Sequence record: OQ721909
Source of the DNA: Escherichia phage vB_VIPECOOM01
Length of the DNA: 64,000 bases
Reading direction: 5' to 3' (one strand)
The position numbers and the translations under genes were made by a program. Of this stretch, positions 1 to 64,000 are shown one piece after another (positions within the stretch are counted from its first letter, which is position 1; every line of letters starts with the position of its first letter). A model generated the notes under the pieces. It had not been told where the DNA came from and ran no database searches. It was given only the letters and a program-made list of their open reading frames with translations.

Positions 1-474
<474 letters not shown>

Positions 475-930
475 TTAAAAGAGGCTGTTCATTATTCGGT
501 AAAGTGAAGGACCCATCACATATTGCCACTGAGTGCGAGGAATAAGAGCAAAAGCATCCATCTCTGGAATCATAACACCATCTTTATTTTCAAAATAAGA
601 CTCGCAATGGCAATTTCTAAACATCTCATGCTCTACTGGAATCGTATAATAAAACAGCTGTAAGTCTTTATTACTAGAATATTTAAATACACCTAGGTCT
701 TCTAGAAGGTCTGGATTATAATTGCTAAAACCGGTCTCTTCTAAGCATTCTCTTCGTGCTGCATCTAGTGCGTTTAAATCAGAATTTTCTACACGGCCTT
801 TTGGAATATCCCAGCGATGTGCCATCATTCCAGGCTTACGAGAACCAGTAACCCGTCCCATGAATAAATCTTTATCTTCTGTCATAAAGATAATACCAGC
901 TGATAATGTTTTCATTTTAATTTCCTGCAT
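475..930 (-). CDS. nudE: Nudix hydrolase
   Basis: Nudix box GRVENSDLNALDAARRECLEETG; 151 aa; position next to e as in T4 (e.1). Confidence 0.85.
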   Translation of the reverse strand: MQEIKMKTLSAGIIFMTEDKDLFMGRVTGSRKPGMMAHRWDIPKGRVENSDLNALDAARRECLEETGFSNYNPDLLEDLGVFKYSSNKDLQLFYYTIPVEHEMFRNCHCESYFENKDGVMIPEMDAFALIPRTQWQYVMGPSLYRIMNSLF

Positions 931-1400
931 TCGGTGATAAAATTATTTAAATTTTGAGTATATTTCTTTTCATCAAAAATCTTTTGCTGCCTACGTAACC
1001 GCCATGGCATTTCAATGAACACGCACCATATTCCTGATAGTACTGCTGCTGTAAAAATATTAACAAGTATAATTAAAAGAATCCAATCTTCCGTTCTGCC
1101 TACTGGACTTTCTCCAAAGAAGCAAAATACAAATGATGTCACAGGAAAACTAATAATATACCACAGAATAACCTTCTTATCTGTGAACCAATCAGCGTTC
1201 GTTAACTTAGCGCGACCATTTCGAATACACACGAATTTATCATCTGTTACAGTAGATGGCTTAACTGCTTGATATCCCATTCTAAACTCCCTAATCAGCA
1301 AATTTTTCATATCTTCGGAACAGCCATTCCAGTCAACTCTATCGACTGAAATGCCATCGTCCCCATCATCTAAATCATACCAGCGAGTTTTTAAAATCAT
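912..1400 (-). CDS. Hypothetical protein with hydrophobic segments (e.2 position)
   Basis: 162 aa ORF, overlaps neighbours in operon-like fashion; hydrophobic stretches WILLIILVNIFTAAVLSGIWCVFI. Confidence 0.55.
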   Translation of the reverse strand: MILKTRWYDLDDGDDGISVDRVDWNGCSEDMKNLLIREFRMGYQAVKPSTVTDDKFVCIRNGRAKLTNADWFTDKKVILWYIISFPVTSFVFCFFGESPVGRTEDWILLIILVNIFTAAVLSGIWCVFIEMPWRLRRQQKIFDEKKYTQNLNNFITECRKLK

Positions 1401-1759
1401 TTAATTTTCCTACAATCACTCACAAACTCTTCCATTGATTCTTTTTCAATATAAGACATGTAGTTATTATATTCCTTTAATTGTATTTTGTAATCCTTTT
1501 TTCTTTGCCAATTTATTTTAAAATTATCATAATGAAAATATAACATGGTACCAAAGAATGAAAATAATGAAATCGCTATAGTATAACGAAGTTCACTCCA
1601 AACCTCTGTTATAATTACTGTGCCGTCGATGTTTAAAATAATACAGTCAATTAACAATCCAATAAGACTACCAGCAAGAGCTGCAAATACTGACACGGCA
1701 AGAATTAATAGTGCCTCAGGAAACGAATATTTGACTTTATTTAGTTTTGGCTTTTGCAT
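1397..1759 (-). CDS. Hypothetical small membrane protein (e.3 position)
   Basis: 120 aa, two hydrophobic helices; start overlaps upstream stop. Confidence 0.55.
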   Translation of the reverse strand: MQKPKLNKVKYSFPEALLILAVSVFAALAGSLIGLLIDCIILNIDGTVIITEVWSELRYTIAISLFSFFGTMLYFHYDNFKINWQRKKDYKIQLKEYNNYMSYIEKESMEEFVSDCRKIK

Positions 1760-2154
1760 CGTGATTCCTTAACAAATTTCATAATTTCATTAAATTCATG
1801 CATATCAAGTTTAAGCTGGTGTTCCTTTTTAATCTTTTTACACTGAGCTTTCCATTCGCGTACGCGTTTACGATAATGTCTTCCTTGATACCAGTATCCT
1901 ACCCAATTTACAGGTACTAATAAAAGTGGAACTATTAATGGAAGAATTAGCATTAACACAAGTATTTCGCCAGAATCAATATCAGTCATAACATCTAAAA
2001 CACCTCCAATAATCAATAGAATCACAAATGATACAGCTACCACAGGACCTATTAATATATCAGTAGGAATTAGCCGGCGCTTTAATTCATACTTCACAGG
2101 TTTACTTGGAAGGTATAGTGATGGCTTTGACATATTCTCTACATTCCTTAACAA
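1741..2154 (-). CDS. Hypothetical membrane protein (e.4 position)
   Basis: 137 aa, strongly hydrophobic core LIGPVVAVSFVILLIIGGVLDV, basic C-terminus. Confidence 0.55.
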   Translation of the reverse strand: MLRNVENMSKPSLYLPSKPVKYELKRRLIPTDILIGPVVAVSFVILLIIGGVLDVMTDIDSGEILVLMLILPLIVPLLLVPVNWVGYWYQGRHYRKRVREWKAQCKKIKKEHQLKLDMHEFNEIMKFVKESRCKSQN

Positions 2155-2710
2155 ATTTTTCTAATAATAAATCGCTTTCAAAATTGGGATTTTCCACGAA
2201 TTTATCAAAAAGATCATCAACAATAGTCAAGATATTCTTTTTACTAAGAATACGCTTATTTTCATATTTTGTTTCAGAGTCAACTATAAGAGTAAAGAAA
2301 TATTTCTTTCCCTGAAATTTTACCGTAGTATCAATATAAAATAAATTTGACTTTTGTAAATTACGTCTAAACCCCGAGTCACTTAAACTATAAACGCCAA
2401 GATAATCATAATCGTCGTTTAAATAACAAACTGTCCATTCAGGAGAAATGAAATCAGTAAATTCAACATCAAAATCGCACGTCAATGAATGAATTGATTC
2501 AATACTGCTAATAAGTATTCCAGGACGTATTAAAGACTTTTTACCTCTATAAAATCTTCCAGAAAGACTTTCGTCAGTTTCATACGAAGACCCCCAATAG
2601 TAATTACGTCCTTCTGCCATACGTTTAAGAGCATTCAGTAATTGGTCTGGAACATCAACCTGTCTTTGGAACTCTTCAAACATTGAATTGAAATCATTTT
2701 GCATTCTCAT
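2102..2710 (-). CDS. Hypothetical protein (e.5 position)
   Basis: 202 aa ORF on the gene-dense minus strand; no motif recognised. Confidence 0.5.
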   Translation of the reverse strand: MRMQNDFNSMFEEFQRQVDVPDQLLNALKRMAEGRNYYWGSSYETDESLSGRFYRGKKSLIRPGILISSIESIHSLTCDFDVEFTDFISPEWTVCYLNDDYDYLGVYSLSDSGFRRNLQKSNLFYIDTTVKFQGKKYFFTLIVDSETKYENKRILSKKNILTIVDDLFDKFVENPNFESDLLLEKFVKECREYVKAITIPSK

Positions 2711-2730
2711 TCCTATTTACTCCAAGTAAT

Positions 2731-2746
2731 AGGGGCCGAAGCCCCT
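2731..2746 (-). other. GC-rich stem-loop AGGGGC-CGAA-GCCCCT between genes
   Basis: Perfect 6-bp stem with tetraloop; identical 16-mer recurs at 44978-44993. Confidence 0.45.
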
Positions 2747-2751
2747 TATCA

Positions 2752-3345
2752 TTATTTCAGAGAATTAATATATTCCTGGACATCAGCAGAAGTGGTTTCA
2801 ACCCCAGAAATATTACCGTTAAAGGTTTCAACTCGAGCAAGAGTATCTTCAATATCAACCTTAGTTAGCGCTGCGATTTCAACTACATCATCGGCAGTAC
2901 TAATTCCAAGGGCATTTGCCGCACGAGTTTCACGAATATATTCCAATTTAACTGCAAGTTCTTGGCGAGCATCATCTAACTCAACTACTTTCTTGGCGAT
3001 TTCAATTCGCATTTCAGCATAACCGTCAGCTTTAGTAGTCAACTGCTCAGCTGTTCGACGATATAGCAAACCGAGTTTAGCGTGCATTGTTACATCTTGA
3101 CCTTCGGAAAGAAGTTTACGAATTTCACGCTCTTTTGATTCGGCCTGTCGATTCTTTTCGACAATAAGTTCACGAATACGTTTTTCTTCATTAATAGATT
3201 TAACAGAAGCAGTTTTTAGATCTTTAATTTTATCAAGCAGTTTTGCTGCCGCAGCAGTATACTGTTCTTCAACAGATAGATTTTTAGCCATAGCAGAACC
3301 AAGTTTAGTGCGAATAAACTCAACAATTTTCTTCAGTGTGTTCAT
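2752..3345 (-). CDS. Coiled-coil protein, possibly PspA/IM30-like (e.6 position)
   Basis: 197 aa, charged heptad-like repeats throughout ([34 protein letters not shown]); family assignment is a guess. Confidence 0.5.
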
Positions 3346-3388
3346 AGTATTTCCTTAGGTTAATTGAGATTTAAAATCTGTGGAAGAA

Positions 3389-3919
3389 TTATATCCCATT
3401 ATTTGAGAGATGTAAACTATTTTTAATTTTACAAATTCGTTCAGCTTCATCGATAGCAGCATTAATAATGCTTTTAGCTATAGGAGTACTAATACTAGTA
3501 GCTTTTACACTTAACACGATTTCTTTATCTTTACCAGGCCAACCCCATGATTTTTCACCGTGAGTGCCTTTAATTACAGCAGACACCTCAAGTGAGCGTC
3601 CATTATCATATGTTTTTACATTAACAACCCAAGGGTCACTTTTCTCAATCGGTTTCTCAACCGGTTTATCCCAGTAAATATTAAGAATGCGTGGGACATC
3701 AAATTTGGCAGGACAAATCTTAACCGTAAGACCTTCGCTTTCTAGCCAATTAATAAGAGGGCGTTCATACAGGCGACGATGTGGGCTTGGGATTCGACAA
3801 GCCTTATGTCCGTTGCTTGCGGCTTCACTAAGCTGTTCTAATACCTGCTTTTGCATTATTGATAAGATACCATCAAAAGATTTTTCGGAAATTTCATTCA
3901 GTTCGGTATAAAGAGACAT
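3389..3919 (-). CDS. Hypothetical protein (e.7 position)
   Basis: 176 aa, SD gaggaa before ATG, preceded by a PeSL-type promoter. Confidence 0.6.
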   Translation of the reverse strand: MSLYTELNEISEKSFDGILSIMQKQVLEQLSEAASNGHKACRIPSPHRRLYERPLINWLESEGLTVKICPAKFDVPRILNIYWDKPVEKPIEKSDPWVVNVKTYDNGRSLEVSAVIKGTHGEKSWGWPGKDKEIVLSVKATSISTPIAKSIINAAIDEAERICKIKNSLHLSNNGI

Positions 3920-3937
3920 AACAGTTTCCTCAAATTA

Positions 3938-3974
3938 TAGGCTCATAATATCTCAATCATGAGCCTATGTAAAC
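3938..3974 (-). promoter_or_regulatory. PeSL-type early promoter with stem-loop
   Basis: Minus strand GTTTAC (-35, plus 3969-3974) abutting upstream stop codon, 17-nt spacer, TATTAT -10; stem taggctcat/atgagccta 3938-3967. Confidence 0.55.
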
Positions 3975-4238
3975 TTATTTCATATTATTGAAATATTCTT
4001 CTGCGATTTCGTCGTTATCATGGTAAACTTTAGAAGACAGTTTAACATAACCTTCTGCTGTGAACATGTTAATCACAACTTTTACAGTATACCATTGACC
4101 ATCTTCATTACCCATTACTGCGTAAGTTTCAAACATCGGATGGTCAGGACCGATAACTTTAATATCATTCACTGTACGACCGAAATCTTCTGAAACGCAT
4201 TTCATAAAGAAGTTGAACAGTTCGCCGTAATTATCCAT
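3975..4238 (-). CDS. Small hypothetical protein (e.8 position); start moved to internal ATG
   Basis: ORF track gives 3975-4292, but the ATG at 4236-4238 has a strong SD (ggagaataaaATG) and lies downstream of the promoter at 4283-4312. Confidence 0.5.
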   Translation of the reverse strand: MDNYGELFNFFMKCVSEDFGRTVNDIKVIGPDHPMFETYAVMGNEDGQWYTVKVVINMFTAEGYVKLSSKVYHDNDEIAEEYFNNMK

Positions 4239-4282
4239 TTTATTCTCCAAGTTGTTTTTCTGTATCAGTAGTTGATAGTTGT

Positions 4283-4312
4283 ATAGTACCATGGAAGAAC
4301 TGGGATGTAAAC
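4283..4312 (-). promoter_or_regulatory. Sigma70-like early promoter
   Basis: Minus strand GTTTAC -35 (plus 4307-4312), 18-nt spacer, TACTAT -10; leader shares CTATCAACTACTG with the promoter at 9376-9414. Confidence 0.45.
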
Positions 4313-4445
4313 AGTTTTGTGAAAAAATTTTTAAAAAGTTTTAGGGAATTCTAGGGAGGGAAGGGGCAATTAAAGGATAGGATAATATATTATAAAGGGT
4401 AGAAACTAAATGATGCCTAGAGAGGTCCAGAAAGGCCTAGATGCC

Positions 4446-4470
4446 AAAAAGCCCTATCATTTAGATAGGG
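4446..4470 (-). terminator. Rho-independent terminator after 4479-5042 gene
   Basis: Stem ccctatc/gataggg with loop attta, followed on the minus strand by CTTTTTGG. Confidence 0.6.
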
Positions 4471-4478
4471 ATTTAAAA

Positions 4479-5042
4479 TTATTTATCTAGTTTAGTTATT
4501 ATAGCTTCTGCGGCAGCTTTTAGCTTAGATGCGGTGTTAATACGATTTTTAATTTCAGTATACGCATCGCCAAGAACATCAAGGCTATCAGAATAAACAC
4601 TTACACTATTGCGTTCGCTATTTGAAATAGAACCTTTAGTTTTACGATCAAAATCGGTGTACACGTCTTGAAGATCACGGGCTGCCTTCTTTGCATCATC
4701 CAATGCGTCAAGAGCTTTATTCAAAGCATTAACGTATTTTTTAGTGTCGAACATATTCTTAGAAATTTTAACAGGTGCGCGTTCAGGAGTAGCTAATGCA
4801 GATTTAGGAACCTGAGCGCCAGATGCCAATTTCTTAGAAATTTTGAAAAACGCTTTATTGAATTTATTTTCTTGACTCATCGTAAAAGAACTATTATCGA
4901 TGTTGTACATTTCAATAGCTTTAGCTTTCCACTTAAGAAAATCGCCGCGGTCTTTTGGGTCCAAGTGGAAGAATACTTTAGTAAGATCTGCTTCAGATGG
5001 TAATTTTGCTGCTTCGGTTAAAAATTCGGCATAGGTTTTCAT
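4479..5042 (-). CDS. Internal-protein-like protein with N-terminal capsid-targeting sequence
   Basis: N-terminus MKTYAEFLTEAA matches the T4 internal protein CTS pattern (MKTYQEFIAE) plus an L-x-E prohead protease site; lysine-rich body; bracketed by terminators. Confidence 0.6.
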   Translation of the reverse strand: MKTYAEFLTEAAKLPSEADLTKVFFHLDPKDRGDFLKWKAKAIEMYNIDNSSFTMSQENKFNKAFFKISKKLASGAQVPKSALATPERAPVKISKNMFDTKKYVNALNKALDALDDAKKAARDLQDVYTDFDRKTKGSISNSERNSVSVYSDSLDVLGDAYTEIKNRINTASKLKAAAEAIITKLDK

Positions 5043-5131
5043 TTAAAATCCTTGAAATGATTTATCAGTTGGTTATTAATTATTTATTACTTTGCTATTA
5101 TCTGCAGCAGCATTCTCTATGTGATTCAAAC

Positions 5132-5160
5132 TAAAAAGCCCCGACCGAAAGGTCGGGGCT
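5132..5160 (-). terminator. Rho-independent terminator
   Basis: Stem agccccgacc/ggtcggggct with GAAA loop, followed by UUUUU on the minus strand. Confidence 0.75.
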
Positions 5161-5167
5161 AAGAATG

Positions 5168-5641
5168 TTATTTGATTTGTTTAGCAGACCAAATGCGGTC
5201 TTTAATAATTTTTTGGATGTCTTCAACATACTCTAGGTCATGAGCATGTGGGTTATCTTTGAAACTATAAGCACGAGCTAGTTTTTGGCCTTCAGTTTTG
5301 ATTACTAAAAGCTCTTTAAGGATAGCTTCATATTTAGCGATAATTCCTTTAACAATATTTTTTTCTTGTGCAACTTTAGGATCTGCTTTAGGAGCAGGTT
5401 TACCCGAAGCCTTTGCAAAAGCAGCGCCAGTAGCAACTAAACTTTTCCAGGCCATACTAACTGCATTTCCTGTAAATCCTTCTGCTTTCATGTCGCGGGC
5501 AAATTGGAATCGTGATTCGTCAGAAGCATCTTTATAGGAATATTTACCCGCTGCAATGGCTGCTTTTGCGACAGCTTGAATTTCGGTGCTAGATGCTTCA
5601 TTTAACACCGCTTCATTTAAAAATTGAGCATATGATTTCAT
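5168..5641 (-). CDS. Internal-protein-like protein with N-terminal capsid-targeting sequence
   Basis: N-terminus MKSYAQFLNEAV (CTS-like, L-N-E cleavage motif); own late promoter upstream and terminator downstream. Confidence 0.6.
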   Translation of the reverse strand: MKSYAQFLNEAVLNEASSTEIQAVAKAAIAAGKYSYKDASDESRFQFARDMKAEGFTGNAVSMAWKSLVATGAAFAKASGKPAPKADPKVAQEKNIVKGIIAKYEAILKELLVIKTEGQKLARAYSFKDNPHAHDLEYVEDIQKIIKDRIWSAKQIK

Positions 5642-5680
5642 CTTATTTCCTGTTTTAATTCGTGATTTAATATACTACTA

Positions 5681-5688
5681 TATTTATA
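5681..5688 (-). promoter_or_regulatory. T4 late promoter TATAAATA (minus strand)
   Basis: Plus tatttata at 5681-5688, about 40 nt upstream of the 5641 start. Confidence 0.6.
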
Positions 5689-5690
5689 CT

Positions 5691-5718
5691 AAAAAGCCCC
5701 AACCTTTCGGTCGGGGCT
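5691..5718 (-). terminator. Rho-independent terminator closing the tRNA/small-RNA transcription unit
   Basis: Stem agccccaacc/ggtcggggct (one G-U), loop TTTC, then UUUUU on minus strand. Confidence 0.7.
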
Positions 5719-5725
5719 AAGCCTT

Positions 5726-6030
5726 GCGGCAACCTTGTCGGGGTTCCACCTGCTAAGGCAAGTGTTTGTACGAAACGCCGGGATTCGAACCCGGTTATTA
5801 AGCAGTTGACGCTACTCAATATTTTTAAAAGGCCATATCTCGACCATATCCGAACGTTCCGTCAAAAACGCTACTCGGCTTACGGCAAAGATATTTCCTC
5901 GAATCGATAATTCGGTGCGCCGTTTCTGCTGTGATGTAAGGGGATATTAACAAATCGTAAAGATTTATTAAGACCAGTCCTTACGCAGGGAACATCAGTC
6001 CGACGACTTACCGGTAGCGACCCGGTTTCT
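5726..6030 (-). ncRNA. ORF-free structured region, candidate stable small RNA(s) co-transcribed with the tRNAs
   Basis: No ORF of 60 aa or more on either strand over about 300 bp despite dense coding elsewhere; tRNA-like T-arm CCGGG-TTCGAAT-CCCGG (5778-5794) with pairing acceptor-like strands CGGAACG/CGTTTCG (5855-5861 / 5771-5777) but no canonical D or anticodon arm; sits between tRNA operon and terminator. T4 has species 1/2 stable RNAs near its tRNAs. Confidence 0.35.
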
Positions 6031-6380
6031 TAATATTCTTTTAAAGCATCAATTTGTTCACGGCGTTTACGCCATAAATCAATTGCTTCATACGCAGATT
6101 CAGCATTTCGAATTGGACGGCATTTATATAAAGACTTATGATTTTGATATTGTGTAGATAACGGAATTTTATCTAAAAGGTCTTTACGTTCAAAATATTC
6201 GTAACCATCTAAACCAAATGAACGATTTTTGAGAAATTGCCAATGACCGTATTCGTTTTCGACATAAACATAATCCGCGTGTTGATAAAGCAAATTAATT
6301 ACACGTTCAGAAATAACAGTGTCATTGTGATTAAAATAAAATGTTAAATCATGAACTACTAAATAAACATTACCTTTCAT
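6030..6380 (-). CDS. Hypothetical protein embedded in the tRNA operon
   Basis: 116 aa, SD gaggaaaat before ATG, starts 17 nt after tRNA-Arg on same strand. Confidence 0.55.
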   Translation of the reverse strand: MKGNVYLVVHDLTFYFNHNDTVISERVINLLYQHADYVYVENEYGHWQFLKNRSFGLDGYEYFERKDLLDKIPLSTQYQNHKSLYKCRPIRNAESAYEAIDLWRKRREQIDALKEY

Positions 6381-6396
6381 ATTTTCCTCACTTAAT

Positions 6397-6472
6397 TGGT
6401 CGAGGCAGTAGGGATCGAACCTACGACCTAGGACTTAGAAGGTCCTTGCTCTTCCTTCTGAGCTATGCCCCG
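6397..6472 (-). tRNA. tRNA-Arg (anticodon TCT)
   Basis: Hand-folded cloverleaf, anticodon loop CTTCTAA, T-loop GGTTCGATCC, CCA encoded. Confidence 0.8.
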
Positions 6473-6476
6473 TAAT

Positions 6477-6552
6477 TGGGGTGACCGATGGGAGTCGAAC
6501 CCATGACTACGAGAATCACAATCTCGAGTTCTACCAACTGAACTACGGCCAC
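6477..6552 (-). tRNA. tRNA-His (anticodon GTG)
   Basis: 76 nt cloverleaf; anticodon arm CGAGA-TTGTGAT-TCTCG; closely resembles E. coli tRNA-His from memory. Confidence 0.7.
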
Positions 6553-6666
6553 ATTAATACCTACTCCAACAATCAAGATGTCTTCACACGAAATTAAGAG
6601 AAGAGTGATCAGTTCAACCCCGATAATCGCGTCAAGTAGATATTAATGTGACAATTGTCACAAATT

Positions 6667-6741
6667 TGGCGGACGTGATAGGATTCGAACCTATAACCAA
6701 TCGCTTAACAGGCGATCGCTCTGCCATTGAGCTACACATCC
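6667..6741 (-). tRNA. tRNA-Asn (anticodon GTT)
   Basis: 75 nt; anticodon loop CTGTTAA; T-arm ATAGG-TTCGAAT-CCTAT; CCA encoded. Confidence 0.7.
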
Positions 6742-6745
6742 AAAT

Positions 6746-6832
6746 TGGTGGGGAGTGATGGAGTCGAACCACCCGAGTCGCAATGACAATGGATTTACAG
6801 TCCACACCGCTACCTCTACGGGATAACTCCCC
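6746..6832 (-). tRNA. tRNA-Tyr (anticodon GTA), long variable arm
   Basis: 87 nt; anticodon loop CTGTAAA; long extra arm; CCA encoded. Confidence 0.7.
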
Positions 6833-6845
6833 TTAATTCTTAATT

Positions 6846-6920
6846 TGGTGGCCCTGGGTGGAATTGAACCACCATCTGGCGATTATGAGTCGCTTGCTTG
6901 AACCTTCCAGCTACAGGGCC
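6846..6920 (-). tRNA. tRNA with CAT anticodon, most likely Ile (lysidine type); Met not excluded
   Basis: 75 nt; anticodon arm AGCGA-CTCATAA-TCGCC resembles E. coli tRNA-Ile2 from memory; T4 tRNA-Ile also carries CAU. Confidence 0.65.
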
Positions 6921-6929
6921 AAATTTTTC

Positions 6930-7412
6930 TTATTTTATGTAATATTTATTTAAAAACTTTCTAGCTTGAGTATGGCTAACATTTATAGCGTTTGCATAAT
7001 TTTTAATAAAACCTCGTTCATCCATATTAAAATTTTCTAATATTTTTAATCGTCTAATTATCTCATCTTGGCTTAAGGTACTTGCATTATTTTTAGAAAT
7101 TTTTTCTAAAGACTGCACTGAGTGTTTTCGACCATTAAAATTAAAATTTTTAGGTTTTGGAGGAAATCTATCATTTAGTCTCGCATCTTTTGTATTTTGA
7201 TTATTAGTTGCGCAATATATGTTATTTAATGAGTATGGTCCTTTATCACCAAAACGACACATACAGTATTCATGACCCTTTCTTCCACGCTTATCATAAT
7301 TTCCCGTTGATTTCCACCAATTCAACCACTCATCAAAAGTTAAATTCCATTCAATGTTTCTACGTATAGCAGAATTCCGCTGAGAAATATATTTTGCATA
7401 ATCTTCTTTCAT
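6930..7412 (-). mobile_element. Free-standing HNH-like (His-Me finger) homing endonuclease gene inserted between tRNA genes
   Basis: 160 aa; EWNLTFDEW plus CxC and GDKGPYSLNNIYCATNNQN motif resembling degenerate phage HNH nucleases; basic C-terminal HTH-like tail; interrupts the tRNA cluster. Confidence 0.5.
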
Positions 7413-7459
7413 CGCAAATTTCTCTACTTATTGCATACACTAAGCTAAATCAGCAAAAC

Positions 7460-7549
7460 TGGCGGAGGCGATAGGATTTGAACCTATGAGTCGCCGGAGC
7501 GACTGCCGGTTTTCAAGACCGGTGCATTAAACCACTCTGCCACGCCTCC
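7460..7549 (-). tRNA. tRNA-Ser (anticodon TGA), long variable arm
   Basis: 90 nt; anticodon arm CCGGT-CTTGAAA-ACCGG; CCA encoded. Confidence 0.8.
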
Positions 7550-7551
7550 AG

Positions 7552-7625
7552 TCTCCGCGGCAGGATTTGAACCTGCGACATTCTGCTCCCAAAGCAGACG
7601 CTCTACCAAACTGAGCTACACGGAG
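7552..7625 (-). tRNA. tRNA-Pro (anticodon TGG), CCA not encoded
   Basis: Anticodon arm TCTGC-TTTGGGA-GCAGA; abuts tRNA-Ser with 2-nt spacer, as in the T4 Pro-Ser dimeric precursor. Confidence 0.8.
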
Positions 7626-7635
7626 TAAATTAAAT

Positions 7636-7709
<74 letters not shown>

Positions 7710-7714
7710 AAATT

Positions 7715-7801
7715 TGGTGCGAGAAGTGGGACTCGAACCCACAAGGAAATCATTCCGCAGCATTTTAAGTGCTGTGCCTTTACCAATTTGACCATTCTCG
7801 C
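7715..7801 (-). tRNA. tRNA-Leu (anticodon TAA), long variable arm
   Basis: 87 nt; anticodon arm CAGCA-CTTAAAA-TGCTG; CCA encoded. Confidence 0.8.
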
Positions 7802-7802
7802 G

Positions 7803-7875
7803 CTGGGAATAAAGGACTCGAACCTTTGCATCTAGCAGTCAAAGTGCTATGCCTTACCAACTTGGCTAATTCCCA
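7803..7875 (-). tRNA. tRNA-Gln (anticodon TTG), CCA not encoded
   Basis: Anticodon arm TAGCA-CTTTGAC-TGCTA; 1-nt spacer to tRNA-Leu as in the T4 Gln-Leu dimer. Confidence 0.8.
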
Positions 7876-7944
7876 ATTATTAACAAAGGCTCTTAAGCAA
7901 GAACCCTTGATGATAGAGGGTATTAATCAGTGCGATATGAGTTA

Positions 7945-7969
7945 ATAATAACAAATAATTCTTAAAGCA
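7945..7969 (-). promoter_or_regulatory. MotA-dependent middle promoter candidate for the tRNA operon
   Basis: Minus strand TTGCTTTA (MotA box) then 12 nt then TATTAT -10. Confidence 0.45.
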
Positions 7970-8486
7970 AATTAAACATTTTAACGGTCGGCAAAACAAT
8001 TTCTTCTTCTATATAAGAGTATTTAACACTCTCAACTACACGCAAAAAATCATAATCATAATACTCAGAAGCATTACCTAAAATATTAATAAGTCCTTCA
8101 AGCACTTTATTACCATTCACAAAAAATAAGTCAAATACACGTTCTTCATCTTCTTCAGATTTATTACCAAGATCAACTTCTATGCGAAAGACCTTTTTAA
8201 TGAATTCTGGATAAAGCTGGTCTGAGAACAGTCCTTCAACCAAGTATTCATAAATAAAAAGAGATTGCTCGCTGAACAAACCATTACCGCAATAGCGCTC
8301 AATTTTAGTACTAGAATATCTGCTTTTAAATTTCTTTAAAAGATACTGAAATTGTAAGATTTCATGCTCTTCTACGCCAAACAGTGTTTTAGTTTTATAG
8401 TTGTCACCATCATTTTCCCAGGTAGTGACATCAATTACGTAACCCTGCGGAATTGTAGTACCCAAACAAATATTCATTTTCACCAC
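7962..8486 (-). CDS. Hypothetical protein
   Basis: 174 aa ORF in operon with 8480-8770 and 8773-9171; acidic, no motif recognised. Confidence 0.55.
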   Translation of the reverse strand: MVKMNICLGTTIPQGYVIDVTTWENDGDNYKTKTLFGVEEHEILQFQYLLKKFKSRYSSTKIERYCGNGLFSEQSLFIYEYLVEGLFSDQLYPEFIKKVFRIEVDLGNKSEEDEERVFDLFFVNGNKVLEGLINILGNASEYYDYDFLRVVESVKYSYIEEEIVLPTVKMFNLL

Positions 8487-8770
8487 GCTACATTAATGTA
8501 AGTATATTTAATACATTCAAGACCCAAAGGATTCTTGAAAATATCATATTCAAGAGGACCTTTTTCTGTTTCAATAAAGAAATCAAAATTTACTGTATTA
8601 AATTTACGGTCTTCCTTTACTAATTTAACTTGAGAAGATGAACGGTCAATGTAAACATTTTCAACTTCAAAACATGTTAAAATGCCATAATCATCAATCA
8701 AGGCTTTAGCCGCGTCTTGATCATATTTATATCCATTTTCAATGGATGATACTTTCGCATAAAGAATCAT
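8480..8770 (-). CDS. Hypothetical protein
   Basis: 96 aa, overlapping stops and starts with neighbours. Confidence 0.5.
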   Translation of the reverse strand: MILYAKVSSIENGYKYDQDAAKALIDDYGILTCFEVENVYIDRSSSQVKLVKEDRKFNTVNFDFFIETEKGPLEYDIFKNPLGLECIKYTYINVAW

Positions 8771-8772
8771 TA

Positions 8773-9171
8773 TCAGCCTTCATCAACAATAGTGTGAGTA
8801 TTAGCATTTACAATTTGCCACCAATCAAAGCGATTAGAATCCATCGGTTTGTTTTCATTTTCTTTGATAATGTCACGGAGTTCATCTTCAGAGAATGCTT
8901 TAGCAATTAAATCGGTATACCCACCACGGGGATAATAATTATCACCTGCAAACAAAAGGAAATTTACCTTCCCGGAAGGAACATACGCTTCCTTAGGATA
9001 CTTGTTTCCTGTGTGGTCAACCACTTCAATATAACGGTAAGGAATATCGGTTCTTTCAACCCATTGCCATGCCGCTGCAGGGGAATCGAAAGCATCTACA
9101 CCTAAACGATTATCTTCATCTTTAGACGGATTATTTTCGTAATCCGCATATACATAATATTCAACGTTCAT
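8773..9171 (-). CDS. Hypothetical protein
   Basis: 132 aa, start overlaps upstream stop (ATGA arrangement). Confidence 0.55.
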   Translation of the reverse strand: MNVEYYVYADYENNPSKDEDNRLGVDAFDSPAAAWQWVERTDIPYRYIEVVDHTGNKYPKEAYVPSGKVNFLLFAGDNYYPRGGYTDLIAKAFSEDELRDIIKENENKPMDSNRFDWWQIVNANTHTIVDEG

Positions 9172-9356
9172 TATTCACCTTTAGAAATTTTATCCATAAC
9201 GATAGCAATTAAACCAATTAAAAATGCTACTACAAGTGAAAAAACATTTTCTGCCGTAGTCAATAATCCGCATATAAATCCAACAAACATTGAAAAACTG
9301 AAAGCGGAAGCAGAAATTGCAATAGCAACATTTCGAATTAATTCACAACGTTTCAT
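9171..9356 (-). CDS. Small hydrophobic (membrane) protein; start moved to internal ATG
   Basis: Track ORF 9171-9497 would overlap the previous gene and its promoter; ATG at 9354-9356 has SD gaggagaataaaATG and follows the PeSL; 62 aa, mostly hydrophobic. Confidence 0.5.
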   Translation of the reverse strand: MKRCELIRNVAIAISASAFSFSMFVGFICGLLTTAENVFSLVVAFLIGLIAIVMDKISKGE

Positions 9357-9375
9357 TTTATTCTCCTCAGTAGTT

Positions 9376-9414
9376 GATAGGGTAATAATATCACTACCCC
9401 ATCTAAAAGTAAAC
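9376..9414 (-). promoter_or_regulatory. PeSL-type early promoter with stem-loop
   Basis: Minus GTTTAC (plus 9409-9414) directly after upstream stop, stem gatagggta/taccccatc, -10 TATTAT. Confidence 0.55.
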
Positions 9415-9648
9415 TTATTTTTTACGAAAAATTGATTTATTTTCTGCTGCCCATTTTTCAATAACTGCAGCAGGACCAGTAACAACAATTTTATCACCGT
9501 AATCTTCTGCGGCGAGTTGACCGAAATTATCTAATGCATCACGAAGAACTCCATGAGGCATTTCACCCATTTTATCTTTCTTGCCGGTGTAAATAAACTC
9601 AACTTTTACATCAGAAGATTCAGCGATAAACTCTTTGAAAGTTTTCAT
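9415..9648 (-). CDS. Internal protein I-like small protein with capsid-targeting sequence
   Basis: From second Met: MKTFKEFIAESS (CTS-like, I-A-E cleavage motif); 77 aa; position beside 57B matches T4 ipI. Confidence 0.6.
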   Translation of the reverse strand: MKTFKEFIAESSDVKVEFIYTGKKDKMGEMPHGVLRDALDNFGQLAAEDYGDKIVVTGPAAVIEKWAAENKSIFRKK

Positions 9649-9677
9649 TTTAGTTTCCATTCGATTGTTTTGTTTTG

Positions 9678-9715
9678 ATAGGGTAATAATATCACAACTA
9701 AAACCCTATGTAAAC
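9678..9715 (-). promoter_or_regulatory. PeSL-type early promoter with stem-loop
   Basis: Minus GTTTAC (plus 9710-9715), 17-nt spacer, TATTAT -10; stem atagggt/accctat. Confidence 0.55.
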
Positions 9716-9727
9716 AACTTTGTGAAA

Positions 9728-9985
9728 TTATTTTAAATCTTCTAATCGTTTCTTCATCTTAGAACCATTTTTAGCAATTTCTCCTGCATCGGAGCATAAT
9801 GCTAAAAGTGCTTTAACTTTCGTTTGGTCTCCTTTAAAAGATGAAGGATCTACTGCAGCAGCAAGTTCTTTAATACGAGAGAAAAGACGCTCAGCTTCAG
9901 CTAAAGCCATTCCAAGCTTTACTTCCATACCGTGGGAAGATTCAGTGATAGTAGTTTTTGTAGCAAACTCTTTGAAAGTTTTCAT
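9728..9985 (-). CDS. Internal-protein-like small protein with capsid-targeting sequence (paralog of 9415-9648)
   Basis: N-terminus MKTFKEFATKTTITES (CTS-like, I-T-E motif); 85 aa; SD aggaaaataaaATG. Confidence 0.6.
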   Translation of the reverse strand: MKTFKEFATKTTITESSHGMEVKLGMALAEAERLFSRIKELAAAVDPSSFKGDQTKVKALLALCSDAGEIAKNGSKMKKRLEDLK

Positions 9986-10005
9986 TTTATTTTCCTAATT
10001 AATTT

Positions 10006-10045
10006 TGATGAGGTAATAGTATCACTACCTCATCAGCATGTAAAC
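10006..10045 (-). promoter_or_regulatory. PeSL-type early promoter with stem-loop
   Basis: Minus GTTTAC (plus 10040-10045), stem tgatgaggta/tacctcatca 10006-10035, -10 TACTAT. Confidence 0.5.
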
Positions 10046-10057
10046 AACTCTGTGAAA

Positions 10058-10742
<685 letters not shown>

Positions 10743-10743
<1 letters not shown>

Positions 10744-11468
10744 TATAGTACCTTTAGTGTATTTTTAATTTTAGAAAAAAGTTCTTCAAGAGAACCATCG
10801 TTTGTAATTACTAAATCGCCATTACGAATTGGCAATCCAGCTTCTGTAATATGTGTATCATTGGATTTTTGACCAGGACGAACTACATGAATTACTGTAG
10901 CACCCATCGCCCTAGCCGCATCCATTTCATGATCTTGACGAGTATCAGGAACGATATAATAATCATAACCTGAGTTAAATTTATCAAGATAATCTAAAGC
11001 AAATAATTTTACCCAATACATGCGGTCGAAGTTATTAACAATCAAATCCGTACCTAGGGCTTGCATCAGACGACGGACTGACCATTGATCTTCAATATTA
11101 TTTATAACGTCAATAATCTTGTTACATGCTACGGAATCAACTGATTCTTGTCCTTCGTCCTCAAAAACACACACACCTTTAATTGGGCTTTTACTATTAA
11201 GATAGCAAAATGCTTGTTCCATAATCGTGATTACTTCTGATTTAGTCAGATTTAAATTAGTCTCACGATCATAGTCAATTCCTTCAAACTCTTTACGAGT
11301 TAAGCAAGGATAGTCAGTGTTTGCTGCGAATACGCCCCATGCATAAGCCAATGCATCCTTAATAGGACCAGCAAGTTGATATTTAACTGCAGAATAATTA
11401 TTCATGATAAAATCTGCAGTAGTATCTTTTCCACTACGCTTTACACCGCTTAAAAAGATTAGTTTCAT
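10743..11468 (-). CDS. 1: Deoxynucleoside monophosphate kinase
   Basis: 241 aa, P-loop GVKRSGKDT near N-terminus, size and position as T4 gp1. Confidence 0.85.
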
Positions 11469-11517
11469 ATGTTTCTCCTCAAATTTAGTTAAGATTATAA
11501 CACATGAAACTGAAGCA

Positions 11518-12048
11518 TTAAACTTCTGCTATAATTTTGCCATCTTTTTCTACTTGAAAATACGTATAAGGAATCGTTGCTGTGCATACTAAGGCTGGGT
11601 CTGAATCTTCTGTGTAGCTAAATTCTACTTCAGACAGGTCAGAAACCCAAGGCTTATAAAAATTTATTGACATCACGATTTCAGTTTTACTATTATCTAA
11701 AATGTAAAGCGTAATGTATTCAGGACCTGTTTTTTGGGCAGTATTTTCGCCTGTAAGATAGTTACTAGTTCCTAGCATCCATTCATACATTCCTATCCAC
11801 GACTTAAGCTCTTCATCAACTATAAATCTCACGATGAGTGGGTCGTACTCAAATGTAACTCCTGGACGCTGTGCTCGGCCTAGTCCAAATGGCCCAGTCA
11901 CGGTATCAGTAACAGGTATCCTAATTCCTGGAATAGGAACTGACTGAGCATTTAAAGTAAAAGCAGATGTAGTATTACTATGCGGTATTGATACTACAAA
12001 GTTAGTTGTATTTGCTTGGTTAAAAATTTGTTGCAGTGCTTGCGACAT
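11518..12048 (-). CDS. 3: Tail completion and sheath stabiliser protein gp3
   Basis: Track ORF 11518-12129; start moved to internal ATG at 12046-12048 (MSQALQQIF) giving 176 aa, the T4 gp3 size. Confidence 0.7.
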   Translation of the reverse strand: MSQALQQIFNQANTTNFVVSIPHSNTTSAFTLNAQSVPIPGIRIPVTDTVTGPFGLGRAQRPGVTFEYDPLIVRFIVDEELKSWIGMYEWMLGTSNYLTGENTAQKTGPEYITLYILDNSKTEIVMSINFYKPWVSDLSEVEFSYTEDSDPALVCTATIPYTYFQVEKDGKIIAEV

Positions 12049-12154
12049 ATATTCCTCATAATGCTTTATAAATGTTGGTGGTATAATGAGTCTAAGTCCC
12101 TTCCATTCAATTCCAATTAGAACAAACAATAGAAAAGAATGGAAGATAATAGAA

Positions 12155-12979
12155 TTAGATATTTGACCAGACTTTGTTTGCAGAGAAACGTTTTCCTTTT
12201 GAAACGAACTGCTGAAGTGGCATTAACACAACGTTCGCCCAATCTTTCGGGGCGATTTCAACAAGGCTACCCATAATATTACCAGGTATATATGCCTTAA
12301 TCATTTGGTCTGCACCCCTAAATCCTTTCACTTGACTCCAATCAATTTTTAATTTCGTTTTATTAGTAATAGTAGGTGTATTTGAATATTGCTTTAAAAG
12401 CTCTTCTAGAAACTGTTGACGAGCTTTAGGTGGAATATAGTGCAAGTTCAATCCGTACATTAAATTATGTTTACCTAAACCAAGGTAAATTATCAAAGGA
12501 AATTTATCCCAATAAGGAAGAGTTTCTTTGTGTTTAGCATCGTAAGCAAAAGCATATATTCGTCCCGGCTGCGGGCGAACAACTTTATGTCCTTTTACCT
12601 GTTTAATAGTTTCAGCAAACCACTTTCTGGTTTTATTATTAATTGCTGCGCCTTCATTACGAATTTTATCACGCAATGTTTGTCTGAATGAATTTATCAT
12701 AAGCAGTTGTCTTTCTTGCTTATTGAGCTTATTCATTGGTTTTGATTCAAGCTTTTGAATCTTTTCAGCCGTTTTAATTCCTGAAGCATATTTTGACATT
12801 GCCGAAGTAAACGTAGAATATTTAATTCCTCTTTCTTCAGCAAATTGCTTTCCTGTCATTCCTTTTGCTTTGGCCTTTCTGTATTCAAGACCTATCTGAA
12901 TCCATTTCTTTTCGTTTAATGATTGCTTAACCTTTGGAACTTGGGGAGTGCTTTCATTAATTATTTGAAAAATAGCCAT
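12155..12979 (-). CDS. 2: DNA end protector protein gp2
   Basis: 274 aa, same length and position as T4 gp2. Confidence 0.8.
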
Positions 12980-13431
12980 TATGCCCCCTTAAAGCCAAGA
13001 GCTCGTAATCCATCTTCTGTTAAAATTCTAAATTTTATTCCACGCTTTTCAGCTAAAGCTTGCGCTGCTTTCCATTTGTCAGTATTAACGGAATATGTAT
13101 AAATTTCATTCATAAATCTTTTCTTCGCTGCGGTTGTTAGATGTGCTGGTTTAACTGGTGGTTGTGTTTCTTTTTTAGGTTTTATTTCAATAAAAAATTC
13201 TTGTCCAGAAGAATCTTTCATCCAAATATCCATGAAGTATCTACGTTTTTTCCCTTCTGCATTACAAAAATAAGGAATTACTGCTGTTTCACTACCCCAT
13301 GCAATAATTTCTGGATTTTTATCTAACCATTCAAAAAAGAATTTTTCCCAATTTGATCTATACGTAATTTTTTTAGGGTCACCTCTATATTTTGATATAT
13401 TTTTAGGAACCCATTTTCCAGAATATGCCAT
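12979..13431 (-). CDS. 4: Head completion protein gp4
   Basis: 150 aa, same length and position as T4 gp4. Confidence 0.8.
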
Positions 13432-13442
13432 TGGATTCTCCT

Positions 13443-13465
13443 TATAAATAGATAATATATTTATA
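13443..13465. promoter_or_regulatory. Divergent late promoters for gene 53 (plus) and gene 4 (minus)
   Basis: tataaata at 13443-13450 (plus) and tatttata at 13458-13465 (TATAAATA on minus). Confidence 0.6.
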
Positions 13466-13478
13466 AACAGGAGGGCCC

Positions 13479-14069
13479 ATGCTCTTTACATTTTTTGATC
13501 CGATTGAATATGCGGCCAAAACGGTGAATAAAAACGCGCCGACTATTCCTATGACAGATATTTTTAGAAACTATAAAGACTATTTCAAACGCGCTCTTGC
13601 GGGATACCGTTTACGCACTTATTATATTAAAGGTTCACCACGCCCGGAAGAATTAGCAAATGCTATATATGGAAATCCACAGTTGTATTGGGTTTTATTG
13701 ATGTGTAATGATAATTATGATCCGTATTATGGATGGATTACTTCGCAAGAAGCTGCTTATCAAGCATCTATACAAAAATACAAAAATGTAGGTGGAGACC
13801 AAATAGTATATCATGTGAATGAGAATGGTGAAAAATTTTATAATTTAATATCATACGATGATAATCCATATATTTGGTATGACAAAGGCGATAAAGCTAG
13901 AAAATATCCTCAATATGAAGGAGCACTTGCTGCAGTCGATACGTATGAAGCTGCTGTTCTTGAAAATGAAAAACTTCGTCAAATAAAAATAATAGCAAAA
14001 TCAGACATCAATTCATTTATGAACGACCTTATACGTATAATGGAGAAATCTTATGGAAATGATAAGTAA
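13479..14069 (+). CDS. 53: Baseplate wedge protein gp53
   Basis: 196 aa, size and position as T4 gp53. Confidence 0.8.
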   Translation: MLFTFFDPIEYAAKTVNKNAPTIPMTDIFRNYKDYFKRALAGYRLRTYYIKGSPRPEELANAIYGNPQLYWVLLMCNDNYDPYYGWITSQEAAYQASIQKYKNVGGDQIVYHVNENGEKFYNLISYDDNPYIWYDKGDKARKYPQYEGALAAVDTYEAAVLENEKLRQIKIIAKSDINSFMNDLIRIMEKSYGNDK

Positions 14070-15780
14070 TAACCTTAATTGGTTTGTTGGTGTTGTTGAA
14101 GATAGAATGGACCCATTAAAATTAGGTCGTGTTCGTGTTCGTGTAGTTGGTCTGCATCCACCTCAAAGAGCGCAAGGCGATGTAATGGGTATTCCAACTG
14201 ATAAATTACCATGGATGTCAGTTATTCAACCTATAACTTCTGCAGCAATGTCTGGAATTGGAGGCTCCGTTACTGGTCCGGTAGAAGGAACTAGAGTTTA
14301 TGGTCATTTTTTAGACAAATGGAAAACTAACGGAATTGTCCTTGGCACGTATGGTGGGATAGTTCGCGAAAAACCTAATAGACTTGAAGGATTTTCTGAC
14401 CCAACTGGACAGTATCCTAGACGTCTAGGAAATGATACTAACGTATTAAACCAAGGCGGAGAAGTAGGATATGATTCGTCTTCTAATATTATCCAAGATA
14501 GTAATCTAGACACTGCGATAAATCCTGATGATAGACCACTATCAGAAATTCCAACTGATGATAATCCAAATATGTCAATGGCTGAAATGCTTCGCCGTGA
14601 TGAAGGATTAAGACTAAAAGTTTATTGGGATACAGAAGGATATCCGACAATTGGTATTGGTCATCTTATCATGAAGCAGCCAGTTCGTGATATGACCCAA
14701 ATTAATAAAGTTTTATCAAAACAAGTTGGTCGTGAAATTACCGGAAATCCAGGTTCTATTACAATGGAAGAAGCGGTAACTTTATTTGAACGTGATTTAG
14801 CTGATATGCAACGTGATATTAAATCACATTCTAAAGTTGGCCCAGTTTGGAAAGCAGTTAATCGTTCTCGTCAAATGGCATTAGAAAATATGGCATTCCA
14901 AATGGGCGTTGGCGGCGTAGCTAAATTTAACACAATGTTAACTGCTATGTTAGCCGGAGATTGGGAAAAAGCATATAAAGCTGGTCGTGATTCATTGTGG
15001 TATCAACAAACAAAAGGCCGTGCATCCCGTGTTACCATGATTATTCTTACAGGGAATTTGGAATCATACGGTATTGAAGTGAAAACACCAGCTAGGTCTT
15101 TGTCTGCAATGGCTGCTACTGTAGCAAAGTCTTCTGACCCGGCTGACCCTCCTATTCCGAATGATTCAAGAATTTTATTCAAAGAACCTGTTTCTTCATA
15201 TAAAGGTGAATATCCGTATGTTCACACAATGGAAACTGAAAGCGGTCATATTCAGGAATTTGATGATACCCCTGGGCAAGAACGATACAGATTAGTTCAT
15301 CCGACTGGAACATATGAGGAAGTATCACCATCAGGAAGAAGAACAAGAAAAACTGTTGATAATTTGTATGATATAACAAATGCTGATGGTAATTTTTTGG
15401 TAGCCGGCGATAAAAAGACTAACGTCGGTGGATCAGAAATTTATTACAACATGGATAATCGTCTTCACCAAATAGATGGAAGCAACACAATATTTGTGCG
15501 CGGCGATGAAACTAAGACAGTTGAAGGTAATGGAACTATCCTAGTAAAAGGTAATGTTACTATTGTAGTTGAAGGTAATGCTGACATTACAGTTAAAGGG
15601 GATGCTACTACTTTAGTTGAAGGAAATCAAACTAATACAGTAAATGGAAATCTTTCTTGGAAAGTTGCTGGGACAGTTGATTGGGACGTTGGTGGTGATT
15701 GGACAGAAAAAATGGCATCTATGAGTTCTATTTCATCTGGTCAATACACAATTGATGGATCGAGGATTGACATTGGCTAA
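14053..15780 (+). CDS. 5: Baseplate central spike gp5 with lysozyme domain and C-terminal beta-helix
   Basis: 575 aa; internal lysozyme-like block YWDTEGYPTIGIGHLI (paralog of gene e); VxGxxxxx repeats at C-terminus. Confidence 0.9.
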   Translation: MEMISNNLNWFVGVVEDRMDPLKLGRVRVRVVGLHPPQRAQGDVMGIPTDKLPWMSVIQPITSAAMSGIGGSVTGPVEGTRVYGHFLDKWKTNGIVLGTYGGIVREKPNRLEGFSDPTGQYPRRLGNDTNVLNQGGEVGYDSSSNIIQDSNLDTAINPDDRPLSEIPTDDNPNMSMAEMLRRDEGLRLKVYWDTEGYPTIGIGHLIMKQPVRDMTQINKVLSKQVGREITGNPGSITMEEAVTLFERDLADMQRDIKSHSKVGPVWKAVNRSRQMALENMAFQMGVGGVAKFNTMLTAMLAGDWEKAYKAGRDSLWYQQTKGRASRVTMIILTGNLESYGIEVKTPARSLSAMAATVAKSSDPADPPIPNDSRILFKEPVSSYKGEYPYVHTMETESGHIQEFDDTPGQERYRLVHPTGTYEEVSPSGRRTRKTVDNLYDITNADGNFLVAGDKKTNVGGSEIYYNMDNRLHQIDGSNTIFVRGDETKTVEGNGTILVKGNVTIVVEGNADITVKGDATTLVEGNQTNTVNGNLSWKVAGTVDWDVGGDWTEKMASMSSISSGQYTIDGSRIDIG

Positions 15781-15814
15781 TATACTTCCAATGAGCGCTG
15801 ATTTAGGAGAATCC

Positions 15815-16309
15815 ATGGAAGGTTCTTCTATCGACGTCACCTTTACCGCTCAATTAGAAACAGGTGAAACGTTAGTATCTATAAATATAACTAGTTACGA
15901 AGAAACTCCTGGGGTTTTAGTAGAAGAAAATCGTTTATATGGAACGTATGAATCTGTGTTTGGATTTGGAAATGACGCATTGAAATATCGTTTAGATGAT
16001 GAATTTAAAACTGCTGCTTCGTGGGAAGACCTTCCAACTGATTCTAATACTCAGTTATATCTATGGAAAGCTCCTCAAAACCTCCAGAAGACATTCACTT
16101 ACGAAGTAACATTAATATATGACTATCAAGAACAAAGTGAATCTGGAGGTTCTGGTAGTAATTCTAGGTCAACATCTGATACTACTGAACCAACGGATCC
16201 TCCTGCTCCAATAAGAAAAACTCTTGTTAAAAATTACACAAAAACTATAGTTGGAAATTGGAGTCGTTGGGCTAATAAATTAAGAAGCTACGTATATGAG
16301 AGGCAATAA
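15815..16309 (+). CDS. Hypothetical protein (gene 5.1 position); start chosen at ATG with SD
   Basis: Track ORF 15752-16309 overlaps gp5; ATG at 15815 preceded by aggaga. Confidence 0.5.
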
Positions 16310-16602
16310 TGTCAGGATTAAGTTATGATAAGTGTGTTACTGCTGGTCATGAAGCGTGGCCTCCAACAGTTGTGAATGCTACACAAAGTAAAGTATTCAC
16401 TGGAGGAATTGCTGTTCTCGTGGCAGGTGATCCAATTACAGAACATACAGAAATTAAAAAGCCATATGAAACACATGGCGGAGTGGCACAACCTAGAACT
16501 TCTAAGGTATATGTCACTGGAAAGAAAGCTGTTCAAATGGCTGATCCAGTATCATGTGGTGATACTGTGGCTCAGGCATCATCTAAAGTATTCATTAAAT
16601 AG
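16309..16602 (+). CDS. 5.4: PAAR-repeat spike tip protein gp5.4
   Basis: 97 aa, cysteine/histidine content and position after gene 5. Confidence 0.75.
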
Positions 16603-16610
16603 GATTTAAA

Positions 16611-18593
16611 ATGGCAAAGACCCCTGTAAATTATCAATTAACAAGAACAGCAAATGCTATTCCCGAGATATTCGTCGGGGGTACATTTGCTGAAATAAAA
16701 CAAAACCTCATTGAATGGCTTAATGGCCAAAATGAATTTTTGGATTATGATTTTGAAGGCTCAAGATTAAACGTTCTGTGTGACCTTTTGGCTTATAATA
16801 CATTGTACATTCAGCAGTTTGGTAATGCTGCCTTGTATGAAAGCTTTATGCGTACTGCTAACTTACGTAGTTCAGTAGTTCAAGCGGCACAAGATAATGG
16901 ATATTTACCTACTTCAAAATCAGCTGCTCAAACTGAAATTATGCTAACTTGCACAGACGCATTGAATAGAAATTACATTACTATTCCTCGCGGTACTCGC
17001 TTTTTAGCATATGCAAAAGATACTTCCGTTAATCCTTATAACTTTGTATCTACCGAAGATGTTATTGCTATTCGCGATAAAAATAACCAATATTTTCCGC
17101 GTTTAAAATTAGCCCAGGGACGTATAGTAAGAACTGAAATCATTTATGATAAATTAACACCTATTATCATTTATGACAAAAATATAGATAGAAACCAAGT
17201 TAAACTATACGTTGATGGAGCAGAATGGATTAACTGGACAAGAAAGTCAATGGTTCATGCTGGTTCTACATCAACAATTTACTACATGCGTGAAACTATT
17301 GATGGAAATACTGAATTTTATTTTGGTGAAGGTGAGATTTCCGTTAATGCGGCAGAAGGAGCATTGACCGCTAATTATATTGGAGGTCTTAAACCTACCC
17401 AGAACTCTACGATTGTTATTGAGTACATCAGTACTAACGGTGCAGATGCGAACGGCGCAGTCGGATTTTCATATGCAGATACATTAACAAATATAACTGT
17501 CATCAATATTAATGAAAATCCAAACGACGACCCAGATTTTGTTGGAGCAGACGGCGGCGGTGACCCAGAAGATATTGAGCGTATTCGCGAATTGGGTACT
17601 ATTAAACGCGAAACCCAACAACGCTGCGTAACTGCGACTGATTATGATACATTCGTTTCAGAGAGATTTGGTTCTATTATTCAAGCAGTTCAAACTTTCA
17701 CCGATTCTACAAAACCCGGTTATGCATTTATTGCTGCTAAACCTAAATCAGGTCTGTATTTAACTACTGTACAGCGTGAAGATATTAAAAATTATCTCAA
17801 AGACTATAATTTAGCTCCTATTACACCATCAATTATTTCTCCTAATTACCTTTTTATTAAGACTAATTTAAAAGTCACATATGCTTTAAATAAGCTACAA
17901 GAATCCGAACAGTGGCTCGAAGGTCAAATAATTGATAAAATTGATCGTTATTATACCGAAGATGTAGAAATTTTTAACTCATCTTTCGCTAAATCTAAGA
18001 TGTTGACATATGTAGATGATGCAGATCATTCTATCATTGGCTCATCAGCGACAATTCAAATTGTTCGTGAAGTACAAAACTTCTATAAAACGCCTGAAGC
18101 AGGTATTAAATACAATAATCAAATAAAAGACCGTTCTATGGAATCTAATACGTTTTCATTTAATTCTGGACGAAAGGTTGTAAATCCTGATACTGGTTTA
18201 GAAGAAGATGTATTATATGACGTTCGCATAGTATCAACAGACCGAAATTCTAAAGGAATTGGTAAAGTTATTATTGGTCCATTTGCTTCTGGCGATGTTA
18301 CAGAAAATAAAAACATTCGTCCATATACAGGCAACGATTTTAATAAATTAGCAAATTCTAGTGGACGCGACAAATACTATGTTATCGGTGAAATAAATTA
18401 TCCAGCTGATATGATTTATTGGAATATCGCTAAAATTAATTTAACATCCGATAAATTTGAGGTTCAGACTATTGAACTATATTCTGATCCAATAGACGAT
18501 GTTATTTTCACACGTGATGGTTCACTAATTGTATTTGAAAATGATTTACGCCCGCAATACTTAACTATCGATTTGGAGCCTATATCACAATGA
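16611..18593 (+). CDS. 6: Baseplate wedge protein gp6
   Basis: 660 aa, T4 gp6 size and order. Confidence 0.85.
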   Translation: MAKTPVNYQLTRTANAIPEIFVGGTFAEIKQNLIEWLNGQNEFLDYDFEGSRLNVLCDLLAYNTLYIQQFGNAALYESFMRTANLRSSVVQAAQDNGYLPTSKSAAQTEIMLTCTDALNRNYITIPRGTRFLAYAKDTSVNPYNFVSTEDVIAIRDKNNQYFPRLKLAQGRIVRTEIIYDKLTPIIIYDKNIDRNQVKLYVDGAEWINWTRKSMVHAGSTSTIYYMRETIDGNTEFYFGEGEISVNAAEGALTANYIGGLKPTQNSTIVIEYISTNGADANGAVGFSYADTLTNITVININENPNDDPDFVGADGGGDPEDIERIRELGTIKRETQQRCVTATDYDTFVSERFGSIIQAVQTFTDSTKPGYAFIAAKPKSGLYLTTVQREDIKNYLKDYNLAPITPSIISPNYLFIKTNLKVTYALNKLQESEQWLEGQIIDKIDRYYTEDVEIFNSSFAKSKMLTYVDDADHSIIGSSATIQIVREVQNFYKTPEAGIKYNNQIKDRSMESNTFSFNSGRKVVNPDTGLEEDVLYDVRIVSTDRNSKGIGKVIIGPFASGDVTENKNIRPYTGNDFNKLANSSGRDKYYVIGEINYPADMIYWNIAKINLTSDKFEVQTIELYSDPIDDVIFTRDGSLIVFENDLRPQYLTIDLEPISQ

Positions 18594-21500
18594 CAGTAAA
18601 AGCACCTTCAGTCACTAGTCTCAGAATTTCCAAGTTATCCGCAAATCAGGTGCAAGTACGCTGGGATGACGTTGGTGCTAATTTCTACTATTTTGTAGAA
18701 ATCGCTGAGACAAAAACAAACTCGGGGGAAAATCTCCCGAGCAATCAATACAGATGGATTAACTTAGGATATACTGCAAATAACAGCTTCTTTTTTGATA
18801 ATGCTGACCCATTGACATCATACATTATTAGAGTAGCCACAGCTGCGCAAGATTTTGAGCAGTCTGATTGGATTTATACTGAAGAGTTTGAAACTTTTGC
18901 TACAAATGCTTATACATTTCAAAACATGATTGAAATGCAATTAGCTAATAAATTCATTCAAGAAAAATTTACTCTTAATAATTCTGACTATGTTAATTTT
19001 AACAATGACACTATAATGGCTGCATTGATGAATGAATCGTTTCAATTCAGCCCATCATATGCTGATGTTTCATCAATAAGTAATTTTATTATTGGTGAAA
19101 ATGAGTATCATGAAATACAAGGTTCTATTCAGCAAGTATGTAAGGATATTAACAGAGTTTATTTGATGGAATCAGAAGGGATTCTATATCTTTTTGAGCG
19201 TTATCAACCTGTAGTTAAAGTATCTAATGATAAAGGACAAACCTGGAAAGCCGTAAAGCTCTTCAATGATCGTGTAGGATATCCTTTATCTAAGACTGTA
19301 TATTACCAATCTGCGAACACAACATACGTTCTAGGATACGACAAGATTTTCTATGGCCGCAAATCTACTGATGTTAGATGGTCAGCTGATGATGTCAGAT
19401 TTAGTTCGCAGGATATAACATTTGCTAAACTTGGCGATCAACTTCATTTGGGATTTGATGTTGAAATATTTGGTACTTATGCTACATTACCTGCAAATGT
19501 GTATCGTATAGCTGAAGCTATTACTTGCACCGATGATTACATTTACGTTGTCGCCAGAGACAAAGTTAGATACATAAAAACGAGTAATGCACCTATAGAT
19601 TCTGATCCATTATCTCCAACATATTCGGAAAGGCTATTTGAACCTGATACGATGACTATAACCGGAAATCCTAAAGCAGTATGTTATAAAATGGATTCTA
19701 TTGGTGATAAAGTTTTTGCTCTTATTATTGGTGAAGTTGAAACATTAAATGCTAATCCTAGAACATCAAAAATAATTGATTCTGATGATAAAGGAATATA
19801 CGTTTTAGATCATGATACAAAAACGTGGAAAAGAGTTTTTGGCAACACTGAAGAAGAAAGAAGACGTATTCAACCTGGATATGCGAATATGTCAACTGAT
19901 GGTAAATTAGTTTCTCTGTCTTCGAGTAATTTTAAATTTTTAAGTGATAGCATTGTTAATGACCCTGAAACTGCAGCGAAATATCAGTTAATCGGTGCTG
20001 TTAAATATGAATTTCCTCGTGAATGGCTAGCCGATAAGCATTATCATATGATGGCATTTATAGCAGATGAAAAATCTGATTGGGAAACTTTTACACCTCA
20101 ACCGATGAAATATTATGCAGAACCATTCTTTAACTGGTCTAAAAAATCTAACACCCGCTGTTGGATAAACAACTCTGATAGAGCTGTAGTAGTTTATGCT
20201 GATTTAAAATACACCAAAGTTATAGAAAATATTCCGGAAACATCGCCAGATAGATTAGTTCATGAATACTGGGATGATGGTGATTGTACGATAGTAATGC
20301 CAAATGTTAAATTCACGGGATTTAAAAAATATGCGTCTGGGATGCTTTTTTATAAATCTTCTGGTGAAATAATTTCTTACTATGATTTTAACTATCGAGT
20401 GAGAGACACGGTTGAAATAATTTGGAAGCCAACTGGAATATTTTTAAAAGCATTTTTACAAAACCAAGAGCGTGAAACTCCTTGGTCACCAGAAGAAGAG
20501 CATGGATTAGCTGACCCTGATTTAAGACCATTGATTGGCACAATGATGCCTGATTCTTATTTACTACAAGATTCGAATTTTGAGGCATTTTGCGAAGCAT
20601 ATATTCAATATCTTTCTGATGGATATGGAACTCAGTATAACAATTTACGAAATTTAATTCGTAACAAATATCCACGAGAAGAGCATGCATGGGAATATTT
20701 GTGGTCAGAGATATATAAAAGAAACATTTATTTAAATGCTGACAAACGTGATGCTGTTGCAAGATTTTTTGAATCACGTAGCTATGATTTTTATTCTACT
20801 AAAGGAATTGAAGCATCATACAAATTTCTTTTTAAAGTTCTTTATAATGAAGAAGTTGAAATTGAAATTGAATCTGGGGCTGGTACTGAATATGATATAA
20901 TCATTCAATCTGATTCTTTGACTGAAGACTTAGTAGGACAAACGATTTATACAGCTACAGGAAGATGTAATGTTACTTATATAGAAAGAAGTTATTCTAA
21001 CGGTAAATTGCAATGGACTGTAACTATTCATAATCTTTTGGGAAGATTAATTGCCGGTCAAGAAGTTAAAGCAGAAAGACTCCCTAGTTTTGAAGGCGAA
21101 ATTATTCGTGGTGTTAAAGGAAAGGATTTGCTTCAAAATAATATAGACTATATTAATAGAAGCCGATCATATTATGTAATGAAAATTAAATCCAATTTAC
21201 CTTCTTCTCGCTGGAAATCTGACGTTATTCGCTTTGTTCATCCAGTAGGATTTGGATTTATAGCAATTACTCTTTTAACAATGTTTATTAATGTCGGTTT
21301 AACTCTTAAACATACAGAGACTATAATTAATAAATACAAAAACTACAAGTGGGATTCTGGATTGCCTACTGAATATGCTGATAAAGTAGCTAAATTAACT
21401 CCAACCGGTGAAATTGAACATGATTCAGTAACAGGAGAAGCAATTTATGAACCTGGCCCAATGGCTGGTGTAAAATATCCTCTTCCTAATGACTATAATG

Positions 21501-21688
21501 CTGAAAATAATAATTCAATATTTCAAGGTCAATTGCCGTCTGAACGACGTAAATTAATGAGTCCTCTATTTGATGCATCTGGAACAACATTTGCACAATT
21601 TAGGGATTTAGTTAATAAACGTCTAAAAGATAATATAGGAAATCCAAGAGACCCTGAAAATCCAACACAGGTTAAAATAGATGAATGA
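18590..21688 (+). CDS. 7: Baseplate wedge protein gp7
   Basis: 1032 aa, T4 gp7 size and order. Confidence 0.85.
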   Translation: MTVKAPSVTSLRISKLSANQVQVRWDDVGANFYYFVEIAETKTNSGENLPSNQYRWINLGYTANNSFFFDNADPLTSYIIRVATAAQDFEQSDWIYTEEFETFATNAYTFQNMIEMQLANKFIQEKFTLNNSDYVNFNNDTIMAALMNESFQFSPSYADVSSISNFIIGENEYHEIQGSIQQVCKDINRVYLMESEGILYLFERYQPVVKVSNDKGQTWKAVKLFNDRVGYPLSKTVYYQSANTTYVLGYDKIFYGRKSTDVRWSADDVRFSSQDITFAKLGDQLHLGFDVEIFGTYATLPANVYRIAEAITCTDDYIYVVARDKVRYIKTSNAPIDSDPLSPTYSERLFEPDTMTITGNPKAVCYKMDSIGDKVFALIIGEVETLNANPRTSKIIDSDDKGIYVLDHDTKTWKRVFGNTEEERRRIQPGYANMSTDGKLVSLSSSNFKFLSDSIVNDPETAAKYQLIGAVKYEFPREWLADKHYHMMAFIADEKSDWETFTPQPMKYYAEPFFNWSKKSNTRCWINNSDRAVVVYADLKYTKVIENIPETSPDRLVHEYWDDGDCTIVMPNVKFTGFKKYASGMLFYKSSGEIISYYDFNYRVRDTVEIIWKPTGIFLKAFLQNQERETPWSPEEEHGLADPDLRPLIGTMMPDSYLLQDSNFEAFCEAYIQYLSDGYGTQYNNLRNLIRNKYPREEHAWEYLWSEIYKRNIYLNADKRDAVARFFESRSYDFYSTKGIEASYKFLFKVLYNEEVEIEIESGAGTEYDIIIQSDSLTEDLVGQTIYTATGRCNVTYIERSYSNGKLQWTVTIHNLLGRLIAGQEVKAERLPSFEGEIIRGVKGKDLLQNNIDYINRSRSYYVMKIKSNLPSSRWKSDVIRFVHPVGFGFIAITLLTMFINVGLTLKHTETIINKYKNYKWDSGLPTEYADKVAKLTPTGEIEHDSVTGEAIYEPGPMAGVKYPLPNDYNAENNNSIFQGQLPSERRKLMSPLFDASGTTFAQFRDLVNKRLKDNIGNPRDPENPTQVKIDE

Positions 21689-22685
21689 TTCAAGTGTTAT
21701 CTATCGTGCGATAGTTACTTCAAAATTTAGAACAGAAAAAATGTTGAATTTTTATAATTCAATTGGAAGTGGTCCGGATAAAAACACTATCTTTATTACA
21801 TTTGGAAGATCAGAACCGTGGTCATCAAACGAAAATGAGGTGGGATTTGCCCCACCTTATCCCACCGATTCTGTGTTAGGTGTAACTGACATGTGGACTC
21901 ATATGATGGGAACCGTGAAGGTTCTTCCATCTATGCTTGATGCAGTTATTCCTCGTCGAGATTGGGGAGATACTAGATATCCGGATCCATACACATTTAG
22001 AATTAACGATATTGTAGTGTGTAACTCAGCTCCTTACAACGCTACCGAATCAGGCGCAGGCTGGTTAGTATATCGTTGTTTAGATGTTCCTGATACTGGA
22101 ATGTGCTCAATTGAGTCTTTAATTAATAAGGATGAATGCCTTAAGCTAGGTGGAAAATGGACTCCTTCTGTTAGGTCAATGACTCCTCCTGAAGGTCGAG
22201 GAGACGCGGAAGGAACAATCGAACCTGGAGACGGGTATGTATGGGAATATCTTTTTGAGATTCCGCCTGATGTATCTATAAACAGATGCACGAATGAATA
22301 TATCGTGGTTCCTTGGCCCGAGGAATTAAAAGAAGACCCGACTAGATGGGGGTATGAAGATAACCTCACTTGGCAGCAAGATGATTTTGGATTAATTTAC
22401 CGGGTTAAGGCAAATACTATTCGTTTTAAAGCATACTTAGATTCAGTTTATTTTCCTGAAGCTGCATTGCCAGGAAATAAAGGATTTAGACAAATATCGA
22501 TAATCACGAATCCTCTTGAAGCTAAAGTTCATCCAAATGACCCAAACGTTAAAGCTGAAAAGGATTACTATGATCCGGAAGATTTAATGAGGCATTCGGG
22601 CGAAATGATTTATATGGAAAATAGGCCACCTATTATTATGGCAATGGATCAAACAGAAGAAATCAATATTCTGTTTACATTTTAA
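21681..22685 (+). CDS. 8: Baseplate wedge protein gp8
   Basis: 334 aa, T4 gp8 size and order. Confidence 0.85.
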   Translation: MNDSSVIYRAIVTSKFRTEKMLNFYNSIGSGPDKNTIFITFGRSEPWSSNENEVGFAPPYPTDSVLGVTDMWTHMMGTVKVLPSMLDAVIPRRDWGDTRYPDPYTFRINDIVVCNSAPYNATESGAGWLVYRCLDVPDTGMCSIESLINKDECLKLGGKWTPSVRSMTPPEGRGDAEGTIEPGDGYVWEYLFEIPPDVSINRCTNEYIVVPWPEELKEDPTRWGYEDNLTWQQDDFGLIYRVKANTIRFKAYLDSVYFPEAALPGNKGFRQISIITNPLEAKVHPNDPNVKAEKDYYDPEDLMRHSGEMIYMENRPPIIMAMDQTEEINILFTF

Positions 22686-22690
22686 ATTAA

Positions 22691-22714
22691 GGGAGCCCAT
22701 GGGCTCCCTTTTTC
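22691..22714 (+). terminator. Rho-independent terminator after gene 8
   Basis: gggagccc-atg-ggctccc hairpin followed by TTTTT. Confidence 0.7.
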
Positions 22715-22726
22715 TTTATAAATACT

Positions 22727-22734
22727 ATAAACTC
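22727..22734 (+). promoter_or_regulatory. Late promoter TATAAATA upstream of gene 9
   Basis: Exact TATAAATA 15 nt before the gene 9 start. Confidence 0.6.
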
Positions 22735-22748
22735 ATAAGGAAACCGCT

Positions 22749-23615
22749 ATGTTCATTCAAGAACCAAAGAAATTGATTGATACCGGCGAAATTGGTAACG
22801 CTTCTACTGGTGATATCTTATTCGACGGTGGTAATAAAATTAATAGTGATTTTAACGCAATTTATAACGCGTTTGGCGATCAGCGTAAAATGGCAGTAGC
22901 AAATGGCACTGGTGCTAACGGCCAAATTATCCATGCTACTGGATATTATCAAAAGCATTCTATCACAGAGTACGCAACTCCGGTGAAAGTTGGTACTAGA
23001 CATGATATTGATACCTCTACTGTTGGTGTTAAAGTTATCATTGAAAGAGGCGAACTTGGCGACTGCGTTGAATTTATTAACTCAAATGGATCAATATCAG
23101 TTACTAATCCTTTAACGATTCAAGCTATTGATTCAATTAAAGGTGTTTCGGGTAATTTGGTAGTAACTAGCCCATATAGTAAAGTTACTTTACGTTGTAT
23201 TTCATCTGATAATTCTACGTCAGTTTGGAATTATTCTATTGAAAGTATGTTTGGCCAAAAGGAATCACCTGCCGAAGGTACATGGAATATTTCTACATCT
23301 GGGTCAGTTGACATTCCATTGTTTCATCGTACTGAATATAACATGGCTAAATTGTTAGTTACATGCCAATCAGTAGATGGAAGAAAAATTAAAACGGCAG
23401 AAATAAATATTCTTGTAGATACTGTTAATTCAGCGGTCATTTCTTCTGAATATGCTGTCATGCGAGTTGGGAATGAAACCGAAGAAGACGAAATCGCTAA
23501 TATTGCATTTAGTATTAAAGAAAATTATGTAACGGCGACTATAAGTTCTTCAACTGTCGGTATGAGAGCAGCAGTTAAAGTTATCGCTACGCAGAAAATC
23601 GGGGTGGCTCAATAA
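22749..23615 (+). CDS. 9: Baseplate wedge tail fiber connector gp9
   Basis: 288 aa, T4 gp9 size and order. Confidence 0.85.
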   Translation: MFIQEPKKLIDTGEIGNASTGDILFDGGNKINSDFNAIYNAFGDQRKMAVANGTGANGQIIHATGYYQKHSITEYATPVKVGTRHDIDTSTVGVKVIIERGELGDCVEFINSNGSISVTNPLTIQAIDSIKGVSGNLVVTSPYSKVTLRCISSDNSTSVWNYSIESMFGQKESPAEGTWNISTSGSVDIPLFHRTEYNMAKLLVTCQSVDGRKIKTAEINILVDTVNSAVISSEYAVMRVGNETEEDEIANIAFSIKENYVTATISSSTVGMRAAVKVIATQKIGVAQ

Positions 23616-25420
23616 TGAAACAAAATATTAATATCGGTAATGTTGTTGATGATGGTACCGGTGACTACCTGCGTAAAGGTGGTATAAAAATAAATGAAAA
23701 CTTTGATGAACTTTATTATGAACTTGGTGATGGAGATGTTCCATATTCAGCCGGTGCCTGGAAAACTTATAATGCTTCATCTGGACAAACACTAACGGCA
23801 GAATGGGGAAAATCATATGCCATTAATACTTCGTCTGGAAGAGTAACTCTACAACTTCCTAAAGGAACTGTTAATGATTACAACAAGGTAATTAGAGCTA
23901 GAGACGTATTCGCTACATGGAACATCAACCCAGTTACATTAGTAGCTGCTTCCGGCGATACGATTAAAGGGTCTGCAGTACCAGTTGAAATTAATGTTCA
24001 ATTCAGCGATTTGGAATTAGTGTATTGCGCCCCAGGACGTTGGGAATATGTCAAAAATAAGCAAATTGACAAAATTACCAGTTCAGACATTAGTAATGTA
24101 GCTCGTAAAGAATTTTTAGTCGAAGTCCAAGGACAAACAGACTTTTTAGATGTTTTCCGTGGAACTAGTTATAATGTAAATAACATCAGAGTAAAACATC
24201 GTGGTAACGAATTGTATTACGGCGATGTATTTAGCGAAAACAGTGACTTTGGCTCTCCGGGCGAAAATGAAGGCGAATTAGTTCCTCTTGATGGATTTAA
24301 TATTAGGCTAAGACAGCCATGTAATATTGGTGACACCGTTCAAATTGAAACATTTATGGATGGTGTATCACAATGGAGAAGTTCATATACAAGACGCCAA
24401 ATAAAAGTACTAGATTCAAAACTAACATCAAAGACTTCATTAGAAGGAAGTATTTACGTTACTGATTTATCGACGATGAAATCAATTCCATTTTCCGCTT
24501 TTGGATTAATTCCTGGTGAACCTATTAATCCTAACTCTCTTGAGGTTCGTTTTAATGGAATTTTACAGCAACAAGCTGGAACAGCTGGATATCCTCTGTT
24601 TTTGTGTGAAGGCGCTAGTTCAGATACACAAGAAGGATGTATATCTCTTGGTGGTGAATGGAAAGAATCAAACACAGATTATTCTATAGAATATGAAGAT
24701 GGAAAACCTATCAGTCTTTTATTTGATAGAAAATTTGAATCCGGCGACATTATCGTTATAACATGGTTCAATAATGATTTAGGAACTCTTTTAGAAAAAG
24801 ATGACATTATTGAATTAACGGATGACCGTTATGTTAGCAAAGGATCATCTACCGAAGTTACTGGTGATGTGGCCTTAACAGATTTTGATAAAATCGGCTG
24901 GCCAAATGTTGAAAAAGTTGATTCTTATACTAGAACGTATAATTCAATATCATCTATTTTCGACAGCATTTATCCTGTTGGTTCAATTTATGAAAATGCT
25001 ATAAACCCAAATAATCCGGCGACTTATATGGGATTTGGTTCATGGAAATTATTTGGTAAAGGACGAGTTTTAGTAGGATGGAATGATGATGTTACGGATC
25101 CAAACTTTGCTTTAAACAATAATGATTTAGATTCTAGCGGAAATCCTTCACATACTGCTGGTGGAACAGTTGGAACAACAACAGTGACACTTGAGAATGC
25201 AAATCTTCCTGCGACTAAAACTGATGAAAGGGTTTTAATTGAAGACGAAAATGGATCGGTTATTATTGGAGGTTGCCAATATGACCCAGATGAAACTGGT
25301 CCTATATATACAAAATATCGTGAAGACTACGCAACAACAAACTCTTCACATACTCCTCCTGCTAATATTAGTAATATTCAACCGTCTATTACTGTATACC
25401 GTTGGATAAGGATTGCATAA
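23615..25420 (+). CDS. 10: Baseplate wedge protein gp10
   Basis: 601 aa, size and order. Confidence 0.85.
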
Positions 25421-26079
25421 TGAGTTTACTTAATAATAAAGCGGGAGTTATTTCCCGCTTAGCAGATTTTCTTGGTTTTAGAACTAAGAAAAATGATATT
25501 TCGGTTATGAATAATCAGCCAGTAGGCGCTGTAACAATTTCACAAATAGCAAAAGGTTTTTATGACCCAAATGTAGAATCTGCTATCAATGATGTTAGAA
25601 ATATGGCAGAGCAACAGGTTGGAGCTGTATTAGTTAATATAAGCGGCGTATCTCCTACTGGCGTGCAACAAACAGACTATTGGTCATTTGAAGGAACCGT
25701 TACTGATACTTCAGCCAAACCAGGTGATCCAGTTATTGTTAACATGTTTGGTATTCCAGTTAAAGCTACTAATGGAATGACTTCAATCGAATTTACTAGT
25801 GCCGTTAGAGTAGCTCTACAGGAAATGGTTGTAAAATTTATTGCAATTGATTCATTTGAAGACCATCCTACAATAGGAAATAAAATACAAGTTAAGTATT
25901 TAGATAACCAAGAACATATCTTAGAACAATACTCTGATAAAGGAATTACTTTCAAACAGGAAATAATTTCTCCTTCTAAACCTGGGTACGGAACTTGGCA
26001 ATTATTAGGTGCGCAAACTGTTACGCTAGATAGTCACACACAACCTACAGTATTTTATTATTTTGAGAGAGTAGCATGA
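25420..26079 (+). CDS. 11: Baseplate wedge protein gp11 (short tail fiber attachment)
   Basis: Start moved to ATG at 25420 ([20 protein letters not shown], the T4 gp11 N-terminus as recalled); 219 aa. Confidence 0.85.
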
Positions 26080-27626
26080 GTAACAATACATATCAGCACG
26101 TATCAAATGAATCAAAATATGTTAAATTCGATCCTACTGGATCGAATTTTCCTAACACTGTTACGACAGTGCAGTCTGCATTATCAAAAATAAGTAATAT
26201 CGGCGTAAATGGTATTCCTGATGCAACTATGGAAGTTAAAGGAATAGCAATGATTGCGTCAGAACAAGAGGTTTTAGATGGAACTAATAATTCTAAAATC
26301 GTTACGCCAGCTACATTAGCAACAAGGCTATTATACCCAAATGCTACTGAAACTAAATATGGTTTAACGCGTTATTCAACAAATGAAGAAACGTTAGAAG
26401 GCTCAGATAATAATTCATCAATAACGCCGCAAAAACTGAAATACCATACTGACGATGTGTTCCAAAATAGATATTCGTCTGAGTCATCAAACGGGGTTAT
26501 TAAAATATCATCTACACCTGCAGCTTTGGCCGGTGTAGATGATACTACGGCAATGACTCCATTAAAAACCCAAAAACTTGCAATAAAATTAATTTCACAA
26601 ATAGCTCCGTCAGAAGACACTGCATCAGAATCTGTGAGAGGTGTAGTTCAATTATCTACTGTTGCGCAAACTCGTCAAGGAACTCTCCGCGAAGGATATG
26701 CAATTTCTCCGTATACCTTTATGAATTCTGTTGCAACACAAGAATATAAGGGTGTTATACGTTTAGGAACACAATCGGAAATTAACAGTAATTTGGGAGA
26801 TGTTGCAGTAACGGGTGAAACACTAAATGGTCGAGGAGCTACTGGTTCTATGCGTGGAGTAGTTAAATTAACGACGCAAGCCGGTATTGCCCCTGAAGGT
26901 GATAGTTCTGGAGCATTAGCATGGAACGCAGATGTAATTAATACTCGTGGTGGACAAACTATTAATGGTTCTTTAAATTTAGACCATCTTACAGCAAACG
27001 GAATTTGGTCGCGCGGTGGAATGTGGAAAAATGGCGATCAGCCAGTTGCGACAGAACGTTATGCATCAGAAAGAGTTCCGGTTGGGACTATTATGATGTT
27101 TGCAGGTGATTCAGCACCTCCAGGTTGGTCTATGTGTCATGGTGGAACCGTGTCAGGTGACCAATTTCCTGATTATAGAAACGTAGTTGGAACAAGATTT
27201 GGTGGTGATTGGAATAATCCTGGTATTCCTGATATGCGAGGTCTTTTCGTCAGAGGAGCCGGCACAGGCGGTCATATTTTAAATCAACGAGGACAAGATG
27301 GTTATGGAAAGGATAGACTGGGCGTAGGATGTGACGGAATGCATGTTGGTGGTGTTCAGGCACAACAAATGTCATACCATAAACATGCTGGTGGTTGGGG
27401 TGAATATAACAGAAGTGAAGGCCCATTTGGCGCGTCAGTTTATCAAGGATATCTTGGAACTAGAAAATATTCCGACTGGGATAATGCTTCATACTTCACT
27501 AATGATGGATTTGAATTAGGTGGACCAAGAGATGCTCATGGTACACTTAATCGTGAAGGATTAATTGGTTATGAAACTAGACCATGGAATATATCATTAA
27601 ACTATATTATTAAAGTTCATTACTAA
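26076..27626 (+). CDS. 12: Short tail fiber protein gp12
   Basis: 516 aa, position and repetitive fibrous composition. Confidence 0.8.
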
Positions 27627-27635
27627 GGATTACAA

Positions 27636-29093
27636 ATGATTGAATTAAAAGAGTTACCTTTTGTTGATAGCGTTCCTGACGAAGGTCAGGAACGTATTGC
27701 ATGGATTAAAAATGGTGAAGAAATATTAGGAGCTAGTACTAAGTATGGAAATGATGGATCAATGAATAGACCAATTGTTTCCGTGTTTAAAAACGTCGAG
27801 GTTCTTGATGAAAATGTGGGAATTCTTAAAACTGCAATTGAAACATCACAGAAAGATATTAAAACAATTCAAGGAGTTTTAGATGTATCAGGAGATATAG
27901 AAGCACTATCGCAGATCGGTGTTAATAAAAATGACATATCGAATTTAAAGACACTTACTAGTGAACACACTGATATATTAACTGGAACTAATAATACAGT
28001 TGACAAAATTATTGCTGATATAGGTCCATTTAATGATGAAGAAAACTCTGTTTATAGAACAATTAGAAATGATTTACTGTGGATTAAACAGGAATTAGGA
28101 CAATATTCTGGCCAAGACATTAACGGTCTTCCTGTTGTTGGTAATGCTAGCACAGGAATGAAACACAGAATAATAACAAATAGTACATTATTATCTTCAC
28201 AAGGCATTCGTTTAAGCGAATTAGAAAATAAATTTACTGAATCTGACGTAGGATCATTGACTGTTGAAGTTGGTAAATTACGTGATGAACTTGGTAATAA
28301 ACCGGTAGATTTTGGGCCAAATATTTATAATAGATTAAACACCATAGATGATAAACAAACTTTAATAAATTCTGATATAGCAGAAATTAAATCTTCTATT
28401 GGATACCCAGAAAATGTTTCTATAATAACAGAAATTAATAATAACAAAAGTAGCATTGAAGCTATTAATAATGAATTAAATCAGAGTGAAGGTGTTAAAC
28501 AACGCTTAACGGCTATTGAAACTTCTATTGGTTCAGATGATATTCCTTCTAGTATTAAAGGAAAAATTAAAAATCACACAACTTCTATTGAGTCTTTAAA
28601 CGGAATTGTTGGTGAAAACACTTCGTCTGGTTTAAGAGCGAATGTTTCGTGGTTAAATCAAATTGTTGGAACTGACTCCAGCGGAGGACAACCGTCTCCT
28701 TCTGGATCTCTATTAAATAAAGTTTCAGTGCTTGAAGGAGAAGTTTCAGTTTTAAACAATAATGTTCAAAATATACAAGTTGAAATAGGAAATAATAGAA
28801 CAGGAATTAAAGGTCAAGTTATTGAACTTACTTCACTTATAAATGGAAATAATCCTGACGGATCAACTGTTGAAGAACGAGGATTAACTAATTCTGTAAA
28901 AACGAATGAAACCAACATTGCGGCAGTCACACATGAAGTAAATACAGCTAAAGACAATATATCCTCTTTACAGAGCAGCGTTCAAGCTCTACAAGAAGCA
29001 GGTTATATTCCTGAAGCTCCAAAAGATGGCCAAGCTTACGTTCGTAAAGACGGCGAATGGGTACTACTTTCTACCTTTTTATCACCAGCATAA
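27636..29093 (+). CDS. wac: Fibritin (whisker antigen control)
   Basis: 485 aa, long coiled-coil repeats, C-terminal [27 protein letters not shown] foldon. Confidence 0.9.
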
Positions 29094-29096
29094 CAT

Positions 29097-29112
29097 GGGG
29101 CCGCAAGGCCCC
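29097..29112 (+). other. Stem-loop GGGGCC-GCAA-GGCCCC between wac and gene 13
   Basis: Perfect 6-bp GC stem with tetraloop; weak downstream T-run. Confidence 0.4.
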
Positions 29113-29125
29113 AAAGGATTTTTAA

Positions 29126-30827
<1,702 letters not shown>

Positions 30828-30868
30828 TAAATATTATAAACTAATTAAAGCCCAGATTAGGAGAAATC

Positions 30869-34009
<3,141 letters not shown>

Positions 34010-34037
34010 TATTAAAGCATATTAAAGAGGATTAAAA

Positions 34038-36017
34038 ATGACTTTATTATCTCCGGGCATTGAGCTCAAAGAAACTACGGTTCAAAGCACCGTGGTTAAT
34101 AACTCTACTGGTACAGCAGCTCTGGCCGGTAAATTCCAGTGGGGTCCTGCTTTTCAAATTAAACAGGTTACAAATGAAGTAGATTTAGTTAATACTTTTG
34201 GTCAACCTACAGCTGAAACTGCTGACTATTTTATGTCTGCAATGAATTTCTTACAATACGGAAATGATTTGCGAGTTGTGCGTGCTGTCGATAGAGATAC
34301 CGCTAAAAACTCATCTCCAATTGCCGGTAATATTGAATACACTATTTCTACCCCAGGTAGTAACTACGCGGTTGGAGATAAAATCACGGTTAAGTATGTT
34401 TCAGAAGACATTGAAACAGAATGTAAAGTTACCGAAGTAGATGCTGATGGAAAAATTAAGAAAATTAATATTCCTACCGCAAAAATTATCGCTAAAGCGA
34501 AAGAAGTAGGCGAATATCCAGAATTAGGTTCTAACTGGACCGCGGAAATTTCTTCGTCTTCCTCTGGTTTAGCTGCGGTAATAACTCTTGGAAAAATTAT
34601 TACTGATTCTGGTATTTTATTAGCTGAAATTGAAAATGCCGAAGCTGCTATGACAGCGGTTGAATTTCAAACAAATCTCGAAAAATATGGAATTCCAGGA
34701 GTAGTAGCTCTTTATCCAGGCGAGTTGGGCGATAAAATCGAAATTGAAATCGTATCTAAAGCTGACTACGCAAAAGGGGCTTCTGCATTACTTCCAATTT
34801 ATCCAGGTGGCGGAACCCGCGCATCTACTGCCAAGGCAGTGTTTGGATATGGACCACAAACTGATTCACAATACGCTATTATAGTTCGTCGCAATGATGC
34901 TATTGTTCAAAGTATTGTTCTTTCAACAAAGCGTGGTGAAAAAGACATTTACGATAGTAACATCTATATTGATGACTTTTTCGCAAAAGGTGGTTCAGAA
35001 TATATTTTCGCAACTGCACAAAACTGGCCAGAAGGCTTCTCTGGAATTTTAACTCTATCTGGTGGATTATCATCAAATGCTGAAGTAACAGCAGGAGATT
35101 TGATGGAAGCCTGGGACTTCTTTGCTGACCGTGAATCTGTTGACGTTCAGTTGTTTATTGCGGGTTCTTGTGCCGGTGAATCTTTAGAAACAGCATCTAC
35201 TGTCCAAAAACACGTCGTTTCAATTGGGGATGCTCGCCAAGATTGCTTAGTATTGTGCTCACCACCGCGTGAAACTGTTGTTGGAATTCCTGTAACTCGT
35301 GCTGTCGATAACTTAGTCAATTGGAGAACTGCAACTGGTTCATACACTGATAATAACTTTAATATCAGTTCAACCTACGCAGCAATTGATGGTAACTACA
35401 AGTATCAGTATGACAAATATAATGATGTGAATCGTTGGGTTCCATTAGCAGCTGATATTGCTGGTTTATGCGCAAGAACTGATAACGTTTCTCAGACTTG
35501 GATGTCTCCAGCTGGTTATAATCGTGGTCAGATTCTTAACGTTATTAAACTTGCTATTGAAACTCGTCAGGCTCAGCGCGACCGTTTATATCAAGAAGCT
35601 ATCAACCCAGTAACTGGTACAGGTGGTGATGGTTACGTATTGTATGGTGATAAAACAGCTACTTCTGTTCCTTCTCCATTTGATCGTATTAACGTTCGTC
35701 GTCTGTTTAATATGTTGAAAACGAATATCGGACGTAGTTCAAAATATCGTTTGTTCGAATTAAACAACGCGTTTACTCGTTCATCGTTCCGCACAGAAAC
35801 TTCCCAGTACTTGCAGGGAATTAAAGCTCTCGGTGGAATTTATGAATATCGTGTAGTTTGCGATACAACAAATAACACTCCGTCAGTAATTGATAGAAAT
35901 GAGTTTGTTGCAACATTCTACATTCAACCGGCGCGCAGTATAAATTATATTACTTTGAATTTCGTCGCAACTGCTACTGGTGCAGATTTCGATGAATTAA
36001 CTGGTCTTGCAGGTTAA
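34038..36017 (+). CDS. 18: Tail sheath protein gp18
   Basis: 659 aa, size and order. Confidence 0.9.
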   Translation: MTLLSPGIELKETTVQSTVVNNSTGTAALAGKFQWGPAFQIKQVTNEVDLVNTFGQPTAETADYFMSAMNFLQYGNDLRVVRAVDRDTAKNSSPIAGNIEYTISTPGSNYAVGDKITVKYVSEDIETECKVTEVDADGKIKKINIPTAKIIAKAKEVGEYPELGSNWTAEISSSSSGLAAVITLGKIITDSGILLAEIENAEAAMTAVEFQTNLEKYGIPGVVALYPGELGDKIEIEIVSKADYAKGASALLPIYPGGGTRASTAKAVFGYGPQTDSQYAIIVRRNDAIVQSIVLSTKRGEKDIYDSNIYIDDFFAKGGSEYIFATAQNWPEGFSGILTLSGGLSSNAEVTAGDLMEAWDFFADRESVDVQLFIAGSCAGESLETASTVQKHVVSIGDARQDCLVLCSPPRETVVGIPVTRAVDNLVNWRTATGSYTDNNFNISSTYAAIDGNYKYQYDKYNDVNRWVPLAADIAGLCARTDNVSQTWMSPAGYNRGQILNVIKLAIETRQAQRDRLYQEAINPVTGTGGDGYVLYGDKTATSVPSPFDRINVRRLFNMLKTNIGRSSKYRLFELNNAFTRSSFRTETSQYLQGIKALGGIYEYRVVCDTTNNTPSVIDRNEFVATFYIQPARSINYITLNFVATATGADFDELTGLAG

Positions 36018-36052
36018 TACGGTGCATTCTAAAGGCCTGTTTCGGCAGGCCA

Positions 36053-36119
36053 TATAAATACACTATATCCTTAATTCTTTAATTCTATATGCCCTAGGTT
36101 AAACATAGGGATATAAATA
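36053..36119 (+). promoter_or_regulatory. Two late promoter motifs upstream of gene 19
   Basis: TATAAATA at 36053-36060 and 36112-36119; stem-loop ggcctg/caggcc at 36034-36051 just upstream. Confidence 0.55.
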
Positions 36120-36133
36120 CTACAGAGGCTAAT

Positions 36134-36625
36134 ATGTTTGTAGATGATGTAACACGAGCGTTTGAATCTGGTGATTTTGCTCGACCTAACTTATTCCAAG
36201 TAGAAATTTCTTATCTTGGACAAAATTTTACGTTTCAATGTAAAGCCACTGCTTTACCAGCTGGTATTGTAGAAAAAATTCCAGTCGGATTTATGAACCG
36301 TAAAATTAACGTAGCAGGCGATCGTACATTCGATGACTGGACTATTACAGTAATGAATGACGAGGCGCATGATGCACGTCAGAAGTTTGTTGACTGGCAA
36401 AGCATTGCTGCTGGGCAAGGGAACGAAATTACTGGTGGAAAACCAGCAGAGTATAAAAAGAGCGCTATTGTTCGCCAATATGCTCGTGACGCTAAAACTG
36501 TAACAAAAGAAGTCGAAATTAAAGGCCTGTGGCCTACTAACGTGGGTGAACTTCAATTAGATTGGGATTCAAACAATGAAATCCAAACCTTTGAAGTAAC
36601 TCTCGCTCTCGATTATTGGGAATAA
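36134..36625 (+). CDS. 19: Tail tube protein gp19
   Basis: 163 aa, size and order. Confidence 0.9.
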   Translation: MFVDDVTRAFESGDFARPNLFQVEISYLGQNFTFQCKATALPAGIVEKIPVGFMNRKINVAGDRTFDDWTITVMNDEAHDARQKFVDWQSIAAGQGNEITGGKPAEYKKSAIVRQYARDAKTVTKEVEIKGLWPTNVGELQLDWDSNNEIQTFEVTLALDYWE

Positions 36626-36657
36626 AATGAATGGGGAGAAATCCCCATCCTGCTTAA

Positions 36658-38282
<1,625 letters not shown>

Positions 38283-38283
<1 letters not shown>

Positions 38284-38531
38284 TGGAAGGTTTAATTGAA
38301 GCTATTAAATCAAACGACCTCGTAGCCGCTCGTAAATTCTTTGCTGAAGCCATGGCTGCAAGAACGATTGATTTAATTAAAGAAGAAAAAATCGCTATCG
38401 CTCGTAATTTCTTAATCGAAGGTGAAGAACCTGATGATGAGGATGACGAAGACGAGGATGATGACGAAGATAGCGATGATAAAGACGACAAAAAAGACAA
38501 AGACTCTGACGAAGACGAGGATGATGAATAA
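38283..38531 (+). CDS. 67: Prohead core protein gp67
   Basis: 82 aa with poly-acidic C-terminal tail ([15 protein letters not shown]). Confidence 0.8.
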
Positions 38532-38956
38532 TGCTTCTGATCCCTGAAACTCATGAATTAGTTCTCGAGAATGTCGAAGCACTTATTCCTGAAGCACAGG
38601 GTCGCTTTGACGAATTGTCTTCTGCTTTAAATAAAGACGATATAAATACAATTATCGAGAATATGCTTGATGATGAAACTGATTTAGCAATTGCATTAGC
38701 TTCTATTAATGAAGATATGCCGCTAAATGAATTCATTGTTAAGCATGTTTCAGCTCGTGGTGAAATTACACGTACTAAAGACCGCAAAACGCGCGAACGT
38801 AATGCATTTCAAACCACTGGGCTGTCTAAAGCAAAACGTAGACAAATTGCTCGCAAAGCTACCAAAACGAAGATTGCCAATCCAGCAGGTCAATCTCGTG
38901 CTCAGCGTAAGCGTAAAAAAGCTCTTAAACGCCGTAAAGCATTAGGATTAAGCTAA
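38531..38956 (+). CDS. 68: Prohead core protein gp68
   Basis: 141 aa, basic C-terminus, size and order. Confidence 0.8.
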
Positions 38957-39594
38957 TGAATGAACCCCAATTACTAATTGAAACTTGGGGTCAACCTGGC
39001 GAAATTATTGATGGTGTGCCAATGCTTGAATCCCACGATGGAAAAGACTTAGGTTTAAAACCTGGTTTATACATCGAAGGAATATTCATGCAAGCGGAAG
39101 TCGTCAATAGAAATAAACGTCTTTATCCAAAACGCATATTAGAAAAAGCGGTAAAAGACTATATCAATGAGCAAGTTTTAACTAAACAAGCTCTCGGAGA
39201 ATTAAATCATCCTCCACGCGCTAATGTTGACCCGATGCAAGCCGCTATCATTATAGAAGATATGTGGTGGAAAGGAAATGACGTATACGGACGAGCTCGT
39301 GTTATTGAAGGTGACCATGGTCCTGGAGATAAATTAGCAGCTAATATTCGTGCCGGATGGATTCCAGGAGTTTCTTCTCGTGGATTAGGTTCATTGACTG
39401 ACACAAATAAAGGTTATCGTATCGTAAACGAAGGATTCAAATTAACTGTAGGTGTTGATGCAGTATGGGGTCCAAGTGCTCCAGATGCATGGGTAACTCC
39501 TAAGGAAATTACCGAATCACAGACGGCGGAAGCCGATACAAGTGCCGATGACGCCTATATGGCTCTCGCAGAGGCCATGAAAAAAGCGTTATAA
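38956..39594 (+). CDS. 21: Prohead core protease gp21
   Basis: 212 aa, size and order. Confidence 0.85.
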   Translation: MNEPQLLIETWGQPGEIIDGVPMLESHDGKDLGLKPGLYIEGIFMQAEVVNRNKRLYPKRILEKAVKDYINEQVLTKQALGELNHPPRANVDPMQAAIIIEDMWWKGNDVYGRARVIEGDHGPGDKLAANIRAGWIPGVSSRGLGSLTDTNKGYRIVNEGFKLTVGVDAVWGPSAPDAWVTPKEITESQTAEADTSADDAYMALAEAMKKAL

Positions 39595-39597
39595 ATA
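39590..39597 (+). promoter_or_regulatory. Late promoter TATAAATA upstream of gene 22
   Basis: Exact motif overlapping the gene 21 stop. Confidence 0.55.
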
Positions 39598-39624
39598 TTA
39601 TTATCTAAACAACAGGACTACAAA

Positions 39625-40434
39625 ATGCTTAAAGAACAACTGATTGCTGAAGCGCAAAAAATTGATGCTTCCGTTGCTCTTGATAGTATTTTCGAATCAG
39701 TTAATATTTCTCCGGAAGCAAAAGAAACTTTCGGCACTGTATTCGAAGCTACCGTCAAGCAGCACGCCGTTAAATTAGCTGAATCTCATATCGCTAAAAT
39801 TGCTGAAAAAGCAGAAGAAGAAGTAGAAAAAAATAAAGAAGAAGCCGAAGAAAAAGCTGAGAAGAAAATCGCTGAGCAAGCTTCTAAATTCATTGACCAT
39901 CTTGCGAAAGAATGGCTCGCTGAAAATAAATTAGCAGTTGATAAAGGCATCAAAGCCGAACTGTTTGAATCCATGCTTGGTGGATTAAAAGAGCTCTTTG
40001 TTGAACACAACGTTGTTGTTCCAGAAGAATCAGTTGATGTTGTGGCTGAAATGGAAGAAGAGCTGCAAGAACATAAAGAAGAATCAGCTCGTCTGTTCGA
40101 AGAACTCAATAAGCGTGACGCATATATCAATTATGTGCAGCGTGAAGTGGCATTGAGCGAAAGTACTAAAGATCTGACTGAGTCTCAAAAAGAAAAAGTC
40201 TCTGCTCTGGTCGAAGGTATGGATTATTCAGATGAATTCTCAAATAAATTGAGTGCCATCGTAGAAATGGTGAAGAAGTCTAATAAAGATGAAAGCACTA
40301 TTACTGAGGGTATAAATACTCCTGATACTGAAGCAGCCGGACTGAATTTCGTCACTGAAGCTGTAGAAGATAAAGCTGCACCTGGTGCAGAAGATATTGT
40401 AAGTGTATATGCGAAAGTCGCATCTCGTTTCTAA
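39625..40434 (+). CDS. 22: Prohead core scaffold protein gp22
   Basis: 269 aa, glutamate/lysine-rich helical protein, size and order. Confidence 0.85.
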   Translation: MLKEQLIAEAQKIDASVALDSIFESVNISPEAKETFGTVFEATVKQHAVKLAESHIAKIAEKAEEEVEKNKEEAEEKAEKKIAEQASKFIDHLAKEWLAENKLAVDKGIKAELFESMLGGLKELFVEHNVVVPEESVDVVAEMEEELQEHKEESARLFEELNKRDAYINYVQREVALSESTKDLTESQKEKVSALVEGMDYSDEFSNKLSAIVEMVKKSNKDESTITEGINTPDTEAAGLNFVTEAVEDKAAPGAEDIVSVYAKVASRF

Positions 40435-40452
40435 TTTTAAAGGTTAACACAA

Positions 40453-42018
40453 ATGACTATCAAAACTAAAGCTGAACTTTTGAACAAATGGAAGCCATTA
40501 CTGGAAGGTGAAGGTTTACCGGAAATTGCTAATAGCAAACAAGCGATTATCGCTAAAATCTTTGAAAACCAGGAAAAAGATTTCCAGACAGCTCCAGAGT
40601 ACAAAGACGAAAAAATCGCTCAGGCGTTCGGTTCTTTCTTAACAGAAGCTGAAATCGGTGGTGACCACGGTTACAATGCTACTAACATCGCTGCAGGTCA
40701 GACTTCTGGCGCAGTAACTCAGATTGGCCCAGCTGTTATGGGTATGGTACGTCGTGCTATTCCTAACCTGATTGCTTTCGATATTTGCGGTGTTCAGCCG
40801 ATGAACAGCCCGACCGGTCAGGTATTCGCACTGCGCGCAGTATATGGTAAAGACCCAATCGCTGCCGGCGCTAAAGAAGCATTCCACCCAATGTATGGTC
40901 CAGATGCAATGTTCTCTGGTCAGGGTGCTGCTAAGAAATTCGCTGCTTTGAAAGCAAGTGATACTCTTGAAGTTGGAACTATTTACACCCACTTCTTCCA
41001 GGACACCGGTACTGTATATCTGCAAGCTACAGAAGCTAAACAAATTGATTCCACTGCATCTGACGCAGCTAAATTAGATGCTGAAATTAAGAAACAAATG
41101 GAAGCTGGTGTACTGGTAGAAATCGCTGAAGGTATGGCTACTTCTATCGCTGAACTTCAGGAAGGTTTCAACGGTTCTACCGATAACCCATGGAATGAAA
41201 TGGGCTTCCGTATCGATAAACAAGTTATCGAAGCTAAATCTCGTCAGCTGAAAGCTGCTTACTCTATCGAATTAGCACAAGACCTCCGCGCTGTTCACGG
41301 TATGGATGCTGATGCTGAACTGTCTGGTATTCTGGCTACCGAAATCATGCTGGAAATCAACCGCGAAGTTGTTGATTGGATTAACTACTCAGCTCAGGTT
41401 GGTAAATCTGGTATGACCCTGACTCCGGGTTCTAAAGCTGGTGTATTTGACTTCCAGGATCCGATTGATATTCGTGGTGCTCGCTGGGCGGGTGAATCCT
41501 TTAAAGCTCTGTTGTTCCAGATTGACAAAGAAGCAGTTGAAATTGCTCGTCAGACCGGTCGCGGTGAAGGTAACTTCATTATCGCTTCCCGTAACGTAGT
41601 TAACGTTCTGGCTTCAGTTGATACTGGCATTTCTTATGCTGCACAGGGTCTGGCTACCGGCTTTAACACTGATACTACCAAGTCAGTATTTGCGGGTGTT
41701 CTGGGTGGTAAATACCGTGTATATATCGACCAGTATGCTAAACAGGATTATTTCACTGTAGGTTATAAAGGTCCGAACGAAATGGATGCTGGTATTTACT
41801 ATGCTCCATATGTAGCTCTAACTCCGCTGCGTGGTTCCGATCCGAAGAACTTCCAACCAGTAATGGGATTCAAAACTCGTTACGGTATCGGTATCAACCC
41901 ATTTGCAGAATCCGCTGCTCAGGCTCCGGCTTCTCGCATCCAGAGCGGTATGCCTTCTATTCTGAATAGCCTTGGTAAAAACGCTTACTTTAGACGTGTA
42001 TATGTTAAAGGTATCTAA
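40453..42018 (+). CDS. 23: Major capsid protein gp23
   Basis: 521 aa; N-terminal propeptide with LTEAEIGG protease site; sequence recognised as near-identical to T4 gp23. Confidence 0.95.
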   Translation: MTIKTKAELLNKWKPLLEGEGLPEIANSKQAIIAKIFENQEKDFQTAPEYKDEKIAQAFGSFLTEAEIGGDHGYNATNIAAGQTSGAVTQIGPAVMGMVRRAIPNLIAFDICGVQPMNSPTGQVFALRAVYGKDPIAAGAKEAFHPMYGPDAMFSGQGAAKKFAALKASDTLEVGTIYTHFFQDTGTVYLQATEAKQIDSTASDAAKLDAEIKKQMEAGVLVEIAEGMATSIAELQEGFNGSTDNPWNEMGFRIDKQVIEAKSRQLKAAYSIELAQDLRAVHGMDADAELSGILATEIMLEINREVVDWINYSAQVGKSGMTLTPGSKAGVFDFQDPIDIRGARWAGESFKALLFQIDKEAVEIARQTGRGEGNFIIASRNVVNVLASVDTGISYAAQGLATGFNTDTTKSVFAGVLGGKYRVYIDQYAKQDYFTVGYKGPNEMDAGIYYAPYVALTPLRGSDPKNFQPVMGFKTRYGIGINPFAESAAQAPASRIQSGMPSILNSLGKNAYFRRVYVKGI

Positions 42019-42033
42019 TCTTTGACGATTTAA

Positions 42034-42062
42034 GGGACCTTCGGGTCCCTTTAGTTGTTTTT
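42034..42062 (+). terminator. Rho-independent terminator after gene 23
   Basis: gggacc-ttcg-ggtccc hairpin followed by T-rich run. Confidence 0.7.
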
Positions 42063-42066
42063 ATGG

Positions 42067-42074
42067 TATAAATA
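42067..42074 (+). promoter_or_regulatory. Late promoter TATAAATA upstream of gene 24
   Basis: Exact motif 28 nt before the gene 24 start. Confidence 0.6.
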
Positions 42075-42101
42075 AATCATATAAACCAAAAGGAAAGCGC
42101 A

Positions 42102-43385
42102 ATGGCTAAAATCAACGAACTTCTGCGCGAATCAACCACAACGAATAGCAACTCAATCGGTCGCCCAAATCTCGTTGCTTTGACTCGCGCTACCACTAAA
42201 TTAATATATTCTGACATTGTAGCAACGCAAAGAACTAATCAACCTGTTGCTGCTTTTTATGGTATCAAATACCTTAACCCAGATAACGAATTTACGTTTA
42301 AAACTGGTGCTACTTACGCTGGCGAAGCTGGATATGTAGACCGAGAACAAATCACAGAATTAACAGAAGAGTCTAAATTAACTCTCAATAAAGGCGATTT
42401 ATTCAAATATAATAATATCGTTTATAAAGTATTAGAAGATACACCATTTGCTACCATTGAAGAAAGTGATTTAGAATTAGCTCTTCAGATTGCAATTGTT
42501 CTTTTAAAGGTTCGTCTATTTTCTGACGCAGCGTCAACAAGCAAATTTGAAAGCTCTGATAGTGAAATTGCTGATGCTAGATTCCAGATTAATAAATGGC
42601 AAACCGCGGTTAAATCTCGTAAACTTAAAACTGGCATCACAGTTGAATTAGCACAAGATTTAGAAGCAAATGGATTCGATGCTCCTAATTTCTTGGAAGA
42701 TTTGCTTGCAACTGAAATGGCGGATGAAATCAATAAAGATATTCTACAGTCTTTGATTACAGTATCAAAACGCTATAAAGTTACAGGAATTACTGATACT
42801 GGATTTATTGATTTGAGTTATGCATCTGCGCCTGAAGCTGGTCGTTCATTATACCGAATGGTGTGTGAAATGGTTTCGCATATCCAAAAAGAATCAACTT
42901 ATACTGCAACGTTCTGTGTTGCTTCAGCTCGTGCCGCTGCGATTCTTGCTGCATCAGGTTGGTTAAAACATAAACCAGAAGATGACAAATATCTTTCACA
43001 AAATGCCTACGGGTTCTTAGCTAATGGTTTACCGCTTTATTGCGATACTAACAGCCCATTAGATTATGTAATCGTTGGTGTAGTAGAAAATATCGGTGAA
43101 AAAGAAATTGTTGGATCAATTTTCTATGCTCCGTATACAGAAGGTCTTGACTTAGATGACCCTGAACATGTAGGTGCATTTAAAGTTGTAGTTGATCCAG
43201 AAAGCTTACAACCATCTATCGGTTTATTGGTTAGATATGCTTTATCTGCAAATCCTTACACTGTAGCAAAAGATGAAAAAGAAGCAAGAATAATTGATGG
43301 TGGAGACATGGATAAAATGGCGGGTCGTTCAGATTTGTCTGTTTTATTAGGTGTTAAATTACCAAAAATTATCGTCGATGAATAA
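42102..43385 (+). CDS. 24: Capsid vertex protein gp24
   Basis: 427 aa, paralogous in character to gp23, size and order. Confidence 0.9.
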   Translation: MAKINELLRESTTTNSNSIGRPNLVALTRATTKLIYSDIVATQRTNQPVAAFYGIKYLNPDNEFTFKTGATYAGEAGYVDREQITELTEESKLTLNKGDLFKYNNIVYKVLEDTPFATIEESDLELALQIAIVLLKVRLFSDAASTSKFESSDSEIADARFQINKWQTAVKSRKLKTGITVELAQDLEANGFDAPNFLEDLLATEMADEINKDILQSLITVSKRYKVTGITDTGFIDLSYASAPEAGRSLYRMVCEMVSHIQKESTYTATFCVASARAAAILAASGWLKHKPEDDKYLSQNAYGFLANGLPLYCDTNSPLDYVIVGVVENIGEKEIVGSIFYAPYTEGLDLDDPEHVGAFKVVVDPESLQPSIGLLVRYALSANPYTVAKDEKEARIIDGGDMDKMAGRSDLSVLLGVKLPKIIVDE

Positions 43386-43391
43386 AACAAA

Positions 43392-43412
43392 GGGACCGAA
43401 AGGTCCCTTTTT
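43392..43412. terminator. Bidirectional terminator between convergent gene 24 and rnlB
   Basis: gggacc-gaaa-ggtccc hairpin flanked by A-run upstream and T-run downstream. Confidence 0.7.
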
Positions 43413-43414
43413 AT

Positions 43415-44419
43415 TTAACTTACCAATTCAATCCAAGCCGGACGAAGTACATCTTGTACCATTTTAACTAATTCCTTTTTAATCAAAGAAGGATTATCCG
43501 CTTGAGTTAAAGTAATACCTTCACGAGAAGTTTCTTCCAAAATATCTTGAACAGTTAGTCCCATCACCTTTCCAAAATCCTTTGGACCAATTTCGCCAAT
43601 TTTAGAAATAACGTTATTTACTCGGTTCAGTGTAACGTAGCAAGCTAAAATTCCCAGCAATTTATTATCAGCTTCTGACAGCTCAACTTTAGCTTTAATA
43701 GGCTTATCAGACTTTTTCTTTTCGCTAAATTTAGAGTTCTTGCATTTAATCGCTACACGATTGCCATTAGGCATCCAAGAAGGATAACAAGGTTTCAATA
43801 CATATCCTTCAGCAGTAAATACTTCGCCTTTTGCTTCGGCATTCCAAACGCATTTATTTGCATCAACTAATCCAGCGTGGTCTACCGTAAAATTATAATC
43901 CTGGACGACAGAATCTAAATCATTTGGCAATTTAATAAGGTCTTCAAATTTACCACGACCTAAAAGTGGAGCCATTTTAAATTTAAATGTATTACAGAAT
44001 GATTCCATCATATAATCATCGACATAAGTCACATCACCACTTTCGGTAGTAACAATAATGTCAAATACATAAAAATCTTTATCGCCATAATCGACATTCT
44101 TCTGAATGCCAGGTCCAGCAAATTCACCGAAGACTTGATAAGATACAACTGCTGAAGTTTCCATAATATCTTGTACTGCTTTAATGGAATCAGCATAATT
44201 CTTTAAAATAATTTCATACCCAAAGAAATCTTCAGCAGGAAGAATCAGTCCAGTACGTTTAGCACAAGTTGCTTTATCACGCTCAATAATCAATGAAAAG
44301 TTTGTACCGTGAATCTTTTCACGAGCTACCCATTCGCCACCAGTCAATCCTAAACTGTAAAGTTTTTCAATGAATTTAGAATTGTAATGATTTTCAAGAC
44401 TGCTATACTTTTTAAACAT
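43415..44419 (-). CDS. rnlB: RNA ligase 2
   Basis: 334 aa; nucleotidyl-lysine motif KIHGTN; sequence recognised as T4 Rnl2. Confidence 0.9.
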
Positions 44420-44428
44420 AATTAATCC

Positions 44429-44707
44429 TCAAAATGTAATTTCTAACCAATCACCATCACGCTGGTCACTATTGACTTTAAAGCTAAATCCTTCTTTTCT
44501 CAGCCAATCACCAATTTCTTCAGTAATCAATTTATCGCGAGCAGTACAATAATAACTAAAATATGTTTTACCTTGTTCAGCTGCTTTATTAGCAAGTTCC
44601 GAAAAATCTTTAATAAAACACTCTAGTTTAAACTGTTTACTTTTAAGTGCTTTTTCGCGCAATTGATTAGCAAAAGATTCATTTTCATAAAGATCATACT
44701 GTTCCAT
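44429..44707 (-). CDS. Hypothetical protein (24.2 position)
   Basis: 92 aa ORF between rnlB and hoc. Confidence 0.55.
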   Translation of the reverse strand: MEQYDLYENESFANQLREKALKSKQFKLECFIKDFSELANKAAEQGKTYFSYYCTARDKLITEEIGDWLRKEGFSFKVNSDQRDGDWLEITF

Positions 44708-44909
44708 TTTTCACCTTTTTATTAATATGTCTTTTTCTATAGACAACTTTTTCTCGAGTCTCAAATTTATTCTTAGCAGTCATAGCTCGAGCCCATAATA
44801 CAGCCACTTCCTTTGCCTGTAAGTTCAATTCACGAGCAATTTCAATGAATGACTTTCCAGACTCATGGAGTGTAAACACCACAACCTCAGTTCTCATAAT
44901 CAATCTCAT
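44694..44909 (-). CDS. Small HTH-like hypothetical protein (24.3 position)
   Basis: 71 aa, helix-turn-helix-like segment SGKSFIEIARELNLQAKEVAVLWA. Confidence 0.5.
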   Translation of the reverse strand: MRLIMRTEVVVFTLHESGKSFIEIARELNLQAKEVAVLWARAMTAKNKFETREKVVYRKRHINKKVKNGTV

Positions 44910-44977
44910 GTTATCGAGTTGGTGCCATTATATACATCGTTTTCTGACTATGTTTTGCGTGCTTTCAAAATGAAGAA

Positions 44978-44993
44978 AGGGGCCGAAGCCCCT
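44978..44993 (-). terminator. Terminator hairpin after hoc
   Basis: AGGGGC-CGAA-GCCCCT followed on minus strand by UUUCUUCAUUUU. Confidence 0.6.
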
Positions 44994-44997
44994 GAGA

Positions 44998-46128
44998 TTA
45001 TGGATAGGTATAGATGATACCAGTTTCTAAAGCAGTTTTATGAATGATGTATCCATTACGCGATTCTTGAACATCAACTTCCGGATAGTCTTTCATCATC
45101 TTCTGAAGAGTGTAACGATGCAAGTAGTACTTACTATCTGGGTCGTCAGTTTTCCAATCTTTACCTTCTTCAGTCATTTTTTGGATTTCATCCATAACCC
45201 ACCAACCGCACCAGATATAAGCTGAAGTACGATGTGGAAGAGGATGAACATAAGGTAATTCACCTTCTGGTTCCGGAGCAACTTTATCAGTTACCTGAAC
45301 TTGACCTGTTGTTTTAACTGTTTTGCTATCATAGTCAGTTGCTGTAACGACAGCAGTAACTTCAATAGTTTGACTTCCAACAGATGAGGTATCGATAGTA
45401 TATACGTTAGTTGACCCTTCTACAGGAGAAGAATCTTTCTTCCATGAGTAAGTAATTTGTGCTGCGTCAGGTGCGCCAGTAACATTAGCAGTAAATGTAG
45501 CCGAAGCATCTTGCTGAACGTTAATAGAAGGAGGAGTCAATGTAACCTGTGGATTCATTGTCTTCTTATTAACCGTCAATGATACTTCATTAGAAGTAAC
45601 TTCCTTTGCATCATAATCTGTCGCGGTTACTTGAGCTACGCATTTAATTCTTTTTACTCCACTTGTAGTTGGAGTATAGCTAAATGTAGCGGAAGTTGCT
45701 TCACTAACAGGAGAATCATCTACATGCCACTGATATGTAGCAGATGCACCTGATGGTTGAGAAGCTAAGACAGCAGTAAATTCAACAGGAGTTCCAATTA
45801 CTCCAGCAGCAGGACTAGCAGGAGTTACAGCTAAGGTAGTTGTCTGTGTCTTATTTTGAACTGTGATAGTTGTAGAAGCTTCTGCTGTTTCAGCCTCAGC
45901 TTCTGGAACTGTGTTTGTTGCAACTACTTTAATAGTCTTTTGACCGGCAGGTCCTTTTAGTACATAACTAAAAGTTGCTTCAGTTCCATCTTGTGGAACA
46001 TCATCTACAGTCCAAGCATAGGTAATAGTTCCACCTCCAGTTTCACCACTGGGTGTAGCAGTAAACTGCTGAGTCTGATCTATAACTCCAGTAGGTGTTT
46101 TAGGAGTTATATCAACTGTAAAAGCCAT
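44998..46128 (-). CDS. hoc: Highly immunogenic outer capsid protein Hoc
   Basis: 376 aa, T/S/V-rich Ig-like repeats, size and position. Confidence 0.85.
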   Translation of the reverse strand: MAFTVDITPKTPTGVIDQTQQFTATPSGETGGGTITYAWTVDDVPQDGTEATFSYVLKGPAGQKTIKVVATNTVPEAEAETAEASTTITVQNKTQTTTLAVTPASPAAGVIGTPVEFTAVLASQPSGASATYQWHVDDSPVSEATSATFSYTPTTSGVKRIKCVAQVTATDYDAKEVTSNEVSLTVNKKTMNPQVTLTPPSINVQQDASATFTANVTGAPDAAQITYSWKKDSSPVEGSTNVYTIDTSSVGSQTIEVTAVVTATDYDSKTVKTTGQVQVTDKVAPEPEGELPYVHPLPHRTSAYIWCGWWVMDEIQKMTEEGKDWKTDDPDSKYYLHRYTLQKMMKDYPEVDVQESRNGYIIHKTALETGIIYTYP

Positions 46129-46137
46129 AAGTTATCC

Positions 46138-46818
46138 TTATTTTAATGTTACGAAAGAAGAGTTGCGTGTTTCACGAATTAAAACTGATCCGTCACGGTT
46201 AATGTAGTAAATTAAGCTAAATAAAGTTTGATGTGCCGACGCGTGTTCAAAACTAGTTGGGTGAGATTTCCAATCCGGAGTTTCAGCAATCCACTGGTAA
46301 ATCCACCAAGGAACAGTGCAGAATCCTGGATTTTTTCCAATCAGCTGAAGATTCGGACTAAAGTTTTCCGGAAGAGTAAATACAGACGGCTTTTCAGATT
46401 CAATAATCTCAGCTACGGCCTGCTCGAATTTTTCTTCAACAAAAGGAGTATCTTCAATCAAAACATCGGTATTTTCAGGAATTTTATCCGTTTCTACTAC
46501 TTCAATTTTAATGTCAGATTTAAGTGGAGAATCAATCAGAAGTGCTGCTTCTGGATTGACTTCTTCATCGTCATATTTTAATCCCTCTGCAGCATCAGCA
46601 GCATTAATTAAGTCTTTAATAGATAACCCATCAGTCTCTGGCATAGGTTCACTAGCGAGCTTCTGGAGGGCTTCTTCAATATCAATAACGATATTATCAA
46701 AAGATTTATTCTTTTTGACCTTTATACCAAACTGTTCAGCATATTCAGCTAATTTAGCTTTAGCTTCTTTATTATCATCAAGAGCCTTCAGCTCTGCAAT
46801 ATAATCTTTATCTATCAT
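46138..46818 (-). CDS. inh: Inhibitor of prohead protease Inh
   Basis: 226 aa, size and position between hoc and uvsW. Confidence 0.8.
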   Translation of the reverse strand: MIDKDYIAELKALDDNKEAKAKLAEYAEQFGIKVKKNKSFDNIVIDIEEALQKLASEPMPETDGLSIKDLINAADAAEGLKYDDEEVNPEAALLIDSPLKSDIKIEVVETDKIPENTDVLIEDTPFVEEKFEQAVAEIIESEKPSVFTLPENFSPNLQLIGKNPGFCTVPWWIYQWIAETPDWKSHPTSFEHASAHQTLFSLIYYINRDGSVLIRETRNSSFVTLK

Positions 46819-46831
46819 AATATTTCCTCAG

Positions 46832-46839
46832 TATAAATA
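46832..46839 (+). promoter_or_regulatory. Late promoter TATAAATA upstream of uvsW
   Basis: Exact motif 30 nt before the uvsW start. Confidence 0.55.
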
Positions 46840-46868
46840 TAGATATATTTATTACATGGTATTTAGAC

Positions 46869-48380
46869 ATGACTGACATTAAAGTACATTTTTATGATTT
46901 TAGTCACGTGAGAATTGATTGTGAAGAAAGTACATTTCATGAACTCCGTGATTTCTTTAGCTTTGAAGCTGATGGGTATCGTTTTAATCCGAAGTACAAA
47001 TATGGCCACTGGGATGGACGAATCCGTCTTTTAGATTATAATCGCCTTCTTCCATTTGGCTTAGTCGGGCAAATTAAAAAGTTCTGCGATAACTTTGGCT
47101 ATAAAGCTTGGATTGACCCACAAATTAACGAAAAAGAAGAATTATCAAGAAAAGATTTTGATGAATGGCTTTCTAAATTAGAAATCTATTCAGGAAATAA
47201 AAGAATTGAACCGCATTGGTATCAAAAAGATGCAGTGTTCGAAGGATTAGTTAATCGTCGTAGAATTCTTAATCTTCCAACATCCGCAGGTAAATCTTTA
47301 ATTCAAGCTTTGCTTGCACGTTATTATTTGGAAAATTATGAAGGTAAAATTCTTATCATTGTTCCAACAACTGCTTTAACAACTCAGATGGCTGATGACT
47401 TTGTTGACTATCGTTTATTCAGTCATGCAATGATAAAGAAAATCGGCGGTGGAGCATCAAAAGATGATAAATATAAAAATGATGCACCGGTAATTGTTGG
47501 TACATGGCAAACTGTAGTAAAACAACCGAAAGAATGGTTCTCACAGTTTGGAATGATGATGAATGATGAATGCCATCTTGCCACAGGAAAAAGTATTTCA
47601 TCTATCATATCAGGTTTAAATAACTGCATGTTTAAATTTGGTCTATCAGGTTCATTGCGTGATGGCAAAGCTAATATCATGCAGTATGTTGGAATGTTTG
47701 GTGAAATATTTAAGCCAGTAACGACTTCTAAATTAATGGAAGATGGACAAGTAACTGAGTTAAAAATTAATAGTATTTTTCTTCGCTATCCCGATGAGTT
47801 CACTACTAAATTAAAGGGAAAAACTTACCAAGAAGAAATAAAAATTATTACTGGGCTCAGTAAAAGAAATAAATGGATCGCTAAATTAGCTATTAAACTT
47901 GCACAAAAAGATGAAAACGCTTTTGTCATGTTTAAGCATGTATCACATGGTAAAGCTATTTTCGATTTAATTAAAAATGAATACGATAAAGTTTATTACG
48001 TATCAGGAGAAGTTGATACCGAAACACGCAACGTAATGAAAACCCTAGCTGAAAACGGTAAAGGAATAATTATAGTAGCTAGTTATGGTGTATTTTCTAC
48101 TGGTATTTCAGTTAAAAATCTGCATCACGTTGTTTTAGCGCACGGTGTTAAATCTAAAATTATTGTATTGCAAACAATAGGTCGCGTATTACGTAAGCAT
48201 GGTTCTAAAACAATCGCAACGGTCTGGGACCTCATTGATGATTGTGGCGTCAAGCCAAAATCTGCTAATACGAAAAAGAAATACGTTCATTTGAACTATC
48301 TTTTAAAACACGGCATTGATCGTATTCAGCGCTACGCAGATGAAAAATTTAATTACGTAATGAAAACAGTTAATTTATAA
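46869..48380 (+). CDS. uvsW: UvsW RNA-DNA and DNA-DNA helicase
   Basis: 503 aa; helicase motif I NLPTSAGKS; DECH box MMNDECHLAT. Confidence 0.9.
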   Translation: MTDIKVHFYDFSHVRIDCEESTFHELRDFFSFEADGYRFNPKYKYGHWDGRIRLLDYNRLLPFGLVGQIKKFCDNFGYKAWIDPQINEKEELSRKDFDEWLSKLEIYSGNKRIEPHWYQKDAVFEGLVNRRRILNLPTSAGKSLIQALLARYYLENYEGKILIIVPTTALTTQMADDFVDYRLFSHAMIKKIGGGASKDDKYKNDAPVIVGTWQTVVKQPKEWFSQFGMMMNDECHLATGKSISSIISGLNNCMFKFGLSGSLRDGKANIMQYVGMFGEIFKPVTTSKLMEDGQVTELKINSIFLRYPDEFTTKLKGKTYQEEIKIITGLSKRNKWIAKLAIKLAQKDENAFVMFKHVSHGKAIFDLIKNEYDKVYYVSGEVDTETRNVMKTLAENGKGIIIVASYGVFSTGISVKNLHHVVLAHGVKSKIIVLQTIGRVLRKHGSKTIATVWDLIDDCGVKPKSANTKKKYVHLNYLLKHGIDRIQRYADEKFNYVMKTVNL

Positions 48381-48393
48381 GGGCTCCGGCCCT

Positions 48394-48636
48394 TTGGAGA
48401 AAAAGATGTTACTAGAATTTAAACAATTTCTTTATGAAGCTTCTATTGATGAATTTATGGGTAAAATTGCCTCTTGCCAAACATTAGAAGGTCTAGAAGA
48501 ACTTGAAGCTTATTATAAGAAAAGAGTTAAAGAAACTGAATTAAAAGATACTGATGACATCTCTGTGAGAGATGCTTTGGCAGGAAAAAGAGCTGAATTA
48601 GAAGATTCAGACGATGAAGTAGAAGAAAGCTTTTAA
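48394..48636 (+). CDS. uvsW.1: UvsW.1 small protein
   Basis: 80 aa acidic ORF directly after uvsW. Confidence 0.7.
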   Translation: MEKKMLLEFKQFLYEASIDEFMGKIASCQTLEGLEELEAYYKKRVKETELKDTDDISVRDALAGKRAELEDSDDEVEESF

Positions 48637-48646
48637 ATTAAAAAAA

Positions 48647-48669
48647 GGCCCAACCAAAAAGGAAGGGCC
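48647..48669 (-). terminator. Weak terminator candidate
   Basis: ggccc/gggcc stem with 13-nt loop, followed by UUUUUU on the minus strand. Confidence 0.35.
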
Positions 48670-48692
48670 AAAACTATAGACTAAAGGTCACA

Positions 48693-48860
48693 CTATAGCA
48701 AAAGTTGTGTTTCATTTAATTGTTCTTCCGAACTTTCTGAAACTGGTAGTTCTTTAATGTAATTATAGCAAGGCCCAGGATGTACAGGACCTTTGTCTGT
48801 TTCAACAACCAATGCAGAATCGATTGGAGTTTTACAGACAACACAAATCTTATCTGACAT
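48693..48860 (-). CDS. Small cysteine-containing protein, below the ORF-track size cutoff
   Basis: Hand translation MSDKICVVCKTPIDSALVVETDKGPVHPGPCYNYIKELPVSESSEEQLNETQLLL, 55 aa, CxxC plus distal Cys; start not verified for RBS. Confidence 0.35.
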   Translation of the reverse strand: MSDKICVVCKTPIDSALVVETDKGPVHPGPCYNYIKELPVSESSEEQLNETQLLL

Positions 48861-48888
48861 GATTGTCTCCTCTAAATTATATATCTAT

Positions 48889-49113
48889 TTATATAACTCT
48901 CATATGCATATCAATGCCCATATCTTTAGAATAAAAATATTCATCAAGATATCCGGCAAATTTTCCTTTAATATAAAGTACATCTTCACCGCATGGGTGG
49001 TCGGCCAGAATACGAATATCCTGACGCTTGAGATTATACTTTTTCATTAAGAATTGAATTTCCGTTTCAAATTCTTCTTCATAATTAAAAGCATCATCAA
49101 TGCTATATTTCAT
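48889..49113 (-). CDS. Hypothetical protein (uvsY.-2 position)
   Basis: 74 aa, abuts the uvsY stop codon. Confidence 0.6.
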   Translation of the reverse strand: MKYSIDDAFNYEEEFETEIQFLMKKYNLKRQDIRILADHPCGEDVLYIKGKFAGYLDEYFYSKDMGIDMHMRVI

Positions 49114-49526
49114 TATTTTCCAGCCTCAAATGCTCGCATGTCTTGAATATGCTTAATAGCAAATCCACGTGATTTAATAGCATCAAGAGCTCCGCTACAG
49201 AAATCCAATAAAATTCCCCAATATTGTAATGAAGTATCAACTTTTAAAACATCCTTATCAGCTGATAGAACTGTCTTCATTTCTGATTTCTCATAACGGT
49301 CCATACTAAATTCATCACCATCTCCTCGTCCCGAGTAGTAGTCTAATTTAGCTTTAAGAGCAACTTTTTTCTGTGCGTCAATTCTAAGCATTTCCTTTTT
49401 AATACTTGAATGCTTATTGAGCCATTTACTATATAACATCACATTATTAGCTGCTTCATACTGTAATTTAGTCGAATCTATAAACACATCTTTCTTCAAT
49501 TCTTCTTGAAGATCTTCTAATTTCAT
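49113..49526 (-). CDS. uvsY: Recombination mediator UvsY
   Basis: 137 aa, size and position next to gene 25. Confidence 0.85.
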   Translation of the reverse strand: MKLEDLQEELKKDVFIDSTKLQYEAANNVMLYSKWLNKHSSIKKEMLRIDAQKKVALKAKLDYYSGRGDGDEFSMDRYEKSEMKTVLSADKDVLKVDTSLQYWGILLDFCSGALDAIKSRGFAIKHIQDMRAFEAGK

Positions 49527-49566
49527 ATTGTTCTCTATTCAATTGTTATTGGATGGACTTAGATTC

Positions 49567-49593
49567 ATTATACCACGTTTATACGTGAAGCAT
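49567..49593 (-). promoter_or_regulatory. MotA-dependent middle promoter candidate for uvsY
   Basis: Minus strand ATGCTTCA (MotA box), 13 nt, TATAAT. Confidence 0.5.
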
Positions 49594-49991
49594 TATACTC
49601 TGTTACTGGAAGCCAGTTGTAGTTTTATCTGCTCAATATCATCAGGGTTATCGATGACCGAAAAGCGTATTTCTACTATCAGAGTATAATCATCATAAAC
49701 CGGTATTACATTAACTGCTAATTTATCAATACGTGGCTCGTAGTTTCTTACTGCGCTTTCAATGTTACGCTCAACAGTATCAGCAGTAAGAGGAGTCATA
49801 TTCTCAAAAAGCTGATCAGATAAATCACATCCAAATTCCGGGTCAAATGGTCTCGACCCTTTTCTGGTTGTAATAATTCCCAAAAGGCTATTTTTAATTG
49901 ACCTTAATCCAAGAGATCTAGAAACATCTTTGTCCCAATCCATTTTCATTTCTGGGTCAATGTCAGAATAAAGCTTATTAATATTTGCCAT
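49593..49991 (-). CDS. 25: Baseplate wedge protein gp25
   Basis: 132 aa, size and order. Confidence 0.85.
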   Translation of the reverse strand: MANINKLYSDIDPEMKMDWDKDVSRSLGLRSIKNSLLGIITTRKGSRPFDPEFGCDLSDQLFENMTPLTADTVERNIESAVRNYEPRIDKLAVNVIPVYDDYTLIVEIRFSVIDNPDDIEQIKLQLASSNRV

Positions 49992-50617
49992 TACAATAGC
50001 TCAAAGAATTCTTTGAGTCCTCTTATTACATGAGCGTGAGATTTTCCACACTCTGGACATTTAATTGGAACAGCCAAATAAACAGTAGGCTTTAAAAGCA
50101 TATCTTTTATAGCTACAATATCTGACTCTGTGATGATAGAATATAAATCTTCCAACTCTTTTTCATTTAAGTCTTCAATTGGAATGCTTTCTCCGTTAGC
50201 ATGAATCGTTTCTATACATGATACTATCATGTGGGCTATGTTTTTATCATCAAAAATTTTAGGGTAATGGAACTTAATTTTAATGTCACCCAGTGTATAC
50301 CAGAGGTCTTCTGGTGCATCTATTCGTGTATGTAATAGATTTATATGGGTTGGTATTTCAGTTCCACAGGTGCACTTCCAGGAGTTTTCGTGATTAACTT
50401 CTCCAAGAGAATGTGCCCATAAATGAATCAATAGTAGTTCTGATTCTTGGCGGTTTAAATCTTTTGCATTTGTACAGTCTTTGATTAGCTTTTTAACGAT
50501 CTCTTCTACTGAACCGTTCTTTTTAGCAGTAATAAGTTCTAGATATTCTTTAAGAGTAAATGCGCGACAGTTGATTATTTTAGAACCAACTCTCACATCA
50601 AATTTGTATTCATACAT
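49991..50617 (-). CDS. 26: Baseplate hub protein gp26
   Basis: 208 aa, size and order. Confidence 0.8.
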
Positions 50618-50638
50618 ATTTAGCTCCTTTATTTATCA

Positions 50639-50650
50639 TATTTATAAATA
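50639..50650. promoter_or_regulatory. Overlapping divergent late promoters for gene 26 (minus) and gene 51 (plus)
   Basis: tatttataaata: TATAAATA readable on both strands (50639-50646 minus, 50643-50650 plus). Confidence 0.6.
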
Positions 50651-50667
50651 GAATAAAAGGAGCATCT

Positions 50668-51417
50668 ATGGCAAACATTATTCGTTGTAAATTACCAGAT
50701 GGTGTTCATCGTTTTAAACCATTTACGGTAGAAGATTATCGAGATTTTTTGTTAGTTCGAAACGATATAGAACATCGGTCACCACAAGAACAAAAAGAAA
50801 TAATTGCTGATTTAATTGCTGATTATTTTGGAGACTATCCGAAGACTTGGCAACCATTTATATTTTTGCAGGTATTTGTAGGGTCAATAGGTAAAACTAA
50901 AGTACCGGTCACATTTGTATGTCCAAAATGTAAAAAAGAAAAGACAGTTCCATTTGAAATATATCAAAAAGAATTAAAGGAACCTGTTTTTGATGTAGCT
51001 AATGTTAAAATTAAATTAAAGTTTCCTTCTGAGTTTTATGAAAATAAAGCAAAGATGATTACTGAAAATATTCATTCTGTTCAAGTAGATGAAACATGGT
51101 ATGATTGGAAGGAAATTAGCGAATCAAGTCAAATAGAACTTGTTGACGCCATCGAGATAGAAACATTAGAAAAAATTCTCGATGCAATGAATCCTATTAA
51201 TTTAACATTGCACATGTCGTGTTGTAATAAGTATGTAAAAAAATACACTGATATAGTAGATGTGTTTAAGCTATTAGTTAACCCAGATGAGATATTTACT
51301 TTTTATCAAATTAATCACACACTTGTAAAAAGTAATTATAGCTTAAATTCAATAATGAAAATGATTCCTGCCGAGCGCGGATTCGTATTAAAACTGATTG
51401 AGAAGGATAAACAATAA
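50668..51417 (+). CDS. 51: Baseplate hub assembly protein gp51
   Basis: 249 aa, size and order. Confidence 0.8.
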
Positions 51418-52592
51418 TGAGTATGTTGCAACGCCCTGGATATCCAAATCTCAGCGTTAAATTATTTGATAGCTACGACGCTTGGAGTAATAATAGATTT
51501 GTTGAATTAGCTGCTACTATTACCACATTAACTATGCGGGATTCTCTTTATGGCCGAAATGAAGGAATGCTGCAGTTTTATGATTCTAAAAATATCCATA
51601 CAAAAATGGATGGAAATGAAATAATTCAGATTTCTGTAGCTAATGCAAACGATATTAATAATGTTAAAACAAGAATTTATGGATGTAAGCATTTTTCCGT
51701 GTCAGTAGATTCAAAGGGTGATAACATCATTGCTATTGAATTGGGAACTATTCATTCTATAGAAAATCTTAAATTTGGCAGACCGTTTTTCCCTGATGCA
51801 GGTGAATCTATAAAGGAAATGCTTGGCGTCATTTATCAAGATCGCACATTATTAACTCCAGCGATAAATGCTATAAATGCTTATGTTCCTGATATTCCAT
51901 GGACTAGCACATTTGAAAACTATTTGTCGTATGTCAGAGAAGTTGCTCTAGCTGTAGGAAGTGACAAATTTGTATTTGTATGGCAAGACATCATGGGAGT
52001 TAACATGATGGACTATGATATGATGATAAATCAAGAACCATATCCAATGATTGTCGGTGAGCCATCTTTAATAGGTCAATTCATCCAAGAATTAAAATAT
52101 CCATTAGCATATGATTTCGTTTGGTTGACTAAATCGAATCCTCACAAACGTGACCCAATGAAAAACGCTACTATCTATGCGCATTCGTTTTTGGATTCTT
52201 CATTGCCAATGATTACTACAGGAAAGGGAGAAAACTCTATTGTAGTGTCAAGGTCAGGTGCTTATTCTGAAATGACTTATAGGAATGGATATGAAGAAGC
52301 TATTCGTCTTCAAACTATGGCGCAATACGATGGCTATGCTAAATGTTCTACTGTCGGTAATTTTAACTTAACCCCTGGCGTTAAAATTATTTTTAATGAT
52401 AGTAAAAACCAATTTAAAACAGAATTTTACGTTGATGAAGTCATCCATGAATTATCCAATAATAATTCAGTAACTCATCTATATATGTTCACTAATGCAA
52501 CGAAACTGGAAACAATAGACCCAGTTAAGGTTAAAAATGAATTTAAATCTGATACTACCACTGAAGAAAATAGTTCTTCCAATAAGCAATAA
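51417..52592 (+). CDS. 27: Baseplate hub protein gp27
   Basis: 391 aa, size and order. Confidence 0.85.
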
Positions 52593-53070
52593 AGAAGTTT
52601 CTATTCCTAAAATGGGTCTTAAACATTATAACATTTTAAAAGATGTTAAAGGTCCTGATGAAAATTTAAAACTTCTTATTGATTCTATTTGTCCAAATTT
52701 ATCACCGGCAGAAGTTGATTTCGTTTCTATTCATTTATTGGAATTTAATGGAAAGATTAAATCTCGTAAAGAAATAGATGGTTATACTTATGACATTAAT
52801 GATGTTTATGTATGTCAAAGATTGGAATTTCAATACCAAGGAAATACATTTTATTTTAGACCGCCTGGAAAATTTGAACAATTTTTAACTGTGAGCGATA
52901 TGTTATCCAAATGCTTGCTTAAGGTCAATGATGAAGTTAAAGAAATTAATTTTCTTGAGATGCCAGCATTCGTTTTAAAATGGGCAAATGATATTTTTAC
53001 AACTTTAGCAATTCCTGGCCCTAATGGTCCAATAACCGGAATTGGCAATATTATTGGATTATTTGAATGA
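52537..53070 (+). CDS. 28: Baseplate hub distal subunit gp28
   Basis: 177 aa, size and order. Confidence 0.8.
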
Positions 53071-54839
53071 AAAAGCCACAAGAAATGCAAACGATGCGTA
53101 GAAAAGTTATTTCAGATAATAAACCAACACAGGAAGCGGCTAAATCCGCTTCCAACACTTTATCTGGACTTAACGATATATCTACGAAATTGGATGATGC
53201 TCAAGCTGCTTCTGAATTAATTGCTCAAACTGTCGAAGAAAAATCGAATGAAATAATTGGAGCAATTGACAACGTAGAAAACGCAGTGAGTGATACTACT
53301 GCCGGTTCTGAGTTAATTGCTGAAACTGTTGAAATTGGCAACAATATTAATAAAGAAATCGGTGAATCGCTCGGGAGTAAATTAGATAAATTAACGAGTT
53401 TATTAGAGCAAAAAATTCAGACAGCCGGAATTCAACAAACAGGAACTAGTTTAGCTACGGTTGAAAGCGCTATTCCTGTTAAAGTTGTTGAGGACGATAC
53501 AGCTGAATCTGTGGGTCCTTTATTACCGGCTCCTGAAGCAGTTAATAATGATCCTGACGCTGATTTTTTCCCTACCCCTCAGCCAGTTGAACCCAAACAA
53601 GAATCACCAGAAGAAAAACAGAAAAAAGAAGCATTTAACTTAAAATTATCTCAAGCTTTAGATAAATTAACAAAGACGGTTGATTTTGGATTTAAGAAAT
53701 CCATTTCAATTACTGATAAAATATCAAGCATGTTATTTAAGTATACCGTCAGTGCTGCTATTGAAGCTGCTAAAATGACTGCAATGATATTGGCTGTTGT
53801 TGTCGGAATAGACTTGTTGATGGTTCATTTCAAATATTGGTCAGATAAATTTTCACAGGCTTGGGATTTGTTTAGTACAGACTTTACTAAATTCTCTAGC
53901 GAAACCGGAACATGGGGTCCTTTATTACAGAGCATCTTTAGTTCTATTGATGAAATTAAAAAATTCTGGGAAGAGGGAGATTGGGGCGGTTTGACGGTAG
54001 CTATTGTAGAAGGGCTTGGAAAGGTTCTTTATAATTTAGGAGAACTTATTCAGCTTGGAATGGCTAAATTATCTGCGGCAATTCTTCGAGTTATTCCTGG
54101 TATGAAGGATACTGCTGATGAAGTAGAAGGAAGAGCACTAGAAAATTTCCAAAATTCTACTGGAGCATCTCTCAATAAAGAAGACCAGGAAAAAGTTGCA
54201 AATTATCAAGATAAACGAATGAACGGAGACCTTGGTCCGATAGCAAAAGGATTAGATAAAATTGCGAACTGGAAAACTCGTGCATCTAACTGGATTCGTG
54301 GCGTTGATAATAAAGAAGCACTAACTACTGACGAAGAACGTGCAGCAGAAGAAGAAAAATTAAAGCAACTTTCACCAGAAGAAAGAAAAAATGCTTTAAT
54401 GAAGGCTAATGAAGCCCGTGCCGCGATGATTCGTTTTGAAAAATATGCTGATTCGGCTGATATGAGTAAAGACTCAACAGTTAAATCAGTTGAAGCTGCC
54501 TATGAAGACCTTAAAAAACGGATGGATGACCCAGATTTAAATAATTCACCGGCAGTTAAAAAAGAACTTGCTGCTAGATTTTCTAAAATTGATGCTACAT
54601 ATCAAGAGCTCAAGAAAAATCAGCCTAATGCCAAACCTGAAACTTCTGCTAAATCGCCAGAAGCAAAACAAGTCCAGGTAATAGAAAAGAACAAAGCACA
54701 GCAAGCTCCTGTTCAACAAGCATCTCCTTCGATCAATAATACTAATAATGTTATTAAGAAAAATACTGTCGTTCATAATATGACACCCGTAACGAGCACG
54801 ACTGCTCCTGGTGTATTTGATGCGACTGGAGTTAATTAA
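53067..54839 (+). CDS. 29: Tail length tape measure / baseplate hub protein gp29
   Basis: 590 aa, size and order. Confidence 0.85.
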   Translation: MKKPQEMQTMRRKVISDNKPTQEAAKSASNTLSGLNDISTKLDDAQAASELIAQTVEEKSNEIIGAIDNVENAVSDTTAGSELIAETVEIGNNINKEIGESLGSKLDKLTSLLEQKIQTAGIQQTGTSLATVESAIPVKVVEDDTAESVGPLLPAPEAVNNDPDADFFPTPQPVEPKQESPEEKQKKEAFNLKLSQALDKLTKTVDFGFKKSISITDKISSMLFKYTVSAAIEAAKMTAMILAVVVGIDLLMVHFKYWSDKFSQAWDLFSTDFTKFSSETGTWGPLLQSIFSSIDEIKKFWEEGDWGGLTVAIVEGLGKVLYNLGELIQLGMAKLSAAILRVIPGMKDTADEVEGRALENFQNSTGASLNKEDQEKVANYQDKRMNGDLGPIAKGLDKIANWKTRASNWIRGVDNKEALTTDEERAAEEEKLKQLSPEERKNALMKANEARAAMIRFEKYADSADMSKDSTVKSVEAAYEDLKKRMDDPDLNNSPAVKKELAARFSKIDATYQELKKNQPNAKPETSAKSPEAKQVQVIEKNKAQQAPVQQASPSINNTNNVIKKNTVVHNMTPVTSTTAPGVFDATGVN

Positions 54840-54847
54840 GGAATAAT

Positions 54848-55942
54848 ATGGCAATTGTTAAAGAAATAACTGCTGATTTAATTAAAAAGTCCGGTGAGAA
54901 AATTTCAGCCGGACAGAGTACTAAATCAGAAGTAGCAACTAAAACATACACTGCCCAGTTTCCAACTGGGCGTGCTAGTGGTAATGACACTACAGGGGAC
55001 TTCCAGGTAACAGATCTATATAAGAATGGATTATTATTTACTGCATACAATATGTCATCTAGGGATTCTGGAAGTCTTAGATCGATGAGATCTAACTACT
55101 CTTCTTCATCTTCGAGTATTTTACGTACAGCCAGAAACACTATCAGTAATACAGTATCAAAACTGTCAAATGGATTAATATCAGATAATAATTCAGGAAC
55201 AATAAGTAAAGCACCTGTTGCAAATATTCTTTTACCAAGATCTAAATCCGATGTTGATACATCATCACATAGATTTAATGATGTTCAAGAAAGTCTTATC
55301 AGTAGAGGCGGAGGTACTGCTACTGGTGTGTTAAGTAATATTGCTTCAACTGCAGTATTTGGGGCACTGGAAAGTATAACGCAAGGTATAATGGCTGATA
55401 ATAATGAACAGATTTATACGACAGCCAGAAGTATGTATGGCGGTGCTGAGAATAGAACTAAAGTGTTTACATGGGATTTGACGCCACGTTCAACAGAAGA
55501 TTTGATGGCTATTATTAATATCTATCAATATTTTAACTATTTTTCTTATGGTGAAACGGGCAAATCTCAATATGCTGCTGAAATAAAGGGGTATTTAGAT
55601 GATTGGTATCGTTCTACATTAATTGAACCTTTATCTCCGGAAGACGCAGCTAAAAATAAAACACTATTTGAGAAAATGACATCGAGTTTAACTAACGTTC
55701 TAGTAGTTTCAAACCCGACAATTTGGATGGTGAAAAACTTTGGTGCAACATCTAAGTTTGATGGAAAAACGGAAATATTTGGCCCATGCCAAATACAGAG
55801 CATCAGATTTGATAAAACACCTAATGGTAACTTTAACGGATTAGCTATTGCTCCAAACCTCCCTAGTACATTTACTCTTGAGATTACTATGAGAGAAATT
55901 ATCACGTTAAACCGTGCTTCTTTATATGCGGGGACTTTTTAA
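54848..55942 (+). CDS. 48: Baseplate tail tube cap gp48
   Basis: 364 aa, size and order. Confidence 0.85.
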   Translation: MAIVKEITADLIKKSGEKISAGQSTKSEVATKTYTAQFPTGRASGNDTTGDFQVTDLYKNGLLFTAYNMSSRDSGSLRSMRSNYSSSSSSILRTARNTISNTVSKLSNGLISDNNSGTISKAPVANILLPRSKSDVDTSSHRFNDVQESLISRGGGTATGVLSNIASTAVFGALESITQGIMADNNEQIYTTARSMYGGAENRTKVFTWDLTPRSTEDLMAIINIYQYFNYFSYGETGKSQYAAEIKGYLDDWYRSTLIEPLSPEDAAKNKTLFEKMTSSLTNVLVVSNPTIWMVKNFGATSKFDGKTEIFGPCQIQSIRFDKTPNGNFNGLAIAPNLPSTFTLEITMREIITLNRASLYAGTF

Positions 55943-56907
55943 TGTATTCTTTAGAGGAATTTAATAATCAAGCAATAAACGCAGATTTCCAACGTAATAA
56001 TATGTTTAGCTGCGTTTTTGCGACAACTCCATCAACTAAAAGCTCTTCGTTGATAAGTTCAATTAGCAACTTTTCTTATAATAACTTGGGTCTAAATTCA
56101 GATTGGTTAGGATTGACTCAAGGCGATATTAATCAGGGAATTACCACGCTAATTACCGCTGGCACACAAAAACTGATAAGAAAATCAGGGGTTAGTAAAT
56201 ATCTTATTGGTGCCATGAGTCAACGTACAGTTCAAAGTTTATTGGGCTCATTTACAGTTGGTACATATTTAATCGACTTCTTTAATATGGCATATAACTC
56301 ATCTGGATTGATGATATATTCCGTAAAAATGCCAGAGAATAGATTATCCTATGAAACTGACTGGAACTATAATTCTCCTAATATTCGTATAACTGGGAGA
56401 GAATTAGACCCTTTGGTTATTTCATTTAGGATGGATTCAGAAGCTTGTAACTATCGTGCAATGCAAGACTGGGTTAACGCTGTTCAAGACCCAGTAACTG
56501 GACTGCGTGCTTTGCCGCAAGATGTCGAGGCAGATATTCAGGTTAATCTTCATGCTCGTAATGGATTACCTCATACTGCTGTGATGTTCACCGGATGCAT
56601 TCCAGTGTCAGTGAGTGCTCCTGAGTTATCATATGATGGAGATAACCAAATAACTACATTTGATGTTACTTTTGCGTATAGAGTCATGCAGGCTGGGTCG
56701 GTTGATAGACAAGCTGCGCTTGAGTGGCTTGAATCTGCTGCTATAAATGGCATCCAAAGCGTTCTCGGAAATAGCGGAGGCGTTACTGGATTATCTAATT
56801 CGCTTTCACGACTTAGTAGATTAGGAGGAACTGCGGGAAGCATTTCAAACATTAGTACTATGACGGGAATTGTCAATTCGCAAAGTAAAATATTAGGAGC
56901 AATATAA
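55942..56907 (+). CDS. 54: Baseplate tail tube initiator gp54
   Basis: 321 aa, size and order. Confidence 0.85.
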   Translation: MYSLEEFNNQAINADFQRNNMFSCVFATTPSTKSSSLISSISNFSYNNLGLNSDWLGLTQGDINQGITTLITAGTQKLIRKSGVSKYLIGAMSQRTVQSLLGSFTVGTYLIDFFNMAYNSSGLMIYSVKMPENRLSYETDWNYNSPNIRITGRELDPLVISFRMDSEACNYRAMQDWVNAVQDPVTGLRALPQDVEADIQVNLHARNGLPHTAVMFTGCIPVSVSAPELSYDGDNQITTFDVTFAYRVMQAGSVDRQAALEWLESAAINGIQSVLGNSGGVTGLSNSLSRLSRLGGTAGSISNISTMTGIVNSQSKILGAI

Positions 56908-56911
56908 CAAT

Positions 56912-56940
56912 GGGGACCGAAAGGTCCCCATATTTTTATT
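56912..56940. terminator. Bidirectional terminator between gene 54 and the alt-side genes
   Basis: ggggacc-gaaa-ggtcccc hairpin with T-run on plus and A-run upstream. Confidence 0.7.
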
Positions 56941-57226
56941 TGCGGAATGAAATAAAAGCAGCAACTGAAGCAACTAAACTGTCTTCAATATAAACTTCAA
57001 TTTTTACCGGAGCTTCTGATTCAAATTTACCTGTTACTACACCTTGGAAAATGCTTTCAGTCTGTTCTGGCTTTGAAAAATTTTCAGAAGGAAAAATTCC
57101 GAACTTTTTATCTGTTCCAAAAATTTTGATAAATTCATCATAAACTGCTTCATTAAAAGCATTATCAGCAGGAATAACGCCTTCAACTACAAGTTCTTGA
57201 CCTAAAAAGCGCAAAGAAGATTTCAT
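56936..57226 (-). CDS. Hypothetical early protein downstream of alt
   Basis: 96 aa, SD gaggaa, own early promoter upstream. Confidence 0.55.
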   Translation of the reverse strand: MKSSLRFLGQELVVEGVIPADNAFNEAVYDEFIKIFGTDKKFGIFPSENFSKPEQTESIFQGVVTGKFESEAPVKIEVYIEDSLVASVAAFISFRK

Positions 57227-57252
57227 TTTGTGTTCCTCATGTTATGTAAGTA

Positions 57253-57287
57253 AAATTACTATAACACAACACGAGGGACTTGTAAAC
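57253..57287 (-). promoter_or_regulatory. Sigma70-like early promoter abutting the alt stop codon
   Basis: Minus GTTTAC (plus 57282-57287), 17-nt spacer, TATAGT -10. Confidence 0.5.
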
Positions 57288-59344
57288 TACATTTTGAACT
57301 TTTTAGACATTCCGTTGATGTTAACCAAAGAAGCCAAGATTTGAGAAACTTCGTTTTCCTCTTCTTTTGATTCTTCTACAAGGAATTGATTAAATCCAGC
57401 CATTGGACGAACTTCACCAGTTTCCATCAGATGGTCGCCATCATATACCGATTCTTCTAATTGTTCAGAAGGAGGAACGATTGTGCCTTCGACTAGATAC
57501 TTATTATAAGCAGTTTCTTTCATCATGTACGTACTCACTTTATTAATCTTCAGTAGAATTCCACGTGGTAGAATAATTTCAGCTTCTGATGGAAATCCTG
57601 ATAAATGACCTGGAACGATAACTTTGATTCGCTCAGCTCCTTTAATTACCATACCAACGCTAGTTTCAGCATCTTCATTCGCATAAGCAGAGCGACTGCC
57701 CATATGCATCAAATCTTCTGCGTCAACTGAACCTTCTCCTTCACCAGAAAATACTGCACCGGAATCATCTAGAGCCATATAGTTTTTACCATACTCACCG
57801 AAGATATTTGGTTTAAGCGATGTGGATACGAAGTTCTTGAAATAAAACATTTTATTTTCAATATTATGGCGTAAAGTTTTGAAAGTAACTTCTTGTCCAC
57901 GGTAAAGTGTAGTTCCTGGAGGAAGAACTGAACCTTTAGCAAAGGCAGAATCCATTGTCTCGATGTGTTTAATAGCTCGTTCCATATATTCTTCACGGGT
58001 AGAATCTGGTTTACCTAAAAGGAACGAGTTCATTTCAACATATGAATCTGCACAATAATCTTCAATTACATCAGATTCAGCTTGAGTCAGTCCTTTTGGA
58101 GTTACTTCGGTGCTTGCGTATTCATATGCCTGGGCGGCAGATTCATTAATCAATTTATAAATGCCATTCATGACAAATTGAATAATAGCTACCTTTTCAT
58201 CTGGCGTGGCTTTAGAACCTTTAACTAAATCATTAACAATTTTCTTAATAACATCAAAGCTGTTAGAAATATTAATATCAGAAAGATCACTTAAAATTTT
58301 ATCAGTTTTATAATCAAAAAATTCTTTATTCTTTAAATATTCTTGAGAACCTTGATATGTTATATCGCTCTGTAATTTAATAGATGGATCACGTAAACGT
58401 GCATGAGCCAATGCAATATGATTTCGGAAGCTTTCTAGTTCATAATCGTTAGATTTAAAACGAGAAGCGCTTCTCATACCACCTATAGCTCCTTTGCTGA
58501 AGTTTGAACCAATTTGAATAACGCCAGAGTTCATTGATCCTTCTGCTTTATATACCGGAACTTTAGATTCAAACTCTTGATATTTCTTAGCAGCGAAGCT
58601 ATCGCCCTGAAGTGAAGCATCAACAGTAGAATATTGAGCTTGTGCTGCTAATCGACGACTAATTTTAGTTTTCTGAATAACAGCTTGATCCGTGCGCTTA
58701 TCATTTTCTAAAGCAATAGAAGCAGCAACAGCAACAGCTTTAGGAACAGCATTACCCGTTTTAACGTCTACATAAACATCACCAACCTTTGATTCAACTT
58801 TTGTGAATAACTCAGTTGAAATAGGAGGTACACCTGGAATGTCTTCTAAATTGGCATTTTTACGGTAAACCATAATATATGCATACTTTTTATCGTAATC
58901 CCAGATTTCCTTTAAAAGAACATATCGACCTGCTCCTTTAGTACGTACTAAACGGTCGGCAATAACTTGCATTTGACGAGCTGCGCCGTTTGTTTTACTC
59001 TTTAGTACGCGGAATAAGCATGCATCAATTTTATACTGTTTCATTGTTTGAAGAGCAGTATCAAAAACCGCATTAATGACACCAATTGGGTTTCCACCCA
59101 AGTTTTTAAGTTTAACTAATGATAGTTTTTCATTGACACCTATCATTACGATATGCATCATTTTATCGCCTGGCTTAACGTTTTTATTTGTATCACCACC
59201 AGAGGTGTATGTACAAAATCTAAATCCAGGAAGCACACTTTCTTCACCGGCTTGAATAGCAAAAATTTGAGGTATTTTATGCTTAGGATTTAAGTTAACA
59301 ACCGGCGCCGAAGCGCCGTCAAATAATTCTGTAATAAGTTCCAT
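57287..59344 (-). CDS. alt: ADP-ribosyltransferase Alt (head-packaged, injected)
   Basis: 685 aa; C-terminal R-S-E triad candidates (LYRGQ, FVSTSL, EAEIILPRG); N-terminus MELITELFD. Confidence 0.8.
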   Translation of the reverse strand: MELITELFDGASAPVVNLNPKHKIPQIFAIQAGEESVLPGFRFCTYTSGGDTNKNVKPGDKMMHIVMIGVNEKLSLVKLKNLGGNPIGVINAVFDTALQTMKQYKIDACLFRVLKSKTNGAARQMQVIADRLVRTKGAGRYVLLKEIWDYDKKYAYIMVYRKNANLEDIPGVPPISTELFTKVESKVGDVYVDVKTGNAVPKAVAVAASIALENDKRTDQAVIQKTKISRRLAAQAQYSTVDASLQGDSFAAKKYQEFESKVPVYKAEGSMNSGVIQIGSNFSKGAIGGMRSASRFKSNDYELESFRNHIALAHARLRDPSIKLQSDITYQGSQEYLKNKEFFDYKTDKILSDLSDINISNSFDVIKKIVNDLVKGSKATPDEKVAIIQFVMNGIYKLINESAAQAYEYASTEVTPKGLTQAESDVIEDYCADSYVEMNSFLLGKPDSTREEYMERAIKHIETMDSAFAKGSVLPPGTTLYRGQEVTFKTLRHNIENKMFYFKNFVSTSLKPNIFGEYGKNYMALDDSGAVFSGEGEGSVDAEDLMHMGSRSAYANEDAETSVGMVIKGAERIKVIVPGHLSGFPSEAEIILPRGILLKINKVSTYMMKETAYNKYLVEGTIVPPSEQLEESVYDGDHLMETGEVRPMAGFNQFLVEESKEEENEVSQILASLVNINGMSKKFKM

Positions 59345-59347
59345 GAT

Positions 59348-61444
59348 TTATCCTTGAACGAACTTGTAAGGCATGTTTGTAATATCTATGCAAGACGCAA
59401 TAATTCCAAGAGATGATTCTGCTTTCTGTTTAACATTTGATGAAACAAATGATGCAAAGTCAACTCTGTCTTCTATTTCAATATCACCTGTCATTGCAAC
59501 CAATTCACCAGTTTCCATTAAATGGTCTCCATCATAGATTACCGATTCGGTGAGTTCTTCCGTAGTCATAACTTCAGCTTGAATGAGTTTTGTATTATTA
59601 GATGTTGTTCCGTCATTATTGGAAGCATCAGTTATTTTATTAACTTTGACCATCAATCCGCGTGGTAAAATAACTTCAGCTTCAGTTGCTATTCCGAGAC
59701 TTCCTGGATATACAACATTAACTTTATGAGCTCCATCAATTGCCCATCCTATTTGAACTTTAACGTATTCAGGATTTTCTTTATACGCTCTTATTTCGTT
59801 TGGATTAATAGTTATTCCTTCTTCATTTTTATCAACTGTTAATTCATTGCGAGCTTCTGGTTCTAAAAGACCAATACCAGCATGCGTAATTCCAAAACGT
59901 CCAAAAATGATAGGAGTTAAAGAAGTAGATACAAAATTTCTGAAATAGAACACTTTATTTTTAACTAGTGCTTCGTATATAGGAGCAGTCATACTTTGAG
60001 CACGATAAACTGTAATGCCTTCTGGTATACGGTCACCATTTTCAAAGGCTGAATCTAAATTATTTATCGCAGATTCAATTTCTTTTTCACTCATTACATC
60101 ATATCGTTCTGGATTATAGCGTCCTAAAAGAAGATTATTGATGTCAGTATATCCTGATCCACAATACTCTCTAATGCCGCGCTTTTGCGATGGAGTATAT
60201 TTAGAACCATCACGGGCAATAGTAATATCAATCATTGGACCTGCACCAATTCCAGAAAAGCTATAAATCATTCGTTTGAGGAATTTAGTTTTTGCTGCGT
60301 TCCAGGAATTTTTAGTTATTTCTTCCCAGACTTCATCTGGCTGTCCTTTACGGGTTTTATTATGTTTATCAAGCCAAGTATCTTTATATTCTTCAAAGAA
60401 TTTATTAATAGCTGCTGCATACTTCTCTAAACATTTTATTGAAGTAGTTGGTTCATTTTTGATCGCGTTAAAAATTACATCTTTAATTTTTTCAGAAACT
60501 TCATTAACCTCACTTTTTGAAAAGAATTTATAGTCATAGTGAAGTTCATCTGCAGTCCCTTCGGCAATAATTTTTGCTGCCTTAGTTTTAGAAGCTAATG
60601 AATTAATTCCAAGTTTCATTTCTTCCGCTTCGGGAATTAAAGGAGCTGTAGCAGGTTTATTGAAATTAGCTGCAGTAGATTCATACTTCTGGAATAATTC
60701 ACTTTCAAATCTAGAAGATTCCAATGACTGACTTTGTGCAATTGCTCTACGGGAAATTTTAACTTTAACTATTACAGCTTGGTCAGAACGTTTATCGTTT
60801 TCTTGCGCAATAGATGCTGCAATTGCCTCATTTTTAGTTACTTGAGCTCCAGTATCTTTATTGATATAAACATCGCCGACCTTCGATTCAACTTTAGTAA
60901 AGAGCTCGGTACTAATTTCTGGAACTCCTGGAATGTCTTCTAGTGATACATTTTTGCGATGTATAAGAATATATGCATACTTTTTATCGTAATCCCAGAG
61001 TTCCTTAAGAAGGACGTATCTGCCACCTGAACGACTACGGATAAGTCTATCAGCAATAACTTGAATTTGTCGAGCTTGACCAGCAGTTTTAGACTTAAGA
61101 ATACGGAGCATACAGGCATCAATTTTATACTGACGCATCGTCTGCATTGCAACAGTAAAAACTGAATTGATATAATTAATTGGGCTTGGACCGAGACCTT
61201 TTAATTTAGCAATTGAACCTTTAGCAGTTAATGTAAAAGGAACAATATGCATCATTTTATCGCCCATTTTTAAATCGCGATTAGTATCACCTCCAGATGT
61301 ATAGGTACATAAACGAAAGCCTGGTTGTTCAATTGCGTCATCAACATGAACTGAAAAAATTTGCGGTATTTTCTTCTTTGGATTTAAGTTTGTAATCGGA
61401 AGAGTAGTATCTTCGTCAAATAATTCTGTAATGAGTTCCATCAT
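59348..61444 (-). CDS. Second Alt-like ADP-ribosyltransferase (tandem paralog)
   Basis: 698 aa; shares N-terminal third and C-terminal R-S-E elements (VYRAQ, FVSTSL, EAEVILPRG) with 57287-59344; central region divergent. Confidence 0.75.
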   Translation of the reverse strand: MMELITELFDEDTTLPITNLNPKKKIPQIFSVHVDDAIEQPGFRLCTYTSGGDTNRDLKMGDKMMHIVPFTLTAKGSIAKLKGLGPSPINYINSVFTVAMQTMRQYKIDACMLRILKSKTAGQARQIQVIADRLIRSRSGGRYVLLKELWDYDKKYAYILIHRKNVSLEDIPGVPEISTELFTKVESKVGDVYINKDTGAQVTKNEAIAASIAQENDKRSDQAVIVKVKISRRAIAQSQSLESSRFESELFQKYESTAANFNKPATAPLIPEAEEMKLGINSLASKTKAAKIIAEGTADELHYDYKFFSKSEVNEVSEKIKDVIFNAIKNEPTTSIKCLEKYAAAINKFFEEYKDTWLDKHNKTRKGQPDEVWEEITKNSWNAAKTKFLKRMIYSFSGIGAGPMIDITIARDGSKYTPSQKRGIREYCGSGYTDINNLLLGRYNPERYDVMSEKEIESAINNLDSAFENGDRIPEGITVYRAQSMTAPIYEALVKNKVFYFRNFVSTSLTPIIFGRFGITHAGIGLLEPEARNELTVDKNEEGITINPNEIRAYKENPEYVKVQIGWAIDGAHKVNVVYPGSLGIATEAEVILPRGLMVKVNKITDASNNDGTTSNNTKLIQAEVMTTEELTESVIYDGDHLMETGELVAMTGDIEIEDRVDFASFVSSNVKQKAESSLGIIASCIDITNMPYKFVQG

Positions 61445-61464
61445 ATCCTCTCTAGTGTTTATTC

Positions 61465-61472
61465 TATTTATA
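61465..61472 (-). promoter_or_regulatory. Late promoter TATAAATA (minus) upstream of the tandem alt genes
   Basis: Plus tatttata at 61465-61472, 21 nt upstream of the start at 61444. Confidence 0.55.
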
Positions 61473-61477
61473 AAATT

Positions 61478-61495
61478 AAAGGCCCGAAGGCCTTT
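61478..61495 (-). other. Stem-loop AAAGGCC-CGAA-GGCCTTT
   Basis: Perfect 7-bp stem with tetraloop, overlapping the stop of the 61494-61682 ORF. Confidence 0.45.
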
Positions 61496-61682
61496 AATAA
61501 TCTAGTGGTAAGAGAGTACGGTATATTTCAAACTTCGGACCTTTTTCATAGGCATCAAATGTTTCTGTAAATTTATTATAAGCATATGCATCTACAAATT
61601 CAAGAACGATTTGTGATACAGAAGTAGAAACATCTCCACCTTCTTTTTGAGCCACGACAATTGTTTCTAAGTAAGCTTTCAT
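61494..61682 (-). CDS. Small hypothetical protein (30.9 position)
   Basis: 62 aa, overlaps the ligase stop. Confidence 0.5.
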   Translation of the reverse strand: MKAYLETIVVAQKEGGDVSTSVSQIVLEFVDAYAYNKFTETFDAYEKGPKFEIYRTLLPLDY

Positions 61683-63139
61683 AGACCAGTTACCTCATGA
61701 AAATCACCAAATACATCCTCGAATGTATTAGCTTTAGTTTTATCTTCACGTAAACGAATCGCAATTGGAAGAAATAATTTAACGTAATCAGTGCGGCCAT
61801 CAGATTTTAACCAACCATTGCATTCGCACTCTAGAATTTTTCCAATATAATAATTTTGGTTTTCCATAATGCGAGTACGGTCAAGTTCATGTGATTTTAC
61901 ACCGGCTTTATCTTTTAAGCCTGAACCTGCATTTACTTTAATTTTTCCACACTCTGATTCAAGAATAAATCCACCTGCTTTAGTAGGGTCTTTACGGTGA
62001 GGATAAATTCCTACAATTTTTAAATCAACATCAATTACTTCTTTAAATTTATAAAGATTTTTTGAACGAGCATTTTCCCACAATCCATCGGTATTTTTGA
62101 GAATAATACCTTCAAGACCTTGGTCAATATATTTTTTATAAATTACCTTAGCTTCATCTAGGTTATTTACTACCTGGTTTTCAATTAAAATTACTTTATC
62201 ATATCCTGATGTCATTTGTTCTAGTTTAGAAAAACGTACATCATATTTTAAACGAAACGTCGGAAGACCGTATATTTCTACCAACGGAACATAATCCCAG
62301 ACCTGAAACTTCATGCATTTGGCTTCTTTTTCTGAAATAGTTCCCTTTAAAGATTTATTGGCGATTCCATTAGAAGCAGTACGAGATTCAGCTACTTCGG
62401 CAAACTCTTTAGCTTTACTGATTTCAGGAGCGTCAAAAAGAAAATCTAGGCCTTCTGGTTCCTTTTCAACTTGCTCATGGTATACCAATTCGCCATCAAT
62501 TAACACACCTTCTGGATGAATCTGGCGGGCTTCAGCGGTCATTTTGATTAACTCTTCCTTAAGAAGATCTAATCCTAGATATTCATTACCAGCTCGTGAT
62601 AAAAGACGAACATCATCTAATTCATCACCTCGAACTTCAGCAAAACACCGAGCTCCATCTGCTTTTAACTGTGCAAAGGCTGGAAATTTGATATTCTTAC
62701 TAATGCCTTTTTCATCATAAGAACTTGCCAGCATTTGAGGTTGTTCAGGAATTAAACCTGGCCAAACTTTGTTTGCAATAGATACTGAAGCACCGCATTC
62801 AAGGTCTCGCATCATAACTCGACGCAAAACTTCAACATCATCCTTTTTACCATCGGTGATATATCCAGTTAATTCCTCAATTGCTGCATTGCCAGTTAAT
62901 TTCCGAGTAGCTAACGTGAATTCAATGAAGTCAAGCATATCGGTAATAGTCAACATTCCAAAACTCTGGGTAGCAATACCAGGTTTAGGCCATTTCTTGA
63001 TATAATACTGTAACCCACGAGAATAAGTCAGACGATATACTCGTTTAAGCAATTCATTATCTTTATTCTTTTCAAGAATTGCTTGCTTCTGCTTAGTTGA
63101 TCCAATAGATGCTATTTCATTCAGAATTTTAAGAATCAT
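61679..63139 (-). CDS. 30: ATP-dependent DNA ligase
   Basis: 486 aa; adenylation motif KADGAR; N-terminus MILKILNEIASIGSTKQKQAIL recognised as T4 DNA ligase. Confidence 0.95.
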   Translation of the reverse strand: MILKILNEIASIGSTKQKQAILEKNKDNELLKRVYRLTYSRGLQYYIKKWPKPGIATQSFGMLTITDMLDFIEFTLATRKLTGNAAIEELTGYITDGKKDDVEVLRRVMMRDLECGASVSIANKVWPGLIPEQPQMLASSYDEKGISKNIKFPAFAQLKADGARCFAEVRGDELDDVRLLSRAGNEYLGLDLLKEELIKMTAEARQIHPEGVLIDGELVYHEQVEKEPEGLDFLFDAPEISKAKEFAEVAESRTASNGIANKSLKGTISEKEAKCMKFQVWDYVPLVEIYGLPTFRLKYDVRFSKLEQMTSGYDKVILIENQVVNNLDEAKVIYKKYIDQGLEGIILKNTDGLWENARSKNLYKFKEVIDVDLKIVGIYPHRKDPTKAGGFILESECGKIKVNAGSGLKDKAGVKSHELDRTRIMENQNYYIGKILECECNGWLKSDGRTDYVKLFLPIAIRLREDKTKANTFEDVFGDFHEVTGL

Positions 63140-63405
63140 TGTTCATCCTTCAAAGTTTGATTTACATCTCTATTATAAATCAATTCATCATTAAGCTCAG
63201 GCAAAGACTTATGATATGTAGTTCTAACTTTATTTCCTTGCATCCAGTGCTTGACGTAAATGAAACCTTGCTCTACACATTTTTTAAAAATTCGTTCGTC
63301 TTTTTGAGCTCGGAATTCTGGATTGCATCTAAAAAATTGATTTACGTGACCGTAATCACGTGTAGTATTACCTTCATTTTCATAAATAGTATGAACAACA
63401 AACAT
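63136..63405 (-). CDS. Hypothetical protein (30.1 position)
   Basis: 89 aa, overlapping start and stop with neighbours. Confidence 0.55.
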   Translation of the reverse strand: MFVVHTIYENEGNTTRDYGHVNQFFRCNPEFRAQKDERIFKKCVEQGFIYVKHWMQGNKVRTTYHKSLPELNDELIYNRDVNQTLKDEQ

Positions 63406-63953
63406 TAGAATGCTCCTTGAAAAATATTATCACCACTAGTAGGTCTATTATACAAATACTCTATGCCACCAGGTTTAATATAGTTCCATGTCTGAAACGG
63501 ATGTGTCTGATATGGATGATATAGATGATTATAAGGATTTAATCCAGGCGTTCTCCAGGTAGTGTTCCAAGGAAAAGAATCATTTTTAACCATCTTCTCA
63601 ATTAAATCTTTTATAGCTTTTTCACTATCAAAACTTTCTTTATTTTCCTTCGGCGAAAAAAGCTTATTTTCTACATCATTCCATGTATAAACTCGCTGTG
63701 CAGTTTTTGGAATATTGTCACGCTCTCCTCGAGCCATCCAATAAACTGGAACATTTAATATTTCACTCGCATGATCGCAGTGATGAGCGAGATCGTCAAT
63801 ATAACAAATTACGTTATATTTCTCTTTTGCCTTTTTGAACAGCTCTTCTTTTGAAGAATCATGACCACACATCATTACTTCTGAGAAGGCACCAGGAAAA
63901 AGAGCATTCAAATTAAATTGACGATTCAACAGAGCGTCAATAGAATCACCCAA
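63405..63953 (-). CDS. Hypothetical protein (30.2 position); start is not ATG
   Basis: 182 aa; codon at 63951-63953 reads TTG on the minus strand, so the true start is uncertain. Confidence 0.5.
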   Translation of the reverse strand: MGDSIDALLNRQFNLNALFPGAFSEVMMCGHDSSKEELFKKAKEKYNVICYIDDLAHHCDHASEILNVPVYWMARGERDNIPKTAQRVYTWNDVENKLFSPKENKESFDSEKAIKDLIEKMVKNDSFPWNTTWRTPGLNPYNHLYHPYQTHPFQTWNYIKPGGIEYLYNRPTSGDNIFQGAF

Positions 63954-64000
63954 TGCTGTAACAGCTACAAAATTATAATCTTCTTTTAATTTGTTAATTA

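Follow-up and report, generated by a model that had tools for sequence, protein, structure and literature searches.

The 160-aa open reading frame (ORF) within the tRNA operon of Escherichia phage vB_VIPECOOM01 (sequence record OQ721909; the analysed window is a stretch of 64,000 nucleotides) is probably a free-standing homing endonuclease gene of T-even-type tRNA operons, encoding an HNH-like domain that is devoid of the catalytic histidine and presumably active as a nuclease. As judged from alignments with related phages, this selfish gene most likely has overwritten a tRNA-Thr gene. The assignment as a homing endonuclease is based on the modular tail, the predicted fold of the N-terminal domain, a conservation pattern resembling that of an active site, signatures of mobility and purifying selection. 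A preliminary description of the DNA had proposed an HNH-like endonuclease with a degenerate catalytic motif, an interpretation which is partly supported by the data presented here.

The ORF was correctly located in that description; it starts with ATG on the minus strand (Table 1), and all of the segments pointed out there (EWNLTFDEW, CMC...C, GDKGPYSLNNIYCATNNQN and a basic C-terminal tail) are found in its translation. It is a real gene and not a chance ORF, because it matches phrog_16521 (E = 2e-54), has homologues in 150 phage records, is represented by 5,697 cluster representatives in an exhaustive HMMER search with the profile of its N-terminal domain, and shows a pN/pS of about 0.08 among the intact alleles compared (14 synonymous and 5 non-synonymous changes). 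By this measure the gene is evidently functional and under purifying selection. The trna.1 gene of T2L shares 96% identity with the ORF, and the T2 allele is frameshifted. Searches of Pfam, NCBIfam and PDB sequences with the whole ORF yielded chance matches only; DotZ (E = 0.022) and ribosomal eL37 (E = 0.09) were rejected as relatives for being such matches.

Table 1 Features of the ORF and its surroundings (positions refer to the window; aa amino acids, HTH helix-turn-helix)
Feature	Position	Strand	Basis and remarks
ORF, 160 aa + stop	6930..7412	minus	ORF listing; T2L trna.1 in intact form; free-standing, putatively encoding a homing endonuclease
N-terminal domain, residues 1-82	7167..7412	minus	Two helices followed by a predicted beta-beta-alpha core; AF2 pLDDT 94; PacI ranked first
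Beta-beta-alpha core, residues 49-82, putative active site	7167..7268	minus	AF2 model and conservation over 150 sequences
NUMOD3-like motif, residues 93-110 (NGRKHSVQSLEKISKNNA)	7083..7136	minus	Weak NUMOD3 matches in the orthologues P0002 and P0003
Predicted HTH-type DNA-binding tail, residues 115-160	6933..7070	minus	Homology to the vB_SdyM_006 Seg-like tail; all helices
tRNA-Thr remnant, 5' third	7421..7454	minus	Alignment to ph0021, RB18 and T2L; acceptor stem and D-arm, 9-nt insertion
tRNA-Ser(UGA)	7460..7549	minus	tRNA search; upstream flank; identical in 4/4 aligned phages
tRNA(CAT)	6846..6920	minus	Met according to ARAGORN, Ile in T4-type phage annotation (RB18 note); conserved

Five tRNA genes are located on each side of the ORF, all of them on the minus strand. 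The ORF is situated between tRNA-Ser(UGA) and tRNA(CAT), the latter starting 9 nt behind the stop codon; however, it does not fill a pre-existing gap between two tRNA sub-clusters as described before, since relatives lacking the ORF have tRNA-Thr at this position. In ph0021 this tRNA-Thr gene is intact. The alignment of the window with ph0021, RB18 and T2L reveals that the first ~26 nt of tRNA-Thr remain upstream of the ATG, broken by a 9-nt insertion, and that the 3' two-thirds are replaced by the ORF; the remnant now serves as leader of the ORF. Among related records tRNA-Thr is kept in 433, and the ORF is present in about 24. On the basis of their conservation the flanking genes are the apparent homology arms, with tRNA-Ser(UGA) on the left and tRNA(CAT) on the right.

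An Rfam scan revealed tRNAs only, and the tRNA-Thr remnant was not detected as a tRNA; sub-threshold matches to sX4 and Plastid-ycf2 overlap tRNA genes and are due to chance. Neither a promoter nor a terminator of its own was found for the ORF on the coding strand. A translational-repression hairpin in the leader was also considered. The minimum-energy fold pairs the SD/AUG region, yet its stability equals that of shuffled sequences (z = 0.25), and for this reason the hairpin is not counted as evidence. The adjacent ORF 6030-6380 is of the T2L trna.2 type and is named 'endonuclease' in one record. This label is unsupported, because the ORF has no Pfam match and the function of its PHROG is unknown.

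Presence and absence in related genomes, sharp boundaries and a decayed copy, which together make up the pattern of a free-standing homing endonuclease gene, are all apparent from the genome comparisons. Homologues of the ORF were found inside the tRNA clusters of five Straboviridae genera, where they adjoin different tRNAs. A comparison of Aeromonas phage 31 with 44RR shows a clean insertion of a homologue (~485 nt) in a 13-nt spacer. When the window phage is compared with OE5505, the ORF has a pS of 0.022, against 0.146 for a gene 550 bp away. T-even genomes are mosaic, and therefore this discordant divergence could reflect ordinary recombination. In a cross of T4 with T2L the trna.1 gene was excluded by SegB and was found in 0.4% of the progeny (PMC2330249). 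This is the only published cross. It is no test of the intact gene, because the T2L allele is frameshifted.

Other nuclease-type genes occupy other slots of these operons: GIY-YIG segB genes are present in the Ile|Arg slot of T4 and in the Pro slot of RB18, an annotated HNH gene in the Gln slot of OE5505 and a T5orf172 gene in the Tyr|Lys slot of 44RR. Thus segB of T4 is found in the slot adjacent to that of the ORF, not at the equivalent spot as had been assumed. The suggestion that the tRNA region was invaded independently by different nuclease families is confirmed by this distribution.

Judging from its homologies, the protein is composed of two modules, an N-terminal domain (residues 1-82) and a tail (residues 83-160). 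The tail, noticed earlier for its HTH-like and basic character, is a predicted DNA-binding module, and Seg-type homing endonucleases have homologous tails. Residues 83-159 share 52% identity (E = 4e-22) with the tail of gp119 of Shigella phage vB_SdyM_006, a GIY-YIG Seg-like endonuclease whose gene is located inside a Bragavirus tRNA cluster, and residues 52-156 are 32% identical to SegB of RB18. The NUMOD3-like stretch aligns with the NUMOD3 region of RB18 SegB (Pfam 20.1 bits, near the cutoff of 20.4). For residues 115-160 an AF2 run with a four-sequence alignment, in which residues 37-97 were unusable, predicts helices throughout (pLDDT 85-93), and the tail region of the family profile resembles the DNA-binding domain of I-TevI (1i3j, E = 0.022). 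Among the Seg tails only those of the RB18 and Bragavirus type are similar to the present one; no similarity was detected to the tail of T4 SegB.

The N-terminal domain represents, according to its profile, a large uncharacterised family in which tails of the NUMOD or HTH type are interchangeable. Tails of 40 aa or more are present in 108 of 149 relatives, and NUMOD3 (17), I-TevI_DNA-bd (5), NUMOD1 (4) and many HTH types were identified among the 150 members. A word-indexed homologue search with the N-terminal domain alone gave zero matches. The preliminary description had proposed a search of HNH/His-Me profiles and had named the absence of a match to any nuclease profile, together with a lack of cleavage, as an argument against its own reading. 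Neither the domain of the present protein nor that of its 150 relatives matched a Pfam or NCBIfam model; the PHROG search returned weak matches to phrog_3118 ('HNH endonuclease') in 11 of 32 relatives, the best with E = 5e-7. A match to GIY-YIG or SegE_GIY-YIG is missing in the present protein as well, and the same scan detected both in RB18 SegB and in gp119 of vB_SdyM_006. The wider relatives with a D-K/E-R pattern, Cellulophaga phage phi46:1 gp31 and T4 Srd, showed no sequence link to solved structures or to Pfam.

The AF2 model based on the 150-sequence alignment (pLDDT 94, pTM 0.79) comprises strands at residues 49-53 and 65-69 and a helix at residues 70-82, and a beta-beta-alpha core is hence predicted with high confidence. 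PacI is the best structural neighbour by two methods (3ldy on the first rank in Foldseek, TMq 0.62), and other beta-beta-alpha-Me nucleases recur lower in both lists. Weaker matches in a viral fold library include giant-virus proteins, among which one bears the name HNH restriction endonuclease. Five residues, M51, R53, D56, G58 and Y60, are 100% conserved in the 150 sequences, followed by N64 in front of strand 2 and N73 in the core helix with 99% each. By their positions N73 would represent a metal ligand and N64 the structural Asn, and the invariant Y60 is placed in the loop that connects both strands.

The core, the rank of PacI and the terminal Asn (N73) agree with the earlier view of an HNH-like domain. 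However, the degeneracy is not a mere change of the terminal His to Asn, because the general-base His is gone too. The invariant R53 terminates strand 1 where the catalytic His would stand, and no conserved His exists in the alignment of 150 sequences; the maximum is a column with 52% His outside the core, and H47 is conserved in only 10% of the relatives. The paired cysteines, which had been taken as a further feature, are not typical of the family: C50 is conserved in 48%, C52 in 37% and C67 in 61% of 150 relatives, and a fourth Cys is missing. Due to this poor conservation they do not form a zinc site, and a zinc-finger reading of the cysteines was rejected.

The absence of a conserved His and of any Pfam or NCBIfam nuclease profile match would also be compatible with a catalytically dead, nuclease-derived DNA binder, comparable to the Smad MH1 domain, that merely attaches to DNA of the tRNA cluster and acts as a regulator or shields the tRNA genes against cutting of the SegB type. 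The His-Me classification contains three groups without His, of which two were judged inactive (PMC5714182), and a binding specificity related to that of SegB-like proteins is possible because the tails are homologous. However, a protein that only binds DNA would not be expected to keep D56, Y60, N64 and N73 strictly invariant around its core, and both the recurrent fusion to NUMOD and I-TevI tails and the swapping of tails are a hallmark of active homing endonucleases. Insertion, presence/absence and decay follow the pattern of a selfish element, and the T2L copy, though defective, gave no protection against SegB (PMC2330249). A dead DNA binder is therefore regarded as unlikely, and an active homing endonuclease is preferred.

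Structural comparison also leads to T4 Srd. If the N-terminal domain acted as in this modulator of RNase E, it could affect the processing or decay of the surrounding tRNA precursor, in whose transcript the ORF is located. Srd-like 'anti-sigma factor' proteins were found by Foldseek against viral models (E = 2e-3, TMq 0.76), phrog_4592 ('decoy of host sigma70') gave a weak match (E = 0.053), and the N-terminus of T4 Srd aligns motif for motif (hhalign E = 0.026). However, the sequence link is weak, with a hhalign probability of 1.9%, the tail is a DNA-binding module common to DNA endonucleases, and the clean insertion polymorphisms as well as the replacement of a tRNA gene are left unexplained, which makes such a role very unlikely. 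A canonical HNH enzyme of the H-N-N variant, as originally envisaged with a His as general base, a zinc site formed by the paired Cys and a change to Asn at the last His alone, would fit the beta-beta-alpha fold, the terminal Asn and the records of homologues in Citrobacter phage Ursula and WL-3 as 'HNH endonuclease' or 'homing endonuclease', but it is already contradicted by the conservation of His, Arg and Cys positions given above and finds no match among the Pfam HNH models, so that it is hardly credible.

For the preferred homing endonuclease the following course of events is proposed. The ORF, presumably having no promoter of its own, would be transcribed within the tRNA precursor, and its transcript would be freed by tRNA processing on either side. 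The tail would bind to the tRNA-gene DNA of a co-infecting relative with an intact Ser-Thr-Ile(CAT) arrangement, and the N-terminal domain would cut the DNA of this relative, with D56 and N73 coordinating one metal ion. In presumed analogy to the Tyr of PacI, the invariant Y60 of the loop may stand in for the missing His, and R53 may stabilise the phosphate. With the ORF-bearing genome as template, repair of the break would then copy in the ORF and destroy the target, and according to this proposal it is for that reason that carriers of the ORF lack tRNA-Thr. Far more tentative, and rather improbable, is the extension of this idea to the whole family of the N-terminal domain (over 5,000 clusters, including phrog_16521) as a new class of homing endonucleases, in which a His-Me-finger scaffold without His would make use of Y60, perhaps as a covalent nucleophile forming a phosphotyrosyl-DNA bond as discussed for PacI, and from which T4 Srd would be a domesticated offshoot.

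If the preferred reading is true, a His-free and probably tyrosine-assisted beta-beta-alpha-metal site would join the short list of homing endonuclease families, and a function would be assigned to thousands of phage proteins labelled 'hypothetical'. A role is thereby proposed for trna.1 of T2, which was of 'unknown function' in 2008 and of which only the decayed allele was tested in the classic cross of T4 with T2L. In the tRNA operons of T-even phages, individual tRNA genes have been overwritten repeatedly by genes of at least four nuclease-type families. Such overwriting bears on the turnover of phage tRNA repertoires, including those that counter tRNA-targeting defences. The exchange of a tail between GIY-YIG enzymes and the present N-terminal domain would represent a natural retargeting with a possible use in nuclease engineering.

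Among the known systems, canonical HNH homing endonucleases (I-HmuI, HNH_3 and Mob type) share with the present protein the beta-beta-alpha fold class, the use of Asn both at the structural position and as terminal ligand, and the fusion to NUMOD or HTH DNA-binding modules. In contrast, their D-H dyad is replaced in the family of the N-terminal domain, where Arg is invariant at the position of His and the preceding residue is variable, and the Pfam models HNH, HNH_3 and related ones (HNH_2 to HNH_5, Endonuclease_7) do not match the domain. The N-terminal ~85 residues of T4 Srd resemble it in their series of motifs, in which strand 1 ends with a basic residue and G-Y as well as an N each at Y+4 and Y+13 come next, and Srd-like proteins are structural neighbours. 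However, Srd comprises 248 aa, its C-terminal half is unrelated, and its gene is located outside the tRNA cluster. This 'anti-sigma factor' is known as a stimulator of RNase E and not as a DNA cutter, and to our knowledge neither binding nor cutting of DNA by Srd has been described.

PacI, which is placed in group 20 of the His-Me fingers (PMC5714182), has no catalytic His, uses a Tyr of an omega-loop and binds its metal via one Asp and one Asn (PMC5714182; PMC4081073). Both PacI (PDB 3m7k, 3ldy) and the present N-terminal domain consist of helices followed by a beta-beta-alpha core without catalytic His, and by description a Tyr in the inter-strand loop as well as a conserved Asp and Asn as available metal ligands are common to both. 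However, PacI possesses two Cys4 zinc sites, whereas no Cys is conserved in the family of the N-terminal domain, and it is a homodimeric restriction enzyme for an 8-bp palindromic site without a NUMOD tail. The sequence identity to the present protein is about 16%, and no link at the profile level was found between PacI and the family.

The Seg-type enzymes (T4 SegB, RB18 segB and gp119 of vB_SdyM_006) differ from the present protein in their GIY-YIG domain, given that the N-terminal domain has no Pfam match and another predicted fold; furthermore, the tail of T4 SegB itself is dissimilar. Cleavage and homing were demonstrated experimentally for SegB (PMC2330249), and for the present protein both are proposed by comparison. 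Like the present protein, all are encoded by free-standing genes between tRNA genes, and those examined end a few nucleotides before the next tRNA gene or overlap with it. They follow the same two-module plan with a homologous NUMOD3-plus-HTH tail in vB_SdyM_006 (52%) and RB18 (32%). Like the ORF, Seg-type genes are sporadic and replace single tRNA genes, as does segB of RB18, which is found where relatives have tRNA-Pro.

The open reading frame (ORF) inside the tRNA operon is probably a free-standing homing-endonuclease gene (HEG), whose product combines a DNA-binding tail shared with Seg enzymes and a histidine-free, PacI-like beta-beta-alpha head. HEGs in the tRNA clusters of T-even phages are well known, e.g. 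SegB (PMC2330249, PMC13096335). New is the evidence that the head belongs to a large, histidine-free family which resembles PacI and lies outside every Pfam and NCBIfam model.

The window matches Escherichia phage vB_VIPECOOM03 at 100% identity (Tequatrovirus; window coordinates equal those of its record minus 64,000), and the ORF is present, on the minus strand, at the position where the preliminary description had placed it. Ten tRNA genes were detected in the window by ARAGORN, all on the minus strand, in the order of transcription Gln, Leu, Gly, Pro, Ser, ORF, Met/Ile(CAT), Tyr, Asn, His and Arg, with 47 nt between tRNA-Ser and the ORF start. The match to phrog_16521 (function unknown, E = 2e-54), homologues in 150 phage records (tblastn) and the substitution pattern rule out a chance ORF, and it is a real gene. 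The two intact alleles of the window phage and ECO78 are separated by 14 synonymous and 5 non-synonymous substitutions (pS 0.157, pN 0.013, ratio about 0.08), which shows purifying selection. Neither a sigma-70-type promoter nor an intrinsic terminator was found on the coding strand between window positions 6300 and 8100; the ORF presumably belongs to the tRNA precursor transcript, as proposed for segB (PMC2330249). A leader hairpin pairing the SD/AUG region in the minimum-energy fold did not surpass shuffled sequences (z = 0.25) and therefore gives no evidence of repression.

The tRNA(CAT) is called Met by ARAGORN, and the identical gene is annotated as tRNA-Ile in T4 and RB18, where the CAU anticodon is presumed to be modified; database records are divided between both names. 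No tRNA or Rfam match falls in the spacer that separates tRNA-His from tRNA-Asn. Since T2L is devoid of tRNA-His and its tRNA-Arg to tRNA-Asn gap is only 4 nt, tRNA-His and this spacer represent another variable segment of the cluster.

Features of the window and of the compared loci (L numbers) with their tRNA surroundings
Phage	Feature	Coordinates	tRNA context	Junction with next tRNA
vB_VIPECOOM03 (Tequatrovirus), window	ORF, 160 aa, ATG start	6930..7412, minus	Ser / ORF / Met/Ile(CAT)	9-nt gap after stop codon
Window	ORF leader with tRNA-Thr remnant	7454-7421		
Window	tRNA(CAT)	6846-6920		
Window	114-nt spacer	6553-6666	tRNA-His to tRNA-Asn	
Window	116-aa ORF, T2L 'trna.2' type	6030-6380		
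CkP1 (Karamvirus)	ORF homologue		Leu / ORF / Thr	18-nt overlap
KpV477 (Jiaodavirus)	ORF homologue		Tyr / ORF / Lys	10-nt overlap
S16 (Gelderlandvirus)	ORF homologue		Gln / ORF / Arg	10-nt overlap
Aeromonas phage 31 (Biquartavirus)	ORF homologue		Asn / ORF / Tyr	1-nt gap
44RR2.8t	T5orf172/MUG113 gene (ORF121c)	L017 829-1383	between tRNA-Tyr and tRNA-Lys	
RB18	segB (GIY-YIG)	L005 1210-1860	tRNA-Pro position of relatives	
OE5505	annotated HNH endonuclease gene	L004 2007-2615	tRNA-Gln position	
KpV477 (Klebsiella phage)	pseudo-tRNA, anticodon TGA	L012 3019-3101	in tRNA cluster	
Vibrio phage VPp1	unannotated 150-aa ORF, GTG start	L008 1468-1920		
T4	srd	L015 2040-2786		

In ph0021, RB18 and T4, which lack the ORF, a tRNA-Thr occupies the slot that tRNA-Ser and tRNA(CAT) enclose. 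In the window its positions 1 to ~26 survive as the ORF leader, with a 9-nt insertion, and the ORF stands in place of the other ~50 nt. The two flanking tRNA genes are the same in all phages aligned. The intact Ser-Thr-Ile(CAT) arrangement exists in 433 phage records; the ORF was found at ≥95% protein identity in about 24, several of them T2-type frameshifted copies. Full-length homologues lie within the tRNA clusters of four further Straboviridae genera. Phage 31 and 44RR2.8t belong to one species with flanks 99% identical, and the Asn-Tyr spacer, 13 nt long in 44RR, contains an insert of ~485 nt in phage 31. ORF121c, a T5orf172/MUG113 protein of the GIY-YIG clan, occupies the next slot in 44RR and is missing in phage 31; T5orf172 is a HEG family (PMC10448857). 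Together with segB of RB18 and the HNH gene of OE5505 (weak Pfam HNH match, E = 0.005), this makes the tRNA clusters landing sites for no fewer than four families of nuclease type and bears out the earlier suggestion of independent invasions by different nuclease families. The pseudo-tRNA annotated in KpV477 may be a further mark left by HEG movement.

Compared with OE5505, pS is 0.022 for the ORF and 0.146 for the trna.2-type gene 550 bp away, and this change over about 550 bp (window 6030-7412) marks a recombination boundary near the ORF; compared with ECO78, ORF and flanks are alike (pS 0.16-0.21). The contrast fits a recently exchanged tract, and ordinary T-even mosaicism could give the same result.

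The 'trna.1' protein of T2L (tRNA-region record AJ880101) is 96% identical to the ORF protein over 129 aa, and the ORF is the intact form of this gene. T2-type copies carry two 2-nt deletions near the 5' end, the original ATG meeting a stop after 17 codons. The annotated protein of 133 aa restarts at an internal ATG, so that helix 1 and the conserved A15, R18 and W29 are missing from it. That T2 trna.1 is a decayed copy of the histidine-free N-domain family (residues 1-82) is a new point. The T2L tRNA-region ORFs served Brok-Volchanskaya et al. solely as markers; in T4 x T2L crosses segB, driven by SegB, reached 99.6% of the progeny and trna.1 dropped to 0.4% (PMC2330249). As the T2 copies are decayed, the published cross is uninformative on the intact gene. 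The ORF family displays insertion, replacement and decay polymorphisms. The 'endonuclease' label of the trna.2-type ORF in the ECO78 record looks unsupported, because Pfam gives no match for this ORF and its PHROG has no assigned function. In T4 the name 'trna.2' denotes another gene, located at the opposite side of the tRNA cluster.

Sequence comparison shows a modular protein with a DNA-binding tail common to Seg enzymes of tRNA clusters. Residues 83-159 share 52% identity (E = 4e-22) with the C-terminal part of a Seg-type enzyme from Shigella phage vB_SdyM_006 (Bragavirus). Pfam finds SegE_GIY-YIG and GIY-YIG in this endonuclease, whose gene is likewise located within a tRNA cluster. Residues 52-156 are 32% identical to the RB18 'segB' protein (GIY-YIG matches over threshold, NUMOD3 slightly under); the T4 SegB tail is unrelated to that of the ORF protein. 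The orthologues P0002 and P0003 have weak NUMOD3 matches on a GRKHS..S..KIS motif, and residues 110-160 are modelled by AlphaFold as confident helices (pLDDT 85-93).

The N-domain matched no Pfam or NCBIfam model, HNH and other nuclease profiles included, in the ORF protein or 150 relatives; phrog_3118 ('HNH endonuclease') weakly matched 11 of 32 relatives (best E = 5e-7). HMMER, run exhaustively with a profile of four sequences, yielded 5,697 cluster representatives with E ≤ 1e-3, 3,675 of them with E ≤ 1e-10; most measure 100-200 aa (median 153), and a few contain the domain twice. Public sources name the family only 'hypothetical protein', a few tblastn homologue records carrying the annotator guesses 'homing endonuclease' or 'HNH'; no description was found in the searched literature, an incomplete set in which absence is not proof. 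Unrelated phages also encode small proteins in which the N-domain lacks the Seg-type tail (Vibrio PS35B.1, the unannotated VPp1 ORF and Cellulophaga phi46:1 gp31). The VPp1 ORF has an HTH tail; immediately before it lie two genes annotated as nucleases, gp10 (canonical HNH) and gp11 (labelled 'endonuclease'). Pfam modules behind the N-domain in 150 members are NUMOD3 (17), I-TevI_DNA-bd (5), NUMOD1 (4) and many kinds of HTH; the tail reaches at least 40 aa in 108 of 149, and the tail region of the family profile matches the I-TevI DNA-binding domain (1i3j) at E = 0.022. These regions vary yet are consistently of DNA-binding type.

An AlphaFold2 model of residues 1-90, built from the 150-sequence alignment (mean pLDDT 94, pTM 0.79), comprises helix 2-17, helix 26-36, strand 49-53, a loop, strand 65-69 and helix 70-82, i.e. 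a predicted beta-beta-alpha core with helices ahead. HNH enzymes have a general-base His at the end of strand 1 and a canonical D-H pair. Among the 150 sequences W29, W33, M51, R53, D56, G58 and Y60 are conserved in 100%, N64 and N73 in 99%, R42 and G43 in 97%, A15 and R18 in 95%. R53 ends strand 1, Y60 is in the inter-strand (omega) loop, N64 ahead of strand 2 and N73 in the helix. At no position does His exceed 52%; this maximum falls on positions 38 and 40, which lie outside the core and are N and D in the ORF protein. An HNH-like protein with the terminal His replaced by Asn, as previously described, thus agrees with the model and N73 and disagrees with R53 in the His position and the missing conserved His; the paired cysteines were not upheld (C50 48%, C52 37%, C67 61%). 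Foldseek ranked PacI (3ldy_A) first in the PDB (TMq 0.62, probability 0.75, E = 0.72) and Gme HNH third. Among viral models family members came first and giant-virus proteins lower, one named 'Restriction endonuclease HNH', which fits a PacI group dominated by giant viruses (PMC5714182).

As a homing endonuclease the ORF protein would cut DNA, probably within or beside tRNA-Thr of ORF-less genomes, with putative catalytic roles for Y60, D56, N73 and R53, and the ORF itself would home. It is rather unlikely that the protein is an inactive nuclease-derived DNA binder, possibly protective. Still less probable is a part in RNA metabolism like that of T4 Srd, an 'anti-sigma factor' and RNase E stimulator. 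The series of conserved residues recurs in more distant relatives: both phi46:1 gp31 (TIDKVVNKEGYHINNLQLLSNRAN) and the Srd N-terminus (LSLERFDNNVGYIKGNVIAVKKKYN) have an acidic-basic pair (D-K, E-R) at the canonical D-H position, then G-Y, N at Y+4 and N at Y+13. The sequence link of Srd to the family is weak (hhalign E = 0.026, probability 1.9%) and is backed by Foldseek matches to Srd-like 'anti-sigma factor' models (E = 2e-3, TMq 0.76). Judged by the E-R ... G-Y ... N ... N series and the similar predicted fold of its N-terminal ~85 residues, Srd may contain a His-less HNH-like domain, of which the searched literature gave no mention. The canonical HNH enzyme first proposed is highly improbable with R53 in the His position, no His above 52% and no Pfam match.

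GIY-YIG and HNH homing endonucleases combine a fixed head with swappable nuclease-associated DNA-binding modules, and the homing endonuclease proposed here is like them in joining a constant head to interchangeable DNA-binding modules. PacI is also free of the His; its omega-loop Tyr acts as general base or nucleophile, and one Asp and one Asn bind its only metal ion (PMC5714182, PMC4081073). It differs in its zinc sites, of which the N-domain family has none. The family possesses the full PacI-like residue set of D56, Y60 and N73, whose equivalence to the Asp, Tyr and Asn of PacI we infer from secondary-structure position rather than superposition.

Follow-up and report, generated by a model that had tools for sequence, protein, structure and literature searches.

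A conserved early operon of four uncharacterized genes between the internal-protein locus and the tRNA genes of a T-even phage

In Escherichia phage vB_VIPECOOM01 (OQ721909), a conserved early T-even operon of four small genes (Table 1) separates the internal-protein locus from the tRNA genes. The operon was studied in a window of 64,000 nt, the whole stretch of DNA that was analyzed, which is 100% identical to vB_VIPECOOM03, a Tequatrovirus. Three of the genes are trna.4, trna.3, and trna.2 of phage T4, sequenced and named decades ago, and the fourth (ORF4) belongs to a large phage family and is of the T2 type, so that a view of the set as novel or orphan genes does not hold. What had been noticed is known phage "dark matter," correctly described, and not a new system. 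The points that are new are the size of the ORF4 family and its invariant hairpin, the exchange of one half of Trna.3 between alleles, the independent gain and loss of the three genes after trna.4, and the tRNA and CCA-enzyme neighborhoods of their relatives. As to function, we put at about even the chance that the four products are independently acting early accessory or counter-defense proteins, encoded in an island together with Acb1, internal proteins, and tRNAs.

Table 1. Positions of the four genes, their predicted control sites, and the downstream tRNA genes in the window
Feature	Position	Strand	Product or basis
Predicted early sigma-70 promoter with overlapping stem-loop (PeSL-type cassette)	9376-9414	-	Promoter scan, fold
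Shine-Dalgarno sequence GAGGAG of trna.4	9363-9368	-	Read from sequence; contains GGAG
trna.4 (ORF1)	9356-9171	-	61 aa
trna.3 (ORF2)	9171-8773	-	132 aa
trna.2 (ORF3)	8770-8480	-	96 aa
Fourth gene (ORF4, phrog_2290)	8477-7962	-	171 aa
MotA-box middle-promoter-like site (TGCTTTA, 12 nt, TATTAT)	7945-7969	-	Pattern search; overlaps ORF4 stop codon
tRNA cluster (Gln, Leu, Gly, Pro, Ser, 160-aa ORF, Met, Tyr, Asn, His, Arg)	6397-7875	-	ARAGORN; downstream context

The preliminary description had placed four minus-strand ORFs here, in one operon behind an early promoter cassette, and on both points it was right: the coordinates match the ORF calls, and promoter elements and a stem-loop were found at the cassette. 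Two of its lengths need correction. The first protein has 61 residues rather than 62, and the last has 171 rather than 174, its start being ATG in all aligned homologues and its length 171 aa also in the GenBank annotation. The longer, 174-aa version of ORF4 goes back to an upstream GTG at 8486. The four reading frames meet at one 1-base overlap (TAATG) and two 2-base gaps and are translationally coupled. All four genes are under purifying selection (dN/dS of 0.03 to 0.31 for the window against four other phages), and because these ratios are low and each gene has hundreds of homologues, the ORFs are not chance frames. A scan from 10700 to 7700 returned no terminator-like sites, and the ten tRNA genes identified by ARAGORN follow the operon with no terminator in between.

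Promoter scanning and folding indicate that the cassette is a strong early promoter for the host sigma-70 RNA polymerase embedded in a stem-loop. The scan placed a -35 element, TTTACT, at 9413-9408 and a -10 element, TATTAT, at 9390-9385, separated by a 17-nt spacer with TG, while the 12-bp stem-loop at 9403-9376 folds at -16.1 kcal/mol (z = -2.5). Further copies lie at 9714-9686 and 10044-10016, one before each upstream internal-protein gene; across the three copies the stems have 12 to 13 bp and z scores of -2.5 to -4.5, and paired changes preserve the stem. With its sigma-70 -35, TGn, and -10 elements, its overlapping stem-loop, and its repetition between genes of a plastic region, the cassette has all the features of the PeSL (promoter-early stem-loop) cassettes described for T4-type phages (Arbiol et al. 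2010, PMC2839356; Comeau et al. 2014, PMC4122927). In those phages, too, a strong early promoter overlaps a stem-loop repeated among small genes of the plastic region, and the marking of gene-replacement boundaries is a further point in common with this locus. The arrangement departs from the PeSL pattern in that only the internal-protein genes have one cassette each, whereas the four operon genes share one, and in that gains and losses of operon genes fall at gene boundaries without a cassette.

Two further control sites are predicted at the ends of the operon. The Shine-Dalgarno sequence of trna.4 contains GGAG, the motif that the T4 RegB nuclease cuts in early mRNAs, with cleavage within Shine-Dalgarno sequences (PMC2988021), and is a candidate RegB site. 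At the other end, the MotA-box-like site is approximately 97% conserved relative to the T4 sequence upstream of tRNA-Gln and probably serves the tRNA cluster, which agrees with the middle promoter reported directly upstream of the T4 tRNA cluster (cited in PMC2330249).

In T4, trna.4, trna.3, and trna.2 lie in the same order and on the same strand at the same place, between ipI and tRNA-Gln, and the window products are 100%, 64%, and 95% identical to T4 Trna.4, Trna.3, and Trna.2, respectively. The window differs from T4 in its trna.3 allele, which is nearest to those of Dhakavirus-type phages (95%), and in having the fourth gene. ORF4 is without a T4 counterpart; of this gene T4 retains only approximately the last 9 bases, which make up the MotA box in the middle promoter of the tRNAs, and it therefore carries a deletion. 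In phage T2, which has trna.4, trna.2, a 171-aa ORF, and then tRNAs, the fourth gene is found in the same place at 86.5% identity, while trna.3 is absent altogether from the T2 record examined. No functional name for any of the four proteins was found in public sources, where all are hypothetical or uncharacterized; UniProt names the T4 products [quoted passage not shown] (trna.4) and, in the same form, 16.0 kDa (trna.3) and 11.2 kDa (trna.2).

Gene content at this locus varies among natural phages. T4 carries trna.4, trna.3, and trna.2; T2 carries trna.4, trna.2, and the fourth gene; VR20 carries trna.4, trna.3, and the fourth gene; L020 carries no more than trna.4 and trna.3; and all four are present in the window. 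In this distribution Trna.3, Trna.2, and ORF4 come and go independently of one another, with Trna.4 constant. Because natural phages carry almost every combination, we regard the four products as separate accessory proteins and not as one machine, and we reject a single four-protein complex on the same ground.

Trna.4 has two hydrophobic helices by hydropathy (approximately residues 10-31 and 36-54), joined by a five-residue TTAEN loop and flanked by charged ends, and is most likely an inner-membrane helical hairpin with both ends cytoplasmic. The earlier mention of small membrane proteins is accurate for this first product, which is hydrophobic with two predicted membrane helices, but not for Trna.3, Trna.2, and the fourth protein, which are soluble and acidic (pI 4.4 to 4.6). 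Trna.4 belongs to phrog_1692 (E = 6e-35 across residues 1-61) and has the features of that family, including its place as the first gene after the internal-protein locus. Homologues occur in 789 phage records, 427 of them at at least 99% identity, with dN/dS of 0 to 0.25, and trna.4 is the only one of the four genes that is constant across all T-even-type loci examined. This near-invariance, together with the greater variation of the adjacent internal-protein locus, contradicts the idea that the operon is the most variable spot in T-even phages.

Trna.3 (phrog_1411, E = 1e-55) is an acidic protein of two domains, variable in its N-terminal half and conserved in its C-terminal half (NFLLFAGDNYYPRGGY...FDWWQIVNA). 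The C-terminal block NFLLFAGDNYYPxGGY...FDWWQIV is invariant in the Trna.3 alignment, and the window protein has the features of the family; the label PF26894 is a precomputed one, seen on homologues only. An AF2 model shows two small alpha/beta domains (pLDDT 85.7, pTM 0.50). Across alleles the C-terminal half is 70 to 91% identical, and against the divergent allele classes the N-terminal half is 25 to 58% identical and the C-terminal half 70 to 89%. Identities in the N-terminal half group into classes of 25 to 38%, 47 to 58%, and 85 to 98%, and recombinants between classes occur. Nucleotide identity to T4 drops from 94 to 100% in trna.4 to 58 to 60% at the start of trna.3, and a phage from a different genus, with a gp1 of only 49% identity, has a trna.3 allele 95% identical to the one in the window (dN/dS 0.03). 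The C-terminal domain is also found alone in unrelated viral contigs. Altogether, these comparisons indicate that Trna.3 undergoes allele swapping in which the N-terminal half is exchanged and the C-terminal half conserved; the variable half may be the part that recognizes a changing partner.

Trna.2 matches the approximately 95-aa family phrog_2023 over its full length (E = 9e-48), and homologues, which carry PF27001 as a precomputed label, occur in 802 phage records. A likeness to TusC (E of about 0.07 to 0.09) fell far short of the cut-off and was dismissed as noise.

The fourth protein, present in T2 and 571 phage records, is assigned to phrog_2290 (E = 9e-68). A confident model (pLDDT 89.7, pTM 0.83) shows a beta-hairpin that carries the invariant motif TTWENDGDNYKT, together with a helical bundle and, at the C-terminal end, a closing RVVES strand. 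There is some likeness between the acidic hairpin and an EF-hand loop (E = 0.13 to a calcium sensor), which we take as a resemblance only. A profile search of 1.8 billion representatives returned 1019 cluster representatives, all stand-alone and about 120 to 190 aa long, and the window protein has the hairpin (T/S)WENDGDxY(K/R)T, the C-terminal RV.E strand, and the stand-alone length that characterize this "WENDGD" family. Among 58 diverse members, residues E21, D23, and D25 are invariant, and W20, N22, G64, N65, R146, and V147 are conserved in at least 90%; a Pfam scan of the same 58 gave no matches. In 185,579 bacterial and archaeal genomes the family was found on only 3 metagenome-assembled contigs, and it appears to be a phage-only family of approximately 1,000 sequence clusters. 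The invariant acidic hairpin may serve to bind a partner that is universal, for instance a metal, a small molecule, or a host protein that is itself conserved.

Searches for function returned little. Pfam, NCBIfam, and PADLOC scans of the four proteins gave nothing above noise and no family of known function, in line with the earlier statement that none has a recognizable motif, and homology to T4 core housekeeping genes, which would have overturned that account, was looked for and not found. Profile searches of PDB sequences with four alignments yielded no credible match, and the matches among viral structures were all uncharacterized proteins. Remote homology and structure prediction, the check that had been proposed, provided models for Trna.3 and the fourth protein but no match that assigns a function. 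Likeness to known anti-defense proteins (Acb1, DNA mimics, nucleotide sponges, and others) was not found in sequence or fold, and neither was a catalytic or RNA-binding domain indicative of tRNA processing, modification, or repair in these four proteins, three of which have the acidic pI given above.

In T4 the orthologues are early products, and infection of laboratory E. coli does not require them. T4 trna.2 and trna.3 belong to the early class at both the RNA and the protein level, and trna.4 is early at the RNA level, with no protein class recorded and no detection in the T4 proteome (PMC9697503 supplement). By transposon mapping, trna.2, trna.3, and trna.4 of T4 and their Bas37 counterparts are non-essential in E. 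coli K-12, with 92 to 97.5% of TA sites in the T4 genes tolerating insertions (bioRxiv 10.1101/2025.11.20.689424).

A host-takeover or anti-defense role, as the preliminary description proposed, is plausible because the operon adjoins Acb1 and the internal-protein genes, because the T4 genes are non-essential, and because Trna.2 has been co-purified with a defense protein. The gene two positions upstream of the cassette encodes Acb1 (57B; Pfam E = 8e-60), an anti-CBASS nuclease (PMC9117128), and the products of the internal-protein locus are injected inhibitors of restriction, among them an inhibitor of McrBC newly reported from the same position in Bas37. This anti-defense island of T4 (Acb1/57B with internal protein I and its variants) lies directly upstream on the same strand, is likewise dispensable in the laboratory, and uses the same early-promoter cassettes. 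It differs from the operon in its products, which are a 2H phosphodiesterase in the case of Acb1 and injected proteins with a capsid-targeting leader in the case of the internal proteins. The four proteins have neither feature, and we take placement in the island as circumstantial support. In a pulldown of the DRT1 defense protein, which its authors did not follow up, only two T4 proteins were enriched, and Trna.2 was one of them (PMC13275509); this is the only functional mention of any of the four proteins that we found in the literature.

On this evidence, the four proteins would be made early from the host sigma-70 promoter as separate accessory products. Trna.3, Trna.2, and the fourth protein, being small, acidic, soluble, and without a catalytic signature, would most likely bind host proteins or ligands early in infection and so act in host-specific takeover or counter-defense, a role in keeping with their neighbors Acb1 (57B) and the injected internal proteins. 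Several observations weigh against a counter-defense role. Homology to anti-defense proteins is lacking, and no phenotype is recorded in the accessible parts of the published T4 and Bas37 screens: there, the text on transposon screens against clinical E. coli and cloned defenses names none of these genes among its matches, and the rows for these genes show no significant change (adjusted p = 1.0). Furthermore, the near-invariance of Trna.4 is unlike that of an arms-race gene.

The main rival to the counter-defense reading, which we consider unlikely, is that Trna.2 and the fourth protein, perhaps with the whole operon, support the tRNA pool by aiding phage tRNA maturation, 3'-end (CCA) repair, or shielding from host tRNA-cleaving nucleases. 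The order from operon to tRNAs is kept in every T-even-type locus examined, in several genera, and no terminator separates the two, but the tRNA cluster has its own middle promoter, and tRNAs are retained in T4, T2, and VR20 although one of the genes is missing from each. Homologues lie inside the tRNA cluster in Klebsiella Jiaodavirus, Cronobacter S13, and Erwinia Cronus, and outside the T-even group three phages encode a relative of the fourth protein at a distance of 141 to 200 bp from a tRNA gene, namely, phiM12 of Sinorhizobium, VspSw_1 (a T5-like Vibrio phage), and K64-1 (a jumbo Klebsiella phage). The Trna.2 homologue of the unrelated Salmonella phage PVP-SE1 is encoded 10 bp upstream of a CCA-adding enzyme (PolyA_pol and HD) and approximately 3 kb from an RlaP RNA-repair nucleotidyltransferase. 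Against these cases, many family members are not close to tRNAs, as at 24 IMG/VR loci and in Sinorhizobium Phosso, a Zobellviridae phage, Xanthomonas BUDD, and Aeromonas AP1/CC2, and two members sit instead in NAD+ salvage clusters. Outside the T-even group approximately 3 of about 27 lineages are near tRNAs, which by rough estimate is only marginally above chance, and tRNA clusters generally gather small accessory genes and homing endonucleases. The small ORFs in tRNA clusters of T5-like, rV5-like, and jumbo phages include relatives of Trna.2 and the fourth protein but are equally uncharacterized, and the tRNA linkage is not universal. The three soluble proteins are, moreover, acidic and without an RNA-binding or nuclease motif. 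Classical T4 genetics presumably placed tRNA-modifier loci near this region, a point that is not used in our argument.

A membrane role for Trna.4 is a distinctly doubtful alternative. Here Trna.4 would be a takeover or exclusion factor, for example one that blocks entry of superinfecting DNA or modulates membrane-linked host functions, and would form the constant core of the operon, the downstream genes being unrelated passengers. Its two hydrophobic helices with charged, cytoplasm-type ends, its place as the first gene behind a strong early promoter, and its nearly invariant presence in every T-even-type locus examined are consistent with such a role. However, the gene is non-essential in T4 and Bas37, the protein goes undetected in the T4 proteome, and it has neither homology to known T4 membrane proteins or other families nor an experimental phenotype. 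This alternative is compatible with the accessory or counter-defense explanation, and the two can coexist.

We can only speculate, and regard it as a long shot, that Trna.2 and the WENDGD-hairpin protein are founding members of a group of phage-only tRNA-pool guardians, small acidic proteins encoded with phage tRNAs that would block tRNA-cleaving nucleases or cooperate with CCA-adding and RNA-repair enzymes and so sustain phage translation. Finally, that the proteins are virion components is highly improbable: although a machine prediction labels the 132-aa protein in OQ721911 "virion structural protein [STEP3]" and the operon adjoins internal-protein genes, we reject this reading because the T4 orthologues are expressed early and not late and because the four proteins, which begin MKRCELI (trna.4), MNVEYYV (trna.3), MILYAKV (trna.2), and MNICLGT (fourth), all lack the IPI-type capsid-targeting leader (MKTFKEF... 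ending at a Glu cleavage site) present in both neighboring internal proteins, whose genes start METKMKTFKEF and MKTFKEF, and the T4 genes are in addition non-essential.

Approximately half of the T4-type gene set is still without function, and these four genes belong to that half. Every characterized neighbor is an immune-evasion factor, namely, Acb1, IPI, the newly reported McrBC inhibitor, and the phage tRNAs. The output of this analysis is a set of testable leads rather than a discovery: possible binding of Trna.2 to DRT1, the acidic hairpin that is invariant in the family of the fourth protein, the exchange of the N-terminal domain among Trna.3 alleles, and the occurrence of relatives near tRNA genes and a CCA enzyme. 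A function for any of the four proteins would extend to hundreds of therapeutic and model coliphages, and one for the fourth protein would extend to approximately 1,000 clusters of phage proteins across many hosts.

Judged from the sequence comparisons made here, the trna.3 allele of this phage, a Tequatrovirus, is a clear case of a swap between genera. Its protein is 95% identical to that of Dhakavirus-type phages (comparison loci L007, L008 and L077), with a dS of 0.63 and a dN/dS of 0.03, while identity to T4 trna.3 is only 64%; gp1 of those same Dhakavirus-type phages is only ~49% identical to that of the phage studied here. Matches to the T-even region also include records labeled as Pseudomonas or Proteus phages (PsgM02F, vB_PSGBLB0006, and Isf-Pm2), the first with 97.9% nucleotide identity, and the host names in these three records look doubtful.

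Features of the operon and its flanks
Feature	Position	Strand	Remark
tRNA cluster	6397-7875	-	Gln, Leu, Gly, Pro, Ser, Met, Tyr, Asn, His, Arg
160-aa ORF	6930-7412	-	between tRNA-Ser and tRNA-Met
MotA-box middle-promoter-like site	7945-7969	-	pattern match; overlaps stop codon of fourth gene
trna.3	8773-9171	-	
Internal protein, 77 aa	9415-9648	-	begins MKTFKEF; just upstream of operon
Gene 57B	10058-10513	-	Acb1, anti-CBASS nuclease

Upstream of the operon, the product of 57B is 99% identical to its T4 counterpart. The GenBank record labels it an RNA ligase, a name that we replaced with Acb1 on the basis of its match to Pfam PF23474 (E = 8e-60). The 77-aa internal protein is annotated as ipVI in phages GiZh and PST. 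Bas37_0260 was described in a 2025 preprint as a new inhibitor of McrBC (type IV restriction), and the internal protein, which may correspond to it, is equal to it in length (234 nt) and position.

Downstream, the phage has ten tRNAs compared with eight in T4 and lacks both segB and the Ile and Thr tRNAs of T4. Where T4 carries the homing endonuclease gene segB, this phage has the 160-aa ORF, which had no match in a Pfam search. A tblastn comparison with a T2 ORF gave 96 to 100% identity over two segments, and ORFs within the tRNA clusters of other genera are 38 to 47% identical. SegB homing excludes certain T2L ORFs (PMC2330249), to one of which the 160-aa ORF may correspond. The MotA-box middle-promoter pattern (TGCTTYA, 10 to 14 nt, TANNNT) has 15 matches in the window, where 3.9 would be expected. 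The match that overlaps the fourth gene's stop codon is all that remains of that gene in T4.

In Salmonella phage PVP-SE1 (L065, 3501-5054), a CCA-adding enzyme with PolyA_pol and HD domains is encoded 10 bp downstream of a Trna.2 homologue (41% identity), with an RlaP RNA-repair-type nucleotidyltransferase ~3 kb downstream. Relatives of the fourth protein are enclosed by NAD+ salvage clusters in two uncultivated viral contigs (L049, 2382-2789; L053, 3980-4411), one cluster comprising a PRPP-synthetase-like gene and NAMPT and the other a SLOG/YspA gene, NMNAT-Nudix, and NAMPT. This gene set resembles those with which phages rebuild NAD+ against NAD+-depleting defenses.

Follow-up and report, generated by a model that had tools for sequence, protein, structure and literature searches.

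The internal proteins of phage T4 have a leader that targets them to the prohead core. This leader is trimmed by gp21 after an L/I-x-E motif, and the proteins are kept in the head and injected with the DNA. The ip5 and ip6 nomenclature for internal proteins reportedly originates from Repoila et al. 1994. At one of the internal protein (IP) loci of T4 the gene order is 57B-ipI-trna.4, with ipI alone in the slot, and the product of this gene, IPI/IPI* (PF11634), is an injected inhibitor of GmrSD. Each of the T4 proteins Ip1, Ip2 and Ip3 blocks a single, different type IV restriction enzyme of the GmrSD type (Silas 2025, PMC12373910). More than 30 IP variants exist (Arbiol 2010, PMC2839356).

The promoter-early stem-loop (PeSL) is an intergenic early promoter with an overlapping stem-loop and a Shine-Dalgarno sequence, found beside small accessory genes and having chimeric junctions that indicate recombination. 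The model for these elements, including mini-circles, is that of Arbiol 2010 (PMC2839356), and in the account of Repoila 1994 contained in that paper PeSL-like elements are described as having been seen at the two variable IP loci. A promoter consensus for the T4 and PST PeSLs, TTTACW-N17-TAYWAT, and the IP differences between PST and T4 have also been published (Comeau 2014, PMC4122927). The elements at the IP loci of the T-even phages are analogues, not homologues, of the PeSLs of phages RB49 and phi1; they have T4 early promoters and hairpins that are weaker, AT-rich and without poly-G/C tracts (Arbiol 2010, PMC2839356).

The locus described here is in a window of 64,000 nucleotides from Escherichia phage vB_VIPECOOM01 (OQ721909), which is the whole stretch of DNA that was analysed. 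It resembles the PeSLs in all of the features listed above, including the chimeric junctions. It differs from the PeSLs in that its repeat also reaches into the coding leader. The genes, the arrangement of the locus and the shuffling of promoters and hairpins are all already known (Repoila 1994 onwards; Arbiol 2010; Comeau 2014). In the literature searched, no papers naming Ip5, Ip6 or Ip7 were found.

Two internal protein genes between 57B and trna.4

A 1.5 kb block containing the locus was tested and is 100% identical to Escherichia phage vB_VIPECOOM03 (OQ721911, genus Tequatrovirus), in which a window position x is found at x + 64000. At least 80% of this block is present in 207 records. 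All of the genes are on the minus strand and in the direction of transcription their order is gene 1 (10743–11468), 57A (10513–10743), 57B (10058–10513), ip5 (9728–9985), ip6 (9415–9648) and trna.4 (9171–9356). The spacers are 72 nt between 57B and ip5, 79 nt between ip5 and ip6 and 58 nt between ip6 and trna.4. The 151 aa ORF of 57B is the conserved left anchor of a variable slot and is annotated either as '57B' or as 'RNA ligase' in OQ721911, T4, T2, T6 and PST. The conserved right anchor, trna.4, is a 61 aa predicted membrane protein (phrog_1692, 6e-35) and is annotated as trna.4 in T4, T2, T6 and PST.

The initial annotation of this region identified two adjacent small ORFs that start with MKTFKEF and carry an I-x-E motif. 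Both are present on the minus strand, and 9415–9985 spans exactly from the stop of ip6 to the start of ip5. The annotation was also correct in placing a single ipI next to 57B in T4, where it lies between 57B and trna.4. The window genes occupy this same site, which is one of the two variable ip loci. Very probably, the variable slot bounded by 57B and trna.4 is occupied here by ip5 and ip6, which both belong to the T-even class of internal proteins and are unrelated to each other.

The closest arrangements are those of T6 and Yersinia phage PST, which have the gene order 57B-ip5-ip6-trna.4 and the same spacers as the window. Mature Ip5 is 100% identical and mature Ip6 is 95.5–100% identical in these phages, so that there is no material difference other than the ip6 leader of T6. 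The annotation of the T6 record states 'Ip5 ... replaces ipI'. T2 shares the 57B cassette, ip5 and the trna.4 anchor with the window. The order in T2 is 57B-ip5-ip7-trna.4, where the second gene, ip7, encodes a 102 aa protein with unrelated cargo behind a chimeric spacer.

The ip5 gene encodes an internal head protein precursor of 85 aa, in which the leader MKTFKEFATKTTITE is followed by SSHG. The cleavage motif ITE is at residues 13–15, with cleavage predicted after E15 to leave a mature protein of 70 aa and pI 9.2. Two more L/I-x-E sites, at residues 28–30 and 38–40, are within a predicted helix. Ip5 matches phrog_3499, 'internal head protein', from end to end (1–85 of 85, 1.2e-49). The mature part is found at 90% identity or more in 267 phage records by tblastn, and homologues are named ip5 in T2, PP01, ime09, T6, PST and others, with UniProt entry Q38378 being the Ip5 of RB70. 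A paralogue of about 54% identity with the leader MKTYSEF is present in 226 records at the other ip locus, beside e and denV. The presence of this paralogue at the second locus indicates that cargo moves between the loci as well.

The ip6 gene encodes a precursor of 77 aa, in which the leader MKTFKEFIAE is followed by SSDV. It has a single I-x-E site, IAE at residues 8–10, with cleavage predicted after E10 to leave a mature protein of 67 aa and pI 6.5. A mechanical list of ORFs uses an in-frame ATG at 9660 (METKMKTFKEF, 81 aa); the start at 9648 is the one annotated by the depositors, and homologues retain the MKT N-terminus. Ip6 matches phrog_8111, 'internal virion protein', from end to end (1–77 of 77, 3.3e-51). 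By tblastn with the mature part it is encoded in 229 records, and homologues are named ipVI or ip6 in Yersinia phage PST, GiZh, VR7 and T6.

The AlphaFold model of Ip5 is a two-helix hairpin (pLDDT 71.1), with a disordered leader that has pLDDT below 50 at residues 1–12. That of Ip6 is a ferredoxin-like alpha/beta fold in the order beta-alpha-beta-beta-alpha-beta (pLDDT 80.8), with pLDDT below 50 at residues 1–9. A low confidence leader followed by a folded body is as expected of a removable propeptide. In Pfam scans neither protein gave anything above the cut-off, and comparison of their sequences with solved structures gave only chance-level matches (E of at least 0.76). Word-indexed searches for homologues recovered relatives from T-even phages only, in 5 clusters for Ip5 and 11 for Ip6. 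Against viral models, Foldseek found nothing below E 0.5 for the Ip5 helical hairpin, and for Ip6 it gave hardly anything apart from the Ip6 of VR7. Ip6 was also searched exhaustively with HMMER against 1.84 billion representatives, which gave five matches, four of which are phage Ip6-like proteins. The fifth, a 491 aa NHL-repeat protein, aligned via five repeated stretches and was treated as spurious. As judged from their sequences, the Ip5 and Ip6 families are very narrow.

Ip5 and Ip6 are like T4 IPI/IPI* in their slot, their type of leader (MKTFKEF...ITE, followed in T4 IPI by A), the cassette proximal to 57B and their similar size. The description of the two genes as ipI-like is not borne out. 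Neither Ip5 nor Ip6 matches IPI_T4 (PF11634) even at E values up to 1, compared with 7.3e-54 for T4 IPI itself, and by BLASTP they resemble IPI in the leader only. The mature sequence of IPI is unrelated to those of Ip5 and Ip6. Nor are the two ORFs fragments of one disrupted or frame-shifted ipI, the case that the initial annotation gave as its own refutation. Small size and adjacency are all that would suggest such an origin, and it is given virtually no probability. Neither ORF matches IPI_T4, the two are separated by a 79 nt spacer with its own promoter and each is found intact in hundreds of genomes. In a comparison with a divergent Gaprivervirus-like relative, dN/dS is 0.06 for ip5 and 0.15 for ip6, in both cases well below 1. 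Since each ORF matches its own family profile from end to end and each is under purifying selection, the frame-shift scenario is excluded.

The leader and ribosome-binding region of ip5 and ip6 form a direct repeat of 31 nt that is 97% identical (9628–9658 at ip6 and 9965–9995 at ip5) and extends over seven codons of the leader, counted from the start. The MKTFKEF start is common to Ip5, Ip6 and T4 IPI. BLASTP similarity between Ip5 and Ip6 stops at residue 12/17, with none beyond, in agreement with the divergence after the leader that had been described.

The ip6 leader is MKTFKEFIAESS in the window and in PST, and MKTYQEFIAETA (MKTYQEFIAET) in T6. At the DNA level ip6 of T6 begins ATGAAAACTTACCAAGAATTT, encoding MKTYQEF, whereas in the window and PST it begins with the ip5 version, ATGAAAACTTTCAAAGAGTTT, encoding MKTFKEF. 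There are five amino acid differences between the window and T6 Ip6 proteins, and four of these are within the first 12 residues. The common MKTFKEF of Ip5 and Ip6 is therefore most likely the outcome of a lineage-specific, short-patch exchange between neighbouring cassettes, as read from the leader sequences, and not a relic of duplication. In this lineage the ip5 leader appears to have replaced that of ip6 through short-patch conversion. If so, the targeting signal would itself have evolved in concert.

This bears on the proposal that the pair arose by duplication with divergence, that is, by tandem duplication of an ipI-like gene and subsequent divergence of the cargo. Such an origin would account for the adjacency of the genes, the identity of the leaders over seven codons and the likeness of the upstream cassettes. 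It is nevertheless very improbable. The mature parts have no detectable similarity to each other, they belong to different PHROG families (phrog_3499 and phrog_8111), their predicted folds are a helical hairpin and an alpha/beta structure, and neither is a match to IPI_T4. Each gene is also found without the other, as in the ip5-ip7 pair of T2 and in a locus with ip6 alone (L039), and ip7 is likewise found alone (L038). The T6 leader removes the shared MKTFKEF from the evidence for duplication. Judged by their profile matches and predicted folds, ip5 and ip6 are cargo genes of no relation to each other that have been joined to the same leader and regulatory module, rather than diverged paralogues.

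Promoter and hairpin cassettes

The spacers upstream of ip5 and ip6 contain a 71 nt repeat that is 82% identical (9673–9743 and 10003–10073). The sequence AATAATTTCACARAGTTGTTTACAT, running from the stop codon to the -35 hexamer, is present at two sites only in the 64 kb, both of them here, and was not matched in any of 100 shuffles. The promoters before the two genes are TTTACA-N17-TAYTAT, of the sigma-70/T4-early type.

The first cassette, which is the 57B-ip5 spacer (9986–10057, minus strand), has a T4-early-type promoter and a hairpin followed by AGGAAA and the ATG. Its promoter has GTTTAC at 10045–10040 and a -10 of TACTAT ending at 10016, scoring 9/12 with TG in a promoter scan, and its hairpin at 10006–10035 overlaps the -10 (-17.4 kcal/mol, z -4.89). 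The spacer is nearly identical to the 57B-ip spacers of T4, T2 and T6. The second cassette, the ip5-ip6 spacer (9649–9727, minus strand), has the promoter TTTACA-N17-TATTAT from 9714 to 9686, a hairpin at 9678–9709 with outer pairs extending to 9672–9716 (-14.9 kcal/mol, z -3.88) and a weak Shine-Dalgarno sequence, GGAAA. A third cassette of the same kind, which was absent from the initial annotation, precedes trna.4 in the ip6-trna.4 spacer (9357–9414, minus strand). In this cassette the promoter is TTTACT-N17-TATTAT from 9413 to 9385, the hairpin is at 9376–9403 (-16.1 kcal/mol, z -3.50) and the Shine-Dalgarno sequence is GAGGAG.

None of 200 shuffles folded as well as the native sequence for any of the three hairpins. 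All three promoters fit the PeSL consensus TTTACW-N17-TAYWAT, each with a TG before the -10. There are seven sites with this consensus in the window, of which four have a strong hairpin, and three of those four are at the ip locus. The stem arms differ in each copy and yet still pair, being GATGAGGTA with TACCTCATC, TAGGGT with ACCCTA, and GATGGGGTA with TACCCTATC. The view that each gene is preceded by a nearly identical promoter and stem-loop therefore holds for the promoter half; the stems differ in sequence and the hairpins are only approximately alike.

A simple scan found no intrinsic terminators at the cassettes, the hairpins having no T-run after them. In the record of the related phage ASO78A, all three of these hairpins are annotated by the depositors as rho-independent terminators on the basis of prediction programs, and the first of them also as a T4 early promoter. 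In the arrangement proposed here, ip5, ip6 and trna.4 would each have their own T4-early-type promoter. Transcription from the promoter within a cassette would start in the 3' arm of that cassette's hairpin. With the -10 located inside the hairpin, the full structure can be formed only in RNA that reads through from upstream. In such a transcript the hairpin may attenuate or stabilise the message, which would fit a role as an attenuator or 3' end, any terminator activity being putative.

The late-promoter motif TATAAATA is not present directly upstream of ip5 or ip6. The nearest upstream copy is at 11099–11106 inside gene 1, approximately 1.1 kb upstream of the start of ip5. The early promoters alone do not account for the supply of Ip proteins at the time of head assembly.

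Two unannotated ORFs with the same kind of leader are found elsewhere in the window, between the e.8-like genes and the tRNA cluster. The ORF at 4479–5042 starts with MKTYAEFLTE, followed by A, and that at 5168–5641 with MKSYAQFLNE, also followed by A. The second of these is behind a TATAAATA late-promoter motif, upstream of which is a GC-rich hairpin with a T-run after it. Both ORFs belong to phrog_2280, 'unknown function', and among the 40 of 163 matching phage records that were listed, the ORF at 4479–5042 is 'hypothetical' wherever it is annotated. The two ORFs may encode additional internal proteins, which would make this a third locus.

Exchange of cassettes and variation of the slot

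The repeated unit is considered to be approximately 70 to 100 nt in length, and would consist of the stop codon, an AT-rich tract, the -35, the hairpin with the -10, the Shine-Dalgarno sequence and the first seven codons of the leader. Such a unit could provide the homology for recombination, through which whole ip genes would be inserted, deleted and swapped together with their regulation. Eleven spacers from the window, T4, T2 and T6 were aligned. The 5' half of the T4 ipI-trna.4 spacer matches the ip5-ip6 spacer of the window at 36 of 41 positions and the ip6-trna.4 spacer at 16 of 41. Its 3' half has the opposite affinity, matching the ip6-trna.4 spacer at 42 of 43 positions and the ip5-ip6 spacer at 24 of 52. 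From these sequences, the T4 spacer is what would be expected as the product of gene excision between two flanking cassettes.

The T2 ip5-ip7 spacer is likewise composite, with a 5' half of the ip5-ip6 type (41 of 41) and a 3' half of the 57B-ip type (43 of 46, compared with T4). The two arms of its hairpin no longer match. In both the T4 and the T2 chimeric spacers the crossover is in the conserved GTGATAYTATTAC core, which is made up of the -10 box and the loop.

The gene content of the slot was surveyed in 41 loci, these being 36 IMG/VR loci fetched with 57B together with the window, T4, T2, T6 and PST. Both anchors are present in 37 of the loci. Across these 37 the slot contains from 0 to 5 ORFs, a few of which are leaderless or probably spurious. 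The ORFs form at least 24 single-linkage sequence clusters and are found in 24 different arrangements. Besides the loci with ip6 alone or ip7 alone, there is an empty slot (L012) and a case of ip5-ip6 within an array of four genes. Cassette shuffling at a hyperplastic locus, as was originally proposed for this region, is borne out by the chimeric T4 and T2 spacers and by the variable gene content in other phages; at the ip locus such shuffling is well supported by these sequence comparisons.

Proposed function of Ip5 and Ip6

By analogy with T4 IPI, IPII and IPIII, Ip5 and Ip6 would be made as precursors with an N-terminal capsid-targeting sequence, MKTFKEF...I-x-E, that directs them into the core of the assembling prohead. 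Cleavage by the prohead protease gp21 behind the Glu of L/I-x-E would then remove the leader. The mature proteins, Ip5* of 70 aa, which is basic, and Ip6* of 67 aa, which is near neutral, would then stay in the head and be injected with the DNA. Packaging, cleavage and injection are in each case proposed from the T4 proteins. On entry of the DNA, Ip5* and Ip6* may neutralise a host defence, as T4 Ip1, Ip2 and Ip3 do the GmrSD enzymes. This anti-defence role is the best guess that the analogy allows, with the chances for and against it about equal.

Protection against type IV restriction was suggested as a means of checking the two genes. Part of this has already been run, as Ip4-10 were assayed against GmrSD variants with no reproducible interaction or inhibition (Silas 2025, PMC12373910). 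Ip5, Ip6 or both might instead be injected to inhibit a host defence other than the GmrSD classes that have been assayed, such as another modification-dependent nuclease or a different defence acting in the first minute. This more specific proposal is put forward tentatively, as somewhat less than probable.

The absence of a GmrSD target for ip4-10 also fits a different role, in which Ip5 and Ip6 act inside the head in DNA condensation, charge balance or assistance with ejection, and not as inhibitors of defence. The basic mature Ip5 (pI 9.2) and the generic predicted folds of both proteins are in keeping with this. Such a role is unlikely. Ip6 is near neutral (pI 6.5), and all three of the T4 Ips with a known function are defence inhibitors. 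The gene content of the slot is also highly variable among close relatives, and in L012 the slot is empty, which fits accessory genes of an arms race better than structural genes.

The clean chimeric junctions of this locus are a compact worked example of gene exchange mediated by cassettes. The remaining interest is functional, in what Ip5 and Ip6 target. Should they be inhibitors of defences beyond the GmrSD classes, the slot would amount to a ready collection of anti-defence proteins, packaged in advance, whose targets have yet to be discovered. The targets of Ip5 and Ip6, once found, would extend the map of counter-defence that is delivered as protein at injection.

Leader and start codon of ip6

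The ip6 leader varies by lineage. It is MKTFKEFIAESS in the window (9625–9660) and in Yersinia phage PST, and MKTYQEFIAETA in T6 (L005, 1460–1494) and in the IMG/VR locus L039. The window version is identical in DNA to the leader of ip5. This lineage variation, together with the DNA identity to ip5, suggests that short-patch conversion between the neighbouring cassettes lies behind the ip6 leader of the window. An in-frame ATG is present four codons upstream of the ip6 start (METK-MKTFKEF; 9649–9660, minus strand), because of which the start has been placed too early by mechanical ORF callers and in some database entries (P0002, MEIKMKTYQEF). There is no Shine-Dalgarno sequence before this upstream ATG, and GGAAA precedes the MKT start.

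Neighbours and occupancy of the ip slot

The late-promoter motif TATAAATA is found inside gene 1, upstream of 57A (11099–11106, minus strand), and could give rise to late transcripts that read through into 57A, 57B and the ip genes. In RefSeq-style records the 57B gene (10058–10513, minus strand) is labelled 'RNA ligase'. Two H-x-T/S-x motifs, KIHSTICY and TPHITLSY, are present in its sequence; such motifs are typical of 2H phosphoesterase/LigT-like proteins, a putative family assignment for 57B.

The slot can be empty, and ip genes, as a class, are thus dispensable at the 57B-trna.4 locus: in one contig of a related phage (L012, IMGVR_UViG_3300030021_000002; 3450–3530), 57B is separated from the trna.4 homologue by only 74 nt. 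A paralogue of Ip5, with about 52–54% identity and the leader MKTYSEFLSESILNE, is found at the other ip locus, between e and denV, in 226 phage records, including phage HMD-9 (L006, 1938–2219) and VR25 (L007, 1956–2237). One cargo family therefore occurs in both of the variable ip loci, in different phages.

A further cassette and leader-bearing ORFs outside the ip slot

A fourth cassette of the type seen in the ip slot, a promoter (TTTACA N17 TATTAT) with a hairpin (-18.1 kcal/mol, z -5.3), is located at 3945–3973 on the minus strand. It is upstream of a 176-aa ORF (3389–3919), the product of which is a hypothetical protein of phrog_6869.

Two minus-strand ORFs with capsid-targeting-like leaders lie in the interval that separates the e.x genes from the tRNA cluster. 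These encode 187 aa (4479–5042; MKTYAEFLTE-AA, with putative cleavage before AA) and 157 aa (5168–5641; MKSYAQFLNE-AV, with putative cleavage before AV), and both belong to phrog_2280, a family of 'unknown function'. The 4479–5042 ORF has matches in 163 phage records; in the 40 of these that were listed, it is always a 'hypothetical protein' where annotated. When the two products and the IPIII-like protein of this phage are compared by BLASTP, the likeness is in the leader only. Unlike ip5 and ip6, with their early-promoter cassettes, the 5168–5641 ORF is preceded by the T4 late-promoter motif TATAAATA (5681–5688, minus strand). Upstream of this motif is a GC-rich hairpin with a T-run after it (agccccgaccgaaaggttggggcttttt; about 5690–5725, minus strand), a near-identical copy of the hairpin being present after the ORF (about 5130–5165, minus strand). 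At what would be a third locus, the 4479–5042 and 5168–5641 ORFs may encode internal proteins that have gone unrecognised.

Follow-up and report, generated by a model that had tools for sequence, protein, structure and literature searches.

The window, the whole 64,000-nucleotide stretch of DNA analysed here, is 100% identical to Escherichia phage vB_VIPECOOM03, a Tequatrovirus (OQ721911), and contains two adjacent minus-strand open reading frames at 57287-59344 (685 aa) and 59348-61444 (698 aa). ORF calls, BLASTP and domain matches (PF03496 and PHROG 802 for each protein) bear out the first-pass annotation of two adjacent Alt-family genes, both intact and in tandem, which we refer to as AltA (upstream) and AltB (downstream). 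In OQ721911, both are labelled "Alt-like RNA polymerase ADP-ribosyltransferase". The pair is flanked by DNA ligase/alt.1 and alt.-3/gp54, with synteny exactly as in T4. This tandem arrangement is the common state in Tequatrovirus, annotated in hundreds of phage genomes, a point on which the first-pass annotation was silent. The pair as such is already on record, being annotated in GenBank, PHROGs and Pfam, and a publication of 2006 noted alt duplications. The new details are the mosaic structure of AltA, a hybrid allele joining an AltA-like N-domain to AltB, the variability and constraint of the middle regions, and their collinear helices.

The gene boundaries are clear for AltB (57287..59344, minus strand; 685 aa plus stop). 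For AltA, the 698-aa length reported earlier agrees with the open reading frame, while the most likely translation start is the second ATG, at 61441 (59348..61441, minus strand; 697 aa plus stop), because the GenBank record uses the same start, a GAGG Shine-Dalgarno sequence lies 5 nt before this ATG, and T4 Alt begins with MELITE and is cleaved at ITE-6. Only 3 nt separate the two genes (TAA-atc-ATG), a spacing kept in five other genomes, and AltB has its own ribosome-binding site (AAGGA).

An exact match to the T4 late-promoter motif TATAAATA lies at 61465-61472 on the minus strand, 23 nt 5' of the alt start codon. As described before, it is the single such motif before the pair, with no other exact copy on the minus strand within 57200-61500; across the window the motif is enriched (23 copies versus 9.2 expected). 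From the motif match and its position, we infer promoter activity. Just ahead of it, a putative hairpin terminator (AAAGGCC-ttcg-GGCCTTT then AATTTT; 61478..61495, minus strand), read from the sequence as a motif match, would end the alt.1-like gene. Phage G2133 has a putative terminator annotated at the orthologous position, and T4-like phages have a conserved terminator 5' of alt (Nolan 2006). By motif and position, the pair has a late promoter and a place beside baseplate and head late genes, and AltA and AltB are very probably co-transcribed late from this site.

Shared ends and catalytic elements of the two proteins

AltA and AltB are 41% identical over their full length (BLASTP, E=1e-164), and each consists of four parts: an N-domain of ~238 aa, a helical middle of ~175 aa, a C3/VIP2-like R-S-ExE domain and a tail of ~55-65 aa. 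The N-domains (AltA codons 1-238, 60728..61441, predicted alpha/beta fold and close to T4 Alt; AltB codons 1-237, 58634..59344, from segment alignment; both minus strand) share ~66-68% identity over residues 1-238 (z=154 versus shuffles). The motifs quoted in the first-pass annotation (MELITELFD, WDYDKKYAY and DIPGVP.ISTELFTKVESKVGDVY) occur in both proteins, and the shared N-terminal region it proposed is present; its extent is ~238 residues by segment alignment, not ~200. Between the paralogous N-domains, dS is ~1.4 and dN 0.28, which indicates that the duplication is old and has been under purifying selection, with no gene conversion. A profile search with the N-domain returned Alt-like proteins only, and 74 N-domain representatives were nearly all Alt-like proteins of 600-712 aa.

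The ADP-ribosyltransferase (ART) domains are ~34% identical (z=50 versus shuffles). Both copies have the R-S-E elements in the correct order, as had been proposed: R480 (in YRAQ), S505-T-S507 and E587-A-E589 in AltA, and R482 (in YRGQ), S507-T-S509 and E587-A-E589 in AltB (57470..58084, minus strand). The loss of catalytic residues from one copy, named beforehand as evidence against two active toxins, was not seen. The R, S-T-S and E-x-E residues are invariant across 55 Alt family members at 27-47% identity. The catalytic domain has the ART fold. PF03496 (ADPrib_exo_Tox) matches AltA with 129.1 bits (E=1.7e-37) and AltB with 72.4 bits (E=4e-20), against a gathering cut-off of 23.4 bits. PHROG 802 matches both proteins over their full length (E=5.7e-255 and 4.8e-273), and PF26846 (Tevenvirinae_ADPRT) is precomputed for close homologues. 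In T4 Alt, mutation of the second Glu of E-x-E abolishes activity (PMC11404850). As family members, AltA and AltB would be active NAD+:arginine ADP-ribosyltransferases, the E-A-E of both implying arginine specificity.

Both termini carry motifs for the gp21 prohead protease. The ITE-6 and L-x-E ~630 motifs are present in both proteins, and E6/E631 are conserved in at least 90% of the Alt family. In T4 Alt, gp21 cleavage was mapped experimentally to ITE-6 and LTE-619, with removal of the C-propeptide demonstrated by mass spectrometry, and the sequences known to target T4 proteins to the capsid are short propeptides at the N-terminus (PMC5694885). The L-x-E motif mapped in T4 Alt lies ~63-65 residues from the C-terminus. 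The tails that follow it (AltA, after LTE630-632, which corresponds to LTE-619 of T4, 59351..59545; AltB, after LEE629-631, 57290..57451; both minus strand) are putative C-propeptides by motif, and both are poorly ordered in the structure models (low pLDDT in AltA, <50 in AltB). The tails are also shared between the paralogues (z=17; YDGDHLMETGE conserved), a similarity left out of the earlier description.

The two retained T4-mapped motifs give indirect support to packaging of both proteins. T4 Alt is present at ~40 copies per head; for AltB, we found no proteomic report in the literature placing it in the virion. By analogy with T4 Alt, AltA and AltB are most likely both packaged, cleaved and injected: they would be built into the prohead core, trimmed by gp21 at both ends, retained in the head and injected along with the DNA, where they would ADP-ribosylate host proteins ahead of any phage gene expression. 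The conserved ends would serve assembly and processing and could, in addition, provide recombination with homology arms.

Mosaic AltA and intact AltB among T4 relatives

T4 Alt (gpAlt, NP_049811) is a head-borne, injected NAD+:arginine ADP-ribosyltransferase that modifies RNA polymerase alpha, including Arg265, and other host proteins. It shares with the window's proteins the locus (gene 30/alt.1 to alt.-3/gene 54), the four-part architecture, the R-S-ExE residues and the ITE-6 and L-x-E cleavage motifs. AltA is 15 aa longer than T4 Alt and ~70% identical to it overall, with the identity distributed unevenly: residues 1-246 differ at one position (~100%), the middle is ~27% and the ART domain ~65% identical, and the C-terminal tail or last ~100 residues reach 83-95%. 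At the DNA level, identity to T4 and phage a48 is 96-99% outside 59590..60720 (minus strand; boundaries ± ~100 nt) and 50-75% inside, with sharp breakpoints. AltA is a mosaic T4 alt allele, with T4-like ends and an exchanged central cassette of ~1.1 kb that spans the middle and the ART core; the first-pass annotation had missed this. The AltA-type cassette occurs in 354 phage records, compared with 200 for the T4 type. Since AltA differs from T4 Alt in both the middle and the ART domain, the T4 target list is not automatically transferable to it. Overall identity between AltB and T4 Alt is only ~40%, and the AltB middle fails to align. Furthermore, the metagenomic phage L008 carries a single hybrid gene at the locus, in which an AltA-like N-domain (94%) is joined to the middle, ART domain and tail of AltB.

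AltB is widespread and constrained. Its central cassette is found in 400 phage records at ≥90% identity, and the gene is intact in 6/6 genomes examined (the window and five others). Among orthologues, dN/dS is 0.00-0.14 in every segment of both genes, 0.00-0.06 in all segments of AltB and ~0.01 in the AltA N-domain; by this measure, both appear to be functional genes under purifying selection. T4 itself retains alt.-1/alt.-2, annotated as 'an old duplication of the first part of gene alt', which, when translated, match AltB near-exactly over residues 1-~117. The T4 sequence is frameshifted around codon 54, and an internal deletion of ~1.7 kb has brought codon ~117 next to the final codons of the AltB counterpart. 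Sequence comparison thus identifies alt.-1/alt.-2 as the remnant of an AltB gene: set against the full-length AltB, the frameshift and deletion indicate loss of a complete paralogue in T4 and no partial duplication. In some settings at least, phages can do without AltB: T4 is fully viable in its absence, and the B cassette is missing from about one in four related records (540 versus 400 records). The reading of AltB as a decaying or non-functional duplicate, suggested by the T4 remnant, is essentially refuted by the intact reading frames, the low dN/dS, the intact catalytic and cleavage residues and the distribution of the full cassette.

Divergent middles and the question of host targets

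We consider it probable that the window carries the two-gene form of the T4-like alt locus, with two old tandem Alt paralogues that are co-transcribed, head-packaged and injected and plausibly act on different substrates. The helical middle and the variable ART loops would come in discrete types, each conserved within its lineage and each plausibly giving its enzyme a separate substrate range. The host targets of AltA and AltB may thus differ. The first-pass annotation had assigned this difference to the middle as a swapped target-recognition region; the ART loops could equally set specificity.

In a reading that we regard as possible and rather unlikely, the target difference sits in the variable ART loops between STS and ExE, and the helical middle is a fast-evolving structural spacer with a role in, for example, folding in the head, unfolding and ejection through the tail, or scaffold contact. 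The middle may be irrelevant to target choice, as the STS-to-ExE stretch is equally divergent, at 13-27% identity for AltA against AltB and 23-40% for AltA against T4 Alt. In C3-like ARTs, substrate recognition is governed by the ARTT loops. The two middles are alike in length, with a collinear all-helical prediction, and the replaced AltA cassette takes in both the middle and the ART core, so the two are not separable on this evidence. However, the middles, hypervariable across the 55 family members, are strongly constrained within types (dN/dS 0.06-0.13; 0.06 for the AltB middle), the AltB middle (codons ~238-420; 58085..58633, minus strand) folds confidently with pLDDT mostly 80-93, and the middles form discrete BLAST groups across the family, all of which goes beyond what a passive spacer would be expected to show.

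It is unlikely that the middles are truly non-homologous, with one paralogue having taken up a foreign domain. At the sequence level, the earlier claim of unrelated middles stands: residues ~239-415 are ~18% identical, gapped local alignment is at chance level (z=0.7-1.0; the score is reached by 307-429 of 2000 shuffles), no direct or transitive BLAST path connects the AltB group with the A group, and hhalign of the A against the B middle gives a probability of 12%. Allowing gaps, proposed beforehand as a way to overturn the claim, does not bring the middles into significant alignment, and neither does the use of profiles. Furthermore, the AltA model superimposes poorly on SP18 Alta globally (TM ~0.4). 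At the level of predicted structure, the claim does not stand, since both middles are predicted to be all-helical with collinear helices. They are near-equal in length (174 versus 179 aa) between homologous flanks, and only 15 of 1000 block-shuffled controls reach the score of their helix order. Extreme divergence within one fold demonstrably occurs in the Alt family, because the B middle matches a third group with 96% hhalign probability despite lacking a BLAST link at E≤1e-3, and the AltB model superimposes globally on SP18 Alta (TM 0.70/0.76 over 657 columns) although the Alta middle is a BLAST singleton. We found no middle-type domain outside Alt-like proteins. As judged from their predicted, collinear helices, the middles are probably extremely diverged homologues and not foreign inserts.

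We give still less credence to redundancy, in which AltA and AltB modify the same targets (RNA polymerase alpha and others) and are kept for dosage or robustness. The two proteins have the same architecture, catalytic motifs (both E-A-E) and processing motifs, and T4 manages without the second copy. However, the duplication is old, with dS near saturation, the ART domains have diverged and the middles are unalignable, and the pair is kept in ~400 genomes with strong purifying selection on each copy. Such divergence, together with selection on each copy and retention, is the usual signature of diverged, non-redundant function.

The pair has parallels in other Tevenvirinae. SP18 ('alta'), WG01 (three copies), 44RR (ORF187c) and RB49 (ORF183c) likewise have tandem or multiple Alt-like genes with a conserved N-domain and an ART domain (PHROG 802; PF26846 and PF03496), although their middles belong to other sequence groups than those of the window and copy number varies from 1 to 3. 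The bacterial R-S-E toxins of the C3, VIP2, iota and Vis type, by comparison, lack the Alt N-domain, the helical middle and the protease-trimmed tail, and their delivery follows binary-toxin or secretion routes instead of starting from a phage head. Polymorphic toxins (Rhs, CDI and MuF-fused phage effectors) resemble the alt genes in logic only, combining a conserved delivery or processing part with an exchangeable variable part; the likeness includes alt recombination within the conserved part. Unlike in those systems, the variable part of alt is always a same-clade ART with its helical neighbour, and there is no immunity gene.

More tentatively, and with less confidence than in the two-paralogue reading itself, the alt locus may be a two-slot array of exchangeable injected effectors, in which each cassette is directed at different host proteins. 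The near-invariant N- and C-terminal assembly and processing parts would double as homology arms, between which discrete cassettes of helical middle plus ART would be swapped, fused or deleted by recombination. There would be at least three cassette types here (A, T4 and B) and more in relatives, and their targets might include defence systems. If this is true, the effectors injected by wild T-even phages are under-represented in the reference phage T4, from which slot 2 has been lost.

Alt is the textbook head-injected host-takeover enzyme, and nearly all knowledge of it comes from T4. At this locus, T4 is atypical: most sequenced relatives keep a second intact, constrained Alt paralogue, and in the first gene the most frequent allele carries a central cassette other than that of T4. 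Should substrate range be set by the cassettes, the ADP-ribosyltransferases injected by wild T-even phages may have targets outside the T4 list, which would be relevant to host takeover, to conflicts between phage and host defences that involve ADP-ribosylation, and to the strains used in phage therapy.

Organization and expression signals of the alt locus

The tandem pair of Alt-like genes proposed in the first-pass annotation proved real, and its placement was accurate apart from minor corrections. Both genes lie on the minus strand, AltA upstream (59348-61444 when read from its first ATG) and its paralogue AltB downstream (57287-59344). AltA opens with two in-frame ATGs at 61444 and 61441 (ATGATGGAA), and its start is almost certainly the second, giving 697 aa, because the database record begins there, a GAGG lies 5 nt upstream and T4 Alt begins with MELITE. 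The literature numbering of T4 Alt is inconsistent: the name 'Alt E577A' given to one mutant agrees with the catalytic glutamate only by first-ATG counting, and the cleavage sites ITE-6 and LTE-619 of the proteomics paper fit second-ATG counting. Gene order is that of the alt locus in T4: DNA ligase (gene 30), alt.1, alt, the second alt and alt.-3, followed by baseplate genes 54 and 48 in convergent orientation. The 4.8 kb surrounding the pair are 100% identical to vB_VIPECOOM03 (OQ721911.1; Straboviridae, Tequatrovirus), where each gene is annotated as "Alt-like RNA polymerase ADP-ribosyltransferase", and 97% identical to many further T4-like phages.

A single late-promoter motif lies ahead of the pair, as the first-pass annotation had it: TATAAATA occurs exactly at 61465-61472 (minus strand), 23 nt upstream of the AltA start codon, and has no further exact match on that strand over the two genes. 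Upstream of it, a hairpin ends the alt.1-like gene (61478-61495, minus strand); its equivalent in phage G2133 is annotated as a terminator, and a conserved terminator 5' of alt has been described in T4-like phages (PMC1524935). The AltA/AltB junction reads TAA-atc-ATG with AAGGA just 5', a layout identical in 5 other genomes. Given the promoter motif, the putative terminator hairpin and this tight junction, late co-transcription of both genes is likely. Across the 64-kb window TATAAATA occurs 23 times (9.2 ± 3.3 expected), an excess consistent with many T4 late promoters throughout the window.

Directly 3' of AltB lies a 96-aa ORF homologous to T4 alt.-3 (56936-57226, minus strand; PHROG 1739; Pfam DUF5498 in a related locus). 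A sigma-70/T4-early-like promoter, identified by consensus match (57258-57286, minus strand; TTTACA-17 nt-TATAGT with a TG extension, the first element being part of GTTTACA), begins just past the AltB stop and 5' of this ORF, which suggests that alt.-3 is also expressed early, apart from the late alt transcript. A strong 9-bp GC-rich hairpin flanked by T-runs on both sides (56910-56931, both strands; ATGGGGACC-gaaa-GGTCCCCAT) separates the alt.-3 homologue from gene 54, which converges on it; annotated as a terminator in G2133, the hairpin is likely a bidirectional terminator. In T4, alt.-3 mutations that extend the C-terminus enable the phage to evade CmdTAC, a defence system based on an ADP-ribosyltransferase (ART) (PMC11618068); the phage's own ART genes thus have as a neighbour a gene connected with ART-based host defence.

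Shared ends and divergent middles

Over their full length, AltA and AltB share 41% identity (BLASTP, E=1e-164), distributed very unevenly. Residues 1-238 are ~66% identical (z=154 against shuffles) and the ART domain 30-55% (z=50), while residues ~239-415 reach only ~18% and are indistinguishable from shuffles (z=0.7-1.0). At the sequence level, the conserved ends and unrelated centre described in the first-pass annotation therefore hold for the N-domain, the ART domain and the middle; the description had missed the similarity of the C-terminal tail with its YDGDHLMETGE block (~35-45% identity, z=17). Neither catalytic loss in one copy nor gapped alignment of the middles above shuffle level was seen; both proteins match PF03496 above threshold and retain the R (YRAQ/YRGQ), S-T-S and E-A-E elements. 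NCBIfam gave no match for either protein, and a PDB sequence search returned weak ART matches only for AltA, none for AltB and no solved Alt structure.

A profile search with the N-domain across 1.84 billion proteins yielded only 74 representatives (50% clusters), nearly all of them 600-712 aa long and carrying the domain at residues 1-240. When 55 of these (27-47% identity) are aligned, R482, S507, E587 and E589 are invariant and the cleavage glutamates E6 and E631 are at least 90% conserved; a consensus is wholly absent over residues ~240-420. By BLAST, the middles sort into discrete groups, namely B (14), A/T4 (13; AltA and T4-type middles connected at E~1e-28), a third group (7), one pair and 32 singletons, with no path from A to B. 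Profile-profile comparison joined the B and third groups at 96%, and hhalign gave only a weak match between the A/T and B groups (12% probability, P=0.0025, 42 columns). Searching with the AltB middle alone, an insensitive query that missed even known B-type proteins, returned one fragment. Four distant proteins that begin with the Alt N-domain have no Pfam ART match (P0253, P0255 (541 aa), P0258 (1142 aa) and P0259). The ART motifs of P0253 and P0258 appear degenerate by eye, and the C-terminal 350 residues of P0255 match nothing; in these four, the Alt N-domain may be joined to another effector or to an ART that has degenerated strongly.

In AF2 models (mean pLDDT 77 for AltB and 73 for AltA), each protein has an alpha/beta N-domain followed by an all-helical middle and an ART domain, and closes with a tail of low confidence; the AltB middle is mostly at pLDDT 80-93. 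The predicted helices of the two middles are collinear (secondary-structure alignment score 110 vs 86.9 ± 10.6 for block shuffles, reached by 15 of 1000). The AltB model superimposes on SP18 Alta (TM 0.70/0.76, 657 columns, 32% identity), and the lower-confidence AltA model aligns poorly with it (TM ~0.4). Judging from these models, sequences in the Alt family do diverge to an extreme while keeping one fold, because the middle of SP18 Alta, which AltB fits, is a BLAST singleton. No convincing structural match was obtained for the N-domain or the middle. We infer that the middles are probably very diverged homologues rather than a foreign insertion.

Mosaic alleles, old duplication and the T4 remnant

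By alignment, AltA is a mosaic allele and not a plain T4 Alt. It differs from T4 Alt at one position in residues 1-246 (~100% identity), falls to ~27% identity in the middle and ~65% in the ART domain (23-40% in the variable loop), and recovers to 83-93% over the last ~100 residues. DNA identity to T4 is 96-99% to about 60770, 50-75% from about 60720 to 59590 and 96-98% from about 59583, and comparison with phage a48 placed the breakpoints identically. This pattern marks a ~1.1-kb cassette replaced within an otherwise near-identical gene. A natural hybrid, P0005 (684 aa; positions 5001-7055 of a 65-kb T4-like phage contig, L008, from Logan SRR24155011), combines an A-like N-domain (94%) with a B-type middle, ART domain and tail (97-98%). 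It is the only alt gene between alt.1 and alt.-3 there, in place of the tandem pair, and looks like the product expected from a crossover between the N-domains of tandem copies.

The N-domains of AltA and AltB differ at dS ~1.4 and dN 0.28, values that point to an old duplication with the N-domain under purifying selection; recent gene conversion as the source of its conservation is ruled out by the near saturation of synonymous sites. Orthologues from six genomes give dN/dS of 0.00-0.06 for AltB segments, which excludes AltB as a pseudogene, and 0.00-0.14 for AltA segments (middles 0.06 and 0.13, respectively). Such low ratios indicate two functional genes and, in the middle, a domain under constraint rather than a drifting linker.

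The pair is already known, catalogued and common: duplicated alt genes were pointed out for T4-like phages in 2006 (PMC1524935), SP18 copies carry names such as 'alta', WG01 contains three places, 1,813 matching places occur in 1,220 records, and the family is represented by PHROG 802 and Pfam PF26846 (Tevenvirinae_ADPRT). In 400 phage records the central cassette of AltB is present at full length and at least 90% identity; the AltA-type cassette occurs in 354 and the T4-type in only 200, and the combinations A+B (G2133) and T4-type+B (a48) are both found. Translated together, T4 alt.-1 and alt.-2, whose annotation reads "an old duplication of the first part of gene alt", correspond to AltB residues 1-~117, interrupted by a frameshift around codon 54, and DNA alignment places a ~1.7 kb deletion joining the codon ~117 region to the gene's last codons. 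T4 thus lost an entire paralogue, the two-gene state being the majority condition. Our literature search turned up neither functional nor proteomic work on the second copy, and the whole word 'Alt' is absent from the main text of PMC12373910 and PMC9958956.

Packaging, activity and substrate choice

T4 Alt is a prohead-core protein; each head contains about 40 copies, which are injected along with the DNA (PMC9026906; PMC5512222). According to mass spectrometry, gp21 trims six residues at ITE-6 and 63 at LTE-619 (PMC5694885), motifs found at these positions in RefSeq numbering. Motifs of the gp21 type are ITE-6 and LTE630-632 in AltA and ITE-6 and LEE629-631 in AltB, each L-x-E being followed by the SV(I)YDGDHLMETGE block. 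AltB and T4 Alt thus have both ITE-6 and the C-terminal motif in common, and this conservation is the strongest support that AltB would follow the same assembly route. The known capsid-targeting sequences of T4 are short propeptides (PMC5694885). Mutating the second glutamate of E-x-E inactivates T4 Alt (PMC11404850); its 'E577', presumably counted from the upstream in-frame ATG, would be E576 of RefSeq T4 Alt, which corresponds to E589 in both AltA and AltB.

We regard it as close to certain that the locus encodes two functional Alt-family enzymes. Both would quite probably be expressed late, packaged into the head, trimmed by gp21 and injected. The proposal of a conserved packaging domain with a swapped target-recognition region, giving different host targets, is reasonable and in part supported: non-identical substrate ranges of AltA and AltB have about an even chance, and a contribution of the helical middle to substrate choice is a more tentative suggestion. 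A serious alternative is that the ART loops, and not the middle, set this choice, since the loops are equally divergent between AltA and AltB and the replaced cassette of AltA holds middle and ART domain jointly.

The picture of the family is refined by the mosaic allele, the hybrid gene found in nature, the new interpretation of T4 alt.-1/alt.-2 as what a deletion left behind, and a middle conserved within types and unalignable between them. These refinements frame a clean experimental question, which is useful, yet would not surprise specialists.
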